Below, one piece after another: positions 1 to 64,000 of a stretch of DNA of 64,000 nt. The notes beneath the pieces are model-generated. The model was not told the DNA's origin and searched no databases. It saw only the letters and a program-made list of their open reading frames with translations. The position numbers and the translations under genes are program-made. This DNA comes from an uncultured Acidobacteriota bacterium (GTDB taxonomy: Bacteria > Acidobacteriota > Terriglobia > Bryobacterales > UBA6623): contig CAWFOP010000021.1 of assembly GCA_963817465.1 (NCBI GenBank), forward strand, positions 18,803 to 82,802, written 5' to 3'. How positions within the stretch are numbered: the stretch's first letter is position 1; every line of letters starts with the position of its first letter.

Positions 1-1
1 C

Positions 2-391
2 ACGAACACGTTCAACACCTACGCCGCGCAGCGCTCGAACATCTTGGGTGATCCCGAAGAACTCTCCTCCTGGCGCGACAACGTCAAGGGGACGACCTTC
101 TTCGATCCCACCCTGTTCGCCGCGCCGGGCACGGGCAACTACGGCGATTCGCCGCGCAGCGTTTGCTGCGGGCCGGGCCTCGCCAACGTCGATGCGTCGG
201 TGCACAAGTGGTTCAACTTCACCGAGCGCCTGCGGCTGCAATTCCGCGGCGACTTCTTCAACCTGCCCAACCATCCGGCCTTTTCGGTTCCGGCGACCGG
301 GCGGGGTCGCGGCGACTTCGCCACGATCTCGTCGACCTTGCTCGGCACCGGCGGTCGCGTGACGCAGCTTTCGCTAAGACTCGAGTTTTAG
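2..391 (+). CDS. TonB-dependent outer-membrane receptor, C-terminal fragment (5' end outside window)
   Basis: Frame is open from the window edge. The C-terminal barrel strands ...FRGDFFNLPNHPAF...RVTQLSLRLEF end in a terminal aromatic residue, like the three full-length TBDRs in this window. Confidence 0.7.
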   Translation, partial: TNTFNTYAAQRSNILGDPEELSSWRDNVKGTTFFDPTLFAAPGTGNYGDSPRSVCCGPGLANVDASVHKWFNFTERLRLQFRGDFFNLPNHPAFSVPATGRGRGDFATISSTLLGTGGRVTQLSLRLEF

Positions 392-404
392 GGCTCGCAA
401 GCGT

Positions 405-457
405 GGCAAAAACAACCAGGCCGCCGACGCATTCGGCGGCCTGCGTTGTTTTCATTT
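405..457. terminator. Intrinsic terminator hairpin after the TBDR fragment
   Basis: Perfect 10-bp stem AGGCCGCCGA (418-427) / TCGGCGGCCT (433-442) with a 5-nt loop. It is followed by GCGTTGTTTTCATTT and preceded by an A-rich run. Confidence 0.6.
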
Positions 458-473
458 GAGACAATAGATCGGA

Positions 474-2108
474 ATGGGTTTTGTGCGAATTTTGGTCGCG
501 GCGACGGTGCTCGTCGCCGGCGCCTTCGCCCAGACATCCGAATACAGCGTCGATCCCAAGTTCGGCGCCCAGCGCCCGATCGACCGTATCCTCGAGCGCG
601 CCGATCCCGAACAAGACAACTGGGTCGGCGAGCGCGATTACGAAGAGATCAACGCCAAGCTCAAGACGATCGCGACCGGGATCAAGGACGGCAGCGGCGG
701 CTTCGAGCCGCTCAAATCCGAGCTCGAGCGCTTCGCCCACGTCAAGCTCGCCGAGTTCAAGATCGTCGGCAGCCGGCGTTCGGACGCCGCGGCGAAAGAC
801 GCCCAAATCGACATTAGGCTCGAGCTCGGCGGCGAAACCCGCGACGGCGAGCTGCTGTCTCTGCTCGGTCCGGTGGAGATGCGTTGGACCCGCGACGGCG
901 ACGACTGGACATTGGCCGAAACAAAGGTAGGAGAGCTGCGCGAAGTCGAGGCGCCGCGCTTCCAGTTCACCGAGATCACCGAGCAGGTTTTCGGCAAGAT
1001 TCCGTCCTTCCAGCGGCAGCTCGCCAAAGACACCAACTACTGGCGCGGAGCGCTCGATGCCGCCGTCGGCGTGCAGGTCTACGGGCATCACGGCGTGTCG
1101 CTCGGCGATTACAACGGCGACGGCCTCGACGACCTCTACGTCAGCCAGCCCGCAGGCCTGCCCAATCGTCTTTACCGCAACAACGGCGACGGCACGTTCT
1201 CGGACGTGAGCAAGGCGGCGGGCCTCGACGTGCTCGACGACACGTCGATGAGCCTGTTCGCGGACCTCGACAACGACGGCGATCAGGACATCATCCTCAT
1301 CGGCGCCGAGCCGCTGCTGTTCCGCAACGACGGCGGCAAGTTCACCTACGACCCGGCCGCCGGACTGCGTCCCGCGCCTGACAAGGCCGCCATGCTGACC
1401 GGCGCCTCACTGGCCGACTACGACAACGACGGCGACCTCGATCTCTACGTCTGCGCTTACGATTTCTGGCAAGCCGGCTCGGACTACGACGCCCCGACTC
1501 CGTACTACGACGCGACCAACGGCCCGCCGAACCTGCTGTTCCGCAACAAGGGCGACGGCACGTTCGAGGAGGTCACCGAAGCCGCCGGCCTGATGGAAGG
1601 CAACAACCGCTTCAGTTTCGACGCCTCCTGGGCCGACTACGACAACGACGGCGATCCCGACCTCTATGTCGCCAACGATTTCGGGCGCAACAACCTGTAC
1701 CGCAACAACGGCGACGGCACATTCCGCGAAGCCTCGAAGGAAGCGGGCCTGGAAGACTTGGCGGCGGGGATGTCGGCTTCGTGGGGCGACTACGACAATG
1801 ACGGAGATTTAGATCTCTACGTCTCGAACATGTGGTCGTCGGCGGGCCAGCGCATCACGTTCAACTCGCAGTTCGAGAACGTTGCCGGCTCGGCCGAGGT
1901 GCGCGAGAAGTTTCAGCGCCAAGCGCGCGGCAACTCCCTGTTTCGCAACAACGGCGACGGCACGTTCAGCGACATCAGCGAAGAGGCCGGCGTGACGATG
2001 GGACGCTGGGCCTGGGCGTCCGAGCTGGTCGATCTCGACAACGACGGGCAACTCGACATCTTCGTTCAGAACGGGTACATCACAGGCGACCGCCTGGACG
2101 ACCTTTGA
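474..2108 (+). CDS. FG-GAP/VCBS repeat protein (CRTAC1-like), N-terminal part; ORF ends at an in-frame TGA (2106-2108)
   Basis: Signal peptide MGFVRILVAATVLVAGAFAQ. At least 6 repeats of the DYDNDGDLDLYV / RNNGDGTF type. The reading frame continues after the TGA (see findings). Confidence 0.8.
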   Translation: MGFVRILVAATVLVAGAFAQTSEYSVDPKFGAQRPIDRILERADPEQDNWVGERDYEEINAKLKTIATGIKDGSGGFEPLKSELERFAHVKLAEFKIVGSRRSDAAAKDAQIDIRLELGGETRDGELLSLLGPVEMRWTRDGDDWTLAETKVGELREVEAPRFQFTEITEQVFGKIPSFQRQLAKDTNYWRGALDAAVGVQVYGHHGVSLGDYNGDGLDDLYVSQPAGLPNRLYRNNGDGTFSDVSKAAGLDVLDDTSMSLFADLDNDGDQDIILIGAEPLLFRNDGGKFTYDPAAGLRPAPDKAAMLTGASLADYDNDGDLDLYVCAYDFWQAGSDYDAPTPYYDATNGPPNLLFRNKGDGTFEEVTEAAGLMEGNNRFSFDASWADYDNDGDPDLYVANDFGRNNLYRNNGDGTFREASKEAGLEDLAAGMSASWGDYDNDGDLDLYVSNMWSSAGQRITFNSQFENVAGSAEVREKFQRQARGNSLFRNNGDGTFSDISEEAGVTMGRWAWASELVDLDNDGQLDIFVQNGYITGDRLDDL

Positions 2109-2119
2109 AGTTTCTTCTG

Positions 2120-2136
2120 GCGACAGGTCGTGTCGC
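2120..2136 (+). promoter_or_regulatory. SECIS-like hairpin 12 nt downstream of the in-frame UGA
   Basis: Stem GCGAC (2120-2124) / GUCGC (2132-2136) with loop AGGUCGU. The GGUC lies at +21..+24 from the U of UGA; from memory, the E. coli fdhF SECIS has GGUC at about +22..+25. Confidence 0.35.
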
Positions 2137-4016
2137 AAAGCCCCCAACACCAAAGCGGATCGAAAACCTACCAGGACGCCTGGCGGGCGATCAACATCCT
2201 GATCCGCTCCGACGGCTCTTGGAGCGGCCGCGAGCGCAACGTCTGCTACCGCAACGCGGGCGACGGCAAGTTTGTCGACGTTTCTTTCGTAAGCGGGCTC
2301 GACCTGGATACGGACGGCCGCTCGTTCGTGCCGATCGATCTCGACAACGACGGCGACCTCGACCTGATTCTGAAAAACCGCACGGGGACGCAACTGCGCG
2401 CCTTCCGCAACGACGCCCCGGCGGGCAAGCTCTTGACGGTCGAGCTGAGCGGCAAGCCGGACAGCGGCGTCGGCGCGCGAGTCACTCTCGAGACCGACCG
2501 CCGCAGGATGATCCGCGAGGTCGCTTCGAAGTCGGGGTACCTTTCGCAGGCGAGCCGCCTGGCGCGATTCGGCGTAGTCGAAGGCGAAACGCCTCGGATG
2601 ATCACCGTGCGTTGGCGCTCGGGTTCGGAGCAGCGCTTCGAAGACCCGCCCGCCCAAGGCGAGATGCGGATCGTCGAGGGCGAACAGACGTGGTCCGCGC
2701 CGCGCCGCGAGGCCTGGGAAGGCCCGCGCAAGAGCGAACCCGCGGACTCGCTCACCGAGACGGCCGGCGCTTGGCTCGCCGAGCCCATCCCGGCGCCGGA
2801 GTTCAGCCTCGCGACGGACAATGGCGCGTGGAGCCTTGCCGAGCACAAGGGCTCGAAGATCCTGGTCAACTTCTGGGCGACCTGGTGTCCGCCCTGCCGC
2901 AAGGAGCTGGCCGACTTCCGCGACCGCGCGAGCGATCTCGAGAAGGCCGGCGTCAAGCTGGCGGCGATCTCCGTCGACGACCCGGCCGACCGCGAGAAGG
3001 TGCGCAAGTTCGCCGCCGACCAGAAGCTCTCGTTCCCGGTATTGTTCGCGAACGACGCCACGGTCAACGCATACACCGTGCTCAACGAGCGGCTCTTCGA
3101 CCGCCGCCTGAACCTAGCCATCCCGACCAGCTTCCTGGTGGACGAGCAGGGCCGCATCGTCAAGACCTATCGCGGCGAGACCGCGGCCCAAGACGTTGTG
3201 GCCGACGCCGAGGCCGGCGCCGGCTCGGCCATTCCATTCGAGGGCCGGTGGGTCCGCTCCGGTCCGCGTCGCGACTTCGTCGAGCTCGCCACCGCTTTCG
3301 CCGAGCGCCGTCTCGTGCAGCCGGCGCGGGCTTTGTTCGAATACGCCTTGGCGCGCGGGGTCGAGACGCCCGAGCTATTCAACAATCTCGCCGGCTTGCT
3401 CAGTCTCCAGGGCGACTATAAAGACGCCGCGGACTACCTGCGCAAGTCGCTGACTCTGTCGCCGAACCAGCCGAACGCCAAGGTCAACCTGGCCTCGGCG
3501 CTGATCGAGCTGGGCTCGGCGGATCAAGCCGCGCCGCTGCTTTCAGCGGCTCTGGCGGCGCAACCCGACGACCCACAGGCGCTGGCCGTTCTCGCCGCCA
3601 TCCGCGCGGCGCAAAACGACGTCGCCGAGGCCGAGCGGCTTTACTCGCGCGCCATCGAGCAGCAGCCTGATAATCCCGATCTGCATGAGAGCCTAGCGGG
3701 CCTCTACGCCTCGACCGATCGTTTTCAGCAAGCGATCGATTCGTATGAGAAGGCGCGCACCCTTGGGTCGAATTCGGCGTTGATCAATTCGAACCTCGGC
3801 GTGCTCTATATGCAGCGCGGCATGCCCGCCAACGCGCTGCTGGCCTTTCAGCGCGCCGTCTCGGCCGAACCAGGCGACTACGGCGCCAACCTCAACCTGG
3901 CGCTCTACTACCTCAACGCCGGCGACGCCGAAAAAGCTCGCCAATACGCCGAAAAGGCTCGCTCCATCGACCCCGAGCGTACCGAAGCGAACCAAGTCTT
4001 CGAGCAGCTCGAGTAG
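2130..4016 (+). CDS. Continuation of the same protein: last FG-GAP repeat + ASPIC/UnbV domain + TlpA-like thioredoxin domain (WCPPC) + TPR repeats
   Basis: Same frame as 474..2108. Sequence is open from 2109 (SFFWRQVV...). Recognisable elements: RNAGDGKFVDVS..DLDNDGDLDL repeat, UnbV-like GARVTLETD...SGYLSQ, FWATWCPPCRKE, and multiple TPR units at the C-terminus. Confidence 0.75.
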   Translation: MSQSPQHQSGSKTYQDAWRAINILIRSDGSWSGRERNVCYRNAGDGKFVDVSFVSGLDLDTDGRSFVPIDLDNDGDLDLILKNRTGTQLRAFRNDAPAGKLLTVELSGKPDSGVGARVTLETDRRRMIREVASKSGYLSQASRLARFGVVEGETPRMITVRWRSGSEQRFEDPPAQGEMRIVEGEQTWSAPRREAWEGPRKSEPADSLTETAGAWLAEPIPAPEFSLATDNGAWSLAEHKGSKILVNFWATWCPPCRKELADFRDRASDLEKAGVKLAAISVDDPADREKVRKFAADQKLSFPVLFANDATVNAYTVLNERLFDRRLNLAIPTSFLVDEQGRIVKTYRGETAAQDVVADAEAGAGSAIPFEGRWVRSGPRRDFVELATAFAERRLVQPARALFEYALARGVETPELFNNLAGLLSLQGDYKDAADYLRKSLTLSPNQPNAKVNLASALIELGSADQAAPLLSAALAAQPDDPQALAVLAAIRAAQNDVAEAERLYSRAIEQQPDNPDLHESLAGLYASTDRFQQAIDSYEKARTLGSNSALINSNLGVLYMQRGMPANALLAFQRAVSAEPGDYGANLNLALYYLNAGDAEKARQYAEKARSIDPERTEANQVFEQLE

Positions 4017-4062
4017 ACCCTCGAGCCGTGACCGGTCAGGATGCCGTTTCTCATCACGATCC

Positions 4063-4260
4063 TCGGTTGCTCGAAAAGACCCCTCCCGTACGAGTCTGTG
4101 TGAAAACGCGGGCGCGACCTCGTCCGGAGGACGAAGCAATTGATACCCCGGGTGGAGCGTACGAACGCGTAAACCTCCAAGAGAATCTTTCCAATACTTT
4201 CCGTCCAGTGGATCCCCGCATCCCTCTGGACGAGCGTCGTACCGCCTCGCGGTTGTTACT
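4063..4260. repeat. Intergenic dispersed repeat, copy 1 (MITE-like core with the left inverted repeat only, embedded in a second repeat module)
   Basis: GAGTCTGTGTGAAAACGCGGGCGCGACCTCGTCCGGAGGACGAAGCAAT...CCCCGGGTGGAGCGTA is near-identical to 40826-40895 and 43541-43610. The flanks TCGGTTGCTCGAAAA..CCCTCCC and CGC(C/T)TCGCGGTTGT match 41036-41095. Confidence 0.8.
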
Positions 4261-4281
4261 GTGGAGCGGCCAAAGGCTGCG

Positions 4282-5244
4282 CTAAGAAGCCAAGGCGTTC
4301 CTGCAGTACTGCACACACTTCTTGACTTCGGCGACCGGGTCGGAGCCGTCGGGCACGGCGTACTCCAGCTCGATTGTGGCGGGCATCTTCCAGCCGTTTT
4401 TTTGTACCGTCTGGAGAATCTCTTTGATAGGAGTGTCGCCTTGGCCCCAAGGCAGGTTGCCTGCGCCGTGTGCGGGCGTTTGGCGATCTTTCAAGTGAAA
4501 GCTCGCCACCCGGCTATGGTGTCTTTGAAGGAACTCCATCGGAGAGCCGCCCACGCTGCCGGCCGCTACGTAATGGCCGAGATCGACGTTGGCCATATTG
4601 CCCGGCGAGAGCTCGAACGCGCGGTCGAAGCAGGTCATCGTGCCCTGCGTATGCGTGTGATAGGCCGCGTAAATCTTGCGCCGCATCGCCGTGTCGCCGA
4701 TGCGCTTGAGCTGCGTGTCGTCGGTCGGCAACTCCAGCGTCGTGTGCGTGCAACCCAACGCCTCGGCCGTGTTGAACACGTACTCGAGCTCTTCGTCGGA
4801 CATGTCGGGCCTCATGATCTTGACTGCGTAGATGCTCACGCCGGCGTCGTTGTACATCTTGCGCAGGGCCTTGTACTTGTCCATCGAGACGGACAGACGC
4901 CAATTCTTCAGGGCTTGGCGGGCGGCTTCGATTTCCGCCCGTTGCTCCGGCGTGAGGTCGCGGCCGCGTGGGGGGCCGCCGCGGGGCTGTGCGGGTCTTC
5001 CCGCGTAACTCTCCGCCGGGTCGCCCATCAACTCGATCGCACTGATGCCCGAATCGACGACATACTTCAACGTCGCCTCCGCACTCTGGTCGGGCAGGCT
5101 GCGATAGCTGTAGGTGATGGCGCCGATTTGTACGCCGTCGATCAGTGAATTCGGCGCCGCGCTCAGCGGACGAGGCTTGAGCAGTTGACCCGCCGCGGCG
5201 CCGGCGAGGGTCAGTTTCCCAAAATTTCTTCTCGAATAGTTCAC
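4282..5244 (-). CDS. Sugar phosphate isomerase/epimerase (xylose isomerase-like TIM barrel) with Tat-type signal
   Basis: N-terminus MNYSRRNFGKLTLAGAAAG. The body resembles the AP endonuclease 2 / xylose-isomerase-like fold family (IGAITYSYR..., ELMG, HLKD). Confidence 0.65.
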   Translation of the reverse strand: MNYSRRNFGKLTLAGAAAGQLLKPRPLSAAPNSLIDGVQIGAITYSYRSLPDQSAEATLKYVVDSGISAIELMGDPAESYAGRPAQPRGGPPRGRDLTPEQRAEIEAARQALKNWRLSVSMDKYKALRKMYNDAGVSIYAVKIMRPDMSDEELEYVFNTAEALGCTHTTLELPTDDTQLKRIGDTAMRRKIYAAYHTHTQGTMTCFDRAFELSPGNMANVDLGHYVAAGSVGGSPMEFLQRHHSRVASFHLKDRQTPAHGAGNLPWGQGDTPIKEILQTVQKNGWKMPATIELEYAVPDGSDPVAEVKKCVQYCRNALAS

Positions 5245-5409
5245 GGTCGCGAGTCCTCCGACGGGCAGACGTTCAGCCCCAGCATTATAGGACTCAGCGC
5301 CGGCTCGAGCGCGTCATAGCGCGACATAGACCGTGTCGAAGCAAACCAAAGCCTTGGACCAACTGCGGTGGGCCGCCCACGCAGCGAAGTACAATCGGCG
5401 AAGGCTACG

Positions 5410-6925
5410 ATGACCCGACGACAGTTCCTCGAAAGCTCCGCCCTCGGCGCCGGTGCGCTCAGCGCGGCCTGCTCCTCCCCGACTGCTCCTTCCACGCCCG
5501 AAGAAAAGGTCCCCAACATCGTCCTGCTCATGGGCGACGATCACGCCTGGGACGAGACCGCCTATAACGGGCATCCCTACCTGAAAACGCCGGTCCTCGA
5601 CGACATGGCCGCCTCCGGCTTGCGCTTCGACCGCTTCTATTCCGCCTCGCCTGTGTGCTCGCCGACGCGGGGCAGCGTCCTCACCGGACGCCATCCGAAC
5701 CGCTACGGAACCTTCAGCGCCAACTGGTCCATCCGTCCCGAAGAGATCACCATCGCCGAATCTGCTCGGCGACGCCGGCTATGTCTGCGGCCACTTCGGC
5801 AAGTGGCATGTCGGTCCGGTCAAGCAAGGTTCGCCGACCAACCCGGGCGCGATGGGATTCGACGAGTGGCTCTCGCACGACAATTTTTTCGAGCTCAATC
5901 CGGTGCTCTCGCACAACGGCGGGCCGCCCGAGAAATTCGAGGGCGAAAGCTCGGAGGTCGTCGTCGACGCGGCCATCCGTTTCATCGACGACGCTGACAA
6001 GGCCGGCCGCCCGTATCTCGCCGTTGTCTGGTTCGGCTCGCCCCATGAGCCCTACAGCGGACTCGACAAGGATCTCGCGCTCTACGACGACGTGCCCGCG
6101 AAGTTCAACGACCGCAGCGTCCGGCTCACCAGCAACGAAACCGGCGGGACGGTCGAGCGGCCCCTAGGCGACGTTCTCCGCGAACGCTACGCCGAGATCA
6201 CCGCCATGGACCGCGCCATCGGCAAGCTGCGCTCGCACCTCGCCGAGCAAGGAGGCGGGCAAAACACGATCTTGTGGTACGTCGGCGACAACGGCATCCC
6301 CGCCAGCGGCCGCGCCACGACGCCTTTTCGCGGACAGAAGGGCGACGTGTATGAAGGCGGCATTCGCGTCCCCGGCGTTCTCGAATGGCCCAAACGCATC
6401 GCTCAGCACCGCGCCACGGCCGTCAACTGCGTTACCAGCGACATGCTCCCGACCCTGTGCGACATCGTCGGCGTCGCGGCGCCCGAACGCCCGCTCGACG
6501 GCATCAGCCTCGAGCCGCTCATCGCGGGCGACATGACCGAGCGCGCCACGCCGATCTGCTTCTGGAACTTCGAAACCCGCCGCGAGGCCCAAGCCAACCT
6601 CGAGCCCTACATCGATCCCAAGCTCCAAGAGGGCACGACTCCGCTCGTGAAGCTCATGAACGGCAAAGCGACGCGAAGCTTCGTCAACTACCGCCATCCC
6701 AAGATCACCGAAGACGACTACTCCGGCGACCGCGCCATCCTCGACAACCGCTACAAGCTCGTCATCACCGACGAGACTGAGGAACTTTTCGACATCCGCG
6801 CCGACCAGGCCGAAAAGAAGAATCTCATCGCCTCCAAGCCCGAAATCGCCGCAGATCTCGAGAAGCGACTGCGGGCTTGGCAGCAGTCCGTCCTCGAAAG
6901 TTTGACCGGCGCCGACTACAGCTAA
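5410..6925 (+). pseudogene. Arylsulfatase-family (formylglycine-dependent) sulfatase with a 1-nt frame disruption near 5761
   Basis: Tat signal [16 protein letters not shown]. Motifs [10 protein letters not shown] and [12 protein letters not shown] (C-x-P-x-R) are in frame 1. [19 protein letters not shown]...SPHEPY... is in frame 2, and the frames join if t5761 is removed. Confidence 0.75.
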
Positions 6926-6940
6926 CGTTGCGAGCCGCCA

Positions 6941-7162
6941 TTGAAACCGCTTGAAGTTCGCGTCGAATGCTACAGCGGCTCGCGCGCCGACGAGCGGCCG
7001 CTGCGCTACGCCCTAGGCGACCGCAGCGTCGAGATCGTCGAGATCCTGGGCCAATCGCGGGAGCCGGACGCTGACGTCTTCGACATCCGAGACGCAGACG
7101 GCCTTGAGCTCCGGCTGCGGCGAGACCTGGCTTCCGATAGCTGGACTCTCGATTCAAATTAG
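6941..7162 (+). CDS. Small hypothetical protein (73 aa, TTG start)
   Basis: Compact ORF in an otherwise empty gap with non-repetitive composition. No recognisable domain. Confidence 0.35.
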   Translation: MKPLEVRVECYSGSRADERPLRYALGDRSVEIVEILGQSREPDADVFDIRDADGLELRLRRDLASDSWTLDSN

Positions 7163-7179
7163 CCCGGGGGCGAGCCGCC

Positions 7180-8433
7180 TCACCCGGGCAGGCTGACACG
7201 CCGCTTGGCGACGCGAATCGCGGCCTCGCCGGCTGGAACCCGCACCCGGATCGGCTCGACCAGGCCGGGGCCGCGGTGCCAATTTCGCAAGCGGTCGACG
7301 AGCAAGGTGTTGAGCTCCTGGCCTTTGCTCATCACCGCGACGCCGTTGCGCGCTTGCACGTCCTGGTCGAGGATCATGAAGCTGCGCAGCTGCCTGACCT
7401 CGACCGCGCAGACCCTTTCGCCGCGCTTCGCGCCCCCGTACGAACGCAGCGCTTCCAAGACCCGCTCGTCGTATTCGCCCAGCGCCTCCAGCCGCCCGAC
7501 GGCCGTCCTGACGCGCATCCCCGGCGCGATGAGGCGATCCGCCGCCAGCGCGACGCGCAACATCTCCGCGCCCAGGCGTTGTTCCGGGTCGGCGACGGCG
7601 TTCGGGTCACTTTGTCCGCCGACAAACGCCGCTACCCGGCTCAACGGCGGGATCCGGGCCAACAGCTCCCTGCCGACCTCCGGGTGGTCGTCCAACATTT
7701 GCTGCTCTTGCTCCGAGATGGGTTGGCCGGCGTAGGCCCTCTCGAGGGTATCCGGCGGCAGGGTCACGCACCCGATGTGCGACAACGTTGCGGCCGCCTC
7801 ATACTGCCAATGATCTTCGAGACCGAGATGCTCCGCCATGTGCGCCACGAACGCCCTGATGCGATCCGAACGGTTGAACGCTTCCGGAGCAGCCAACCGG
7901 AGGACGTCCGCCAACACCGTGACGGTTCCGGTTAAAGTGTCCTCGAGCAATTGACGCTCGGCCGTGATGCGCCGATGCTCCTCGACGGCCGCCTGGAGCG
8001 ACTCGATCAGCGTTTCCGGAGGACAGGGCTTTGACATGCAGCGGTAGACGTTCCCTGCGTTGATCGCCGCTATCACTGCGCTGAGGTCGGCCTGGCCCGT
8101 CAGCGCCACGCGGACGGTCTCGGGCGCCAGCTCACGCGCCTTCGCCAGGAACTCAGGCCCGCACATGTCACGCAGCCGCAAGTCGGCGACGACCGCCTCG
8201 AAGGGGCCTTCGCTATCAAGCGCTTCGAGGCCCTTCTCGCCCGTTGCGGCGGCGGTCACGTCGAACGCGCCGAACAGAACATTCTCCAGCTCGCCGAGCG
8301 CTTGCGCTTCGTCGACACAAAGAATCCGCGGCGCCTCTTCCGTCTCCGGTTGCGTCTCGTTGGCTTCCGGCGTCAGCTCTACGTCGCCTAGTTCTGAACG
8401 CCATTCGCGGCTGTCCGGTCCTAACGTCGTCAC
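7180..8433 (-). CDS. Response regulator: receiver domain + degenerate HD-GYP-like domain + C-terminal domain of unknown function
   Basis: REC features ILCVDE...VVADLRLRDM...KP. The HD-GYP-like helical region has LHDIGK replaced by LSHIGC and shows no HHE/GYP motif. Confidence 0.65.
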   Translation of the reverse strand: MTTLGPDSREWRSELGDVELTPEANETQPETEEAPRILCVDEAQALGELENVLFGAFDVTAAATGEKGLEALDSEGPFEAVVADLRLRDMCGPEFLAKARELAPETVRVALTGQADLSAVIAAINAGNVYRCMSKPCPPETLIESLQAAVEEHRRITAERQLLEDTLTGTVTVLADVLRLAAPEAFNRSDRIRAFVAHMAEHLGLEDHWQYEAAATLSHIGCVTLPPDTLERAYAGQPISEQEQQMLDDHPEVGRELLARIPPLSRVAAFVGGQSDPNAVADPEQRLGAEMLRVALAADRLIAPGMRVRTAVGRLEALGEYDERVLEALRSYGGAKRGERVCAVEVRQLRSFMILDQDVQARNGVAVMSKGQELNTLLVDRLRNWHRGPGLVEPIRVRVPAGEAAIRVAKRRVSLPG

Positions 8434-8485
8434 ACCCTAGAGCCTCATCGACCGTCCGTTAACCGACCGTTAGTCAGGGTCCTTC

Positions 8486-9995
<1,510 letters not shown>

Positions 9996-10000
9996 GCGCT

Positions 10001-10669
10001 CTATTCTTTGGCGTCGTCGCGGCCGGCCGCGCGCCGCGCGTCGTTGCGGTCGTAGGGCCGGCAGACGAACTGCAAACCTAGCAGCATCTTCTCGCCCGTG
10101 CGGCGGCGATAGCGAATCGCCGCCATGCATTCCATCGCTTCGCCGCGCAGCTTGACCATCACTTCTCGGGGCACGGCGTTTTCAATCTCGACACAAGCGC
10201 CCAGCTCCGAGATGTCCAGCACGCGAACGGGCGAGCCCGCGGGACGGATTCCTTCCGTCCACGACAGCCAGCCCGTCCCCTCCGCCTTCACGCGGCTCAT
10301 GCGGCGACGTTCGTTGTCCAGGTAGAGAAAGCCCGTCTTCCAGCGGTCCATGCGGATGTGGCGGCTGTAGCGCACGACCGCCTTGCGCATGCCTTCTTCG
10401 ATTCCGTCAAGCCAGACCGACTGGTTCACAGGGAACTGCCGGTCGGTGTAGAGGCCCGCTCCCTTCGACGTCGAGTCTCTGAGCCGCGCCGGTTCGGTGT
10501 GCACCTGCTCGTCCTCATCGATCCACAGGATGCGGACTTCTCCGTGATCGGCCAGCCGCATCTCGCCGCGGCGCTCCCTGCCCATCACTTCGCGAGGCGG
10601 CAGCCGGTTCGCGGTCTGCTCCCGAACTCCCTCGAGCGCTCGATCGAGATGATCGTGCATCACACTCAA
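10001..10669 (-). CDS. Tandem PilZ-domain protein (putative c-di-GMP receptor)
   Basis: Two RxxxR ... D/N-x-S-x-x-G units: RERRGEMRL...RDSTSKGAG and NERRRMSRV...LDISELGAC. Confidence 0.6.
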   Translation of the reverse strand: MSVMHDHLDRALEGVREQTANRLPPREVMGRERRGEMRLADHGEVRILWIDEDEQVHTEPARLRDSTSKGAGLYTDRQFPVNQSVWLDGIEEGMRKAVVRYSRHIRMDRWKTGFLYLDNERRRMSRVKAEGTGWLSWTEGIRPAGSPVRVLDISELGACVEIENAVPREVMVKLRGEAMECMAAIRYRRRTGEKMLLGLQFVCRPYDRNDARRAAGRDDAKE

Positions 10670-10739
10670 TAATCGAGGGTTAGCTTTTCCGCCGGCAATA
10701 GGGCGTTCGCCTGAACAATGACGGAATCCCGCCCCGCGG

Positions 10740-11465
10740 TCAGTGCAGCTCGCGCACCCAGATGTTGCGGAACCGCATGGCGGTCTTCTTGACGTCCGGG
10801 TGAATGTGATCTTGCAGCATGATCGGCCCCGGGTCGCATACGCCGCCCGGCAGCCCTCCCGGCGTGGGGCCTTGCATTTGGAAGTGGTCCTGCACCAGCA
10901 CGCCGTTGTGCAGCACGGTCACCGTCCCCGGCGCCTTCACCGCGCCGGCGGCGCACTCGGGGGCGTGGAAGATGATGTCGTAGCTCTGCCACTGCTCCGG
11001 CGGCCGGCTGGCGTTCACCGCCGGCGCTGACTGCTTGTAGATCGCGCCCGCCGAACCGTCGGCGTACGTCGGATTGTTGTACGAGTCCAGCACTTGCAGC
11101 TCGTAGCGCCCTTGGATGTAGACGCCCGAATTGCCGCGCGCCTGGCCCTTGGCGTCCGCCTGCAGCGGCGTGGCGAACTCGACGTGGATCTGAGCCGAGC
11201 CGAACTTGCGCTTCGTCACGATATTGCCGCTTCCGGTGTTGCAGACCATCGCGCCGCTTTCGACGTTCCATTTCGCGGGAGAGCCGTCTTGCTGCGTCCA
11301 TTCGGACAGATTGGCGCCGCCGAAGAGCACGATCGCGTCCGAGGGGGCCTTGCCCGGTCCTCCCGGATCGACGACGGGCGGCTGCGGCAGGTCCGCGGCG
11401 GCCGCGCAGGCGATGCTCAGGGCTGTCAGCAAGAAGATTCGGAATGACGAGGAGGCGGACATCAC
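10740..11465 (-). CDS. DUF1080 (3-keto-disaccharide hydrolase-like) secreted protein
   Basis: Signal peptide. The pattern W...G......G.I.T...F....H.EF...NSG.Y and the C-terminal FRNIWVREL are typical of DUF1080. Confidence 0.7.
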   Translation of the reverse strand: MMSASSSFRIFLLTALSIACAAAADLPQPPVVDPGGPGKAPSDAIVLFGGANLSEWTQQDGSPAKWNVESGAMVCNTGSGNIVTKRKFGSAQIHVEFATPLQADAKGQARGNSGVYIQGRYELQVLDSYNNPTYADGSAGAIYKQSAPAVNASRPPEQWQSYDIIFHAPECAAGAVKAPGTVTVLHNGVLVQDHFQMQGPTPGGLPGGVCDPGPIMLQDHIHPDVKKTAMRFRNIWVRELH

Positions 11466-11535
11466 CTCGCGATATTACCAACTGCGGCCGGCTCCGCCAA
11501 CACGCGGGCGGCGGCCTTTTGATACCTTGGTCGCG

Positions 11536-12762
11536 ATGAAGCCCGCGCTCCTTGTCTTGTCTCTCACGCTGCTCGCCGTCGGCTGCGGCCCGGCTCCGGA
11601 AGCTCCTGAATCCAGAGAGACTTCGGCGTCCCCGGCAAAGACCGAACGGCGCATCCTGCAACCGGAAGCCTTTCCGGCAGGGGCGCCTTACTCGCCCGGC
11701 GTCCTCGCTGACCAGACCTTGTATATCGCGGGCCAAATCGGCGTCGACCTCGAGACCGGCAAGCAGCCCGAGAGCATCGAGGATCAGACCCGCGCCGCGA
11801 TGACCCGCGTCGGCGCCGTGCTCGAATCGGCGGGGCTCACCTTCTCGCACCTGGTGAGCTGTCACGTTCAACTCGCCGACATGGACGACTACCAGGCGAT
11901 GAACGCCGTCTACGCGAGCTTCTACGAGGAAGGGAAGTACCCCGCCCGGACAACGCTCGAGATGCCGTCGCTGGTCGGCGGCGCGGAAATCGAAATCAGT
12001 TGCATCGCCTACGCCGACAGGGCAAACATCAAGGTCGTGCGACCCGATCCGGCCGTCATCCCCGCCGCGATGGGACCCTATTCACCGGCGGTGATGGCGG
12101 GCGACACGCTCTACCTATCGGGGCAGGGCGGGCGAGACCCCAAGACGGGGAACCTCCCCGCAGCCGCCGAGCCGCAAGCCGCCCTCACGCTGCAAACGAT
12201 CAACGAGATCCTCAAGGCCGGCGGGATGACCTATGAAAACGTCGTGACCGCAAACGTCTACTACCCCAACACGGCGGATCTGGCGGAGATTGACAAGCCC
12301 ATGGCCGCCTCCTTCGCCGCCGGCGCGGCGCCCGCGCGCACGGCTGTTCAACTCTCGCGCTTGCCCGGAGACATCCGGGTCGAGATCACCTTCCAAGCCG
12401 CGGCGGATCGCTATTCGATCACCCGCTTGTTCATGCCCGGCGAAGAGCCCGGCTCGCTGACGACGCCGGCGGTTCTGGCGGGCGACACGCTCTACGTCCC
12501 GGCCGTTTCCGCCGCGGACGCCGGCGCCGACTTCGACGCCCAGTTCAACGCGGTCCTGGAAAGAATCCAAGCGCGCCTCTCGCTCGCCGACATGACCCTC
12601 GCCAACGCCGTCAACGCCAATGTCTACCTCAGCGATGTCTCCGATTTCGACGCCATGAATAAGATTTTTCGCGAGCGCTTTCCCCAAAGCCCGCCCGCGC
12701 GGACCACTGTGGGAGTCAGCGGCGACGCGAAGATCGCCGTGGCCGTCATCGCCGTGCGCTGA
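11536..12762 (+). CDS. Lipoprotein with three tandem RidA/YjgF/L-PSP domains
   Basis: Lipobox LLAVGC. Three units, each with a (A/G)PYSP..(A/G)(D)TLY..GQ-like start and an ARTT(V/L) motif near its end. Confidence 0.75.
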   Translation: MKPALLVLSLTLLAVGCGPAPEAPESRETSASPAKTERRILQPEAFPAGAPYSPGVLADQTLYIAGQIGVDLETGKQPESIEDQTRAAMTRVGAVLESAGLTFSHLVSCHVQLADMDDYQAMNAVYASFYEEGKYPARTTLEMPSLVGGAEIEISCIAYADRANIKVVRPDPAVIPAAMGPYSPAVMAGDTLYLSGQGGRDPKTGNLPAAAEPQAALTLQTINEILKAGGMTYENVVTANVYYPNTADLAEIDKPMAASFAAGAAPARTAVQLSRLPGDIRVEITFQAAADRYSITRLFMPGEEPGSLTTPAVLAGDTLYVPAVSAADAGADFDAQFNAVLERIQARLSLADMTLANAVNANVYLSDVSDFDAMNKIFRERFPQSPPARTTVGVSGDAKIAVAVIAVR

Positions 12763-12837
12763 GGCGTTCGGAAGCCGTCGCGGCTGACCTTGCGCGGCTG
12801 TCGTCGCCGGGTCTGCATATGCGCTAATAGATAAAGC

Positions 12838-14271
12838 ATGCTTGGGCGGCTTTGTTTTGGTGCGCTGCTGGCGGTTGGGCTGCTGCCGGGCCACGACATG
12901 GTCCACGAAGCGGCAGCCGGGCCCTACCGCCTCAACGTCTACCTGAACCCGCATGCGCGCCAGTCTAACTTCGTCGAGATTCTCGCCCGCTCGGAGTCCG
13001 CGGGAGTCCTGGAACTGCGATTCGCCCTAACCGGCGTCGACGCGACCGATTTCAAATCGCCGTACTCGAGCGTGACGGTGCGGCCTGTCGCGGGCGATCC
13101 CAACCTTTTCCGCGCTTCGCTGCCCTTGCCGCCGCTGGCCTTTTGGCGGCTGCACGTCGAAGCGCGCGGGCTCGACGGCGAGGGTCGCATGTCGATCCCG
13201 GTTGCGGCGGCCGCGCCCGCCGTTGGGCTCACGCCTGACGCCGCCAACATCGTGAGCGTCCTGTTGTGGGCGACGCTCGCAGCGGCGCTCGTCTTGCTCT
13301 GGCGGCTGTTTCGAGGCCGCGGCAAGCCGGCGACGCGGCTCGCCGTCGCCGCCGCACTCACATCGCCGCTGCTGCTGATGGCCTTGTCTCGAGACTGGGT
13401 CGCCTCGGCGGTCTACTATCCGCCGATCTACCAACGCCTGTATCAGCCCCTCGAATTGCGCTTCGATACGAACCGGGAAGGCGTCCTGAGCCTGGAGTTG
13501 CACGACCCGGGCCTCCTCAAATTTCGCCGCCTCGACGACCTCGTCCTCGACCACGGCCATCCGATGCACCTGTACGCCCTGGCGCTGCCGGGGCTCGACC
13601 GCGTGTATCATCTGCACCCTGAGCAAGTAGGCCCGGGACTGTTCGAGAAAAAGCTGCCGTCAATGCCGGCGGGCCGCTATTTCGTTGTGACCGATATCGT
13701 GCACGAGTCGGGCCTGTGGGAGGCGCCGCGCGGCGAGTGGAATCTCGATTCAGCGATCGACGACAGCCCCTTCCAAGGCGACGACAGCGGCGGCGCGGGT
13801 CACCCTATCTCAGACGCCCGTTACGGCGACGATGCGTTCGACCTTCCCGACGGCTACCGCATGGTGTGGCTGCGCCCCGAACGCCCGCTGCGTTCGAACG
13901 ATCCGCTCCGGCTGCAGTTCAAGCTGGAAACCTCGGCCGGCGAGCCCGCCGCCGACGTCGAGCTCTATATGGGCATGATGGGGCACGCCGCCATTGTTCG
14001 GCACGATCTCGAGGTCTTCTCGCACGTGCATCCCAGCGGCTCGATCGCCATGGCTTCGCTCGACGCCTTCGACCGCGGCTCCGGCATGGGTCAGCACGAA
14101 GGCCATCATATGGCGGCGTTCCCGGCTGCGGTGACCTTTCCGTATGTTTTCCCGGAGCCGGGACGCTACAGGCTGATCGTGCAGACTCAAGCGCGGCGGC
14201 CGGGTCGAGACGGGCTTCTTCGACGCGGAAGTCGGAGGCGCGCAGTAAGCGCCTCGTCGCTGAGCGGATGA
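12838..14271 (+). CDS. Membrane protein with His-rich putative metal-binding beta-sandwich domains (function unknown); 3' end probably frame-disrupted
   Basis: TM segments occur around aa 140-185. Motifs DHGHPMHLYA..YHLHP and MMGHAAIV..FSHVHPSG. The last 30 aa are Arg-rich junk, while the +1 frame reads LKRGGRVETGFFDAEVGGAQ-stop. Confidence 0.55.
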   Translation: MLGRLCFGALLAVGLLPGHDMVHEAAAGPYRLNVYLNPHARQSNFVEILARSESAGVLELRFALTGVDATDFKSPYSSVTVRPVAGDPNLFRASLPLPPLAFWRLHVEARGLDGEGRMSIPVAAAAPAVGLTPDAANIVSVLLWATLAAALVLLWRLFRGRGKPATRLAVAAALTSPLLLMALSRDWVASAVYYPPIYQRLYQPLELRFDTNREGVLSLELHDPGLLKFRRLDDLVLDHGHPMHLYALALPGLDRVYHLHPEQVGPGLFEKKLPSMPAGRYFVVTDIVHESGLWEAPRGEWNLDSAIDDSPFQGDDSGGAGHPISDARYGDDAFDLPDGYRMVWLRPERPLRSNDPLRLQFKLETSAGEPAADVELYMGMMGHAAIVRHDLEVFSHVHPSGSIAMASLDAFDRGSGMGQHEGHHMAAFPAAVTFPYVFPEPGRYRLIVQTQARRPGRDGLLRRGSRRRAVSASSLSG

Positions 14272-14273
14272 TC

Positions 14274-14909
14274 CTAGTCGCTGAGCGGATGAACCGACAC
14301 TTCGCGGAACCACACGGTCGAGCCCTCGTTGTGGTTTTGCAGGCCGATGTAACCGGAGTCGGGCCGCGGTCCGCGCTGCGGCTCGTAGTACTTCGTCCGC
14401 TCGGGAACCGGTTGATCGCCCTGGAACGTGTTGACCGCCTTGCCGTTGACGCTGACCGTCGTCGTCTGGCCCTTGATGGCGATCTCGAGAGTGTTCCAGC
14501 CGTCCTCGGCTGCAGGAAACTCGTCAGCCTTCGAGAGCGAATAGATCGCGCCGGTGCGATGGAACTCGTCGCCTGCATCGTCGATCTGGACTTCGTAACC
14601 CTTGTGCACGGCGTACCACGGGTCTTGCGGCGGCTCGGGCGAGCGAATGAAGACGCCGGAGTTGGAATCCGGCTTCTCGGATTTGTAGACGACGCGCAGC
14701 ACGGCGTCGCCGATCGGCTTGCCGTCATAGACCAGCAAGCCCATGCCGCCCTCGGTCTTGAGCACGCCGTCTTCGACCACAAAATCGCCCGGCCCGACAT
14801 GACGCCAGCCGGTCATGTCCTTGCCGTTGAAGAGCTGTTCGCCGGGGTCTTCGGCCGCTCCGCAACCGGCGAGCAATACCAGAATCGCTGTGAGGATCGA
14901 AAGCTTCAT
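14274..14909 (-). CDS. DUF1080 (3-keto-disaccharide hydrolase-like) lipoprotein
   Basis: Lipobox LLAGCG. FNGKDMTGWRHVG..F.VEDGVL...NSGVFIR...GYIGLQNH...VWFREV. Confidence 0.75.
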   Translation of the reverse strand: MKLSILTAILVLLAGCGAAEDPGEQLFNGKDMTGWRHVGPGDFVVEDGVLKTEGGMGLLVYDGKPIGDAVLRVVYKSEKPDSNSGVFIRSPEPPQDPWYAVHKGYEVQIDDAGDEFHRTGAIYSLSKADEFPAAEDGWNTLEIAIKGQTTTVSVNGKAVNTFQGDQPVPERTKYYEPQRGPRPDSGYIGLQNHNEGSTVWFREVSVHPLSD

Positions 14910-14959
14910 CGCTGCGCACCAGAATAGCCAATCCGCCGGACATATGCTCGAATGAGCAT

Positions 14960-16354
14960 TTGGAGATCACCAAGCTTTCCGCCGTAGAAATCGCCGCGGG
15001 CGTGCGGGACAAGCGCTTCACGGCGGTAGAGGTCGTCACAGCGCATCTGTCGCAAATCGAACGGCTCAACCCCGCTCTCAACGCCATCGTCGACCTGCAA
15101 GCCGAGCGCGCCCTCGAAGCAGGCGCGGCCGTCGACGCCAAGGTCGAGCGAGGCGCAGCCCTCGGCCGCCTGGCCGGCGTGCCGCTGACGATCAAGAGCT
15201 CGATCGATGTCGCCGGCTTGCGCTGCGAGTGCGGCTCGCGCTTTCTCGCCGGACGCAAGGCGCGCGCCAACGCGCCGCTCGTCGACCGCTTGATGGCGGA
15301 GGACGCCGTCATTCTCGGCGTCACCAACACGCCCGATCTGCTGATGGCCTACGAGACGGACAACCATCTCTACGGCCGCACCAGTCATCCGCTCAATCCG
15401 AGCTTCACGGCCGGCGGCTCGAGCGGCGGAGAAGCGGCCGCGATCGCTTCGGGAATGTCCGCCGGCGGTTTCGGCTCCGACGGCGGCGGGTCCGTGCGAG
15501 TCCCGGCGCACTTCTGCGGCCTGTTCGGAATCAAACCGACGCCCGGCGTGATCCCGCGCACGGGCCATTTCCCCGCCTGCGTCGGCCCCGGCGGCTTCAT
15601 GGGCTTGATCGGCCCCATGGCGCGGACCGCCGCCGACCTCGCCTTGCTGTTCGATGTGACCGCCGGGCCCGACCCCGGCGACGCCTTCTCCATTCCAAGG
15701 CTCGCGCCCGCCGCCGCGGAGGCCAAGCTGCGAGACACGCGCATCGGCTATTTCACCGACGACGGCGTCTCCGCGGTCACCGCGGAAACCGCCGCCTCCG
15801 TCGAAACCGCGGCCGAGCGCCTGCGGCGTGACGGCTTCGATGTGCGTCCCATCGAGTGGAACTTCATGGGCGGCGCGATCGACTGCTGGTGGACGCTGTT
15901 CGGCGTCGCCGCGCGCACGCTCATCGAGCCGATGGTGAAAGGGCGGGAAAGCGACATTCATCCGCTTTCGCGTCTCTTGCTCGGAAGCGACGAAGAAGTG
16001 CGCGCGATGAACTATCCGAAATTCCTCGACGCCTGGATCGACCGCGACCGCTACGCCATCAAGCTCGCCGAGCGCATGCAGGAATTCCCCTTACTGCTTT
16101 GTCCGGTCGCCTCGACAGGCGCCTTCGAACACGGCCGCCGCGAGTGGAACATCGCCGGTTCCGTCGTGCGGTACCCGCGGACTTTCTCCTACTCGCAAGT
16201 CTTCAACATGACCGGCAATCCGGCGGCCGCCGTTCCGTTTACGCGCGGCTCCGACGGCATGCCGCTGGGCGTTCAAGTGGTTGGCGGACGATATGAAGAC
16301 GCTCTCGTGCTGGCGTTAGCCAAGCGTTTGGAACAGCCGGAAGCGCTTCTGTAG
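14960..16354 (+). CDS. Amidase (amidase-signature family, GatA-like)
   Basis: GGSSGGEAAAIA signature with the downstream GSDGGGSVRVPA. 464 aa, TTG start. Confidence 0.85.
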   Translation: MEITKLSAVEIAAGVRDKRFTAVEVVTAHLSQIERLNPALNAIVDLQAERALEAGAAVDAKVERGAALGRLAGVPLTIKSSIDVAGLRCECGSRFLAGRKARANAPLVDRLMAEDAVILGVTNTPDLLMAYETDNHLYGRTSHPLNPSFTAGGSSGGEAAAIASGMSAGGFGSDGGGSVRVPAHFCGLFGIKPTPGVIPRTGHFPACVGPGGFMGLIGPMARTAADLALLFDVTAGPDPGDAFSIPRLAPAAAEAKLRDTRIGYFTDDGVSAVTAETAASVETAAERLRRDGFDVRPIEWNFMGGAIDCWWTLFGVAARTLIEPMVKGRESDIHPLSRLLLGSDEEVRAMNYPKFLDAWIDRDRYAIKLAERMQEFPLLLCPVASTGAFEHGRREWNIAGSVVRYPRTFSYSQVFNMTGNPAAAVPFTRGSDGMPLGVQVVGGRYEDALVLALAKRLEQPEALL

Positions 16355-16441
16355 CCGCCGTTGCGCCATCGCGCATAAAGTGTCGCTCGAAGCGTTCCGA
16401 TCACGCGCGGAGGTGGGTTACGATAGGTGCGTAGGAATTCG

Positions 16442-16738
16442 ATGAACGCCGTATCCGGACCGATCCCCATCACCGAACAAGAAAACGAGGAAGGCCTAAG
16501 GGCGCTCGAGCGGCTCGAAACGCAGATCTTGACGATGGTCGACCGCCTGCGCGAAGAGCAGCGCGAGCGCCAAGCCGCCGAGCGTCAAATCAGCGTGTTG
16601 CGCAAGGAGCTGGCCGAAAAGGACGCTCTGCTCGAAGCGGTGCGGAACGGGCGCACCAAGATCGAGTCGTCCCAGAAAGCCGTCAAGGAGCGCATTCTCG
16701 CCTTGATCGAAAAGGTCGAGGCCTTGGAAGCGGAGTAG
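16442..16738 (+). CDS. Small coiled-coil protein upstream of zapA (ZapB-like)
   Basis: Heptad-rich, E/R/L-rich sequence sitting 29 nt upstream of zapA. An alternative GTG start lies at 16427. Confidence 0.5.
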   Translation: MNAVSGPIPITEQENEEGLRALERLETQILTMVDRLREEQRERQAAERQISVLRKELAEKDALLEAVRNGRTKIESSQKAVKERILALIEKVEALEAE

Positions 16739-16766
16739 TCAACTAGAAGCGCCCGACGGGAGCAGC

Positions 16767-17096
16767 ATGCGAACTACACAGGGCACGCCGGTTCATATTT
16801 TCGGCCAAGTCTATCGCCTCAAAAGCGATGAGGACCCGGATCGCGTCAAGCGTCTCGCCGAGCTTGTCGACCGCAAGATGAACACGATCGCCGATCGCGG
16901 CGGTTCGGCTGATAACTACCGCGTCGCCGTGCTGGCCGCTCTGGAGCTGGCCGAGGAGCTTACACGCCAACGGGAGCTAAAGCTCGAAATGCAGCGCCGC
17001 GTCGAATCCACCACGGCCAGCCTCGAAGCCATTCTGAGCGCCGAAGCGGCGGACGACGAGTCAAGCGAGGTCGAGCTTAGCCCCGCCGCCGACTGA
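16767..17096 (+). CDS. zapA: Cell division protein ZapA
   Basis: VHIFGQVYRLKSDEDPDRVKRLAELVDRKM...YRVAVLAALELAEEL matches the ZapA core pattern and is followed by a coiled coil. Confidence 0.75.
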   Translation: MRTTQGTPVHIFGQVYRLKSDEDPDRVKRLAELVDRKMNTIADRGGSADNYRVAVLAALELAEELTRQRELKLEMQRRVESTTASLEAILSAEAADDESSEVELSPAAD

Positions 17097-17113
17097 CCTC
17101 GCGGCGATTCGGC

Positions 17114-18916
17114 ATGACTCCCCAAGGCTGGTTCAGCGTCGCTGTGGTCGCGGCGATCGTCCTCGTCCTGGCCTTCGATCTGGCGGCGGTGGAAGTGGCG
17201 ATGCTCGCCGGCCTCGCCGCTTTGGTGTTGGGCGGCGCCGTCGATCTTACCCCGGCGCTGTCGGGCTTTTCGCATCCGGCAGTGGTGATGATCGCCGCGC
17301 TGTTCGTCGTTGCGTCCGGCCTCACGGAAACAGGCGTCACGCAGCAGCTCGCCCAACGCATGCTGGGCCGGCCCAGCGGCGTCGCCTCCGCGCAGCTCCG
17401 CTTGATGGGCCCGGTGGCGCTGCTCTCGGCTTTCATGAACAATACACCGATCGTGGCGATGTACTTGCCGATCGTGCACGATTGGGCGCGCAAGACGCGC
17501 ATCAGCCCCTCGAAGCTCTACATGCCGCTCAGCTTCGCCGCCATCTTGGGCGGACGGCTCACGTTGATCGGCAGCTCGTCCAACCTGCTGTTGATGGGCT
17601 TGTTCATGGAGTGGAGCAAGACGCAGCCCGGCGTCACGCCGCTCTCGTCCGCCGAGCGCTTTTGGGGACCGGCGTATCTTGGGCTACCCGCCGCCGTCGG
17701 GGGCATCCTCTACGTGGTCGCCGCTTCGCGCTGGTTGCTTCCCGAACGCAAGACCGCGCTGCAAAACGAGCTCGACGCCCGCCGCTACACGGTCGAAATG
17801 GAAGTGCGGCCCGATTCCTCGATCGTCGGCAAGAGCATCGAAGCCGCCGGACTGCGGCGTCTGCCGGGGCTGTATCTGGCGCAAATCGAGCGCGGCGAGC
17901 AATCGATTCCCGCGCCGTCTCCGGACTGGATCATCCGCGCCGGCGACGTGCTTTCGTTCGCCGGAATCCTCGAGTCGGTCGTCGACTTGCGAAGAATCCG
18001 CGGGCTGGTGCCGGCGACCGACCAAGTCTCCAAGATTCGCCTGGGCGACCAAGACCGCGGCCTGGTCGAAGCGGTGGTGTCGCACAACTCGCCGCTGGTC
18101 GGCCGCACGGTCCGCGAGGCTCGCTTTCGCACCACTTACAACGCCGCGATCATCGCGGTCCATCGCAACGGCGAGCAGGTGCGCGCCAAGGTCGGCGACA
18201 TCACGCTGCGCGCCGGCGACACGCTGTTGCTTGAAACGCACCGCGGCTTCGTCAGCGGCTATCGCAATAGCGACGATTTCTACCTCGTTTCCGACGTGCC
18301 GGGCTCGGCGCCGGTGCGCCACGAGCGCGGCCCTGTGGCCGTGTTGATCTTCGTGGCGCTGGTCGCGGCTCTGGCGTTTTCAGAGATCCCGCCGGCCATC
18401 GCCGCTCTGGTCGCCGCGCTGGCCATGGTCGTGACGCGCTGCGTTACAGCCGGCGTCGCTCGCACGAGCGTCAGCGTGCAGGTGTTGGCGGTCATCGCCG
18501 CCGCCATCGGCATCGGCGCAGCGCTCAACCAAACCGGGGCCGCCGCTGCCGGCGCGGACTTTCTGCTGCGCGCCGCTTCGACTTTCGGCTTCGGTCCGCA
18601 GGGCATGCTGTTCCTGGTGGTGATCTTGACCGCCTGCTTTGCGCAGATCCTCAGCAACAACGGCGCCGCGGCGCTCATGTTCCCCATCGCGATGGCGACG
18701 GCGACTGAGCTGGGCGTTCACCCCGAGCCGTTCATCTTCACGCTGATTCTGGGCGCCGGAACGAGCTTCATGACGCCCATCGGCTACCAAACCAATTTGA
18801 TGGTCTACGGCCCCGGCGCCTACAAGTTCGTCGACTTCGTCAAGATGGGAACCCCGCTGACTGTGCTCATCGCGATCTTGGCGGCAATGTTGGCCCCCAT
18901 CGCATTCCCGTTCTAA
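17114..18916 (+). CDS. SLC13/DASS-family permease with two central TrkA-C (RCK_C) domains
   Basis: Two multi-TM halves flank two units of ~80 aa of the type EMEVRPDSSIVGKSIEAAGLR / EAVVSHNSPLVGRTVREARFR. Confidence 0.75.
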   Translation: MTPQGWFSVAVVAAIVLVLAFDLAAVEVAMLAGLAALVLGGAVDLTPALSGFSHPAVVMIAALFVVASGLTETGVTQQLAQRMLGRPSGVASAQLRLMGPVALLSAFMNNTPIVAMYLPIVHDWARKTRISPSKLYMPLSFAAILGGRLTLIGSSSNLLLMGLFMEWSKTQPGVTPLSSAERFWGPAYLGLPAAVGGILYVVAASRWLLPERKTALQNELDARRYTVEMEVRPDSSIVGKSIEAAGLRRLPGLYLAQIERGEQSIPAPSPDWIIRAGDVLSFAGILESVVDLRRIRGLVPATDQVSKIRLGDQDRGLVEAVVSHNSPLVGRTVREARFRTTYNAAIIAVHRNGEQVRAKVGDITLRAGDTLLLETHRGFVSGYRNSDDFYLVSDVPGSAPVRHERGPVAVLIFVALVAALAFSEIPPAIAALVAALAMVVTRCVTAGVARTSVSVQVLAVIAAAIGIGAALNQTGAAAAGADFLLRAASTFGFGPQGMLFLVVILTACFAQILSNNGAAALMFPIAMATATELGVHPEPFIFTLILGAGTSFMTPIGYQTNLMVYGPGAYKFVDFVKMGTPLTVLIAILAAMLAPIAFPF

Positions 18917-18924
18917 GGAGGTGA

Positions 18925-18951
18925 ACGGCAAGCGCGGAAGACGCTTGCCGT
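18925..18951. terminator. Hairpin between convergent genes
   Basis: Perfect 10-bp stem ACGGCAAGCG / CGCTTGCCGT with a 7-nt loop. There is no clear U-tract. Confidence 0.45.
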
Positions 18952-18973
18952 CCGCCTGACAGGACGAAATTGC

Positions 18974-19588
18974 TTAGGGGACATTCACCGGCACGACGCC
19001 GAGACGGCCGGCGATGCGGTCCAGCGTCGCCTTCATGGCGTTGACCTTCGAATCGAGGGACGATATTTGATTGCTCGATGACACGATAGCCGACAGGGTC
19101 GTCAGCTGCAGTTGCCCGCGAATGAACCCGCCCGGCGCCGTTGTGGCGTGCGCGTTCACGTAATAGTTCCAAGGATTGTCGAGGATGTCTTGAACGACCG
19201 CGAGCATCGCTGAATCCGTCACCATCGCTTGGTAGAACAGGACGCCCTCGCCGTCGCCTTGGATCGGGCCGGCTAGCCCGGAGTTGATGACCACCGGACC
19301 GTTGACGCCCGCCGCGCCCCGGTGAATGTGCATCGCCGTGATCATTTCAGGCGCGCCGACGAAATATTGAATATTGAAGTCCACAACCGCGCTGGTGAGA
19401 GCTCCGCTCTCCCCGCGCGTCGCCTTGATCGAGATCAAGGCGCTTCCGAACGCTTGCTTGTCGACCGCCGGATTTTCGTTGCTGGCGCTCATCGCCGCAG
19501 TCAATTGCGTGACGCTGGTGGTCTGTGCCGAGACGGCGAGAGGGATCGCAGCGATCGCGGCTGCGAGCACGAATCTATGGAGTGACAT
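18974..19588 (-). CDS. Secreted CHRD-domain protein with a C-terminal coiled-coil tail
   Basis: Signal peptide. L.....E.P........G........AMHIHRGAAGVNGPVV...YVNAHT...PGG.IRGQL is the CHRD pattern. Confidence 0.65.
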   Translation of the reverse strand: MSLHRFVLAAAIAAIPLAVSAQTTSVTQLTAAMSASNENPAVDKQAFGSALISIKATRGESGALTSAVVDFNIQYFVGAPEMITAMHIHRGAAGVNGPVVINSGLAGPIQGDGEGVLFYQAMVTDSAMLAVVQDILDNPWNYYVNAHATTAPGGFIRGQLQLTTLSAIVSSSNQISSLDSKVNAMKATLDRIAGRLGVVPVNVP

Positions 19589-19695
19589 GTCGAAATACCT
19601 CCTGGTAGTTGCGCGAGACCTTCAATGGGTCGCGGTGATCGTGAAATTACGCCTTCCGCTACCCAAGCATCAAGAATGTTAACGCTTAAATGAAT

Positions 19696-19715
19696 CACCT
19701 GTTCAGTAACAGGTG
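19696..19715 (-). terminator. Hairpin downstream of the efflux operon (tolC-like stop)
   Basis: CACCTGTT-cagt-AACAGGTG in a locally AT-rich stretch. On the minus strand it is followed by ATTCATTTAAGCGTT. Confidence 0.45.
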
Positions 19716-19739
19716 TAACAATCCGTTCCGGGAGAAAAC

Positions 19740-21044
19740 CTAACGGAGGGCCGCGACGAGTTCGCCTGTACGGCGCAGCAGGTTGAGCTTGGCCTTCTCC
19801 AGCGCGTAGGAGGCGTCGTAGAACGTCTCCCAGGCCGCGGCTTCGGCGGCGCGGGCGCGTTCCACTTCATCGAGAGCGACGCGACCCTCCTCGAGCTTCG
19901 CCATCAGCACATCGATCGCCTGGCGGGCGTAGTCGAGCTCCATGCGGGCGAGCTTTTGGGAGCCTTGCAGGCGGCCGATGCTCTCGAAGATTTGGACGGA
20001 CTCGATCTCGACCGCGGACTTGCGCGCCGCCAGACGCGCCTCGGCCTCCTGTGCTTCCACGCGGGCTTGCGCCACGCGAGCGCTGACGCCCGAACCGGCC
20101 CAGAGCGGGACGCTGAGGGCTAGTCCGATCTGGCTGTTGTGACGCTGGAAACGATTGAAGAACTCGTCGTAGTTGTTGAACTTTGCGAGCAGGGAATACT
20201 GCGCCACGAAGTCGAGCCGTGGGTAGCGCGCGCCTTTCTCCGCCTCGACCGCGATTTGCTTGGCGGCGACGGTCGCCTGGAGGCTGCGGACCTCGGGGCT
20301 GTCGGTGACGGCTTCAGAGACGGCGGCGCTCGCATCGACCGGCAGAGCCAAGGTGAGGTCCGAATCGCCCGCCGCGGGTTCCAGGCGCTGGCCGGCGTCG
20401 AGGCCGAGGCGAATGCGCAGCTCGGCCTCGAGGGCGCGGCGCTGGGAAGCGAAGTCCGTGAGGCGCTGCTCGGCGCGCACGCGATCGAGCCGGGCGCGGG
20501 TGAGCTCGAGCGGGATCACGCGGCCCTCCTCGACGCGCTGCGCCACGGCGTCTTCGGCGCGGCGGTAGTTGTCGACCTGTTGTTGCAACAGGTCGGCCAT
20601 GCGCGCATTCTGCTCGAACTCGAGATAAAGCGCGGCGACGCGGTAGGCCATCTCGTCGCGCTGCGACGCAGCGGATTGCTGGGCGGCGCCGGTCATCGCT
20701 TCCGCTTCCTTCACGCGTTGCTTGAGCTGTCGGTCGTAAACCGTCATGCGGCCGGTCGCTTGGACGACCGACGGCGTCGCGCCCTCGACGCTCTGCGGAA
20801 TACCGTCGGTCCAACCCAGGCCGGATCCGATGTAGGCGCGCGGCGAAAAGGCTCCTTTGGCGGCCTCCACTCCGGCCGCGGCCTTCTCGGCTTCGAGCTT
20901 GGCCAGCACGATGTCGGGATTTTGCGTGAGCGCGAGGTTGACCGCCTCCCGCAAGCTGATCGTGCGCGCCTGCTGCGCGGCCGCGGTCAAGGAAATCAAG
21001 AGAAGAGCTGCGAGGAGTTTCATGTCTGAAAACCTGAAGATCAT
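19740..21044 (-). CDS. TolC-family outer-membrane efflux protein
   Basis: Signal peptide, the opening LSLREAVNLALTQNPD, and a duplicated coiled-coil/barrel repeat architecture. 434 aa. Confidence 0.8.
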   Translation of the reverse strand: MIFRFSDMKLLAALLLISLTAAAQQARTISLREAVNLALTQNPDIVLAKLEAEKAAAGVEAAKGAFSPRAYIGSGLGWTDGIPQSVEGATPSVVQATGRMTVYDRQLKQRVKEAEAMTGAAQQSAASQRDEMAYRVAALYLEFEQNARMADLLQQQVDNYRRAEDAVAQRVEEGRVIPLELTRARLDRVRAEQRLTDFASQRRALEAELRIRLGLDAGQRLEPAAGDSDLTLALPVDASAAVSEAVTDSPEVRSLQATVAAKQIAVEAEKGARYPRLDFVAQYSLLAKFNNYDEFFNRFQRHNSQIGLALSVPLWAGSGVSARVAQARVEAQEAEARLAARKSAVEIESVQIFESIGRLQGSQKLARMELDYARQAIDVLMAKLEEGRVALDEVERARAAEAAAWETFYDASYALEKAKLNLLRRTGELVAALR

Positions 21045-22294
21045 TCGTATCGCAAGGCGTCGACGGGGTTCAGTTTCGCGGCGCGCGAGGCCGGGGTGAA
21101 GCCGAAGACCGCGCCGACGACGACCGAGACGCCCAGCGCCGCCACGATCGACCAGGGTTCGATGGGAATTTGCAGCGCCGCGAGCTCCGGCAGATCGAAG
21201 CGCGGGATCAAGAAGCCTGCGATGATTCGGCGTGCGAGCAGCGGAATCGAGACGCCGACGATCGCTCCGGCGACCCCGCCCAGCAGACTGATGCCGACGG
21301 CCTCCATCAAGAACTGCCGCTGCACCTGGCGACGGCGGGCTCCGACGGCCATGCGGATGCCGATCTCCTTGGTGCGCTCGGAGACGGCGATCAGCATGAT
21401 GTTCATGATGAAGATGCCGCTGATCGCCAAGGTGATCGCCGCCACCAGCAGCAGCACGACCGTCAGCGCCAGCGAGATGTTTTTGGCGGCGTCGAGCACG
21501 CCCGCCAGATTGTCGACGCGATAGAGGGAGCCGGGCCGATGCCGCGCTTCGAGGATCTCGCGTATCTTGCGGCTCGCAGCCGGGACCTCATCTTGCGAAC
21601 GCACCGAGACGTAGAGCGGGTCGACGCGCTCGACCTGAGTGAAGTAGCGCATGACCGACAGGGGGATCAAGGCGCTGTTGCCCGCGACCTCCGACTGGCC
21701 GAACGTCTCGACGCCTTCCTTGAACACGCCGATCACCTGAAACTTGAGGCCCTGGATCTTGATCGGTTGGCCGACGGCCCCGTCAACCGAGCCGTAGAGT
21801 TTTCGCGCCAACTCGGGAGTCAACAGTGCGACCTTGGCGCGCTCTTCCATGTCGGCCTCGTCGAAGTAGCGGCCGGCGAGGATGTCGAGGTTGCGGACGT
21901 AGCGGTAGTCGACGTTCGAGCCAAGGACGCGAATCTGCTGCGGGCGCCCGCCGACCGGGACCCAATCCCAAGTCGAGATGACGCCGGCGGCGGCGGTGAC
22001 GGCATCGCCCAGGCCGTCGCGAACAGCGCCGAGGTCCGCCACCGTGATGAAGTCGGCCTCGGAGGCCGAGACGTTGCCGCCCGCTTCGTAGTAGGCGTAG
22101 ATGAGATTCGAGCCGACGCCCTCAATCTGATGCACGACGAAGTCTCGCCCCGCCAAGGCGACGCTCACCACCAGGATCACCGAGGCGTTCGCGATCAGCA
22201 TGCTGAGGCCGGTCAGCAGGGTGCGCGTCTTGTGAGACCACATCGCGCCCCAAGCGAACTGTCCGGCTTCGATCCATTCCTTCAAAACGGCCAA
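21041..22294 (-). CDS. ABC-type efflux permease (MacB/FtsX family, permease only)
   Basis: N-terminal TM, a MacB-like periplasmic domain, and a C-terminal FtsX 3-TM bundle with EIGIRMAVGARRRQV. It overlaps the tolC-like start by 4 nt. Confidence 0.8.
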   Translation of the reverse strand: MAVLKEWIEAGQFAWGAMWSHKTRTLLTGLSMLIANASVILVVSVALAGRDFVVHQIEGVGSNLIYAYYEAGGNVSASEADFITVADLGAVRDGLGDAVTAAAGVISTWDWVPVGGRPQQIRVLGSNVDYRYVRNLDILAGRYFDEADMEERAKVALLTPELARKLYGSVDGAVGQPIKIQGLKFQVIGVFKEGVETFGQSEVAGNSALIPLSVMRYFTQVERVDPLYVSVRSQDEVPAASRKIREILEARHRPGSLYRVDNLAGVLDAAKNISLALTVVLLLVAAITLAISGIFIMNIMLIAVSERTKEIGIRMAVGARRRQVQRQFLMEAVGISLLGGVAGAIVGVSIPLLARRIIAGFLIPRFDLPELAALQIPIEPWSIVAALGVSVVVGAVFGFTPASRAAKLNPVDALRYE

Positions 22295-22298
22295 TCCT

Positions 22299-23090
22299 TC
22301 AAATGGGTGCGATCTCTTCCAGCAATTTTCGCGCCTCGGAGTAGGGCTCGGCGTCCGGGCGAATCAGCGGAGTCGCCAGGTACCTTTCGAGCAGGCGCTT
22401 GGCTTCGGCCGGTTCGCGCTCGGCGCGGACTAACTCCTTGGCTCGGGAATACCACACGAGCGGCGAGTCAGGCTCGCGCTCGAACGCCTGCTTGAAGAGG
22501 CGATCGCTCTCTTCATAGCGCTCTCGCCGCGCCAGGAACGACGCCAGGCTCAGCAAGTGTTCAATTTCGCCGGGCTCCAGCTTGACCGCCTCGCGCAGGG
22601 CGGCCTCGGCTTTGTCGAACTCGCCGCGCGCGCGGTGGATCGACGCCCAGGCGCGGCGTCCTCGAGCCGGTGAGATTTTCGCGATGCGGTCCGCGATGGG
22701 CTCCGCCTTGTCTACTCCTCCTCCGACGATGCCCGGCGCGTCGACGTAAAAGTCGAGCAGCGATTCGAGGGCGTCGAGATTATTCGGTTCGAGCTCGACG
22801 GCTTTTTCGAACGACTCCCGGACGCGTTTGGCGAGGCCTAGCGCGCCAAGCTTCGCGAAGCCCGAAGCACGCTCGGCGCGGCGCCCCAAGGCGCGGCCTT
22901 GCCAGATCCGGTAGTCGGCGTTTCGAGGATCGCCTTCGACGGCTTGCTCGAACGCTTTGCCGGACTCCTTGTAGTCTTCCGCGACGAAGAGCTTGACGCC
23001 GTCGTCGAAGCACGCCGACGGCGCGCCGCAGGCTAGCGCGTGCAGCGCCGCGACGACGGCTAGTCCCGCAACTGTGAGTGCGAAGCGCAT
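22299..23090 (-). CDS. TPR-repeat protein (secreted) embedded in the efflux operon
   Basis: Signal peptide followed by about 5 TPR-like units (A..FE.A...DP.N). Confidence 0.6.
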   Translation of the reverse strand: MRFALTVAGLAVVAALHALACGAPSACFDDGVKLFVAEDYKESGKAFEQAVEGDPRNADYRIWQGRALGRRAERASGFAKLGALGLAKRVRESFEKAVELEPNNLDALESLLDFYVDAPGIVGGGVDKAEPIADRIAKISPARGRRAWASIHRARGEFDKAEAALREAVKLEPGEIEHLLSLASFLARRERYEESDRLFKQAFEREPDSPLVWYSRAKELVRAEREPAEAKRLLERYLATPLIRPDAEPYSEARKLLEEIAPI

Positions 23091-23093
23091 CCC

Positions 23094-24320
23094 TTACGTC
23101 CCTTCAAGTTCGACGGGCGCGCCTTCGGTGAGGGTTTCAGGGCCGGGGACGAGGACCTGGTCGCCGGCGGCCAAGCCGCTGCGAATCTCGACGCGTTCGT
23201 CGCCCCGTAGCCCAACTTCGACGGGCTTGCGATGGGCCAGGCCCTGTTCGGCGACCCAGACGAGCTCTCGGCCGTCGGCGCGGACAACGGCTTCACGGGG
23301 CAGCGAAACGACGCCCTTGACCCGGTCGACGACGATGGCGACATCGACGGTCAGATTCGGGATCAGGTGCTCGACGCCGCCCTTCGACGCTGCGACGTCA
23401 ACAGCGCAACGCGCCTTGCCGACTCGCCGCGAGCCCTCCTCGATGACTTCAGTGGGCAGCAGATCGACACGGCAAATCCAGCTCTGGTCAGGGAAGGCGT
23501 CGGCCGTGAGCAGGGCTTCATCGCCCAAGCTGACCTTGCCCAACTCCGGCTCATCGATCAAGAGCCGAGCCCGCGGAGGCTCCGACCCGGCCACGCGAGC
23601 GACCGGCGCGCCCGGGCTGACGAACATGCCGCGCTCAACCGACAGGGAGTAGACCAAGCCGTCGATCGGCGCCCGCACCGTGGAGGATCCGACCTGCCGT
23701 TGCGCGGCCGTTACGCCCGCTTGAGCCTCGGCGACGCGGGCCTCCGCCAGCTCGACCTTGGCGGCGTCCGGTTCCACGTCCATTTTCAGGCGAACGAGCG
23801 CCAGATCGCCTTCCGCGCGATCGATCTTTCGTCGCAAGGATTCCACCTCGACGCCCGGGATCGCCTTCTTGTCGGCCAGTCGCTGGGCTTGTTCGAGCTC
23901 CGCGCGATAGCTGCTCAGATCAGACTCGAGCTGGCCCGCGCGGCTCTCCAGATCGGCGCGCTCCGCGGCGGGCAGGCCGGCTTGGAGCGAGGCGAGCTCG
24001 GCCCGCGCTCCGGTTAGGCGGGCCTGAGCGGCATCGAGCTCGTTGCGAGCGCGGCTATCGTCGATGACCGCCAGCGCTTGCCCTTTTTTGACGACATCGC
24101 CCACCGTAACCAGGACCTGAAGAACTTGACCGGTCGTCCCGGCGATCACGTCATAGCGCGATCCGGCCTCGATGCGGCCGTTGGTGGAGAGCACGGCTTC
24201 GATGTCGCCGCGTTCGGCTTTGACAGTTGCGACCTTGACTGGCGTTTCTGGGTTCCAGGCCAGAAATACGCCTCCGACGACGAAGGCGACCAACAGCAAC
24301 AGGATAAGGACGGACTTCAT
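23094..24320 (-). CDS. Efflux periplasmic adaptor (HlyD/MacA family)
   Basis: The start is set at MKSVLILLLLVAF (ATG 24320), which overlaps the upstream stop as ATGA. Contains a biotinyl-lipoyl-like motif, a long coiled-coil hairpin and a beta-barrel domain. Confidence 0.8.
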   Translation of the reverse strand: MKSVLILLLLVAFVVGGVFLAWNPETPVKVATVKAERGDIEAVLSTNGRIEAGSRYDVIAGTTGQVLQVLVTVGDVVKKGQALAVIDDSRARNELDAAQARLTGARAELASLQAGLPAAERADLESRAGQLESDLSSYRAELEQAQRLADKKAIPGVEVESLRRKIDRAEGDLALVRLKMDVEPDAAKVELAEARVAEAQAGVTAAQRQVGSSTVRAPIDGLVYSLSVERGMFVSPGAPVARVAGSEPPRARLLIDEPELGKVSLGDEALLTADAFPDQSWICRVDLLPTEVIEEGSRRVGKARCAVDVAASKGGVEHLIPNLTVDVAIVVDRVKGVVSLPREAVVRADGRELVWVAEQGLAHRKPVEVGLRGDERVEIRSGLAAGDQVLVPGPETLTEGAPVELEGT

Positions 24321-25114
24321 GAAGAGGGGTCGGATGCTTCGGCGCCGCTCGGCACACGGAAGGACCAGACACGCAGATTCGCTTCTCCAGGAGCGTAGTC
24401 GATCACCGCGTATTCGCCCGGCTCGAGCGGCTTGACCGGCCAAACCCGGTACACGCCGTCAGCGAGCTGCTGGCGGAAGACCTCGATCTCCTCCTGCTCC
24501 TCGAAGATCTGCTCCGCCTTTGGAATGGTTTGAATGATCTGCATCACGCGGCTGTCTTTTTCGGAATCGGCTTTGACGATGCCGAACAGCGTGAGCTGCG
24601 TTTGGCGCACGAAGAAGATCGGCTTGTCCTCTTTGACGACGAGGTCGGAGTGCGCTCCTTCCACGTAGAGTTTTTTCTTGCCGGCGATCATGGGAATCGG
24701 CGAGATCACCTGCAACAGCTTGCGCTTCGTGCTGCCCTCGGTGAGCACCTCTTGTTGCGCCACTTCGGTCGCCGTGTCGTTGCTGTAGTAGTAGACGCCG
24801 TCCTCGATGGGGACGTTGTGCAGCTCGGTCCGCGCTTTGCGTTCGGCCTTGACCTCGGCGGCGGTTGTGGCGCGCATCGATTCGAGACGCCTCTGCGTGC
24901 GCGCGGCCGCCTTTTCCGTACGCTCCAGATCGACAAGCTCAACGGGGATTTCCTCCCATTGGCTGCGCTCGGCGCTGTAGTAGCGGACGCGGTCCCCCTG
25001 CACCTCATACTCGGTCACCATGAGGTCGCCGCCAGCCTTTAAGTAAAGCTTCAGGGTGGCGGCCCCGAGCAGCGCGGCGACCAGCAAAAGCAGCGTAGCC
25101 AGACGGGCGAGCAT
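24317..25114 (-). CDS. Hypothetical exported protein, first gene of the efflux operon
   Basis: Signal/anchor MLARLATLLLLVAALLGAA. ATGA-coupled to the adaptor gene. No recognisable domain. Confidence 0.55.
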   Translation of the reverse strand: MLARLATLLLLVAALLGAATLKLYLKAGGDLMVTEYEVQGDRVRYYSAERSQWEEIPVELVDLERTEKAAARTQRRLESMRATTAAEVKAERKARTELHNVPIEDGVYYYSNDTATEVAQQEVLTEGSTKRKLLQVISPIPMIAGKKKLYVEGAHSDLVVKEDKPIFFVRQTQLTLFGIVKADSEKDSRVMQIIQTIPKAEQIFEEQEEIEVFRQQLADGVYRVWPVKPLEPGEYAVIDYAPGEANLRVWSFRVPSGAEASDPSS

Positions 25115-25216
25115 GCCTCCTCATACTACCGTGGCGGCTGATCAGCGGAGAAACATTTCCGCCTCGGGTTGCAATCGATTCGCAATGTGTGATACCTAAC
25201 ACGGCCGGAGGCCGAG

Positions 25217-26095
25217 ATGCATATCAGGACATCGTCCGCTGCTTTGGTTGCAGCGTTGGTTCTTTCGAGTTGCGGCGGAGGCGGCCAGCCGGCAGGACCG
25301 CGAGCCGGTTCGCCGGAATGGTACTGGGAGGCCACGGTCCAGAATTATGATTCCGGCGATTTCCCAAAGGCGCTCGAGCATTTGAGCAACGCGGCGAGCG
25401 GGGAAGGCGACATCGCCGAGAAGGCGAAAGTCTGGAAAACAGTGATGACCGCGGGCCTGGCGCTCGGGCATCGTGAGCTGGCGGAAGCGTGCAAGTCCAG
25501 CATGGCGGCGAAGCCGGCGACGGCGTCGAGCTTGACGGGCGTGCTGCAGCAAGCGCAGCGTGATAGCCGCCAGTACGCGATCGAATTGCTCGAAGGCCTC
25601 GGCGACTTCGAGAAGACCCTGAAGGCGGGCCACGCGACGTTGGCGTTTCCGTTTCCCTCGGGAAACTCCGTCGAGGCGCCCGCGATAGCCAACCTGAGCA
25701 AGGGCGACGCCGTGCCCGAAGGCCAGTTGGCGGACGGCATCCTCCAAACCTTGCGGCGCAATCAGATCATCGCCGTTACCGAAATGATCGGCACGCCGGG
25801 CGAGGCGAACGCGGCCCAGGCGAAATTGGCGGCCGGCCCCGTGACGCCGCCCGAACCACAGGCGCGGTTGTCGATCACGACGTACCTGGTTCACCTGTCG
25901 CCGTTGTTCGACACGCAGATGCTCAACGACCCGAAGCTCCGCAAGATCGCCCTCGATCGCGCCGAACAATGGCTTCAGCCTTGCGTCGACTCCGAGGACG
26001 AGGCGGTCAAGGCCGCCGCCGAGAAGCTCACGGCAAGGATCGAGGACGAGCGCCGCGACATGGGCGGCGCGCGTCGCAAGCTCAAGCGGCTCTAG
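25217..26095 (+). CDS. Hypothetical lipoprotein
   Basis: Lipobox LVLSSCGG. Helical, Ala-rich body with no recognised domain. Confidence 0.5.
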   Translation: MHIRTSSAALVAALVLSSCGGGGQPAGPRAGSPEWYWEATVQNYDSGDFPKALEHLSNAASGEGDIAEKAKVWKTVMTAGLALGHRELAEACKSSMAAKPATASSLTGVLQQAQRDSRQYAIELLEGLGDFEKTLKAGHATLAFPFPSGNSVEAPAIANLSKGDAVPEGQLADGILQTLRRNQIIAVTEMIGTPGEANAAQAKLAAGPVTPPEPQARLSITTYLVHLSPLFDTQMLNDPKLRKIALDRAEQWLQPCVDSEDEAVKAAAEKLTARIEDERRDMGGARRKLKRL

Positions 26096-27012
26096 GCCCG
26101 CGCCAGCAGCGCCTCGATCTCCTCGAGGGAAGGCGCGGAACTCTGCGCCCCGGCCCGCGTGACCGAAACGGCAGCCGCGGCATTGGCGAAGCTGGCGGCC
26201 GTCCCGATGTCCGTTCCGCTCGACAGACTCACCGCCAACGCCGCGTTGAAGGTGTCGCCCGCGGCCGTCGTGTCGACGGCTTCCACCTGGAACCCTTCGA
26301 TCAAGATGCCGGGCTGTTCGGGAAGCTTGAAGAAGCAACCCTTCGCCCCAAGCTTCAAGATGACGAGGCCGCGCGAGCGTTGTTGGATCGTCCCGGCGAT
26401 GCCGTCGAGGCTGTGAACGCCTTCGCGAGGCGCCAGCCCGAGCAGCGGGATCGCTTCCGTCTCGTTAGGAGTGACAATGTGTGCGAGAGACAGTAGAGCC
26501 GCGTCGAGAGGCTGGGCGGGCGCCGGGTCGAGGATGGCCTTCGCGCCCCGTTCGCGCGCGCATTCGAGCGCCGCGGCGACGGCGTCGAGAGGGATCTCGA
26601 GCTGGCACAGTACGAAGTCATCCGCCGACAAATCGGCCAGCGCCTCGCGGACGTATTGCGGGCTGACGTCTTGATTCGCGCCGGGTGAGAGGAGAATGGC
26701 GTTTTCGCCGTCCGGCAAGACGGTGATCTGCGCGGCGCCGGTGGATCGTTCGGTACGTTCGATGAGCGCGGTGTCGACGCCCGCGACGCGGAGACTCTCC
26801 AGCAGCAGATCCGCAAATACGTCGCGGCCGAGCGCGCCGACCATGCGGACCGCCGCCCCGAGCTTGGCCGCCGCGACCGCTTGGTTCGCGCCCTTGCCGC
26901 CCGGGAAGATCCGTAAATCGCCGCCCGCTAGGGTTTCCCCCTTGGCGGGCAGCCGTGCTGACGCAATGACTAGGTCGGCGTTCAAGCTGCCGACGACGAA
27001 GATCCGCGGCAT
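26092..27012 (-). CDS. rbsK: Ribokinase
   Basis: VVGSLNADLV, GGKGANQAVAAAKLG and the C-terminal DTTAAGDTFNAA (PfkB signature). 306 aa. Confidence 0.85.
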   Translation of the reverse strand: MPRIFVVGSLNADLVIASARLPAKGETLAGGDLRIFPGGKGANQAVAAAKLGAAVRMVGALGRDVFADLLLESLRVAGVDTALIERTERSTGAAQITVLPDGENAILLSPGANQDVSPQYVREALADLSADDFVLCQLEIPLDAVAAALECARERGAKAILDPAPAQPLDAALLSLAHIVTPNETEAIPLLGLAPREGVHSLDGIAGTIQQRSRGLVILKLGAKGCFFKLPEQPGILIEGFQVEAVDTTAAGDTFNAALAVSLSSGTDIGTAASFANAAAAVSVTRAGAQSSAPSLEEIEALLARA

Positions 27013-27034
27013 CGCAACAGATTATCGCAACAGA

Positions 27035-28222
27035 TTACAGTCCGCCCAATGCAGTCACGCCGGGCAGTTCCACTCCGGAAAGAAACTCGAGCGACGCGCC
27101 GCCGCCGGTCGACACGTGTGAGATGTCGGCGCCGATGCCGGCCTTCTTGATCGCCTTCTCGGAATCCCCGCCGCCGACGATGCTGACGGCGGCCGACGAC
27201 GCGACGGCCTTAGCGACCGCCAGCGTGCCCGCCGCGAAGGGTTCCAGCTCGAAAACGCCCATGGGACCGTTCCAGACGATCAGCTTCGCGCCGGCGATTT
27301 CCTGTTCGTAGGCCTTGATCGTCTCAGGCCCGATGTCGAGGCCCATCCAACCGGCGGGCACGGGCTCGTCGACGCTCGTGGTCCTGATCTCGGCTTCGGC
27401 CGAAAAGGCTGACGCGATCACGTGATCGACGGGGAGCATGAGCTTGCCGCTCGCCTTCTCCAGTGTTTCTTTGGCGAGATCGATCTTCTCGTCTTCGACC
27501 AATGAACCGCCGACTTGTTTGCCTTGCGCCTTAAAGAACGTGTAAGCCATGGCGCCGCCGATCAGCACCTTGTCGGCCAGCTTCAGAAAGCTCTCGATCA
27601 CGTCGATCTTGCCGGAAATCTTGGCCCCGCCGACGATCGCGACATAGGGGTGCTCGGGCGAGGCGATGGCCTTGCTCAGCCAGGTGAGCTCCTTGTCCAT
27701 CAGCAGACCGGCGGCTGCGTCGGTCATGAAGGGAACGATGCCGGCCGTCGAAGCGTGCGCCCTGTGGGCCGCGCCAAAAGCATCATTGACGTAAACGTCG
27801 CCGAGCGCGGCGAGCTGCTTGGCGAAGCCTGCGTCGTTGGCTTCTTCTTCGTTGTGATAGCGCAGGTTTTCGAGCAGCAAGACTTCGCCGGGCTCGAGCT
27901 CGGCGGCCATTTTCTCGACTTCCGGTCCAATGCAGTCATGCGCCATCTTCACGGGCATGCCCAACAGCTCGGAGAGGCGCGCCGCGACCGGCTTCAGGCT
28001 CATCTTCGGCTCGCGCTTGCCCTTCGGCCGCCCGAGGTGCGAGGCCAAGATCAGCGCCGCGCCCTTGTCGAGGGCGAGCTTGATGGAGGGCAGGGCGGCG
28101 CGAATGCGCGTGTCCGATGTGATGGTTTGGCCGGTTTCCTTGTCGAGCGGGACATTGAAATCGACCCGCATGAACACCTTTTTGCCGGATAGATCGAGGT
28201 CGTCAATGGTCTTGTAAGGCAT
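27035..28222 (-). CDS. pgk: Phosphoglycerate kinase
   Basis: [16 protein letters not shown], the GGAK.S.KI region and [11 protein letters not shown]. 395 aa. Confidence 0.95.
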
Positions 28223-28762
28223 AAGCGGTCTGGAAACCGCTATTGTTCCACAGATGCTTGCCCCGGAGAGTCTCGTAACCGGACCGTATGCGGCCCCGGC
28301 CGATGAGTCCCTGAGTGATCAGGGCGGGGTGGTGAGAGAAGAGCGGCCCTCCCGCTCAGAGGGTAGTTTGCCGAGATGGCGAGAGGGCCGAATCCCGCTC
28401 GGCTGCCTTCGGATCGGTGCTGCAGACCTGATCGCCGCCGGTGGGGGGAGTGCTCCCAATGTAGCCGGTCCCACACTCCATGTCTGCTCGGAATCCTCCC
28501 GGTTTTCGATAGGAACTACCCCGGAGGCCCTTAGCGGGCGCGAAATAATCCGAAGGTTCGGGCCTTACGTTGTTGCGCTCGGACGGTTTGCGCGCATAGC
28601 GGAAAACTCGTGATAATGGTGTGGCGTCCGGGCGGGCGAGATTTCGCCGGCTGTGAGACCGTCCGACCTGCCCTCCACGTCGTCAGGACCGTCGGCCACG
28701 ATCCGGTTCTCGATCCGCCTTACCGGGAGCCCTGCTCGCGCCCCGGCGACACTGACGAAACG

Positions 28763-30274
28763 ATGGGACTCAAATTCGACTCGTACCAAACCGACGGATT
28801 CTTCGACGAGATGTTCGGTCCCGACGGCTTGCCGCGAGAAGACTCCCGAGCGCTGATCGAACGCATTGAGGCGCTGCCCGACGGCGAGCTCAAGCGACGC
28901 CACCAGGCCGCCGAGCGAGCCTTGATGCGGATGGGCATCACCTTCAACGTCTACGGCCAAGAGCAGGGAACGGAGCGCATCTTTCCGTTCGACATTATTC
29001 CGAGAATCGTTTCCGCCCAAGACTGGGAGCGCATCGAAGACGGTTTGCAGCAGCGCATTCGCGCGCTGAACCTATTCCTCGACGACATCTACCACGATCA
29101 GAAGATCGTGAACGACGGGGTCGTGCCGCGCGAGATCATCGAGTCGGCGGACGGCTTCCGCTCGCAATGCGTCGGTCTCGACCCGCCCAAATCCGTTTGG
29201 TGTCACATCACAGGCACGGACCTGGTACGCGACGGCGACGGCACGGTTTACGTCCTCGAAGACAATCTGCGTTGCCCCTCGGGCGTGTCGTACGTCCTCG
29301 AAAATCGCTCGGTCATGAAGGAGACTTTCCCGAAGGTCTTCGAAGGCTTGGGCGTGCGGCCGGTCTACGACTATCCGGGGCGCCTGCTCTCGATGCTCGA
29401 AGACAACGCGCCGCCCATGGCCCCCTATCCGCGGGTCGTCGTGCTGACGCCGGGCGTGTACAATTCGGCCTACTTCGAACATTCGTTCCTCGCGCGGCAG
29501 ATGGGCGTCGAGTTGGTCGAGGGCCGCGACCTCGTGGCGCTCGACGGCGTCGTCAACATGCGCACCACCAAGGGTTTCGAGCGCGTGGATGTGATCTACC
29601 GCCGCCTCGACGACGACTTCCTCGATCCGCAAGTGTTCCGGCCCGATTCGATGCTCGGCGTACCGGGCCTCATGGAAGCCTACCGCGCAGGCAACGTGAC
29701 TCTCGTCAACGCCCCGGGCACCGGCGTGGCCGACGACAAGGTCATCTACGCGTTCGTGCCTGACATCATCAAGTACTACCTCGACGAAGACGCCATCATC
29801 CCGAACGTCCCGACATTCCTCTGCTGGCGCAGCGAGGATCGCAAATACGTGCTCGAGAACATCGAGAAACTAGTCGTCAAGCCGGCGAACGAATCCGGCG
29901 GCTATGGTCTGCTGGTCGGGCCGCACGCGACGAAAGCCGACTGCGACGAGTTCAAGCGCCGCATCGAGGCCAATCCGCGCAACTACATCGCGCAGCCGAC
30001 GCTGGCGCTGTCGCGCGTACCGACTCTGGTGGAGGGCAAGCCCGAAGGGCGTCACGTCGACCTGCGACCCTACATCTTGTACGGCTCGGAAATTTATGTC
30101 CTTCCCGGCGGTCTGACGCGCGTCGCGCTGCGTAAGGGTTCGCTCGTTGTGAACTCTTCGCAAGGCGGCGGAAGCAAGGATACTTGGGTGCTGCGAGACT
30201 CAACGCACGAGAACGGCCAGGGCCAAAGCCAAGAGCAGAGCCAAGGCCAAAGCCAAGAGCAGAGGCAAGGATAA
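28763..30274 (+). CDS. Circularly permuted type-2 ATP-grasp protein (DUF404/DUF407 family)
   Basis: The start is set at [18 protein letters not shown]. The family pattern includes PGTGVADDK, ...[12 protein letters not shown]... It is paired with an alpha-E gene. The ORF is open from 28610, but that extension looks non-coding. Confidence 0.75.
30221..30268 (+). repeat. Tandem 24-bp repeat (2 copies) encoding the GQSQEQSQ tail of the ATP-grasp protein
   Basis: GGCCAAAGCCAAGAGCAGAG occurs at 30221-30240 and again at 30245-30264. Confidence 0.8.
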
Positions 30275-30281
30275 GCCGCTG

Positions 30282-31232
30282 ATGCTGAGCCGTGTTGCCG
30301 AATCGACCTACTGGATGGCGCGATATATCGAGCGAGCGGAAAACGTCGCCCGCTTCGTTGACGTCAATCTGCACTTGCTTCTGGATTTGCCTGACATCTT
30401 CGAAGGGCAGTGGGGAGCGCTCGTTCACATCACGGGCGACGAGCCCGACTTCAAGGAGCGCTACGAGGAATCGAGCGACGACAACGTCATCCAGTTCCTC
30501 ACCTTCGATCGCGAGAATCCCAATTCGATCGTCTCGTGCGTGACGACGGCGCGCGAAAATGCCCGCTCGATCCGCGAAATCTTGACGACCGATGCTTGGG
30601 AGGCCCTGAACGAGTTTTATCTGAGCGTCACGGCGCCGAACGCGCAAAGGTTGGCTCGCGACAACCCGCACGACTTCTTTCGCGACGTACGCCGCGCCGG
30701 GCACCAAATCGAAGGAGCGATGTCGCAGACGATGTCGCGCGGCGAGCCGTGGCATTTCGCCAAGATCGGACGACTGCTCGAACGCGCCGATAAGACGACG
30801 CGCATCCTCGACATCAAATACTTCCTATTGCTGCCGGACGTAAGCGACATCGGGACGCCGATCGACGACCTGCATTGGTCCGCCGTGCTGCGGTCGGCCA
30901 GCGCCTTTGAGATGTATCGCAAGGTGCACGGGCAGGTTTCGGCGAGCCGCATCATCAAGTTCCTGCTGCTGGATAGCGAATTCCCGCGCTCGGTGCACTA
31001 CTGCCTAATCAACGCCGATGAATCCCTGCACTCGATCAGCGGTTCGCCGCAGCGCAGCTTCCGCAATGACTGCGAGCGCCGCCTGGGTCAGGTGGTGTCG
31101 GAGCTCGACTACACCGACGATCGCGAAATCCTGCGCAGCGGCCTGCACGAATACCTCGACGGGATGCAATTGAAGCTGCTCGAGGTCGGCGCCGCGGTGT
31201 ATGAGACGTTCTTCGCCCTGAAACCCGTCTGA
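30282..31232 (+). CDS. Alpha-E domain protein (DUF403)
   Basis: MLSRVAESTYWMARYIERAENVARF... is the canonical alpha-E N-terminus. It starts 8 nt after the ATP-grasp gene. Confidence 0.8.
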   Translation: MLSRVAESTYWMARYIERAENVARFVDVNLHLLLDLPDIFEGQWGALVHITGDEPDFKERYEESSDDNVIQFLTFDRENPNSIVSCVTTARENARSIREILTTDAWEALNEFYLSVTAPNAQRLARDNPHDFFRDVRRAGHQIEGAMSQTMSRGEPWHFAKIGRLLERADKTTRILDIKYFLLLPDVSDIGTPIDDLHWSAVLRSASAFEMYRKVHGQVSASRIIKFLLLDSEFPRSVHYCLINADESLHSISGSPQRSFRNDCERRLGQVVSELDYTDDREILRSGLHEYLDGMQLKLLEVGAAVYETFFALKPV

Positions 31233-31349
31233 GAGTGATTACAGGCGCTCTCGCCTGTGAACAGTCGTCCGAAGGGCGACCCGGCTCTACGGCGGCTATG
31301 ACAGGCGAGGAGCGCCCGTCAGCTACTTCGCTGATACGCTAGCCTCTCT

Positions 31350-32405
31350 ATGCCGCAACCTCTTCCGCTCGCCGTCATCGGCCTCGGCCGCATCGGCGTC
31401 ATTCATGCGCTCCATGCGAAACGGCTGGAAACCGCGGGCAAAGCCCGACTCGCCGCTCTGGTGGACGCAGACATTTCACGAGCGCAAAGACTGGCTTCCG
31501 AGTTCGGCGGCGACATCGCGACCTTCGCCTCGGTCGAAGATTTGACCAAGTCCGGCGCGACGCAAGCCTCCCTCGTCTCGACGCCGACGGGCCTGCATCG
31601 CGAGCATGCTCAGGCGCTGATCGACGCCGGCCAGCGCGTCCTGCTCGAAAAGCCCATGACGGATTCGGTCGAGGCGGACCGCGAGTTCGTCGCGGCGCTC
31701 AACCGCACGGCGCCCGACGCGCTGATGCTGGCCTTCCAGCGGCGATTCGACCCTGCCCTGCGTCGCGCGAAACAATTGTTGGACGCCGGGAAGATCGGGC
31801 GGCCGTTCAAGATCGTTTCGACACTCGAAGACTCGCTGCCGCTGCCCGACGGCTACGACAGCGCGGGTCTGCTCTACGACATGTCGGTTCACAACGTCGA
31901 CGAGGTGCTGTGGCTGACCGGTCAGAAGCCGCGGCGAGCGTTCGCAGCGGCGACGCCGCTCTACAGCCATCGCTTGACCTCGGCGAATGAGGAGTTCGAC
32001 GACGGTTTCTTGCAGATGTGGTTCGACGGCGAGTTATCGGCGCAGGTGCAGGTCAGCCGCAATCACGTCTCGGGCTACCGCGTCGAGACGTGGATCTACG
32101 GCGAGGAAGGGCAGATCCACGTGGGGCCCTTCCGGCAGACTCCGCATGAGGTCGCGCTCGAGGTTTATGGACGCTCGAAGCCGATCGCGCAGGAGCGCTT
32201 CGATCTGGAGCGCTACTCCGGCCGCGTGCCGGAGTTCGTCGATCGCTTCGGCGGGGCGTATCAAGCCGAGCTGGCGCACTTCGTCGACTGCTGTATCGCC
32301 GGCAACCCGTTCGGCGTGGACCAAAACGACGGCCTCGCCGCCATGGAAGTCATCGACGCCGCCGTCAAGGCTCTGCTGCGACCCGAACAAGCGCCGCTCA
32401 TCTAG
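31350..32405 (+). CDS. Gfo/Idh/MocA-family NAD(P)-dependent oxidoreductase
   Basis: N-terminal Rossmann motif VIGLGRIG, followed by the EKP motif (LLEKPM) and a C-terminal alpha/beta domain. Confidence 0.75.
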   Translation: MPQPLPLAVIGLGRIGVIHALHAKRLETAGKARLAALVDADISRAQRLASEFGGDIATFASVEDLTKSGATQASLVSTPTGLHREHAQALIDAGQRVLLEKPMTDSVEADREFVAALNRTAPDALMLAFQRRFDPALRRAKQLLDAGKIGRPFKIVSTLEDSLPLPDGYDSAGLLYDMSVHNVDEVLWLTGQKPRRAFAAATPLYSHRLTSANEEFDDGFLQMWFDGELSAQVQVSRNHVSGYRVETWIYGEEGQIHVGPFRQTPHEVALEVYGRSKPIAQERFDLERYSGRVPEFVDRFGGAYQAELAHFVDCCIAGNPFGVDQNDGLAAMEVIDAAVKALLRPEQAPLI

Positions 32406-32421
32406 CGATGGCGGGGCCCGC

Positions 32422-33423
32422 TCACTGCGGCAGCTTCAGCGCCTCGAGCGTGTCCAGTTCCGGGCCTCCGCCGCGATTGGCGCTGCCGGCCGCCTCCCAG
32501 AGCTTGCCGTCATAGAGAATCACGCCCGTGCCGTGTCGACCTTGGACCATCTGCGGCAGCGATGCCCACGCGCCGCTGGCCGGATCGAAGGCCTCCACCT
32601 CGGAGTGCGCCGTCTCGTGCGCGCCGCTCTCGCCGCCCAACACGACGACCTTGCCGTTCCACACGACCGTGCTGGTCCCGGCTCGCTGCGTGGGAATGGG
32701 CGCATCGGCGGTCGACCATGTCTGCGACGCGACATCGTAGATGTCAACTTCGGCAATCGAAAGCTTGAACGTGTCGCCGGTCTCGGCCGAGCTGGTGCGG
32801 CCCCCCGCGGCGTAGATCTTGCCGTCGATCCAAGCGGCTTGGAAGTGATCGCGCGGGCGCGGGGCGTCAGGCAGGATGGTCCACTCGTCGCTCTCCAGGT
32901 CGAGCGCGTCGAGCCACGGGACGTATCCCGCCCAGTGGCCGTCGACGATGCCGCAAACGATGTAGAGCGTGCCGTCGTGGATCAGCGATCCGGCCGCCCC
33001 GCGGCGGCGGCCTTCTGGAATTTCCGGGCCCTGGCTCCACTCGTCTTTGGCCGGATCGTAAATCATCACATTCTGTACGGGCGTCTCGTGCGGATACTTG
33101 CCCGTCAACGCGCCGGCGATATAAATGCGGCCTTCATAGACGGACGGCTGGAAGTGGTGAATCTCGATCGGCGGTCCGGACGCGGCCGTCCACGTATTCG
33201 TCTCCGGGTCGTAGACGTCCACCGGTTTCATGCCGCGTCCGCCGATCAGGTAAAACTTGCCGCCCGCCTCGACAAACGAAGTTTCGTGACGAGCGGTCGG
33301 CTTGCCCTGTGTGGAGATCGTTTCCCACTTGGCGCCGGCGGGGGCGGCGGCCTCTTCCGGGGCCGGAGCGGACGAGCACGCGGCCAACAGTAAGATCGTG
33401 CAAAGCGCAGTGATACGAGTCAT
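32422..33423 (-). CDS. Kelch-repeat beta-propeller lipoprotein
   Basis: Lipobox LLAACS. About 6 repeats of the G.(I/L)Y..GG......V..YDP..(N/D).W type. Confidence 0.7.
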   Translation of the reverse strand: MTRITALCTILLLAACSSAPAPEEAAAPAGAKWETISTQGKPTARHETSFVEAGGKFYLIGGRGMKPVDVYDPETNTWTAASGPPIEIHHFQPSVYEGRIYIAGALTGKYPHETPVQNVMIYDPAKDEWSQGPEIPEGRRRGAAGSLIHDGTLYIVCGIVDGHWAGYVPWLDALDLESDEWTILPDAPRPRDHFQAAWIDGKIYAAGGRTSSAETGDTFKLSIAEVDIYDVASQTWSTADAPIPTQRAGTSTVVWNGKVVVLGGESGAHETAHSEVEAFDPASGAWASLPQMVQGRHGTGVILYDGKLWEAAGSANRGGGPELDTLEALKLPQ

Positions 33424-33505
33424 GTGATTTCGCTGAATTATATCGACCTTTGGCCGCCCCGCCGCGCATCCCGAGTCGGTCGCGCCCGCTGATAGACTGG
33501 TCCGG

Positions 33506-36500
33506 ATGGCTCGGTTTCGGGTGTTTGCCGCCCTCGCGGCGCTGGTGTGTTGTCAGGCGGCGGGCGCCCAAACCCCCACGGGCGGCGTGCAGGGCGCGGC
33601 GCTCGACCCTTCCGGACAAGCCGTCCCCAACGCGGCGGTTCAAGCCGCGGACCTGAATACCGCGCGCAAGTTCGAAGCGATCGCCGACGGGCGCGGCGCG
33701 TTCGCCTTTCCGGTTCTGCCGGCCGGCGAGTATGAGATCACCGCGGCGGCGGACGGGCTGATCGGCGTCCCGCGGCGTGTCCGCGTGGAGGTTGGCCGTA
33801 GCCTGCGGGTGGACCTGCGCCTCGAGCTCGAAGGGCAGGCGACCACGATCGAAGTCATTGATTCGACGCCATTGGTCGACGTCGGCAGCGCGGCGGTCGG
33901 CTGGTCGATTCCTCGCGAACAGATCGCGGACCTGCCGTTGAACGAGCGCGACTTCCTGCGCCTCGGCTTGCTCGCCGGCGGCGCTCATCCAGCCGCGCCG
34001 GGCTCGGAGTTGAGCCGCCAGAACGACTCGGGCATCCACTTGAACGGCGCGCGCGAGAGCGCCAACAACTTCCTGCTCGACGGCGTCGACAACAACGACC
34101 TGTTCATCAACCGCTTGGTCGTGAATCCGCCGCTCGATTCGGTGCGCGAGTTCCGTTTGCAGTCGGCCAACTACTCGGCGGAATTCGGCCGCAGCGGCGG
34201 CGCCCAAATTAACGTGGTCAGCCGCTCGGGTTCGAACGACCTGCACGGCTCGCTCTACGACTACCTGCGCAACGACGCCCTCGACGCCCGCAACTTCTTC
34301 GACCCCCGCAATGAACCCAAGTACCGGCGCAACCAGTTCGGGGCGGCGCTGGGCGGGCCGATTCAGAACGACCGCACGTTCTTCTTCGCGGCCTACGAAG
34401 GCACGCGCATCAAGGACTCGGTCAGCCGCACCGCCCGCGTCCCCACGGCGGCCGAAAAAACGGGCGACTTTTCCGCGAACCCGGATCCGATCATCGACAT
34501 CTTCACGCAGCAGCCGTTTCCCAACAACGTAATCCCCGCCGAGCGACTCGATCCGATCGGCCTCGGCCTGGCGCAATATTGGCCCGACCCGAATCGCTCC
34601 GACCCCAACGCCAACCTCGTGGCGAGCCCGTCGGGCGACAGCCTCGCCAACAAGGTCTACGGCCGCCTCGACCATTACTGGACGCGGAACAACTCGTCCT
34701 ACGTGCGCTTCAACCGCGACTACGACCGCACGCTCGAGCCGTTCTCCGACAACAACACCAACGTTCCCGGCTTCGGCAACTTCATCCTCGACCGCGCGAT
34801 CAATCTCGTCGTCGCCGACACGCACCTGTTTGGGCCGTCGGTCGTGTTGGAGTCGCGCTTCGGATTCAATCGCCTCAAGCGCGACGTGCTGCAGCAGAAC
34901 TTCGGCAACGACATCGGCGGTGGTCTGGGTATCCCGGCCATGCCGTCGAGCGGCCTCAACGCGGGCTTTCCGGCCGTGACCGTGGCGGGCTACGACGGCC
35001 TGGCCGACGACACCTCGCTGCCCATCTACCGCACCGACAAGACCTACCACCTGGTCGAGCACCTGTCGTGGGTGCGCGGCCGTCACAGCGTCAAGACCGG
35101 CGGCGAGTACCGCCGCTTCAGCGCCGACGGCTTCCAGGGGCTGTTCGGACGCGGCCAGTTCAACTTTCTCGGCGTGTTCTCGCAGAACGCGGTGTCCGAC
35201 CTGCTGCTGGGCTTGCCGACTTATACGCTGCAGACCGTCGTCGACAACCCCTTCGCGCTGCGTGCGGCCTCGCTCGCCGGCTACCTCCAAGACGATTGGC
35301 GCATCCGCCCCAACCTGACGCTCAACTTCGGTCTGCGCTACGAGTGGAACCGCCCGGCGGTCGACGCGGAAGACCGCTTTTCGCTGTTCGACCTCGAGCG
35401 AAACGAATTGGTCCAACCGCCCACCGAACGTTTCGGCCGTGCAGGCTATGCGGGCGATCTCAACAACTTCGCGCCGCGCATTGGCCTGAGTTGGAGCCCC
35501 GCGGGCGCGCAGGACGACCTGGTTGTGCGCGCCGGCTACGGCGTGTTCCACAACCTCGCAATCCAAGAGATCACGATCGGCCTCTACTTCAATCCGCCGT
35601 TTTTCGACCTGCGCGTCTTTCAGCCGTCGGAGACGCAACTGCTGACGCTCTCGAACCCGTTCCCAGCCGAGGCGGGGTTCGCTCCGCCGCCGTCGGTGAA
35701 CACGGTACAGCCGGACTTTCGCACCGCCTACGTGCAGCACTGGAACGCCGGCCTCGAGAAGCGCCTGCCCGGCGGGACCGTCTTCCGCGCGTCGTACATC
35801 GGAACCAAAGGCACAAAGCTGCTTCGTCGTCGCGACTTGAACCAGCCCGCGCCCGGCGAGGGGTACGTGGACTCCCGGCGCCCGATCCCGGGCTACGCGA
35901 ACGTGGTGATGTTCGAATCGGCCGCCTCGTCGATCTACCACTCGGGCGTGTTCTCGCTCGAGCGCCGGCTGCGTCAAGGGCTGACGTTCTCGGCGGCTTA
36001 TACGCTGTCGAAGTCGATCGACGACGCCTCGGCGTTCCTCGATTCCGACGGCGACATCGGCTTCCCGCAGAACAGCCGGGACTTCGCCGCCGAGCGCGCG
36101 CTGTCGAGCTTCGACCAGCGCCGGAGGCTCGTCGTCATGGCGAGCTACCGGACGAGCTTTCGCAGCGTCCTGGCGCGCAACTGGGAGCTTTACCTGATCG
36201 GCGTGGCGCAGTCGGGCCGCCCCTTGACGCCCGCGCTGACCTTCGACAACAGCAACACCGGCAACGCCGGAGGCATCTTCGGCGAAGACCGCCCCGACAG
36301 GATCGCCGACCCCAACAACGGGCCGGGCACGGCCGAGCAGTTCTTCAACACGGGGGCGTTCGTCAATCCGCCGCCGCTGTCGTTCGGAAACGCCGGGCGC
36401 AACGTCATCAGCGGTCCAGGGCAAGCCAGTTTGGACCTTGCTGTGGCCAGGGCCTTCAGCTTTGGGGAGAGGGCGCGGGTGACTTTGCGCGCCGAGGCGT

Positions 36501-36625
36501 TCAACATCGCGAACAGGGCCAACTTCGATTTGCCGCGGCGCTACGCCGACCAGCCGACGTTCGGGCGCATCAATTCAGCCCAGCCGGCGCGGCAATTGCA
36601 GCTCAGCCTGAGGGTGGCCTTCTAG
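33506..36625 (+). CDS. TonB-dependent receptor with N-terminal carboxypeptidase-regulatory-like domain
   Basis: Signal peptide, then G.V.D.SG..VPNA.V......T......ADG.G.F.F..L..G.Y, then plug and barrel, with the C-terminus ...RQLQLSLRVAF. Confidence 0.85.
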   Translation: MARFRVFAALAALVCCQAAGAQTPTGGVQGAALDPSGQAVPNAAVQAADLNTARKFEAIADGRGAFAFPVLPAGEYEITAAADGLIGVPRRVRVEVGRSLRVDLRLELEGQATTIEVIDSTPLVDVGSAAVGWSIPREQIADLPLNERDFLRLGLLAGGAHPAAPGSELSRQNDSGIHLNGARESANNFLLDGVDNNDLFINRLVVNPPLDSVREFRLQSANYSAEFGRSGGAQINVVSRSGSNDLHGSLYDYLRNDALDARNFFDPRNEPKYRRNQFGAALGGPIQNDRTFFFAAYEGTRIKDSVSRTARVPTAAEKTGDFSANPDPIIDIFTQQPFPNNVIPAERLDPIGLGLAQYWPDPNRSDPNANLVASPSGDSLANKVYGRLDHYWTRNNSSYVRFNRDYDRTLEPFSDNNTNVPGFGNFILDRAINLVVADTHLFGPSVVLESRFGFNRLKRDVLQQNFGNDIGGGLGIPAMPSSGLNAGFPAVTVAGYDGLADDTSLPIYRTDKTYHLVEHLSWVRGRHSVKTGGEYRRFSADGFQGLFGRGQFNFLGVFSQNAVSDLLLGLPTYTLQTVVDNPFALRAASLAGYLQDDWRIRPNLTLNFGLRYEWNRPAVDAEDRFSLFDLERNELVQPPTERFGRAGYAGDLNNFAPRIGLSWSPAGAQDDLVVRAGYGVFHNLAIQEITIGLYFNPPFFDLRVFQPSETQLLTLSNPFPAEAGFAPPPSVNTVQPDFRTAYVQHWNAGLEKRLPGGTVFRASYIGTKGTKLLRRRDLNQPAPGEGYVDSRRPIPGYANVVMFESAASSIYHSGVFSLERRLRQGLTFSAAYTLSKSIDDASAFLDSDGDIGFPQNSRDFAAERALSSFDQRRRLVVMASYRTSFRSVLARNWELYLIGVAQSGRPLTPALTFDNSNTGNAGGIFGEDRPDRIADPNNGPGTAEQFFNTGAFVNPPPLSFGNAGRNVISGPGQASLDLAVARAFSFGERARVTLRAEAFNIANRANFDLPRRYADQPTFGRINSAQPARQLQLSLRVAF

Positions 36626-37155
36626 CTGCCGTGGCGGACCGGCTCGAGGCCGCTCACATCCGCCTTGGATTCATCGGCGGGCGCGTTCAATTCGAGGTCG
36701 ACGTTCTTGCAGGTGCTGTCGCTGCAGGTCTGCCCTTTGACGGCGATCTTCGCGGGCCCGCCGGTTTTCTTGACCTTGGCGGCGAAAACAGCGTGATCCT
36801 CGAAGCCCCAGCTATACCAGCGCAGCTCGGGCCTCGAGAAATCCTTCGGCGGCGTCTGAAGCCACGGTCCCGCGGCTTCGAGGCCTGAGACGAGCTCGAT
36901 CTGCGTAGGGCCGTCGATGCCGAGCGATTGCTTGCCGGCCAGCGCTTCCTTCGCACGCAGCTCATTGTCCATTGCGAACGTGTGCCAGCCCTCCGAGATG
37001 TTCGCCTCGACGATCAAATAATCGCCGGCGAGCTTGGCGTGATACGTCAGGCATGTCTCGTTCATGTGATGGACCGCAGCCGGCGCGCCCCATTCCGCCG
37101 AGGCGATTCCCAAGGTCAGCAAACAAGCGAGGGCCGCAAAGCGCATATTCATCAT
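36622..37155 (-). CDS. Secreted DsbD-N-terminal-like (DsbC/DsbD alpha-type) domain protein
   Basis: Signal peptide, GWHTFA, and a late C-x-x-x-x-C (CSDSTC). The start overlaps the upstream stop as TAATG. Confidence 0.5.
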   Translation of the reverse strand: MMNMRFAALACLLTLGIASAEWGAPAAVHHMNETCLTYHAKLAGDYLIVEANISEGWHTFAMDNELRAKEALAGKQSLGIDGPTQIELVSGLEAAGPWLQTPPKDFSRPELRWYSWGFEDHAVFAAKVKKTGGPAKIAVKGQTCSDSTCKNVDLELNAPADESKADVSGLEPVRHGS

Positions 37156-38384
37156 TATTTCCGAAAGTTGACCTGTGTGGTGTGGACGTCGCTCTCCATG
37201 CGCTTGCCGTCACGAAGCAGCGTTAGCTTGACCACTTCGCCGGCCTTGACGTGCAGCTTGATATAGAGCTCGGGCGTATTGGCGATTGGGTCGGTCTCGA
37301 TCCCGTTGACGGCGAAAATGACGTCGCCTGCCTTGATGTCGTAGCTGCCGGCGGTGATGAAGTCGTCGACGCCGGTCACGCGCGCCGCGAATCCCGTCGG
37401 ATCGAGCTTCAGCTCGCTCTTCTCGCTTTCGGTCAGCGGATGCGAACGGAACGGCAGTCGCGGCTCCATGCTCCATTGGCGGTAGCCGAGATCGGTGAAC
37501 CACCAGCGCATCGGCAGCTCGACCGGGATCTCCATGGCTTTGCCGTCGCGGTCGACCGCCAGCCGCACGCCGTCGGCGTCGCGGTCGACCTTGTCGTAGT
37601 AGTACTGCAAGTCCGCGAAGGTGTAAACGGGCGTGCCGTTGAGTTGCGTGATCTTGTCCCCGGCCTGCATGCCCGCCGCCGCGACCGTGCCCGTGGCATT
37701 CTTCACGACCAAGCCTTTCGGCACGTCGAGCTCGATGCCGATCCTCTTGATGTCGGGCGAGCGGTAGAGGTCCTTGATCGGGTCGTAAACCCGGTCGAGG
37801 ATACGGTGCTGGTTCTGGTAGTCCATCGTCAAATGGCACTCGACGCACGCGCCGCGGCCGGTCGTGCGGGCCACCAGCAGCGGAAAGTCCGAAACATGGA
37901 TCGGCGCGGGCCGCGGCTTCTTGGGCAGCTCGCCGGCCTTGTACCGCTCATGCAGCTCGAGGCCCTGCTTCAGGGCGAGCTCCAGGCTGTTCAGGTCGAG
38001 ATAGGACCCGAAACCGGCGGAGTCGCGCCCGCCGTAACGCAGATAGATCTGCTCGTCGGCGTTGAGGGCGAAATAGTAGAGCGTGTTGTGGCGGTCCCAG
38101 TCGAACACGCCGAAATCCACGTCGTCCAACCGGATGACGCGCGCCAGCACGTACTGGCTCAACAACTTGCCGCGAGGCGAATCCGGATCTGACAGCACAA
38201 CCTGTGCGTCGAACTCTCGTCCGGCCCGTCAAGGCGAGCAGCGATACTCGAGGAAGATCGGCTTCCCGGTCTCGCGGGCCTCCTTGAGGGCGTCCGGGTA
38301 GTTGTCGTACCAGAACAGTTCGCCGGATTGGGCGGGCGCCAGCGCCGCGAGGGCGCAAGTCAAAATCGCGATACGAAGGGTCAT
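37155..38384 (-). CDS. Exported thioredoxin-fold + CxxCH + 2x PDZ protein; candidate selenoprotein (in-frame UGA at 38229-38231 in a C-S-P-U motif)
   Basis: The conventional ORF is 37155..38198 (GTG start, begins mid-domain). The same frame upstream reads MTLRIAILTCALAALAPAQSGELFWYDNYPDALKEARETGKPIFLEYRCSP[TGA]RAGREFDAQVV from ATG 38384. Downstream are CVECH and two PDZ domains (GMQAGDKI.., IKAGDVI..). Confidence 0.6.
38191..38210 (-). promoter_or_regulatory. SECIS-like hairpin 18 nt downstream of the in-frame UGA
   Basis: Minus-strand RNA GAC-GCAC-AGGUU-GUGC-(U)-GUC gives a 7-bp stem with one bulged U. The apical loop AGGUU has its GGU at +30..+32 from the U of UGA. Confidence 0.4.
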
Positions 38385-38572
38385 CGAAACGGAACGGCGG
38401 CCTACAAAGAAAAAGACGAAAACTGCGGCCCGCGGTTACGGCGGACCTACTGCTAGCATAGCGGCGGCCGAAGCCGGTTTTTCGGTACAATCTCGCAAAC
38501 GTCGACCGTGATGCGGCGATTCCGGTCAACCTAGTCGTTGCGCCTTTTCAAGCTTGAACCGCAACGCACTCC

Positions 38573-39868
38573 ATGCAGCTTTACAACAAGATTTTGATCG
38601 GACTCGTAGCCGGCGCAGTCGTCGGCGCCGCCTCCAGCGCCCTTCATCTGGTCCCCCTGCAGCACGCTCTGGCCGCCCTCGACCCATTCGGCAAGGCGTT
38701 CATTCGAGCGCTGACGATGATCGTCGTCCCGCTGGTGACGGCCAGCTTGATTCTCGGCGCCGCTTCATTGGGCGATGTCACCAAACTCGGACGGATCGGC
38801 GGCAAGACCTTCGCCTACTACATGATGACGACCGTGCTGGCCGTGTCGCTCGGCCTGCTGCTGTCGAACGTCTTCCTGCCCGGCAGCGGCATCGACGACG
38901 CCACGCGCGACTCGCTGGCGGCCCAGTTCCAGGGACAAGCGCAGGGTTCAATGAAGATGGCCGCGGAGGCGCCCTCGATCGTCAACGTCCTGCTCGACGT
39001 CATTCCCAGCAATCCGGTCGCGGCGGCGGCGAATTTCCAGATGCTGCCGCTGATCTTTTTCTCCGTGATCTTAGGGGCCGCGATCAGCACGCTGCCCGAG
39101 TCGAAGCGCACGCCGACGCTGCATGTCGTGGACGGGGTCAATGAGGCCTCGATGGTCATCATCGGCTGGATCATGAAGACCGCTCCCTACGCCGTCTTCA
39201 TACTGATCGCGTCGGCGACAGCCCAGTTCGGGCTCGACTTGCTGCGCAGCCTGATGTGGTATGCCTTCGTCGTCGTGCTGGGCATGGCGCTGCATCTTTT
39301 CGGCACGATCTCGTTCATGGTTCGGTTCTTGGCGAAGATGAACCCGATCGATTTCTTCAAGCGCATCAAGGCCGTCCCTGTCTTTGCGTTCTCCACCTCG
39401 TCGTCCAACGCGACGCTGCCGGTGACCATCTCCACCGCTGAAAGCAAGCTCGGCATGTCGAAGGAGATTGCGAGCTTCGTGCTGCCGCTCGGCGCGACGA
39501 TCAACATGGATGGAACAGCCCTCTATCAGGCCGTCGCCGTCATGTTCATTGCGCAGATCTACGGCATTCCGCTCGACCTCAACGCCCAGTTGACCGTCGT
39601 GCTGACCGCCACGCTGGCTTCGGTGGGCACGGCCGGCGTGCCCGGCGCCGGCATCATCATGCTGATCATCGTGCTGCAATCGGTCGGCATGGGCGATAAG
39701 GTGGAGGCTGGCATTGCGCTCATCCTCGGCGTCGACCGCTTGCTCGATATGATTCGCACCGTAGTGAATGTCTGCGGAGATCTCTCCTGTGCGGCCTTCG
39801 TCGCCCGCTCGGAAGGCGAGACTCTCGCGCCCGAAGCCCTTCCGGCCATGTCGACCGTTTCTGAATGA
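38573..39868 (+). CDS. Dicarboxylate/amino acid:cation symporter (DAACS/GltP family)
   Basis: The pattern LTMIVVPLV..SLI.G..., ...SSSNATLPV, ...GATINMDGTA, ...VDRLLDM.RT..NV.GD is typical of the SDF family. Confidence 0.85.
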   Translation: MQLYNKILIGLVAGAVVGAASSALHLVPLQHALAALDPFGKAFIRALTMIVVPLVTASLILGAASLGDVTKLGRIGGKTFAYYMMTTVLAVSLGLLLSNVFLPGSGIDDATRDSLAAQFQGQAQGSMKMAAEAPSIVNVLLDVIPSNPVAAAANFQMLPLIFFSVILGAAISTLPESKRTPTLHVVDGVNEASMVIIGWIMKTAPYAVFILIASATAQFGLDLLRSLMWYAFVVVLGMALHLFGTISFMVRFLAKMNPIDFFKRIKAVPVFAFSTSSSNATLPVTISTAESKLGMSKEIASFVLPLGATINMDGTALYQAVAVMFIAQIYGIPLDLNAQLTVVLTATLASVGTAGVPGAGIIMLIIVLQSVGMGDKVEAGIALILGVDRLLDMIRTVVNVCGDLSCAAFVARSEGETLAPEALPAMSTVSE

Positions 39869-40728
39869 ACTTCGAATCGCTTGATACCGCCTGGCCGCTC
39901 AGCAAGATCGTCGCATCCGCCGGCCTGATTTTCGTCATCTGGCTGGTCCGCAGCACGCTCGCGCGGCTGATGCTGCGCCAAAGCTCGCCGTCCGAGCTGC
40001 GCCGCCGCTGGCTCGTCAACCTGCGCAACGCGGCGTTGATGATCGCGCTGTTCGGCTTGATCGCGATTTGGCTCTCCGACCTGCACAACCTGGTGCTCTC
40101 ATGGGCCGCCGTCGCCGTCGCCCTGGTCGTCGCCGGCAAGGAGTTTCTCCTTTGCATCACCGGTTCCGTGCTGAGGATGACGACCAACGCTTTCTCCGTC
40201 GGCGACCGCATCGAGGTCACCGGATATCGCGGCGACGTGATCGATATCACTCCCTTCACGACGACCATCTTGGAAGTCGGGCCCGGCCGCGCCTTCCATC
40301 TGCGCACCGGTCGCGCCGTCCAAATCCCGAACAGCATCTACCTGACGCAGGCGGTGATCAACGAGTCGTTCATGAAGAGCTACGCCGTCCATGCGTTCTC
40401 GGTGCCGCTGAAGATGGACCAGGATTGGCGGAGCGCCCAAGCGATCCTGCTGGAGGCGGCGCACGAGGAGTGCGCGCCGTACATCGAAGACGCCCGCCGC
40501 TACATGCAGCGGCTCGAAGAAGCTCACGCGCTGACCGGTTTGCCTATGAGCCCGCGCGTCTCGGTGCAGCTCGCCGAAGCGGACAAGATCAACCTGCTCG
40601 TGCGGTTGCCGGTCAAGATCAGCCAGCAGGGCCCGTCGGAGCAGAATGTGCTGCGCAAGTTCCTCGAGCGTTTCAGGCCGGCGCCAGGAGGGTCCGCCGT
40701 CGAGTCGCTGCAATCCGACGCGGACTGA
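39865..40728 (+). CDS. Small mechanosensitive channel (MscS family)
   Basis: 3 TM segments followed by FSVGDRIEV.GYRGDVIDI....T.I. ATGA overlap with the upstream symporter gene. Confidence 0.75.
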   Translation: MNFESLDTAWPLSKIVASAGLIFVIWLVRSTLARLMLRQSSPSELRRRWLVNLRNAALMIALFGLIAIWLSDLHNLVLSWAAVAVALVVAGKEFLLCITGSVLRMTTNAFSVGDRIEVTGYRGDVIDITPFTTTILEVGPGRAFHLRTGRAVQIPNSIYLTQAVINESFMKSYAVHAFSVPLKMDQDWRSAQAILLEAAHEECAPYIEDARRYMQRLEEAHALTGLPMSPRVSVQLAEADKINLLVRLPVKISQQGPSEQNVLRKFLERFRPAPGGSAVESLQSDAD

Positions 40729-40819
40729 ACGTTTCGGAAGGCACAATAATGAGCCGCCGGAATCAGACGCGTCCCAAAAGTTCTCAACAACGCCCGCGAG
40801 CCGGCAAACAGAGCCGCGC

Positions 40820-41165
40820 CCGTGAGAGTCTGTGTGAAAACGCGGGCGCGACCTCGTCCGGAGGACGAAGCAATGGATAGCCCCGGGTGGAGCGTAGCGC
40901 AACCCGGGGTCTTAAAACGCGATCCAAGACAATCTTTCCAATACTTTCCGCTCCGCTCGATCCGTCGGCTCAACACGAGCATCTCGTTTTCACACAGGTC
41001 CGTGAGGGTGCGTCCCAAAAGTCCAGCGGACGTTTTCGGTTGCTCGAAAAACCCTCCCTTTTTACGGTCAGGGCTTACGCTTCGCGGTTGTCGTTGCGGA
41101 TGGGCCGTCCGCTAAAGAGCCTGTGTGAAAACGAGACCCCGGGTTCCGCTATGCGTCCGGGCTGT
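40820..41165. repeat. Intergenic dispersed repeat, copy 2: complete MITE-like unit with 13-nt terminal inverted repeats, a second repeat module and a truncated third unit
   Basis: CTGTGTGAAAACG at 40830-40842 and its reverse complement CGTTTTCACACAG at 40985-40997 bound a 168-bp unit. An internal 8-bp stem pairs CCCCGGGT (40881-40888) with ACCCGGGG (40902-40909). CTGTGTGAAAACG occurs again at 41121-41133. Confidence 0.85.
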
Positions 41166-41188
41166 GACCCGCGCGGCGAACTGCTAGG

Positions 41189-42247
41189 ATGGCTCTTTCG
41201 ATGAAGCCGAAAGCCTTCAGTCAACAGGTCAAGGCGGGCAAGCTCGAGTCCGGCTACCTGTTCGTCGGGCCCGAGCTGTTCTTCCGCGACCGTTGTCGCA
41301 AGACGTTGCGGCAAGCCGTGCTCGGCGACGACGACGAAGGCTTCGTCGAGATCGACTTCAGGGATAAATCCATCGCCGACTTGCTCGACGAAACGCGCAG
41401 CCTCTCGCTGTTCGTGACCTCGCGGCTGATCGTCGGCTCCAACGTCGAGCTGGCCCTGCCCAAGGGCGGACGCTCGAAAGAAGGCGATGCCGACAAGACC
41501 GCGCTGGCCGACTACTTCAAGAGCCCCACGCCCGGAGTCGTCGTCGCTTTCGAGTCGACGCGGCTCGATCCCAGCGAACGCGACGACAAGTCCAAAATCG
41601 ATCGCCTGCTCAAATTCTTCGCCGCCGTGCCGGCGACCGTCGAAATGGATCGCCTCAGCGCGCATGACGCCCTGCGCGCCGGCGTCGCTCTCGCCAAGCA
41701 GCGCGAGCTCGACATCGAGCACGACGCGTTGACCGACCTCGTCGACATGCTGGGCGGCGACTTGGCTCGCCTCGACAACGAGCTCGAGAAGCTGGCTTTG
41801 TTCGCCGAGTCCGGTCGCCCGATCACCCAAAAAGAGATCGAGCTGCTCGTGCCCGAGGCGCGACAGTCGGGCGTCTTCGAGCTCTCCGACGCGCTGGGCC
41901 GGAAGGACCGCGCCCGCGCTCTCGAGACGCTCGATACGCTGGCGAAATCGGGCGTCTACTGGCCGATGCAGTTGACTATGCTCGCCGGGCTGTTCCGCCA
42001 GGCGCTCGCTGTGTGCGACCTCGGCAGCCGCAATCCCCAGCAGGTCTCCGCGCAACTGTCGCAGCACGGCGCGCGCGTATGGCCCAGCCGGGCGCGACAG
42101 CTCATCGACATCGCCGGACAGTTCAGCCGCGACCAGCTCGAGCGAGCCCTCGTCGCGCTCCACCAAACCGACTGCGACTTGCGCCGCGAGCGGCCCGAGG
42201 ACCGCATGATCATCGAAATGCTCGTGCTCGACCTGACGGCGCAATAG
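41189..42247 (+). CDS. holA: DNA polymerase III delta subunit
   Basis: About 350 aa. The opening ...YLF.GPE.F... and the length and helical C-terminal domains fit HolA. An alternative start is M5 (41201). Confidence 0.7.
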   Translation: MALSMKPKAFSQQVKAGKLESGYLFVGPELFFRDRCRKTLRQAVLGDDDEGFVEIDFRDKSIADLLDETRSLSLFVTSRLIVGSNVELALPKGGRSKEGDADKTALADYFKSPTPGVVVAFESTRLDPSERDDKSKIDRLLKFFAAVPATVEMDRLSAHDALRAGVALAKQRELDIEHDALTDLVDMLGGDLARLDNELEKLALFAESGRPITQKEIELLVPEARQSGVFELSDALGRKDRARALETLDTLAKSGVYWPMQLTMLAGLFRQALAVCDLGSRNPQQVSAQLSQHGARVWPSRARQLIDIAGQFSRDQLERALVALHQTDCDLRRERPEDRMIIEMLVLDLTAQ

Positions 42248-42257
42248 GAGGATCGTT

Positions 42258-43460
42258 TTGAGCAAGAAATTAGGGCGTAGGGAAGTTCTTGGCTCGCTGG
42301 CGGGCCTGCTGGCCGCCTGCGGCGCGGCGCCGGCGCCCGAGCGGAAGACGGAAAATGCGGCGCTGGCCCTAGCCGACTACCAGCCGGACAGCAAGCTCGT
42401 CGCCCCTGTGACCGACATCGAGCAGGCGCGTTTTCCCGTCATTGACGTCCATGCCCATGTCGCCTTTTCTTCCGGCCTCCGCAAGGCGACCGACCCCGAC
42501 GCCAAGCCCCGTCTGCCTTCCCAAGAGCAACTCCAGCAGATCGTCAAGTGGATGGACGAGCTGAACCTCCAAACCATGGTCAACCTGACCGGCGGCTGGG
42601 GCGACGAACTTGAGCGGATCATCGAGTACTTCAGGTCGGCGCCGGAAGGTAAGTTCGTCGTGTGCGCCGAGCCGGCCTGGATAAAGGTCTCCGAGCCCGA
42701 TTACCCCGAGTGGCAAGCGAAACAGCTCGAGGCCGACCGCGCGGCCGGGGCCGTGGGCGTCAAAGTCCTCAAGACCCTCGGCCTTTATCTGCGCGAGGAC
42801 GGCAAGCTCGTCGCCATCGACGACCGGCGCTTCGACCCCATGTGGGAAGCGGCCGGCCGTCTCGGCATGCCGATTTTCATCCACACCGCCGACCCCGACG
42901 CTTTCTTCGACCCGATCGACCCTCACAACGAGCGCTGGGAAGAGCTCGCGGCGCACCCGGACTGGTCGTTCCACGGCGGCGATTTCCCGTCAAAGGCGGA
43001 CTTGCTGGCGGCGCGCAATCGCGTCGTCGAGCGCCATCCCAATACGCAGTTCGTCGGCTTGCACGTCGCCAATCATCCGGAAAATTTGGAGGAAGTGTCG
43101 TCGTGGCTCGAGAAGTACCCGAACCTGTCGGTCGAAATCGGCGCCCGCCTGGGCGAGTTGGGTCGCCAGCCGCGAGCCGCCCGTCGCTTCTTCGAGCGTT
43201 ACCCGGACCGCATCCTGTTCGGCACCGACGCGATTCCGCTGCCTGACGGCGCCCATTACCCGCAGCAGACCCTTGAGCCGAAGATGTACCAGGCGTATTT
43301 CCGATTCCTCGAAACCGCGGACGAATACTTCGACTACTCGCCCGCGCCGACCCCGCCGCAAGGCCGTTGGAAGATTTCAGGGATCGGCTTGCCGGATGAG
43401 ATCTTGAAAAAGGTGTATCACGACAACGCGGCGCGCTTGTTGCGCTTGAGTGCGCTGTGA
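42258..43460 (+). CDS. Amidohydrolase-family (TIM-barrel metal-dependent hydrolase) lipoprotein/exported protein
   Basis: Tat/lipoprotein-like N-terminus RREVLGSLAGLLAACG. VIDVHAHV, IHTADP and FGTD motifs (amidohydrolase_2-like). Confidence 0.7.
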   Translation: MSKKLGRREVLGSLAGLLAACGAAPAPERKTENAALALADYQPDSKLVAPVTDIEQARFPVIDVHAHVAFSSGLRKATDPDAKPRLPSQEQLQQIVKWMDELNLQTMVNLTGGWGDELERIIEYFRSAPEGKFVVCAEPAWIKVSEPDYPEWQAKQLEADRAAGAVGVKVLKTLGLYLREDGKLVAIDDRRFDPMWEAAGRLGMPIFIHTADPDAFFDPIDPHNERWEELAAHPDWSFHGGDFPSKADLLAARNRVVERHPNTQFVGLHVANHPENLEEVSSWLEKYPNLSVEIGARLGELGRQPRAARRFFERYPDRILFGTDAIPLPDGAHYPQQTLEPKMYQAYFRFLETADEYFDYSPAPTPPQGRWKISGIGLPDEILKKVYHDNAARLLRLSAL

Positions 43461-43534
43461 ACAACGAGACGAAGCGATAAGCGCGACCCAAGATAATCTT
43501 CAGAAGTCTGAGGCTGTCAAGAGGGCGCGTCCGC

Positions 43535-43735
43535 AACAGGAGTCGTGAAAACGCCGGCGCGACCTCGTCCGGAGGACGAAGCAATTGATAGCCCCGGGTC
43601 GAGCGTAGCGGAACCCGGGGTCCTAAAACGCGTCGATCCCCGTATTCCGCTCCGCTGCATCCGGGGCTGTTCGTTGCCCCGCCCTTGCCGGCGCAACACG
43701 AGCATCTCGTTTTCACACAGGCTCGTGAGGGCGCG
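43535..43735. repeat. Intergenic dispersed repeat, copy 3 (MITE-like unit; right inverted repeat intact, left one has a 3-nt deletion)
   Basis: GAGTCGTGAAAACGCCGGCGCGACCTCGTCCGGAGGACGAAGCAATTGATAGCCCCGGGTCGAGCGTAGCGGAACCCGGGG ... CGTTTTCACACAG (43708-43720). Confidence 0.85.
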
Positions 43736-43804
43736 GTCCTGTGTATGCGCCCGGAGACCAAGCCGGCAGTCCGGAAAGGTCTAGCTCCACCACCCCAAAA
43801 GAAA

Positions 43805-43846
43805 GCCCCGCCTTCCAGGGAAGGCGGGGCGGGTTGTTTTCGATTT
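43805..43846. terminator. Bidirectional intrinsic terminator
   Basis: Perfect 11-bp stem GCCCCGCCTTC / GAAGGCGGGGC with loop CAGG. An A-rich run precedes it and GGGTTGTTTTCGATTT follows. It lies 11 nt from the stop of the minus-strand TBDR. Confidence 0.75.
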
Positions 43847-43856
43847 GCCGGATTCG

Positions 43857-46800
43857 CTACCAGCGCAACCGGGCGCCGTACTGCAACTGGCGTCCGAAGA
43901 AGGCGGACTTCTGCCCGGTGATCTGACCGAATCGGCTGCTCTGGACGTTCGTGTCGACGCCGCCCGCCATGAAGCTGTTCGTCAGGTTGTAGGCCTCCAT
44001 GCGGAATTCGAGCTTCAGACGTTCCGTAAGGTGGAACTGCTTGGCTAACGTGGCGTCGAGGTTGCGGTAGTTCGGACCCGTGAGACCCGAATACTGCCAG
44101 GGGTTCTGCCGCCGCGTGAAGGCCGGCAGAATTTCAAACGCATCGGTGTTGAACATCCGTTCGCGGGTCTGAGTATCGATGACCGGATCGCCGTTTACCT
44201 CCAATGCGCCGAAGCGCAAGAACTCTCCGCTGTAGTACTCATACGAGAAACTCGTCGACCAACCGCCGATGACGCCGTCGACGAGCTTGTTCCAGTTCGC
44301 TCCAAACTTCCGTCCGCGTCCGAACGGGAATTCGTAAATGCCCGAGAAGTTGAACTTGTGGCGGGGATTGTTGTCGGGAATGAGCGTGAAGTTCTGATCG
44401 ACGTTGTCGACGCCGTCGTAGAACTCGTCGTTCTTGCGCACGTTGTAGTTGTAGCCGATCAAGAAGTTGAAGCCGTTGCGGAACGGCTTCTGCGCCTTGA
44501 ACTGGAACGCTTGGTAATGCACGCGGCGTCCCGAGGCCTGCCACTGCCGCAAGTCTCCGTAGTACGGATAAGGCGAGAGCAGAGTGCTGATCGGAACAGT
44601 CGCTTGGTTCCGTAAGCCGCCCGGGAACGTATCGGGCGTCCCGAAGTTGTAGTAGGGGTTGTCGACCCGCTGGTTGATCGTCGAGCCGTTTTGGTAGCCG
44701 AAGCGGGGGTCCAACAGGTTCGGTTCGTATTGATACTGTTGGTTTCCGCCGCGGCTGATGAAGTACGTGAAGTCGAGCACGACGCCGGCGGCCACTTGCC
44801 GTTGCACCGAGAAGTTCATACGGTCGTTGTAGGCGGCCTTCGGCTTCTCGGTGAAGTAGCGGTCTTGGCCCGTACTTCCGAGGGCTGTATACCTTCCCAG
44901 CGATTTGCCCGGGAGCGGCGTCAACGGGTTCTCTCCCGCGGGGAACGGATCGCCGATGAACGCCTGCGGCACGCCCTCGAGGACCGGCAACGGGTTCGAG
45001 TCTTGCTCGAAGCCGGCATAGGGGATGCTGTCGTTGAGGTTGATGCCGCCGTCGTTGTTGATCGACGTCGGAATCATGAAGCGCCCGTAACCGATGCGAA
45101 TCGCGGTCCGGTCGTTCATGCGGTAGGCCAGCCCTGCGCGCGGCATCACCATTATCGGCGGATCGTAGGCGGCTTGGCCCGCGCCGTCGGTGAACCGCCA
45201 GGCGCCCGTATTGCTGGGCTGCGAGCCGCGGATCGCGATCACCGAGTCGGGCAGGATCGGGGCGCCGGCGCCTTGCATCTCCGGGATCGGATCGGTCAGG
45301 TCGAGTTGGCGAGACAAGCGTCCGCGAGCGTCTTTGAGACCGCCGTCGTACTCGACGCGCAGGCCGAGGTTGAACGTCAGCCGTTGCGTCGCCTTGAAGT
45401 CGTCCTGCAGGAAGAACCCGTAGAACGGCACGCGGCCCTTATAAAGCGGCGTCGTCTGGATGCGCGAATCCGAGCCCAACGCTCCCAGCAGCATCGTCGC
45501 CCAGGCGTCGCCCGAAGCGCGCGTGTCGGGATTGATGAACGTGTCCGCCGTCAGGGCCGGCGAAAAGTCGAACTCGAACGGCTGGAAGAAGCCCGTGTTG
45601 CCGATGTAGCTGCGATACTCGCCGCCGAACTTGATGTAGTGCTTGCCCTTTTGCATCGACAGCTTCGAGGACAAGTTCCAGAAGTACGGGGCGGAGAACC
45701 AGTAGTTGCGGCGTCCGAACGAAGACCCCGAGCCGGGCACCTGGACCAAGTAGCCGGGGTAGTAGTTCTGCGGCAGCTCGGCGGCGTAGCTGTTGTACCA
45801 GCTATTGCCAGGCCAAAACGCGTCGTAGTTCTCGAGCTCCGAATCGGGGTCGAGGAACTTGTCGACCGGGCGATTCCAAGACCCGCGGACGTTGAATACG
45901 GTGCTGGGGCTGACCGTCCAGACCATGTCGCCTTGATACGTGTTCGAGTTGCGTTCGCTGCCGCCCGTGCCTTGCGCCGGGGAGTTGGTCACCAGAGGCG
46001 TGGTTTGCGTGGTGTGGAAACGGCTCCAACGGCCGAAAACCTTGACGTTGTCGTTGACGTTCCAGTCTTCGCGCACCAACAAGTTGATGTACTTGAACGG
46101 CTGGCTGAAGGTGTTGCGATAGTTGAACACGCCGCTGGCGTTGTCGCCGGGGCGATTGGGCTCCCACACGTCTTGCATGAGGCGCGCTGATGTCGCGTCG
46201 ATGCGACTGGCGGGAAGGACGTTGTTCGCGAAGCGTTCGCGGGAAACGGCCCCGTCGACGAACTGCGTCGTCATGGGGTCGTAGATCGGACGCAGGGCGC
46301 CTTGAGCCGTCAACGACTGCGAGAAGTCGCCGTTGCGCTCCAACGACGTGGGCAGCGTGCGGTTCAGGCTCGTCGGCGAGCGCTCGTCCTGCCCTTCGTA
46401 GGAGAAGTAGCTAAAAAGCTTGTTCTTGATGATCGGATTGCCCGAGGAGATGCCCCACACGTTGCGCCGAATGACGCTCGGGGAGTTGTTGAACGAGTCG
46501 GCGCGCGCATTCAGCTTCGGGTTGCGGCCAAAGTAGTAGGCCGTGCCGTGAAAGTCGTTCGTGCCCGACTTCATCTGCAAGCTCAGCACGCCGCCGGCCG
46601 AGTGTCCGAACTCGGCGTCGGTCGGGTTCTGCTGCACGTTCAGCTCGCTGACCGCGTCCATCGGGGGAACATAGTTCGTCTTGGGTCCCCAAGTGTTGGA
46701 GGAGCCGTCGACAAGGATTTCGTTCTTGAGCTCAGTGCCGCCGCCCACATCCATGCGGCTGCCGGCCCAGTGGTGGTAAGCGCTGCGCTCCTGCGAGCCG

Positions 46801-47312
46801 CTCGTATAGACCACCTGCGGATCGATCATCGCCAGCAGCAGCGGGTGACGATAGATCATCGGCAGCTCTTCGGTCATCTTGGTGTCGAGCGTCGTTTCCA
46901 TCGTGGTCGTGGTGAACTTGACCGCGACGGGAGCCTCGGTGACAGTGATCGATTCGGTGACCGAGCCGATCTCGAGCGCCGCGTCAACGCTAAGGTCGGA
47001 CCGCGTCTGGACGTGTACGTTTTCCTGCACAAAGGTGCGGAAGCCTTCCGACTCCACTCGAATCGAGTAGTCGCCGGGCAGCACGAAGTCGAACAGATAT
47101 TGCCCCTCCGCGTTGGTCTGTGTCGTGGTTTCGACCGTGGTGCCGACGTTCGTCAACGTGACATGGGCGCCGGGGATAACGCCGCCCGCGCCGTCGGTGA
47201 CTACGCCTTGAACCTTACCCCGCAACTCTTGCGATTGCGCGTTCGGGGCGAGGGCGCAAAAAAGCGTGAAGGCTAACAGTGTGATCCCAAACCGTGTCGG
47301 AATCTGAAACAT
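43857..47312 (-). CDS. TonB-dependent receptor with carboxypeptidase-regulatory-like domain
   Basis: Signal peptide, then GKVQGVVTDGAGGVIPGAHVTLTNVGT...NAEGQYLFDFVLPGDYSIRVE, then plug and barrel, ending ...QLQYGARLRW. Confidence 0.85.
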   Translation of the reverse strand: MFQIPTRFGITLLAFTLFCALAPNAQSQELRGKVQGVVTDGAGGVIPGAHVTLTNVGTTVETTTQTNAEGQYLFDFVLPGDYSIRVESEGFRTFVQENVHVQTRSDLSVDAALEIGSVTESITVTEAPVAVKFTTTTMETTLDTKMTEELPMIYRHPLLLAMIDPQVVYTSGSQERSAYHHWAGSRMDVGGGTELKNEILVDGSSNTWGPKTNYVPPMDAVSELNVQQNPTDAEFGHSAGGVLSLQMKSGTNDFHGTAYYFGRNPKLNARADSFNNSPSVIRRNVWGISSGNPIIKNKLFSYFSYEGQDERSPTSLNRTLPTSLERNGDFSQSLTAQGALRPIYDPMTTQFVDGAVSRERFANNVLPASRIDATSARLMQDVWEPNRPGDNASGVFNYRNTFSQPFKYINLLVREDWNVNDNVKVFGRWSRFHTTQTTPLVTNSPAQGTGGSERNSNTYQGDMVWTVSPSTVFNVRGSWNRPVDKFLDPDSELENYDAFWPGNSWYNSYAAELPQNYYPGYLVQVPGSGSSFGRRNYWFSAPYFWNLSSKLSMQKGKHYIKFGGEYRSYIGNTGFFQPFEFDFSPALTADTFINPDTRASGDAWATMLLGALGSDSRIQTTPLYKGRVPFYGFFLQDDFKATQRLTFNLGLRVEYDGGLKDARGRLSRQLDLTDPIPEMQGAGAPILPDSVIAIRGSQPSNTGAWRFTDGAGQAAYDPPIMVMPRAGLAYRMNDRTAIRIGYGRFMIPTSINNDGGINLNDSIPYAGFEQDSNPLPVLEGVPQAFIGDPFPAGENPLTPLPGKSLGRYTALGSTGQDRYFTEKPKAAYNDRMNFSVQRQVAAGVVLDFTYFISRGGNQQYQYEPNLLDPRFGYQNGSTINQRVDNPYYNFGTPDTFPGGLRNQATVPISTLLSPYPYYGDLRQWQASGRRVHYQAFQFKAQKPFRNGFNFLIGYNYNVRKNDEFYDGVDNVDQNFTLIPDNNPRHKFNFSGIYEFPFGRGRKFGANWNKLVDGVIGGWSTSFSYEYYSGEFLRFGALEVNGDPVIDTQTRERMFNTDAFEILPAFTRRQNPWQYSGLTGPNYRNLDATLAKQFHLTERLKLEFRMEAYNLTNSFMAGGVDTNVQSSRFGQITGQKSAFFGRQLQYGARLRW

Positions 47313-47503
47313 GAATCCCCCTGTGTGTGTTGGTTGAAATCGGCCTCATCACAACGGAACAACCCCGCTGATTTTGGCCGGCAAAGCGAGACAAAGCTAC
47401 GCACTCGTAGCGCATTTTTTATTTGCGCCGCAGAAGGTTAGCGCGGTATACTTCCCGCGGCCAGGGGAATTAACGGTTACCTTACGGGGAACGGTTGGGG
47501 TAG

Positions 47504-48838
47504 ATGTCTAGCGTTATCAGCGATTTAAAGGACGATCGGTTCGCGGTCGACGGGAACCGGAAAGGCGCGCTTGAGGAACTGAAAGTTAACGAAAAACGTG
47601 CTTTGCTCTCTCGCATCTGCGCCAGCAAGCACTTCCGGCGGGCCGTGAAGCTGAAGGCTTTTCTCCACTACATCTGTGAAGCCGCCTTCGACGGACGGAC
47701 GGAGGAGCTCAAGGAACATCGCATCGGCACCGACGTCTTTCGGCGCAAAACCGGCTATAACATGGCCGAGGACAACATTGTCCGCGTCGAAGCTCGGACG
47801 CTGCGAAACCGCCTCCAAAAATATTTTGATGACGAAGGTCGCCAAGAGCCTCTGATCGTTCGGGTGCCGATCGGCGCATATGTGCCTGAATTTGTCGACC
47901 GTCACGCCGCGCCGCCTTCCGATCCGGAGATTGCCGCCTCTCCGCGCCTGTGGGAGCGGCGCTGGGTCTTGGTCGCCGTCGCCGCGCTGGCGGCGGGGAT
48001 CGCGGCATTCGCGTATCAGTCACGCGCCGATCGTTCTCCCGGTCCCGCCGTGACCGGAATGCGCGCGGAAGCGCGACAGCTCTACGACAGCCTTCTCGGC
48101 TGGCCGGTCGACCGCGAAACGCTCGTCGTCCTGTCCAACCCGCGCGTGGTCGTCTTCCGGCGCTTTGACGACCCCGAACCGGCCGGCGAGCCGTCGCTCA
48201 TACCGGCCCCCCCTGAGCTCCAAGGCAGGCTCGTCGGCTCGCTCAACAACGAACCACAAACCGGCGACTACTATTTCTTCCAACCTCGGCCCCACGCCTA
48301 CACCGGCATGGGTGAAGCCGCTTCCGCATATCACGTCGGCCTCCTGATGGAGCGCCTCGGCGTACCGACGCGCCTGACTCAAGGGCGCTTCCTCGATTGG
48401 GAGAACGCCAAGTCGCAGAACCTCATCGTATTGGGTTCGCCGCACATCAACGCCTGGACTCTCGCGAACATCCCCACGGGAATCTTCGAGCTCGTCCGGG
48501 GCGGCATCGAGGACCGTCGAGACCAAGCCGGCCAAGCCGGCTTTTACCCGACCACCGTTGACGCCGACGGGAATCTCGTCCGCGACCACGGCGTGATTAG
48601 CCTTTTTGACCTAGGCGACTCGAAGGCGCTCATCCTTGCCGGCCGCACGAGCGCCGGCACGTACGGCATCGGGGAATTCTTCTTCGACGAGAATCAGATG
48701 CGGCGCGTCTTCAACGAGCTTACTTCGAACGGTAAGCTGCTCGTCCCAAGCGCGTGGCAAGCCTTAGTGCGTCTCGAGATTCACGAAAGCCTGCCGGTCA
48801 AAGCCGAGCTTCTTCACGCTGAGCCTCTGAGTCGCTAA
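47504..48838 (+). CDS. Membrane-anchored protein with an N-terminal winged-helix-like (CadC/ToxR-style) domain and an unknown periplasmic domain
   Basis: The N-terminus FRRAVKLKAFLHYICEAAFDGRTEELKEHRIGTDVFRRKTGYNMAEDNIVRVEARTLRNRLQKYF is a pattern I recall as common at the start of acidobacterial regulators. A single TM segment (WVLVAVAALAAGIAAFAY) follows. Confidence 0.5.
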   Translation: MSSVISDLKDDRFAVDGNRKGALEELKVNEKRALLSRICASKHFRRAVKLKAFLHYICEAAFDGRTEELKEHRIGTDVFRRKTGYNMAEDNIVRVEARTLRNRLQKYFDDEGRQEPLIVRVPIGAYVPEFVDRHAAPPSDPEIAASPRLWERRWVLVAVAALAAGIAAFAYQSRADRSPGPAVTGMRAEARQLYDSLLGWPVDRETLVVLSNPRVVVFRRFDDPEPAGEPSLIPAPPELQGRLVGSLNNEPQTGDYYFFQPRPHAYTGMGEAASAYHVGLLMERLGVPTRLTQGRFLDWENAKSQNLIVLGSPHINAWTLANIPTGIFELVRGGIEDRRDQAGQAGFYPTTVDADGNLVRDHGVISLFDLGDSKALILAGRTSAGTYGIGEFFFDENQMRRVFNELTSNGKLLVPSAWQALVRLEIHESLPVKAELLHAEPLSR

Positions 48839-48848
48839 GCGGCGAAGA

Positions 48849-50336
48849 CTAAGAGATTCGATTCAGCAGATTCCGTTCGCCGCCCACATCCGTGAGGCGG
48901 AAATCGCGCCCCTGGAAAAAGTACGTGAGCTTTTCGTGATCGAGACCGAGCAGGCCCAAAATGGTCGCATGCAGGTCGTGCACGTGCACCGGATCGTCGA
49001 CCGCTCGCAGCCCGATTTCGTCCGTCGCGCCGAACACCTGGCCGCCCTTCACGCCGCCGCCGGCCATCCAGACCGAGAAGCCGTAGGGATTGTGGTCGCG
49101 GCCGTTGCGATTGCCGCTGCCGCTCTCGCCGCCGTCGGTAAACGGAGTGCGGCCGAAGTCGCCGCCCCAGACGATCAGCGTGCTGTCGAGAAGGCCTCTG
49201 CTCTTGAGGTCCGCCAGCAGACCGGCGATCGGCTTGTCGACCGAACCTGCCATCGCGCTGTGATTTTGGTTGATCTCGTTGTGAGCGTCCCAGCCGACCC
49301 CGGCGCCGCCTTTGCGTCCGCCGGAATAAATCTGAATGAACCGCACGCCGCGCTCGACCATCCGCCGCGCGCGCAAGCACTGTACGCCGAACTCGTGCGT
49401 ATGCTCTTCGTCGAGCCCGTAAAGCTCCTTGGTCGCCTCGGTTTCGCCGTCCAGATTCGCAAGCTCGGGCACAGAGGTCTGCATATCGAACGCCAGCTCG
49501 TACGATTGGATTCGCGCCGCGAGCTCGCTGTCGTCCGAACGCTTTTCGTAATGCGCGGTATTCAAGTTGTTCAGCACGTCCAGCAGTCGGCGCTGTTCCT
49601 TCGCCGTCATGCTCTCCGGCCGGTCGACGTTCAAGATCGGTGGACCGTCGCTGCGCAGCACCGTGCCCTGGTACATGGCGGGCAGGAATCCCGCGCCGAA
49701 CGCCGGCGTCCCGGCCTTGATCGGTCCGTCGAGCATCACCATGTAGGCGGGCAGGTCGGCGTTTTCAGTGCCGAGCCCATAGGTGACCCACGAGCCGGCG
49801 CTCGGCCGGCCCACGCGCGGCCATCCCGTGTTCATCCAATTTTGCCCGGTGACGTGCGTGAAGCCGTCGTGGTAAAGCGACCGCACCACGGCCAGGTCGT
49901 CCGCGTGCTGCGCGACGTTTTCAAACAGATCTGAAATCTCGATGCCCGACTGACCGCGCTTCTTGAACGTCCGCGGCGAGCCCAGCAGCGGGACTTTCTC
50001 CATCTTGGTGAACTGAAAATCCACCTTCCCGAAGCTCTGCGGCACGGGCTTGCCGTCGAGCTCGTTCAAGATGGGCTTGGGATCGAACGTATCGATGTGG
50101 CTCGGCCCGCCGTGCATGAACAAGAAGATCACGCTGGTGGCCTTGGCAGGGAAGTGCGGCTTGTGCGGCGCCAGCGGATTCGACGAGGCGGGAGCGGCGA
50201 ACGCCGAGTCTTGGCTGAGCATCGCGGCCGCCGCCAAAGCGCCGAACCCGAGCCCGGACTTCGCTAGAAACTCACGCCGCGAGCCGATTTGCTCATCCCT
50301 TCCGCAAAACTGAGAAGTCCAATCTCTTCCGTTCAT
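48849..50336 (-). CDS. DUF1501 protein (sulfatase-fold, Tat signal)
   Basis: SRREFLAKSGLGFGALAAAAM, ...FLFMHGGPSHIDTFDPKP..., ...WD.H.... and a C-terminal GRDH region. It sits next to a DUF1553 gene, the usual pairing. Confidence 0.85.
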   Translation of the reverse strand: MNGRDWTSQFCGRDEQIGSRREFLAKSGLGFGALAAAAMLSQDSAFAAPASSNPLAPHKPHFPAKATSVIFLFMHGGPSHIDTFDPKPILNELDGKPVPQSFGKVDFQFTKMEKVPLLGSPRTFKKRGQSGIEISDLFENVAQHADDLAVVRSLYHDGFTHVTGQNWMNTGWPRVGRPSAGSWVTYGLGTENADLPAYMVMLDGPIKAGTPAFGAGFLPAMYQGTVLRSDGPPILNVDRPESMTAKEQRRLLDVLNNLNTAHYEKRSDDSELAARIQSYELAFDMQTSVPELANLDGETEATKELYGLDEEHTHEFGVQCLRARRMVERGVRFIQIYSGGRKGGAGVGWDAHNEINQNHSAMAGSVDKPIAGLLADLKSRGLLDSTLIVWGGDFGRTPFTDGGESGSGNRNGRDHNPYGFSVWMAGGGVKGGQVFGATDEIGLRAVDDPVHVHDLHATILGLLGLDHEKLTYFFQGRDFRLTDVGGERNLLNRIS

Positions 50337-50345
50337 AACTTCGCC

Positions 50346-52856
50346 CTAGTCCACATAGAGGAATTCGTTCAAGTTCAGCACCAGCAGCGCGACTTGCCGC
50401 ATTCCGCGCGTCGGGTCCGTTTCCGCCGCGGCGAGCGCCATCGCCTTGTCGACCTCTTCGTTCGACGGCTCGCGCCCCAGCGCCTCCATCCAAGCGTTGC
50501 GGATCCACTGCTCGGTGTCGCCGCCCTTCGCGATCATCTTTTCCGCGAACGACTCGGCCTGCTCGAGCATGAAGTCGCTGTTCATCATCGCCAGCGACTG
50601 CGGAGCCACCGTCGTCACATCGCGCCGCGCGCAGCTCACCGAGCTGTCGGGCGTATCGAAGGTCGTGAACATCGGCAGCGGGAACGACCGCTTCACGTAG
50701 AGATAAACGCTGCGGCGGTTCTGCTCGTTCGGATCGAGCGACGCCGGCCACTGATCGCGCGCCCACATGCCGCGCATCTCGTCCTCGGTCAGGGGCGGCA
50801 CCACCGGCCGTCCGCCCATCTCGAGATTGAGCTTGCCGGCGACGGCCAGCACGCTGTCGCGCAATTCTTCGGCCTCCAGACGCTGCCGGTTCATGCGCCA
50901 CAGGTAGAGGTTTTCGGAGTCGATCTTCGAGTCGGCTTCGTTCGGACCGCTCGCTCGTTGATACGCGTCCGAGGTCATGATCATGCGGTGCAGGCGCTTG
51001 ATGTCCCAGCCGTGCTCGACGAAGTCCGTCGCCAGCCAATCGAGCAGCTCGGGGTGCGAAGGCGGATCGCCTTGCTTGCCGAAGTCGTTCGGCGTGCCGA
51101 CGATGCCGCGCCCGAAGTGCCACTGCCACACGCGATTGACGATGACGCGGGCCGTCAGCGGATTCTTCGGGCTCGCCAGCCAGTCCGCCAGCGCGGCGCG
51201 CTTGCCGAGCAGCCCTTGCTTCCCGCTGTCTTCCGGAATCGTGTTCTCGCCGGCAATCGCCGTCGGGAAGCCCGGCGTCACCTCCGCCCCGATCGAACGA
51301 TAGTTGCCGCGCGAGGTCATGTGCACCGGGTAGTCCACCTCGGCCCGGCCCAGCACCGTCGCCGTCGGCATCGACATCTTCGCCGCGAGCGCCGCCTTGC
51401 CTAGCTCGTAGATCAGACGATCCCGCTCGTCTCGTTCTTTCGGGGTATACGGCAAGTCGATAGCCTTGCCCGTCGCGTTCTCCTTGAGCCCGGCCTCGGT
51501 CATGGCCGCCTCGAGCTTCGCGGCCAGCTCGCGCTGCTGCGGCGTGCGCTCCTCGTCGGCAAGCTTGTACGCCGCCAGCACTTCCGGCGAAAAGCGGCTC
51601 TCGACTTCCTTCTGCACGCGGTCGCGGGCGGCCTTGTCGATACGCTTGACCGCGTCCTGATACTCCTCGACCTTGAGCAGCTTCGGGTAACCGGAGTAGA
51701 ACCCCAGCTCGCTCATCTTGTTGACGACCGGGATCTCGCGCGGCTCGCTGCCCGAGAAGACCGCCATCATACGGTGATAGTCCTTCTGCGACAGGGCGTC
51801 GAACTTGTGGTTGTGACAGCGCGCGCATCCCAGCGTCAGCCCCAAGAACGCCGACCCCGTGGTGTCGACCGCATCGGTAAGCCATTCGTAGCGATACTGG
51901 CGGCCGTCCAGCGCCGCCTCGTGGTAGATCGGCCCAACCGTGTACAAGCCCGTTCCGATCTGCGCTTCGAGGTGCTCCACTTTTTCTTTAGGAATGTCAT
52001 AGCCGCCGCGGAGCTCCAAATCGTCCGGCCAGAGCTCGTCGCCCGCGATCTGTTCTTTGACGAATTGATCGAACGGCTTGTCGTCGTTGAACGCCTTGAT
52101 GACATAGTCGCGATAGCGCCAGGCGTTCGGGAAATAGATGTCGGTCTCGAAGCCGCCGGTATCCGCGTAGCGCACCACGTCGAGCCAGTGCCGGCCCCAC
52201 TTCTCGCCGTAGCGCGGGGATTCGAGCAACTGATCGACGAGCTTCGCCCACGCCGCCGGAGAGGAGTCGTTGACGAACGCCTCGACCTGCTCCGGCGTAG
52301 GCGGCAGCCCATGCAGGTCGATGTAGGCCCGCCGGATCAGCGTCCGCGGGTCGGCCGCGGACAACGGCTCGAGACCCTTCTCGTCGAGCGTCTTGTTGAT
52401 AAACGCGTCGATCGGGTTGCCGTCCTGTGTCGGCGGAGCCGGCTTCACGGGCGGGATGAACGACCACCATTCCGACTTCTCGAGCTTCGCTTCGGTCCAG
52501 GGCGCGCCGTCTGCGATCCACTTGCCCAGCGAGCCGATCTCTTCCGCCGAGAGCCGATCCTTGCCCATCGGCATCTTCAAGTCGTCTTTCGCGCCCGATA
52601 CCGCCTGATAAAGCAAGCTCTGATCGGGATGCCCCGGCGAGACGGAGGGGCCGCGTTTGCCGCCGGCCAGCAGGCCTTCGCGCGTGCGCAGGTCGAGGCC
52701 GCCCATCTTGGCTTCGCCGTGGCACTGCAAGCAGCGCTGCGACAGAATCGCGAGCGCCGGGCCGGTCGAGTCTTCACCGAAAGCGGAGGAGGGAATCAGG
52801 ACGGAGAAAGCAGCCAGAGCCGCCGCCGCCCCCAGCGTTTTCGTTAGCGTTATCAA
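50346..52856 (-). CDS. PSCyt (Planctomycete cytochrome c) + DUF1549 + DUF1553 protein
   Basis: The heme motif CLQCHG sits near the N-terminus. DUF1549 is indicated by [17 protein letters not shown] and DUF1553 by [10 protein letters not shown].... Confidence 0.85.
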
Positions 52857-52896
52857 AGTAGGTCCATTTAGACAGTAATGCTCCTGGCGTTCGCTG

Positions 52897-55800
52897 TCAA
52901 GTTAGCGCCCCTCTCCTTGCCCTGGGGGTCGATTGCGCTTCGTATTCGCTTGCTCGCCGCTCCGCTAACCGAGCTTCGTTTTCCTCTCCGAACGACCGCA
53001 GCACGCTCGCGGCCTCCCGAGCCGTGCTCGCCGCGCTTTTGAAGTCCCCGCCGGCCGCGTAAGCGGCTGCAAGCGTCTCGAGCGTCGGCGGATCGCGCCG
53101 ATCAGTCAACTCGGCCGCCTGCAGCGACAACTTGAGCGCGTCTTGGGCCGAGTCCTTCCGCGTCATCAAAATCGATGACCACAGATTCAGCGGCGCGGGC
53201 CAATCCGGCCGCAGCCGCGCCGCGATGCTTACCTGCTCCAGCGCCTCATCCCGCCGCCCCGCTAAGTCGAGCGATGTAGCCAAATACTGATGCGCCGCGG
53301 CGTAGTCAGGCTTCAGCTCAACCGCCCTCGAAAAATGACGAATCGCACCGTCCACATCCTTGCTCAGCCCCAGAGCCATACCCAGGTTGAAATGCGCGTC
53401 GACGAAATCCGGCCGCAGCTCCAGCGCCTTCCGGTAGCTCTCGACAGCTTCCTGGTTCCGGCCGCTCGCCAGCAATGCGTTCCCCAAGTTCGAATAAGCT
53501 TCGGCGTAATCCGGGCGAATCGAGATCGCCTCGCGATACAGCCTCGACGACTCGGCCGTTTGACCGGCGCCGCCGAGTGCGACCGCGGCGTTGAAGCGGG
53601 CCTCCGCCGAATCGGGTCGCAATGCGAGCGCCTTGCGGTAAGCTCCGATCGCCTCCTTCGAGCGCCCCGCCGCCAGCAAAGCCTTGCCCAAATTCGACTG
53701 AATCTCGGGCGACCGCGGCTCCAATCGAGCGGCCCTGCGATAAGACTCGATCGCCTCGTTGACTCGCTCGAGCGAGAGCAGAGCATTCCCCAAGTTGTAA
53801 TGCGCAATCGCGGAATCCGGCGCCAGTTCAATCGCCCGCTTGTAGCGCTCGATCGCTTCGTCGCCCCGGTTTGTCGCCAGCAACGCGTTGCCCACGTTCA
53901 CCAGCGCTTCCGGCGATTCCGGCTCGCCGTCGAGAGCCTGCTCGAGCATCGCGAGGCCGCCCTGGCGGTCTCCGTTCGCCTGTAGCGCCAGTCCAAGATT
54001 CAGCCGCGCTTCCGTATATTGCGGATTCACTTTGAGAGCCCGCCGGTAACTCGCGACCGCTTCGTCAACGCGACCCAACTTCGCAAGCGCCACTCCAAGA
54101 TTGTTGTGAGCCGCCGCGTTGTCGGGGTCGTGCGTGAGCGCCTCGCGATAGCTCGCAACGGCCTCTTCCACTTGACCCGCCTCCATCAGCGCGCCGCCCA
54201 AGTTGTAGTGCGCCTCCGCAAAGTCCGGCTTGCCGTCGATCGCCGCCCGAAACGCCGCGATCGCCTCGTCCCGCCGCCCCAACTGTTGCAGCGCAACGCC
54301 CAGCGACGTCAACGGCTCCAGATACCCGGGCTTCGCCTCCAACGCCTTCCTGAAGTACTCAACCGCCTCCCGCGGGCGCCCTTCTGACAACGCCGCCCGC
54401 CCCTGCACATTCAACGACTCCGCGTCGGGCCCCAGCGTCTCCTCGGCCTGCTTCGCCATCCGCGCCGCTTCTTCCTGTTTCCCGGCCCAATCGAGCACCT
54501 TCGCCAAATTGCGCAGCGCGATACCTTGCTGCTTTTCGTCGATCCGGCTCTCCACGGCTGTACTTACCGCGGCCAGCCGCCGGTCGCTCGGCTCGAGAGA
54601 GGCCTTGGCGATGCCTTCGTCCGCCAGCTCGTCGAGCAAATTCAACGCCAGTAGGCGATATCCCTCCAAGTTGAGGTGAACATGATCGAGAAAGTATTCC
54701 GGCCCGGTAATGCCGTGAGGAGAGCGCTCCTCGATGGTCGCGTCAAAATCGACCAACGGAACGCCGCGCTGCTGCGCCGCTTCGCGGAGAATCGTCTGCA
54801 TCGGAGTCAAGATCCGCAGAGGGCAGATGTCTTCGTCGATAGCGCGGTCAAACGCCGCCTTCGCCTCGTCAAATCGGCCGAGAGCATAGAGGGCCCGCCC
54901 GCGTTCGAAATGCGCGTCGGCGTAGCGGTCGTCAATCGCCAACGCCGCATCGGCCGCCGCCAGAGCCTGCTCGGGCCGATCGTTCTCGCGGGCCTCTGAA
55001 GCCTTCTTCAGCAAGCCCTCGAATCGACGGCGCTGCTCCGCTGCAAGGCCTTCGCGGTGTTCGCTTTTGAAGGGCGACGAGCCGCGTTCATCGGCCGCCG
55101 GATTCACGAAAATCAGCCTGGCTCCCGCCGCGCGCGCAATATCGACCATGCGATTCAAATTGAACCGATAGTGCTCGATGACCCCTGCGCGCCATTCTTC
55201 ATCGCGCGTATACCGACTCGGCCCCACCGAGTGCTCGAGCATCGTGTCGACTTCCGAGCTCAGCACGGTCGCCGCCGGCGCCGGCTTCTTGGAGGCGTCG
55301 ATAGCCTTCTGAGCGGCCGCATAGATCCGCGTTCGCGTGAATAATCCGCCCGCCTCGGAGAACAACTTCGGCGCCGCCGTCATCTCCGGGTACGTCCTCT
55401 TCTCGAGAAACTCGTTGTGGCCCGAATAAACGATGAAAAGGTCCGGTTCGTATCGCGCCAACTCTTCCATGACCACGGCGACGCGGTAGCTGGCATAGCT
55501 GATGCCCCCGGCGTTGATCACCTCCCAGCGCTTGCTCGGATCCGCCGCGGGCAACATCTCGCGCAGCCAAGCGCTGAACGACCCTTTGTCGTCATAAGGC
55601 CGCCCGTAGGTCGTCGACCCGCCCAAGGTGAAGATGCGATAAGCGTCGGCGGTCTTGTGTTTGAGAAAGCGCTGCTCGTTGAACCAGCGAATCTTGTTCG
55701 CCGCCGTCTCCATCCACGCCCGCCCGTCGCTCCCTTGCTTCTCGACAAACAGAGGGATGTTCGAAGCGAATCCCACATAAGGGTCGTCCGTCACAACGAC

Positions 55801-55989
55801 AGGGCTGACGCCGGCCAGCGCCAACGCCGCTTCGAGCAAGGCGAAGAACCCAACCACGGTAACGACCGCGAAAAGCGCTTTCTTCCAGGCCGGGAGGACG
55901 TACTTGGTCGCGGTTTCGGCGGACGCCTCCCGCGGCGTCGGCTGCGGCGCGCGGGCACGCCCGCGTTTGCTATGTTTCCTTCCGCTCAA
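52897..55989 (-). CDS. Large membrane-anchored SGNH/GDSL-like domain + multi-TPR protein
   Basis: N-terminal TM segment, then RIFTLGGSTTYG...VINAGGISY...SGHNEF (SGNH-like blocks), then about 18 TPR units. Confidence 0.7.
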   Translation of the reverse strand: MSGRKHSKRGRARAPQPTPREASAETATKYVLPAWKKALFAVVTVVGFFALLEAALALAGVSPVVVTDDPYVGFASNIPLFVEKQGSDGRAWMETAANKIRWFNEQRFLKHKTADAYRIFTLGGSTTYGRPYDDKGSFSAWLREMLPAADPSKRWEVINAGGISYASYRVAVVMEELARYEPDLFIVYSGHNEFLEKRTYPEMTAAPKLFSEAGGLFTRTRIYAAAQKAIDASKKPAPAATVLSSEVDTMLEHSVGPSRYTRDEEWRAGVIEHYRFNLNRMVDIARAAGARLIFVNPAADERGSSPFKSEHREGLAAEQRRRFEGLLKKASEARENDRPEQALAAADAALAIDDRYADAHFERGRALYALGRFDEAKAAFDRAIDEDICPLRILTPMQTILREAAQQRGVPLVDFDATIEERSPHGITGPEYFLDHVHLNLEGYRLLALNLLDELADEGIAKASLEPSDRRLAAVSTAVESRIDEKQQGIALRNLAKVLDWAGKQEEAARMAKQAEETLGPDAESLNVQGRAALSEGRPREAVEYFRKALEAKPGYLEPLTSLGVALQQLGRRDEAIAAFRAAIDGKPDFAEAHYNLGGALMEAGQVEEAVASYREALTHDPDNAAAHNNLGVALAKLGRVDEAVASYRRALKVNPQYTEARLNLGLALQANGDRQGGLAMLEQALDGEPESPEALVNVGNALLATNRGDEAIERYKRAIELAPDSAIAHYNLGNALLSLERVNEAIESYRRAARLEPRSPEIQSNLGKALLAAGRSKEAIGAYRKALALRPDSAEARFNAAVALGGAGQTAESSRLYREAISIRPDYAEAYSNLGNALLASGRNQEAVESYRKALELRPDFVDAHFNLGMALGLSKDVDGAIRHFSRAVELKPDYAAAHQYLATSLDLAGRRDEALEQVSIAARLRPDWPAPLNLWSSILMTRKDSAQDALKLSLQAAELTDRRDPPTLETLAAAYAAGGDFKSAASTAREAASVLRSFGEENEARLAERRASEYEAQSTPRARRGALT

Positions 55990-56023
55990 ACCCGGCGATC
56001 AGTCTAGCTGACGAAGTAGGGGA

Positions 56024-56054
56024 CGAACCGCGGCGTCCGACGGACGCCGCGGTT
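56024..56054 (-). terminator. Very stable hairpin between the TBDR stop and the TPR gene start
   Basis: Perfect 14-bp stem GAACCGCGGCGTCC / GGACGCCGCGGTTC with a 3-nt loop. There is no U-tract, so it could be a terminator or a processing/stability element. Confidence 0.45.
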
Positions 56055-56068
56055 CGGTTGGAAGCAGC

Positions 56069-59000
56069 CTAGAAGACGAACTTCAGGCCGAATTGAATCT
56101 CCCGCGGATTGCCCACGGTCGAGCTGATGATGCCCGCGCTGGGGTTGCCGATGCTGGCGCCCGGCAGCCCGAATTGAGGCGTGTTGAACAGGTTGAAGAA
56201 CTCGCCCCGGAACTGCACGCTCATGTCTTCGTTGATCGGGAAGCGGCGGAAGACCGAGAAGTCGAAGTTGATTCGCCCCGGGCCTTCCATGATGTTGCGC
56301 CCGCCGTTGCCGAAGGTGAACTGCTCGGGGGTGCCCCAAGCCGCGCCGCTCGAGTCCAGCGACGTGTCGAACCAGTGAGTCGGATCGGGATTGTCGATGC
56401 GGGCGTCATGCAGCGCGTCCGGCCGGCTGCCGCCGGCGTTTGACACCGAGTTGTTGAGCGCTGGAGTGAAAGGCAGACCCTCCTGCATGGTGACGATGAA
56501 ATTCGTCTGCCAGTTGCCCAGGAGGGCGTTGCCGGCTTTGCCCAAGTCGAACGAGCGACCCTGTCCGACCGGGGGCGCCCAATTGATCGTCTGGATGAAT
56601 CGCTGTCGGATATCGAAGCCCGCATTGCCGAAATCACCGTTCCGATTCCGAACGTCCTGAGGCAACGGCCCATTCGCGCCGCCGCCGAAGGCGTTGGGAA
56701 CGTTGTCGATCGCGTGCGACCAGGTATAGGAGGTCAGCAGGCCAAGTCCTCCCGCGAAACGCCGTTCCAGACTCGCCTGCAGCGAGTTGTAGTTGCTGCG
56801 GCCGTCTGTGCCCAGGTACGTGACGTTGACCACGTTGGGCGCGATGTCGCGCAGCGGCCGCCGCGGCGCCGGGCCGCCGGGTCCCGGAAACGGCTGGTTG
56901 TAGTTGAAGGTCGTGTCGAGGTTGCGTCCCCCGTTGGCGACGTACGCGACTTTTGTGACAAACCCCTTCCCCAGCGCCCGCTGGACTTGCAGATTCCACT
57001 GCAAGACGTAGCTGGCGCGGATGTCGGGAGGGTTGGTGAACAGCGAACCGGTGGGATTCTCCGCATTCCCCTCGAAGTCCAGCGAAGGTATCGGCGGCAA
57101 GCCGTCTTGCACTCGCGGGTAGTCGGGGTCGAATTGATTCAAGTCGACGGTGCTTACGGGGCCGAACGGCAACTGACGATGGCCTCGCATGATGTTGCCC
57201 CCGGTCCCCGTTGGGTTCCAGAAGACCCCGAAGCCGCCGCGGACCACGGTCTTCGAGTCCACCTGGTAGGCGAATCCGAAGCGCGGCGCGAAGTTGTTGT
57301 TGTCCGGTTGGATGCCCGTGTACTTGTCGGTATTGAAGCCCGCGATCAGCAGCTGGCCGGAGTCGATGTCGAAGTTCGAGATTCGATTTGCGACTTCATG
57401 GAGTCTCGTGAACAGCTCGTACCGCAACCCCAGGTTGAGCGTCAGCTTCGAGGTCGCCCGCCAGTCGTCCTGAAAGTAGAAGCCGTGCTCCCAGTTGCGG
57501 TAGCCGGGCGTCAGCAAGGCGAAGTCCTGCTGAATCACCGATGGCGTGCCGATGATGAGGCTGGCCATTCCGTCGCCGGTGTTCGAAACGTTGTTGGGGT
57601 CGCGGGTGACGTTGGTGTTGAAGTTGAAGCGACCCGCTCCTTGGTTGTTCTGGATGATCGTCATCTGGCGACGGCGCGTGTCGAAGCCGTATTTGATGGT
57701 GTGCTTGCCCATGATGTGGGTCATGTTGCCTTTGTAAGTGAAGGCGTTCTGGACGCGGATGATAGGCAGCGAACGCGTCTGGCCGATCTCTTGATAGCCC
57801 GAAGGGAAGAAGATCGGGATGCCGTCGGAATAGCCGGCTTGGTTGGCGTTCTTTACGCCCAACTGTTCGCCCAGCTTGGCGCCTTCCTCGGCGCCCTCTT
57901 GGGTGTAGTTGAGCTTGAACCGGTTGAAACCGAGACGCCCGTCGAACAGCACCGTCGGGGTGAAGCTGTGCGTGTAGTTGATCGCCGCGTTCTGTGCGGT
58001 AAACACGGAATTTCCCGCGAAGCTGCGCTCGCTGCCGAGCGCGACCGGCCGGTCGATCCCTGGGATCTCCGCGGCGGGGAATGTCGACGGCTGCACCGTC
58101 GTGGTCTCCTGGTACGAGTAGCGGCCGAATACGCGGCCCTTGTCGCTCACGTTCCAGTCGGCTCGGCCCATCCCCTGGTTCCAATCTTGCTCTTGCTTGG
58201 GCACTGTCCGCAGATTGTTGACGAGCCCCGGCGAGTCCGGCAGCGGCACGCCGTAGAACAGCTTCGGGGTGACCGCGTCGAACATCGATTGCGGGATTTG
58301 GCGATTCGGCAAGATGTCGCGGGTGAAGCCGCTGGGCGTTCCCTCGGCCGGCCGGACGCTGAAGGGGTCGAAGATATCGCGAACTGCGGAAAAGTCTCCG
58401 CCGCGCATCGCCGCCGAAGGAACAGTGCTGATCTCGGTCGTGCCGCGGCGCTTGCGGAAGCCCTCGAAGGCCCCGAAGTAGAACAGCTTGTTCTTCGCGA
58501 TCGGGCCGCCCGCGGTCGCGCCGAACTGGTTCTGACGGTAGTCCGGCTGAGTGGAGCCCGGGCGATCGAAGAAGTTCCGCGCGTCCATCTTGTTGTTGCG
58601 CAAGAACTCGTAGAGGCTGCCGTGGAGCTCGTTTGTTCCGTTCTTGGTGACGACGTTGATCGTCGCGCCGGCGTTGCGGCCCTGATCGGCCTTGAAGTTG
58701 CTCGTCTCCATCTTGAACTGACGGATCGCCTCGACCGACGGGCGCAGGCTGATCGACAATGTGATGCGGTCGTTGTTGTCGATGCCGTCGATCTCCCAGT
58801 TGTTGGCGTTCTCGCGAATGCCGTTTGTGAAAAGCTCGCTGCCGGGCCTCAGGTCGTCGGGGCGCGAGCCGCCCATGATGGTTCCTGCCGGTCCATAGCC
58901 GGCGCCGGTGACGCCCGGAGCCAGAATCGCGAGTTGCACAAAGCTGCGGCCGTTGAGCGGCAAGTCCTGGACCGCTCGCTCCTCAATGACTTGGCCGATC

Positions 59001-59395
59001 GCCGACGTGTCGGAGTCGAGCGGCGGCGGAGCGCCGGACACTTCGATGGTCTCGGCGACTGCGCCGACCTCGAGTGCGAAGTCCAAGCGAATCGTTTGGT
59101 TGACCTCGAGGACGACGGGCTCGCGGGTGACGCCCCGGAAACCATCGCCTTCGACGTGAACCCGGTAATTTCCCGCCAACAGCAGCGGGACGGTGAAAGT
59201 GCCGTTCTGATCCGTTGTAGCTTGACGCTCAGAGCCGGTCTCTAGGCTAGTGACGGTAACCCTCGCGCCCGGGATGGACGCGCCGGACGGATCGGTGACG
59301 ATGCCGTTGAGTTGCGCGGACGTTTGGCCGAAAGCGCTCGTCGCTGTCAAAAATCCGATGACGGCGAACAAACCTACGGCCGTGGATTTCTGCAT
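56069..59395 (-). CDS. TonB-dependent receptor with carboxypeptidase-regulatory-like domain
   Basis: Signal peptide, then LNGIVTDPSGASIPGARVTVTSLETG...DQNGTFTVPLLLAGNYRVHVE, then plug and barrel, ending ...REIQFGLKFVF. Confidence 0.85.
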   Translation of the reverse strand: MQKSTAVGLFAVIGFLTATSAFGQTSAQLNGIVTDPSGASIPGARVTVTSLETGSERQATTDQNGTFTVPLLLAGNYRVHVEGDGFRGVTREPVVLEVNQTIRLDFALEVGAVAETIEVSGAPPPLDSDTSAIGQVIEERAVQDLPLNGRSFVQLAILAPGVTGAGYGPAGTIMGGSRPDDLRPGSELFTNGIRENANNWEIDGIDNNDRITLSISLRPSVEAIRQFKMETSNFKADQGRNAGATINVVTKNGTNELHGSLYEFLRNNKMDARNFFDRPGSTQPDYRQNQFGATAGGPIAKNKLFYFGAFEGFRKRRGTTEISTVPSAAMRGGDFSAVRDIFDPFSVRPAEGTPSGFTRDILPNRQIPQSMFDAVTPKLFYGVPLPDSPGLVNNLRTVPKQEQDWNQGMGRADWNVSDKGRVFGRYSYQETTTVQPSTFPAAEIPGIDRPVALGSERSFAGNSVFTAQNAAINYTHSFTPTVLFDGRLGFNRFKLNYTQEGAEEGAKLGEQLGVKNANQAGYSDGIPIFFPSGYQEIGQTRSLPIIRVQNAFTYKGNMTHIMGKHTIKYGFDTRRRQMTIIQNNQGAGRFNFNTNVTRDPNNVSNTGDGMASLIIGTPSVIQQDFALLTPGYRNWEHGFYFQDDWRATSKLTLNLGLRYELFTRLHEVANRISNFDIDSGQLLIAGFNTDKYTGIQPDNNNFAPRFGFAYQVDSKTVVRGGFGVFWNPTGTGGNIMRGHRQLPFGPVSTVDLNQFDPDYPRVQDGLPPIPSLDFEGNAENPTGSLFTNPPDIRASYVLQWNLQVQRALGKGFVTKVAYVANGGRNLDTTFNYNQPFPGPGGPAPRRPLRDIAPNVVNVTYLGTDGRSNYNSLQASLERRFAGGLGLLTSYTWSHAIDNVPNAFGGGANGPLPQDVRNRNGDFGNAGFDIRQRFIQTINWAPPVGQGRSFDLGKAGNALLGNWQTNFIVTMQEGLPFTPALNNSVSNAGGSRPDALHDARIDNPDPTHWFDTSLDSSGAAWGTPEQFTFGNGGRNIMEGPGRINFDFSVFRRFPINEDMSVQFRGEFFNLFNTPQFGLPGASIGNPSAGIISSTVGNPREIQFGLKFVF

Positions 59396-59668
59396 GGAAA
59401 CCTCCTCACCAGTTAGGAATCAGCGCGCCGAGTCGATATACCCCTTCTCGTGACGCCTTGGCCCAAGTCTAACCGCTTCGGAGCCTGTACCCCAAGCAGT
59501 AAGTTGAAGAAAAGAAAGGTTAGATCTGCGATTTGATCGGGCGCCTTGACTCTGCGTCGAGGCCTAAGTGATAGAAACTGCTAAAGATATCAGTCTCCGC
59601 GATCGGCGCTGGCACGGGTCCATTAAGCGTGCCCATGCCCAATTAATGGGGCTGGATTTTCACGTGAC

Positions 59669-60361
59669 TCAACTTCGAACCGCCACGCTCAACCGCCGCT
59701 CGCAGACGAATTCTAGCCAGTTATCCATGCCGGTCGACTTCTTCGCGGAAACGCACAGCACTTCCATCCCCGGCCGCACGGTCTCGATGTTGCGCGCCGC
59801 CGCCGCCCAGTTGAATTCCACGGCGTCGGCCAGGTCGATCTTGGTGATGACGGCCACGTCGGCGCTGTTGAAGATCGTCGGGTACTTCAGCGGCTTGTCT
59901 TCGCCCTCGGTCACCGACAGCAGCACCAGCCGCAAGTGCTCGCCCAGGTCGTAGGACGACGGACAAACCAGATTCCCAACGTTCTCGACGAACAGAAAGT
60001 CCAACTCGTTCAGATCCCAGCCGTCGAGCGCGTTGTCGACCATCTCGGCTTCGAGGTGACACATCGTCCCGGTGAGGATTTGCTTGATCGGCGCTCCGCT
60101 GCGCATCAGCCGTTGCGCGTCGTTCTCCGTCGCCAGGTCGCCCACCAGGGCGCCGACGCGGTAATTCGCAGCAAGCCGCGTCAGGGTCTGTTCGAGGAAA
60201 GCGGTCTTGCCTGAGCCGGGGCTCGAGACCAAGCTCACGACGAAGACGCCGGCCTCCTCGAAGCGCCGCCGCAGGGCGCGCGCCGCCTCGTCGTTGCGCT
60301 TCAAGATGTTCCGCCGCACTTCGACGATCCGAGGCTCGGATTTCCGTAGAGGTTCCGTCAT
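59669..60361 (-). CDS. hypB: Hydrogenase nickel-incorporation GTPase HypB
   Basis: P-loop SSPGSGKT, then ENVGNLVCP and TKIDL. The start is set at MTEPLRK (ATG 60361), which overlaps the hypA stop as ATGA. There is no His-rich N-terminal stretch. Confidence 0.85.
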   Translation of the reverse strand: MTEPLRKSEPRIVEVRRNILKRNDEAARALRRRFEEAGVFVVSLVSSPGSGKTAFLEQTLTRLAANYRVGALVGDLATENDAQRLMRSGAPIKQILTGTMCHLEAEMVDNALDGWDLNELDFLFVENVGNLVCPSSYDLGEHLRLVLLSVTEGEDKPLKYPTIFNSADVAVITKIDLADAVEFNWAAAARNIETVRPGMEVLCVSAKKSTGMDNWLEFVCERRLSVAVRS

Positions 60362-60702
60362 GTTTCCAACTCCAATCCAACGACTTGCAGCTCGCGGCCC
60401 CGTATGAATTCCGCCGCCGTTGACCCGCAACACGGGCAAGTCAGCAATTGCACCGATGGGAGTTCGCGCTCCTCATTGCAACCGCGGCAGAAGATCACGA
60501 TCGGCGTTTCTTCAACTACGAGACGACAGCTCTCGAAAGGCGTCTGTTCCCGCGCCAACTCATAAGCCGAAAGCAACGCATCTTTGACGATCCCCGACAG
60601 CGGACCCACCCTCACGTGAATGGCCTCGATCGCCTGGCCGCGTTTCTCCGCCTCTTCCTCGGCGAAGTCCAGAATGCTCATCGCGATCGACAACTCATGC
60701 AT
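60358..60702 (-). CDS. hypA: Hydrogenase maturation nickel metallochaperone HypA
   Basis: MHELSIA N-terminus and a zinc site CRGC...CPCCG. An alternative upstream ATG lies at 60717. Confidence 0.85.
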   Translation of the reverse strand: MHELSIAMSILDFAEEEAEKRGQAIEAIHVRVGPLSGIVKDALLSAYELAREQTPFESCRLVVEETPIVIFCRGCNEERELPSVQLLTCPCCGSTAAEFIRGRELQVVGLELET

Positions 60703-62966
60703 GACGCCCCCTGTCAATCTCGAACGCCGCCAACGCGGCTTGCCCCAGGCACACGCCGCCGTCGTTGGGCGGAACCTGCGAGTTGGTCCAAACTTCGACG
60801 CCCTGGTAGGGCAGCAGGTTCGCGAGATCCTCGAGCAACAGCTCGTTCTGGAACACTCCGCCCGACAGCACGCAGACGTCAGTGCCGCGTTCGCCGCACA
60901 GCCGTAGGATCGCCGTCGCCGTTCCTTCGGCGAGTCCCCGTTGAAACGCTCTCGCGATCTGCGCCGGCTTGCGACCCGCGAGGCGATCGCGAATCACGCT
61001 CTCGAGCAGCGGGCGAAAATCCAACACGCCGTCGCGCACGGGGAACGGATAGGCGTCGGCGAAGCGCGCGCCGCGGGCGGTCTGCTCGAGCCAAATCGCC
61101 GCCTGGCCCTCAAAGGTCACCTGGCGCGTAAACCCGAGCAGCGCGGCCGCGGCGTCGAACAGCCGGCCGACCGAAGTCGTCTCGAAAGGTCCGGACTCCC
61201 GCATCGAGCATCCGTCGCGCTTCGATGTACCGCTTCGAGAAGGCGAACGGCTCGGCGCAAAGATCCGGCAACGAGTCCAACTGCGAAACGAAACCGGCCG
61301 CCGACTGCACGGGGAACTTAGCCGCGGCGTCGCCGCCCGGCAGCATCGCCGGACGCAAGTGCAGCAGCCGCTCGAACCCATCGCGTAGGCTGCCGCCGAA
61401 AAACTCGCCGCCCCAGATCGTCCCGTCGTCGCCGTAGCCCGTGCCGTCAAAGGCCACGCCGATCACGTGCTGATCCCACGCTCGGCGTTCAGCCAACACC
61501 GACGCCACGTGCGCGCGGTGGTGTTGGACCGCGAACCGCTCGCGGCAATCGATCCCCTGAGCTTCCAGCGTCGAGGCGTATTGCGGGTGCAGGTCATACG
61601 CGACGATCAAGTCCGCGGGGGAGACCGCATACATTGACGTCAAGTCGCGGACCGTCTCGCGGAACGCTTGGCGGCACTGGTGATGGTCGAGGTCGCCGAT
61701 ATGCTGGCTGACGAAAACCTGTCCGTCGACCGCCAGCGCTATCGCGTTCTTGAGATCCGCGCCAACGCCCAAGATCGGCGGCGCGTCGAACGGCAATGTC
61801 GTCACCGCGCCCGGCGCATAGCCGCGCGAGCGTCGCAGCACCGCGGGGCCGAAAGCGCCGACGCGCGCCACCGAGTCGTCGACTCTCCTGACGATCGGCC
61901 GCTCGCCCAGCAAGAAGGCGTCCGCGATGCCGTCGAGTCGCTCCAAAGCGTCCGCGTCTTGGTAGGCGATCGGCTCGCTCGAGCGATTGGCGCTCGTCAT
62001 CACCAGCAGGTCCGGGGCGCCTGCGGCAAACAGCATGTGGTGCAGCGGCGTATAGGGCAGCATCACGCCAAGGTCGCGATTGTCCGGTGCGACGCCGGGC
62101 AACTCGACTTTCGCGGGGGCGATCACAATCGGCCGGGCGGGGGACTGCAATAACTCCTCCGCCGCCGGCGGCAGCGCGACAATCCCGCGCGCCATCTCCA
62201 AATCGCGCGCCATCACCGCAAAAGGCCGCTCCTTGCGGAACTTGCGCTCGCGCAACGCCGCGACCGCTTTCGCGCTGCGCGCGTCGCAAGCCAGGTGGTA
62301 GCCGCCGAGCCCTTTGATCGCGACGATTTTTCCCGCCTCGAGCAAGGCCGCGGTGCGCGTCACGCATTCCGCGTCTCCCAGCACAAGCTGTCGACCGACA
62401 CGCAATTCCAAGTGCGGCCCGCAAGCCGGACAAGCCGTCGGCTGCGCATGGAAGCGCCGATCCTCCGGGTCGCGGTACTCGTGCTCGCAAGCCGCGTCGA
62501 GCGGCCACGCCTTCATCGACGTATTCGCCCTGTCATAGGGCAGCCGCTCGATCACGCTGTAGCGCGGCCCGCAGTGCGTGCAATTGATATACGGGTACAG
62601 AAACCGCGAATCCTGCGAGTCGAACAACTCACGCAGGCAGTCGTCGCAAACCGGCAGGTCGGGGGATATGCGCGCGGTGGGCGCAGCGTCGCTGCGGCTC
62701 TTGCGGATGACGAAATCCGCCAAGCCGGTCGGCTCGGCCTCGTCCACTTGGATCGAGGCGATGTGCGACGCGGCGGGCGCCTCGACCTCGAGGCCGCGCA
62801 AGAAAGCTTCGAGCGCCGGCGCGGCGCCCTCCACATACACTTCGAGCCCTTCGCCTTCGTTGAGCGCCCAGCCGCTGAGCGCGTTCGCGCGCGCCAGCCG
62901 ATAAACAAAGGGCCGGAACCCGACCCCCTGCACCACGCCGCGCACATGAATGGACCGGGCCGTCAT
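60695..62966 (-). pseudogene. hypF: [NiFe]-hydrogenase maturation carbamoyltransferase HypF, interrupted by a 1-nt frame shift near 61193-61196
   Basis: The acylphosphatase domain (VQGVGFRPFV), two CxxC-x18-CxxC zinc fingers, the YrdC-like domain and the start of the Kae1-like domain are in one frame (62966..~61196). The C-terminal ...FETTSVGRLFDAAAALLGF...GGVFQN... is in another frame (to 60695). Total length is 2272 nt, i.e. 757 codons plus 1 nt. Confidence 0.8.
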
Positions 62967-63184
62967 ACGACGCACATCCTGCCTTGCCAACCGGATTGCA
63001 GCACGCGGCCGTCGCGCATCAGCACCGGCACGCCGCGCTGTCCGCCCGTCGCCCGGCGAAGGCGCTCCAGAGCCGCCGTGTCGTCTTCCACGTCGTACTC
63101 GACGAACGCTTCGCCCTTCCACTCCAGCTCTTCGCGCATCTCGCTGGTGTAAGGGCAAGATTTCGAGCCGTAAAGCTCAAGCAT
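62963..63184 (-). CDS. Small glutaredoxin/NrdH-like protein ending in C-V-V-stop, translationally coupled to hypF
   Basis: 73 aa: LELYGSKSCPYT...VPVLMRDGRVLQSGWQGRMCVV. CPYT replaces CPYC. Its stop overlaps the hypF ATG as ATGA, and its start overlaps the upstream SIS gene by 8 nt. Confidence 0.65.
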   Translation of the reverse strand: MLELYGSKSCPYTSEMREELEWKGEAFVEYDVEDDTAALERLRRATGGQRGVPVLMRDGRVLQSGWQGRMCVV

Positions 63185-63971
63185 CGGGCTCCTCCAGCAA
63201 TTCGCAGATCGTGTGATAGATCGAGGCTTGCACTTCTTGAATCCTCGGGATGTAGTCCGACCGCACGATCAGCGGAAACTCCGCCAGACCGCGGCGCGCG
63301 ATCTCGCCGCCGTCGTAGCCGAGCAGCGCCGCGGTCAGCAGTCCGCGCTTGTTGGCTTCTTCGAGCGCCGCGATGATGTTGCGCGAGCCGCCGCTTGTCG
63401 AGATGCCGACGGCCACGTCTTCGGGCCGCGCGTGCGCGATCAGTTGCCGCAGAAACACGACGTCTTGCCCCACGTCATTCGCGATCGCACTCAAGTTCGC
63501 CGGCTCCGCGGACAGGGAAATCGCGGGAACCGCGCGCCTCCCCGGCGGCGGGCTCACCAAGTCCAGCGCCCAATCGTTCGCGTCGGTCGCCGAACCTCCG
63601 TTGCCGAACAAGATCAGCTTGCCGCCGCGTGCGATGCGTTCCCGCATGGCCGCCGCGGCCCCTGCGATCTTCTCCGATTCCATCTCCGCCGCTTGCGCGC
63701 GCAGCTCCGCATCGTCGGCGACCTTCATTTCGATCGATGCCGCCACATCCTTCAGCACCGCGGCCGTGTCCTGCGAATCCTTGCCCAAGAACGGATAGAG
63801 AAACGAGGAAGCGCCGGCGTCCTGCCCCAACGAGCGGTGCTCGAAGAACACGTGCACCGTCTCCCACAGCGTGTGGTAGAGGATCTCGACCATCTCCTGG
63901 TGCACGAACGGGTCGGGCAACGCCGCGCGAAACGAGTACGAGCCGCGCAGACCGGGCAGGGCGAACGTCAT
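63177..63971 (-). CDS. SIS-domain protein (GmhA/phosphoheptose-isomerase-like); the frame stays open to the window edge, so the true start may lie outside
   Basis: GGKLILFGNGGSATDANDWA...VAVGISTSGGSRNII...LLGYDGG is the SIS fold pattern. An N-terminal helical extension is present. Confidence 0.7.
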   Translation of the reverse strand: MTFALPGLRGSYSFRAALPDPFVHQEMVEILYHTLWETVHVFFEHRSLGQDAGASSFLYPFLGKDSQDTAAVLKDVAASIEMKVADDAELRAQAAEMESEKIAGAAAAMRERIARGGKLILFGNGGSATDANDWALDLVSPPPGRRAVPAISLSAEPANLSAIANDVGQDVVFLRQLIAHARPEDVAVGISTSGGSRNIIAALEEANKRGLLTAALLGYDGGEIARRGLAEFPLIVRSDYIPRIQEVQASIYHTICELLEEPDA

Positions 63972-64000
63972 CGCCTCGCGCGCGTAAGCGCGGTCGAGCG

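What the first reader, a model, noticed from the sequence alone, without database searches (positions are those of the whole stretch)
474..4016. Single in-frame UGA (2106-2108) joins two ORFs into one 1180-residue FG-GAP/ASPIC + TlpA-thioredoxin + TPR protein; a GGUC hairpin follows at fdhF-like spacing
ORFs 474..2108 and 2130..4016 are in the same frame and are separated only by TGA 2106-2108. The sequence right after the stop (SFFWRQVVSQSP...RNAGDGKFVDVS..DLDNDGDLDL) continues the FG-GAP repeat series and supplies the ASPIC/UnbV domain that normally terminates such repeat proteins. This makes it one protein split by one codon, not two genes. Downstream of the UGA, GCGAC-AGGUCGU-GUCGC (2120-2136) places a GGUC loop at +21..+24. 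From memory, the E. coli fdhF SECIS has GGUC at about +22..+25. Together with the C-S-P-U case at 38229, this suggests UGA recoding in this organism. It is weaker than the other case for two reasons. The UGA is not in a recognisable redox motif (context DDL-U-SFFW). The 5-bp stem lies in codons for a conserved-looking WRQVV peptide, so it could be coincidental.
Basis: partly seen in the sequence, partly recalled or inferred. Interest (0 to 1): 0.65.

Follow-up and report, generated by a model that had tools for sequence, protein, structure and literature searches.

The report
New selenocysteine protein with beta-propeller
The single in-frame TGA is most likely a selenocysteine codon with its own RNA insertion hairpin, conserved in 31 other bacterial species, so this large exported CRTAC1-like propeller/thioredoxin/TPR protein appears to belong to a selenoprotein family that is not in current catalogues.

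Summary
ORFs 474-2108 and 2130-4016 are one frame interrupted only by TGA 2106-2108. Read through, they give a 1180-residue protein: signal peptide, FG-GAP propeller, UnbV/ASPIC, TlpA-like thioredoxin (CPPC) and TPR.

- Among 80 species-representative homologous loci, 31 carry a stop at exactly this column. It is always TGA, and the frame stays open for another 420-770 conserved codons.
- All 32 TGA genes have a 6-bp/5-nt-loop hairpin (GCGRCA-GGUCG-UGYCGC) at +15..+31. It is 99.5% paired, with two compensatory pair changes and frozen synonymous sites.
- In 41 non-TGA homologues that encode the same WRQVV peptide, the same columns pair only 50%.
- The hairpin meets all four published bacterial SECIS criteria.
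- The window also encodes a known selenoprotein family (Trx7/PDZ, NF041199) with its own in-frame TGA.

Two features are unusual. No homologue has Cys at the column (Ala/Ser/Gly/Asn/Asp/Glu/Tyr instead). Sec also co-occurs with an intact CxxC in the fused thioredoxin domain (30/30 against 3/36) and with a Cys at 590/591 (26/30 against 1/36), which suggests an internal redox relay.

The family is absent from a 2026 catalogue of 119 prokaryotic selenoprotein families and from NCBIfam. Selenium incorporation and function are untested.

The parts
474..4016 (+). Complete selenoprotein gene: 1180 codons including Sec545, terminal stop TAG 4014-4016
   Evidence: One frame with a single internal TGA. 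The domain series continues across the TGA. In 27 of 32 TGA orthologues the frame runs to a terminal stop after the TGA; counting loci cut by a contig end, 26-770 codons are visible, 419-770 in all but the shortest locus.
474..533 (+). Predicted N-terminal signal peptide (MGFVRILVAATVLVAGAFAQ), so an exported protein
   Evidence: Read directly from the translation: a basic residue, a hydrophobic core and AFA-Q. This is inference; no predictor was run.
1071..2393 (+). FG-GAP beta-propeller region (about residues 200-640). The Sec lies in a helical insertion between the last two blades.
   Evidence: Pfam FG-GAP_3 at 1.2e-52, six stretches. An AlphaFold model of the Ala-type homologue P0001 (pLDDT 92.6) places the Sec column (A338) at the N-terminus of helix 336-344.
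2106..2108 (+). UGA codon read as selenocysteine (residue 545), context DDL-U-SFFWRQVV
   Evidence: TGA in 32 of 32 genes that have a stop at this column, never TAA or TAG. Neighbouring genes use TGA 49% of the time, and the true terminal stops of these same genes are TGA 14, TAG 8, TAA 5.
2120..2136 (+). Bacterial SECIS-type hairpin: stem 2120-2125 with 2131-2136, apical loop GGUCG at 2126-2130, 11 nt after the UGA
   Evidence: -7.9 kcal/mol with 0 of 200 shuffles as stable. 99.5% of cells are paired across 32 genes, with compensatory changes at two pairs, against 50.4% in 41 non-TGA homologues. It meets the four criteria of the bSECIS model in PMC13188914.
2244..2246 (+). Cys591 (ERNVCYRN), a candidate resolving cysteine
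   Evidence: A Cys is present at 590 or 591 in 26 of 30 Sec-type genes against 1 of 36 non-Sec homologues, and is absent from the Asn/Asp/Glu-type relatives. Its role is inferred.
2466..2657 (+). UnbV/ASPIC domain (residues 665-728)
   Evidence: Pfam PF07593, 5.4e-13.
2790..3197 (+). TlpA/ResA-like thioredoxin domain (residues 773-908) with W-C805-P-P-C808 (nt 2886-2897)
   Evidence: Pfam AhpC-TSA 6.7e-26 and Redoxin 2.2e-21. NCBIfam matches to ResA, StoA and TlpA are all below their cut-offs. The CxxC is intact in 30 of 30 Sec-type genes against 3 of 36 non-Sec homologues.
3318..3983 (+). C-terminal TPR repeats (about residues 949-1170)
   Evidence: Several Pfam TPR families at 1e-23 to 1e-13.
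37155..38384 (-). Context: a second selenoprotein gene in the window, Trx7/PDZ family, motif EYRCSP-U, with TGA at 38231..38229
   Evidence: Read through, it matches NCBIfam NF041199 'Trx7/PDZ domain-containing (seleno)protein' at 391.8 bits (cut-off 300). A GCAC-AGGUU-GUGC hairpin can be drawn by eye 25 nt downstream; the MFE fold of this stretch pairs these bases differently and is no more stable than shuffles (z -0.76).

Best explanation
Window 474-4016 is one gene for an exported 1180-residue selenoprotein.

Inferred from sequence and comparison: UGA 2106-2108 is decoded as selenocysteine by the standard bacterial route. SelB carrying Sec-tRNA(Sec) is recruited by the 17-nt hairpin that starts 11 nt downstream (2120-2136, loop GGUCG).

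The product is a CRTAC1/ASPIC-type FG-GAP propeller. Sec545 sits at the N-terminus of a short helix in an insertion between the last two blades. The propeller is fused to a TlpA-like thioredoxin domain (C805-P-P-C808) and to TPR repeats.

More weakly inferred: Sec545 is the reactive centre of an extracytoplasmic oxidoreductase. After it is oxidised by a still unknown substrate, it would be recycled through Cys590/591 and/or the fused CxxC domain. That domain would in turn be re-reduced by a membrane DsbD/CcdA-type electron shuttle, as TlpA-like proteins are.

Homologues without Sec carry Ala, Ser, Gly, Asn, Asp or Glu at the column and a degenerate thioredoxin motif, so they would be redox-dead versions of the same scaffold.
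For: Recoding:
- The stop at this column is conserved in 31 of 80 species-representative loci plus the window, spanning Bryobacterales and other Acidobacteriota, Planctomycetota and Verrucomicrobiota. It is always TGA.
- 28 of the 120 closest protein clusters in public databases end exactly at ...DDL or ...HDL, and others start at MSQSP. Gene callers are therefore cutting many relatives at this codon.
- The frame stays open and conserved after the TGA.
- The codons between the TGA and the GTG at 2130 show amino-acid-level selection. Ser is coded AGT 19, AGC 12, TCT 1; Phe is coded TTC or TTT; the next position varies between Phe, Tyr and Leu.
- That GTG is GCG in 3 loci, so it is not a conserved start.

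Hairpin:
- 185 of 186 cells are paired. Pair 24:34 changes G.U/A-U to C-G in 2 loci, and pair 26:32 changes A-U to G-C in 3 loci, the latter together with a change of peptide from QVV to RVA or RGA. None of 500 shuffles reaches the observed covariation score.
- Synonymous sites inside the stem are frozen: Val is GTG 29 of 29 and Ser is TCG 29 of 29. Flanking Leu, Ser and Pro codons vary freely.
- The same columns pair only 50.4% in 41 non-TGA homologues that encode WRQVV.
- The published bSECIS criteria are all met: loop of 3-9 nt, stem of 4-16 bp, G in the first two loop positions followed by G or U, 16-37 nt between UGA and the loop, and MFE at or below -7.5 kcal/mol.

Sec use in this organism:
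- A known-family selenoprotein gene with an in-frame TGA lies in the same window.
- Selenoproteins are documented in Acidobacteria (PMC1794560; PMC12013277).

Redox relay:
- The CxxC is intact in 30 of 30 Sec-type genes against 3 of 36 non-Sec homologues. A Cys at 590/591 occurs in 26 of 30 against 1 of 36.
- The more distant Asn/Asp/Glu-type homologues lack both.
- The Sec column is at the N-terminus of a helix in a confident model.
Against: - No Cys is found at the column in about 150 homologues with a sense codon. A scan of 241 million metagenome records for C-S-F-F-W-R-Q-V gave 79 chance hits and no homologue. Nearly all known selenoproteins have Cys homologues (PMC13188914). The column tolerates many residues, so Sec might not be catalytic.
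- No selA, selB, selD or tRNA-Sec was seen in the 20 window ORFs checked or in the flanks of the loci. The whole genome could not be searched.
- Rfam gave no match, although it has no general model for bacterial SECIS elements.
- The correlation between Sec and CxxC rests on few independent evolutionary events. The Terriglobales non-Sec group is a single clade, and L076, L079 and L080 keep CxxC without Sec.
- The enriched Cys sits at either of two adjacent strand positions.
- There is no proteomic or 75Se evidence.
Confidence: 0.82

Rival explanations
1. The TGA is a genuine stop. The family has undergone a conserved gene fission into a 544-residue propeller fragment and a separately translated C-terminal protein. 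That protein would be made by reinitiation at GUG 2130 or coupled translation, with the hairpin modulating the restart.
For: Gene callers annotate two ORFs, and a GTG lies 21 nt downstream in 29 of 32 loci. No Cys homologue exists.
Against: - The seven codons between the TGA and the GTG are conserved as protein with synonymous variation, including a switch of Ser codon family.
- The GTG is replaced by GCG in 3 loci.
- The only purine-rich stretch (AGG) lies 2 nt from the GTG, too close for a ribosome-binding site (sequence).
- The stop is TGA in 32 of 32 genes, across 23 lineages below 60% identity, where the background TGA frequency is 0.49.
- The cut would fall inside the propeller, before its last blade.
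- The hairpin matches SECIS geometry exactly.
Confidence: 0.05
2. The UGA is read through without selenocysteine. A near-cognate tRNA inserts Trp, Cys or Arg, and the downstream hairpin acts as a generic read-through stimulator. The result would be a mixture of truncated and full-length protein.
For: The column tolerates many residues in homologues. The sel genes are not shown for this genome.
Against: - The position of the hairpin (+15..+31), its 17-nt size and its G-G/U loop are those of SelB-binding elements (the comparison with fdhF is from memory).
- If any amino acid would do, a sense codon would be expected to replace TGA often within the clade. Instead TGA is retained in 32 of 32 Sec-clade genes.
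- Sec co-occurs with an intact CxxC.
- A bona fide selenoprotein family is encoded in the same window.
Confidence: 0.08
3. Sec is inserted, but mainly as a selenium-dependent expression switch rather than as a catalytic residue. Full-length protein would be made only when selenium is available.
For: The position is variable among homologues and never Cys. It lies in a surface insertion between blades, where model confidence is lower (pLDDT 76 for residues 331-340).
Against: Sec co-occurs with an intact CxxC and an extra Cys. Maintaining Sec and a SECIS in at least three phyla purely for regulation has no precedent known to me.
Confidence: 0.1
4. The TGA is a sequencing or assembly error, or the gene is a recent pseudogene in this genome.
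For: The window does contain an apparent frameshift in a sulfatase gene near 5770-5800. Raw reads of this organism were not found.
Against: The same TGA is present in 31 independently assembled genomes and in many metagenome gene calls. Both halves remain under coding constraint (GC3 0.86 and 0.83).
Confidence: 0.01

Closest known systems
Bacterial selenoprotein genes with an in-ORF SECIS (archetype E. coli fdhF; bSECIS consensus model of Zhang and Gladyshev as summarised in PMC13188914)
   Same: An in-frame UGA is followed immediately by a short hairpin inside the coding sequence. The loop starts with G followed by G or U. There are 17 nt between the UGA and the loop, and the fold energy is -7.9 kcal/mol, so all model criteria are met. 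From memory, the fdhF minimal element is also a 17-nt stem-loop 11 nt after the UGA with a GGUC loop.
   Different: There is no bulged U. The protein family is new for Sec. No Cys-containing homologue exists at the Sec column. Sec is not in a UxxC, CxxU or other recognised motif.
CRTAC1/ASPIC family (FG-GAP propeller plus UnbV_ASPIC; human cartilage acidic protein 1, PDB 9etn)
   Same: Both have FG-GAP repeats with DxDxDG loops followed by the UnbV_ASPIC domain. A profile of the family matches 9etn at 4.3e-48. NCBI names relatives 'CRTAC1 family protein'.
   Different: The helical insertion that carries DL-U-SFFWRQVV does not align to human CRTAC1. The bacterial protein adds a thioredoxin domain and TPR repeats, and it contains Sec. 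The function of bacterial CRTAC1-like proteins is unknown.
TlpA/ResA-type extracytoplasmic thiol-disulfide oxidoreductases, including the Sec-containing 'UGC-containing TlpA family' and 'WAxxUGC' selenoproteins
   Same: Residues 773-908 form a TlpA/ResA-like fold with WCPPC. The protein is predicted to be exported. These families are reductants in the cell envelope.
   Different: Here the thioredoxin domain has an ordinary CxxC, and the Sec lies about 260 residues upstream in another domain. All NCBIfam scores are far below the family cut-offs, for example WAxxUGC_long at 43 bits against 300.
Trx7/PDZ domain-containing selenoprotein (NCBIfam NF041199), encoded at 37155-38384 (-) in the same window
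   Same: It is also a predicted exported protein with an in-frame UGA, and a GGU-loop hairpin can be drawn downstream of it by eye, though the MFE fold does not recover that hairpin. It is encoded in the same organism.
   Different: It has a classical CxxU redox motif in a thioredoxin fold, and it is already catalogued.

Membership tests
Bacterial selenoprotein gene (Sec-UGA plus bSECIS) | An in-frame UGA is conserved at the same column in orthologues, with coding conservation on both sides | tested here: met
   TGA in 31 of 80 loci plus the window, never TAA or TAG. In 27 of 32 loci the frame runs to a terminal stop after the TGA; 419-770 codons are visible in all but one contig-truncated locus.
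Bacterial selenoprotein gene (Sec-UGA plus bSECIS) | A hairpin downstream of the UGA meets the bSECIS model: loop 3-9 nt, stem 4-16 bp, G in the first two loop positions, 16-37 nt spacing, MFE at or below -7.5 kcal/mol | tested here: met
   6 bp, loop GGUCG, 17 nt spacing, -7.9 kcal/mol. The criteria are from PMC13188914.
Bacterial selenoprotein gene (Sec-UGA plus bSECIS) | Homologues carry Cys at the Sec column | tested here: not met
   The column holds Ala 24, Ser 15, Gly 8 and Tyr 1 in the loci, and Asn, Asp, Glu, Ser, Ala, Gly or Met in the protein clusters. The metagenome scan for the Cys form found no homologue. This is usual for selenoproteins but is not a strict requirement.
Bacterial selenoprotein gene (Sec-UGA plus bSECIS) | The genome encodes selA, selB, selC (tRNA-Sec) and selD | tested here: inconclusive
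   None was found among 20 window ORFs or by the tRNA scans. Only 64 kb of the genome is in hand. There is indirect support from a known-family selenoprotein gene with an in-frame TGA in the same window.
Bacterial selenoprotein gene (Sec-UGA plus bSECIS) | Selenium is shown to be incorporated into the protein | not testable with these tools
   This needs 75Se labelling or mass spectrometry.
CRTAC1/ASPIC family | FG-GAP repeat propeller followed by a UnbV_ASPIC domain | tested here: met
   Pfam FG-GAP_3 at 176.8 bits and UnbV_ASPIC at 49.1 bits, both above their cut-offs. The family profile matches PDB 9etn at 4.3e-48.
TlpA/ResA-like thioredoxin-fold oxidoreductase (domain level) | Thioredoxin fold with a WCxxC active site | tested here: met
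   AhpC-TSA at 91.1 bits and Redoxin at 76.6 bits, above their cut-offs, with the WCPPC motif. The NCBIfam equivalogs for ResA, TlpA and StoA are below their cut-offs, so it is not a member of those specific families.
Catalogued prokaryotic selenoprotein families (119 in PMC13188914; NCBIfam selenoprotein models) | Match to a listed family or model | tested here: not met
   FG-GAP, CRTAC, ASPIC, VCBS, propeller and repeat each occur 0 times in the catalogue text and table. NCBIfam gives 0 families for the N-terminal half and only generic TPR and Trx matches below cut-off for the C-terminal half.
Rfam SECIS families | Covariance-model match | tested here: not met
   There is no match at the gathering score or at E up to 10 on 2080-2200. 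Rfam has no general model of bacterial SECIS elements, so this says little.

The most novel reading that the evidence does not exclude
Sec545 is an obligate catalytic residue that cysteine cannot replace. It would sit in a new kind of extracytoplasmic selenoenzyme built on a CRTAC1-type beta-propeller with its own thioredoxin recycling domain. Lineages that gave up Sec at this site did not switch to Cys. Instead they lost the whole redox relay, which gives the first functional handle on the large and uncharacterised bacterial CRTAC1/ASPIC family.
Probability: 0.3. Interest if true: 0.8.

Novelty: new member of a known kind. Interest (0 to 1): 0.66.

Why it matters
If confirmed, this adds a widespread selenoprotein family. 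It is found in soil and aquatic Bryobacterales, other Acidobacteriota, Planctomycetota and Verrucomicrobiota. Current annotation systematically splits it into two 'partial' or 'VCBS/FG-GAP' proteins.

Three features set it apart. It is not a thioredoxin-fold or CxxU-type selenoprotein. It is predicted to be exported. It has no Cys-containing counterparts, which bears on the open question of why Sec is kept instead of Cys.

The co-occurrence of Sec with an intact fused CxxC domain also gives a testable redox hypothesis for bacterial CRTAC1-like proteins, whose function is unknown. On the practical side, the conserved motif D-L-TGA-AGY-TTY-TTY-TGG-CGR-CAG-GTC-GTG-TCG could be used to correct gene calls.

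Tried and rejected
- Rfam, at the gathering threshold on the whole window and at E up to 10 on 2080-2200, gave no match.
- A 62-residue query with Cys at the column returned a single candidate. The word index needs longer queries, so one search was wasted.
- The exhaustive representative search with the 202 residues before the TGA was swamped by giant multi-repeat FG-GAP proteins. Only P0221 (545 aa, ending at the TGA column) was relevant.
- A first alignment was too diverse for the locus search. A trimmed one (A2) worked.
- The metagenome scan for the Cys variant gave 79 hits, all unrelated sequence.
The Ala-type homologue P0001 was modelled instead.
- The look-up of encoding contigs has no record of the window's N-terminal ORF.
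- The public runs that share 31-mers with the region hold other organisms. Only FG-GAP motif fragments and, in a salt-marsh run, the TGA-plus-hairpin stretch were laid, so there are no reads of this genome.
- Scans of the window and 31 loci found no tRNA-Sec.
- Pfam on 20 window ORFs found no selA, selB or selD.
- Gene neighbourhoods show no synteny specific to the Sec-type loci. Recurrent neighbours are a TonB-dependent-receptor-like OMP, a CRTAC1 paralogue, a TPR protein and LacI, mostly in the non-Sec Terriglobales.
- A window-wide scan for other coding-like ORF pairs joined by a TGA found only this one at the thresholds used.

Full report
**Observation.** The window holds ORF 474..2108 (ATG, 544 aa) and ORF 2130..4016 (GTG, 628 aa) in the same frame. 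Translating 474-4016 gives 1180 codons with one internal stop, TGA 2106-2108, in the context ...NGYITGDRLDDL*SFFWRQVVSQSP.... Pfam on the read-through protein finds six FG-GAP_3 stretches, UnbV_ASPIC (665-728), AhpC-TSA/Redoxin (773-908, motif WCPPC) and TPR repeats (about 949-1170). The N-terminus, MGFVRILVAATVLVAGAFAQ, looks like a signal peptide; this is read from the sequence, and no predictor was run. The hairpin at 2120-2136 folds as 6 bp with a 5-nt loop GGUCG. Its energy is -7.9 kcal/mol, and 0 of 200 shuffles fold as well.

**The stop is conserved, and it is always TGA.** A homology search with the 299 residues around the stop showed that 28 of the 120 best protein clusters (58-82% identical) end exactly at ...DDL...HDL or ...GDL. 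Others begin at MSQSP, which corresponds to the GTG at 2130. Gene callers are therefore cutting many relatives at the same codon. A scan of one genome per GTDB species returned 80 loci. At the column before [SG]FFWRQVV the codon is TGA in 31 loci plus the window, and never TAA or TAG. The record titles place these loci in Bryobacterales, other Acidobacteriota, Thermoanaerobaculia, Planctomycetota (including Phycisphaerae, Bythopirellula and Lacipirellulaceae) and Verrucomicrobiota (including Akkermansiaceae). After the TGA the frame stays open for 420-770 codons, the same length as in homologues without a stop. In the flanks of these loci, genes end in TGA 49%, TAG 33% and TAA 18% of the time. 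The true terminal stops of these same genes are TGA 14, TAG 8 and TAA 5. The TGA-bearing genes fall into 23 groups below 60% identity. A plain stop, a pseudogene or a sequencing error does not explain this pattern.

**The codons after the stop are translated.** Between the TGA and the GTG at 2130, Ser is coded AGT 19, AGC 12 and TCT 1, which includes a change of codon family. Phe is coded TTC or TTT, the next residue varies between Phe, Tyr and Leu, and Trp is invariant. The GTG itself is GCG in three loci, so it is not a conserved restart codon.

**The hairpin is a conserved RNA element specific to the TGA genes.**
- All 32 TGA genes have GCGRCA-(GGUCG, AGUUG, CGUUG or GGGCG)-UGYCGC at +15..+31 from the U of UGA.
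- For that structure, 99.5% of cells form standard pairs. Two of the six pairs show changes on both sides: G.U/A-U to C-G in L012 and L065, and A-U to G-C in L029, L070 and L073. The second change alters the peptide from QVV to RVA or RGA while keeping the pair.
- None of 500 shuffles reaches the observed covariation score, and versions of the structure slid by 1 to 3 columns pair 12-67%.
- In the 41 homologues with a sense codon, which encode the same WRQVV peptide, the same columns pair only 50.4%, with no compensatory change.
- Synonymous sites inside the stem are frozen: Val is GTG 29 of 29, Ser is TCG 29 of 29, and the first Val is only GTC or GTT. Flanking Leu, Ser and Pro codons vary freely.
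- The element meets all four constraints of the published bacterial SECIS model. These are a loop of 3-9 nt, a stem of 4-16 bp, a G in the first two loop positions followed by G or U, 16-37 nt between the UGA and the loop (here 17), and MFE at or below -7.5 kcal/mol (PMC13188914; energy).
- From memory, the E. coli fdhF minimal element is also a 17-nt stem-loop that starts 11 nt after the UGA and has a GGUC loop.
- Rfam has no match, but it has no general model for bacterial SECIS elements.

**Sec use in this organism.** On the minus strand, 38384..37155 encodes a protein with EYRCSP-TGA-RAG, the TGA lying at 38231..38229. Read through, it matches NCBIfam NF041199 'Trx7/PDZ domain-containing (seleno)protein' at 391.8 bits, against a cut-off of 300. 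A GCAC-AGGUU-GUGC hairpin can be drawn by eye 25 nt downstream; the MFE fold of this stretch pairs these bases differently and is no more stable than shuffles. This is a catalogued selenoprotein family. selA, selB, selD and tRNA-Sec were not found in the window, but only 64 kb of the genome is available. Selenoproteins are documented in Acidobacteria. The closest locus to the window's gene is a Bryobacterales MAG at 77% identity, so the window is probably from Bryobacterales. That assignment is inference.

**What occupies the column elsewhere.** Homologues with a sense codon have Ala (24), Ser (15), Gly (8) or Tyr (1) in the genome loci. The more distant protein clusters have Asn, Asp, Glu, Ser, Ala, Gly or Met. 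None has Cys. A scan of the metagenome collection for TGY-WSN-TTY-TTY-TGG-MGN-CAR-GT gave 79 hits, none of which is a homologue. This is unusual, because nearly all selenoproteins have more abundant Cys homologues (PMC13188914).

**Residues that travel with Sec.**
- In an alignment of 30 Sec-type and 36 non-Sec genes, the first Cys of the thioredoxin motif (C805) is present in 30 of 30 against 3 of 36.
- The Terriglobales homologues have motifs such as TAPLC or ASPAS. Only L076, L079 and L080 keep CxxC without Sec.
- A Cys at position 590 or 591 (ERNVCY or ERNCAY) is present in 26 of 30 against 1 of 36.
- The Asn/Asp/Glu-type relatives also lack both features; their thioredoxin-like domains read FWSAKSTG, FWTTESGG and similar.
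- A rough neighbour-joining tree places the Terriglobales non-Sec clade inside a paraphyletic set of deep Sec-type lineages. The number of independent losses is therefore small, and the correlation is suggestive rather than proven.
- An AlphaFold model of the Ala-type homologue P0001 (pLDDT 92.6) puts the Sec column (A338) at the N-terminus of helix 336-344, in an insertion between the last two blades. It puts the Cys591 column (M384) in the first strand of the next blade.
- This insertion does not align to human CRTAC1, PDB 9etn, which is otherwise the only solved relative.

**Mechanism.** The recoding signals are shown: a conserved TGA, a translated downstream frame and a SECIS-type hairpin with covariation. 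It is inferred that SelB-dependent insertion of Sec gives an exported 1180-residue selenoprotein. It is more weakly inferred that Sec545 is a redox centre recycled through Cys590/591 and/or the fused CxxC domain, and that this domain is recharged by a DsbD/CcdA-type system as TlpA-like proteins are. The substrate is unknown. Neighbouring genes give no specific lead. They include a TonB-dependent-receptor-like OMP, a CRTAC1 paralogue, a TPR protein and LacI, mostly in the non-Sec loci.

**Novelty.** The 2026 catalogue of 119 prokaryotic selenoprotein families has no FG-GAP, CRTAC1, ASPIC, VCBS or propeller entry. The 2022 review and the deep-Sep paper do not mention one either. Full-text searches that combine selenoprotein or selenocysteine with FG-GAP, ASPIC, UnbV, CRTAC1 or VCBS return nothing relevant. 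NCBIfam has no model for the N-terminal half and only generic matches below cut-off for the C-terminal half. NCBI names truncated relatives 'VCBS repeat-containing protein' or 'FG-GAP repeat domain-containing protein, partial'. The recoding mechanism is the known one, and the protein family is new for Sec, so I rate this a new member of a known kind.

**Limits.** There are no reads of this organism, no coordinates from the model, no fold search, no whole-genome check for the sel genes, and no experimental evidence of selenium.

Noticed in passing
window 37155-38384 (-), TGA at 38229-38231: A second selenoprotein gene. It encodes an exported Trx7/PDZ protein with motif EYRCSP-U, split into two ORFs by an in-frame TGA. 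It matches NCBIfam NF041199 at 391.8 bits (cut-off 300), and a GCAC-AGGUU-GUGC hairpin can be drawn 25 nt after the UGA, though the MFE fold does not recover it.
   Followed up: yes
window about 5400-6925 (+), shift near 5770-5800: A sulfatase gene appears frameshifted. The N-terminal part has a twin-arginine-like signal ([16 protein letters not shown]) and the CSPTR formylglycine motif in one frame. The rest ([16 protein letters not shown]..., Pfam Sulfatase positions 118-301) lies in the frame of ORF 5852-6925. It is either a pseudogene or an assembly indel.
   Followed up: partly
L043 6001-6642 and L045 6001-6642: The two loci are identical across the region compared, yet one record is labelled Bryobacterales and the other Candidatus Latescibacterota. 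This probably reflects a binning or labelling problem, so Latescibacterota should not be counted as a separate phylum for this gene.
   Followed up: no
L007-L071 (Terriglobales-type loci), thioredoxin-like domain about 260 codons after the Sec column: The non-Sec homologues keep a thioredoxin-like domain whose CxxC has decayed to motifs such as TAPLC, ASPAS or TATAS. They also carry a clade-specific Cys at window-equivalent position 384 (33 of 36) that the Sec-type genes lack (0 of 30).
   Followed up: partly
run X4 (salt marsh metagenome) laid on window 2096-2138: Short contigs from another organism cover only the DL-TGA-SFFWRQVVS stretch, with 3-4 mismatches. The TGA-plus-hairpin segment is thus the most conserved stretch of the gene at the nucleotide level across organisms.
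   Followed up: no
window 61113-63158 (-) and 48852-50336 (-): The first is a HypF carbamoyltransferase (hydrogenase maturation). The second is a DUF1501 protein next to two very large ORFs. Both are typical of large soil Acidobacteriota or Planctomycetota genomes and are unrelated to the finding.
   Followed up: no
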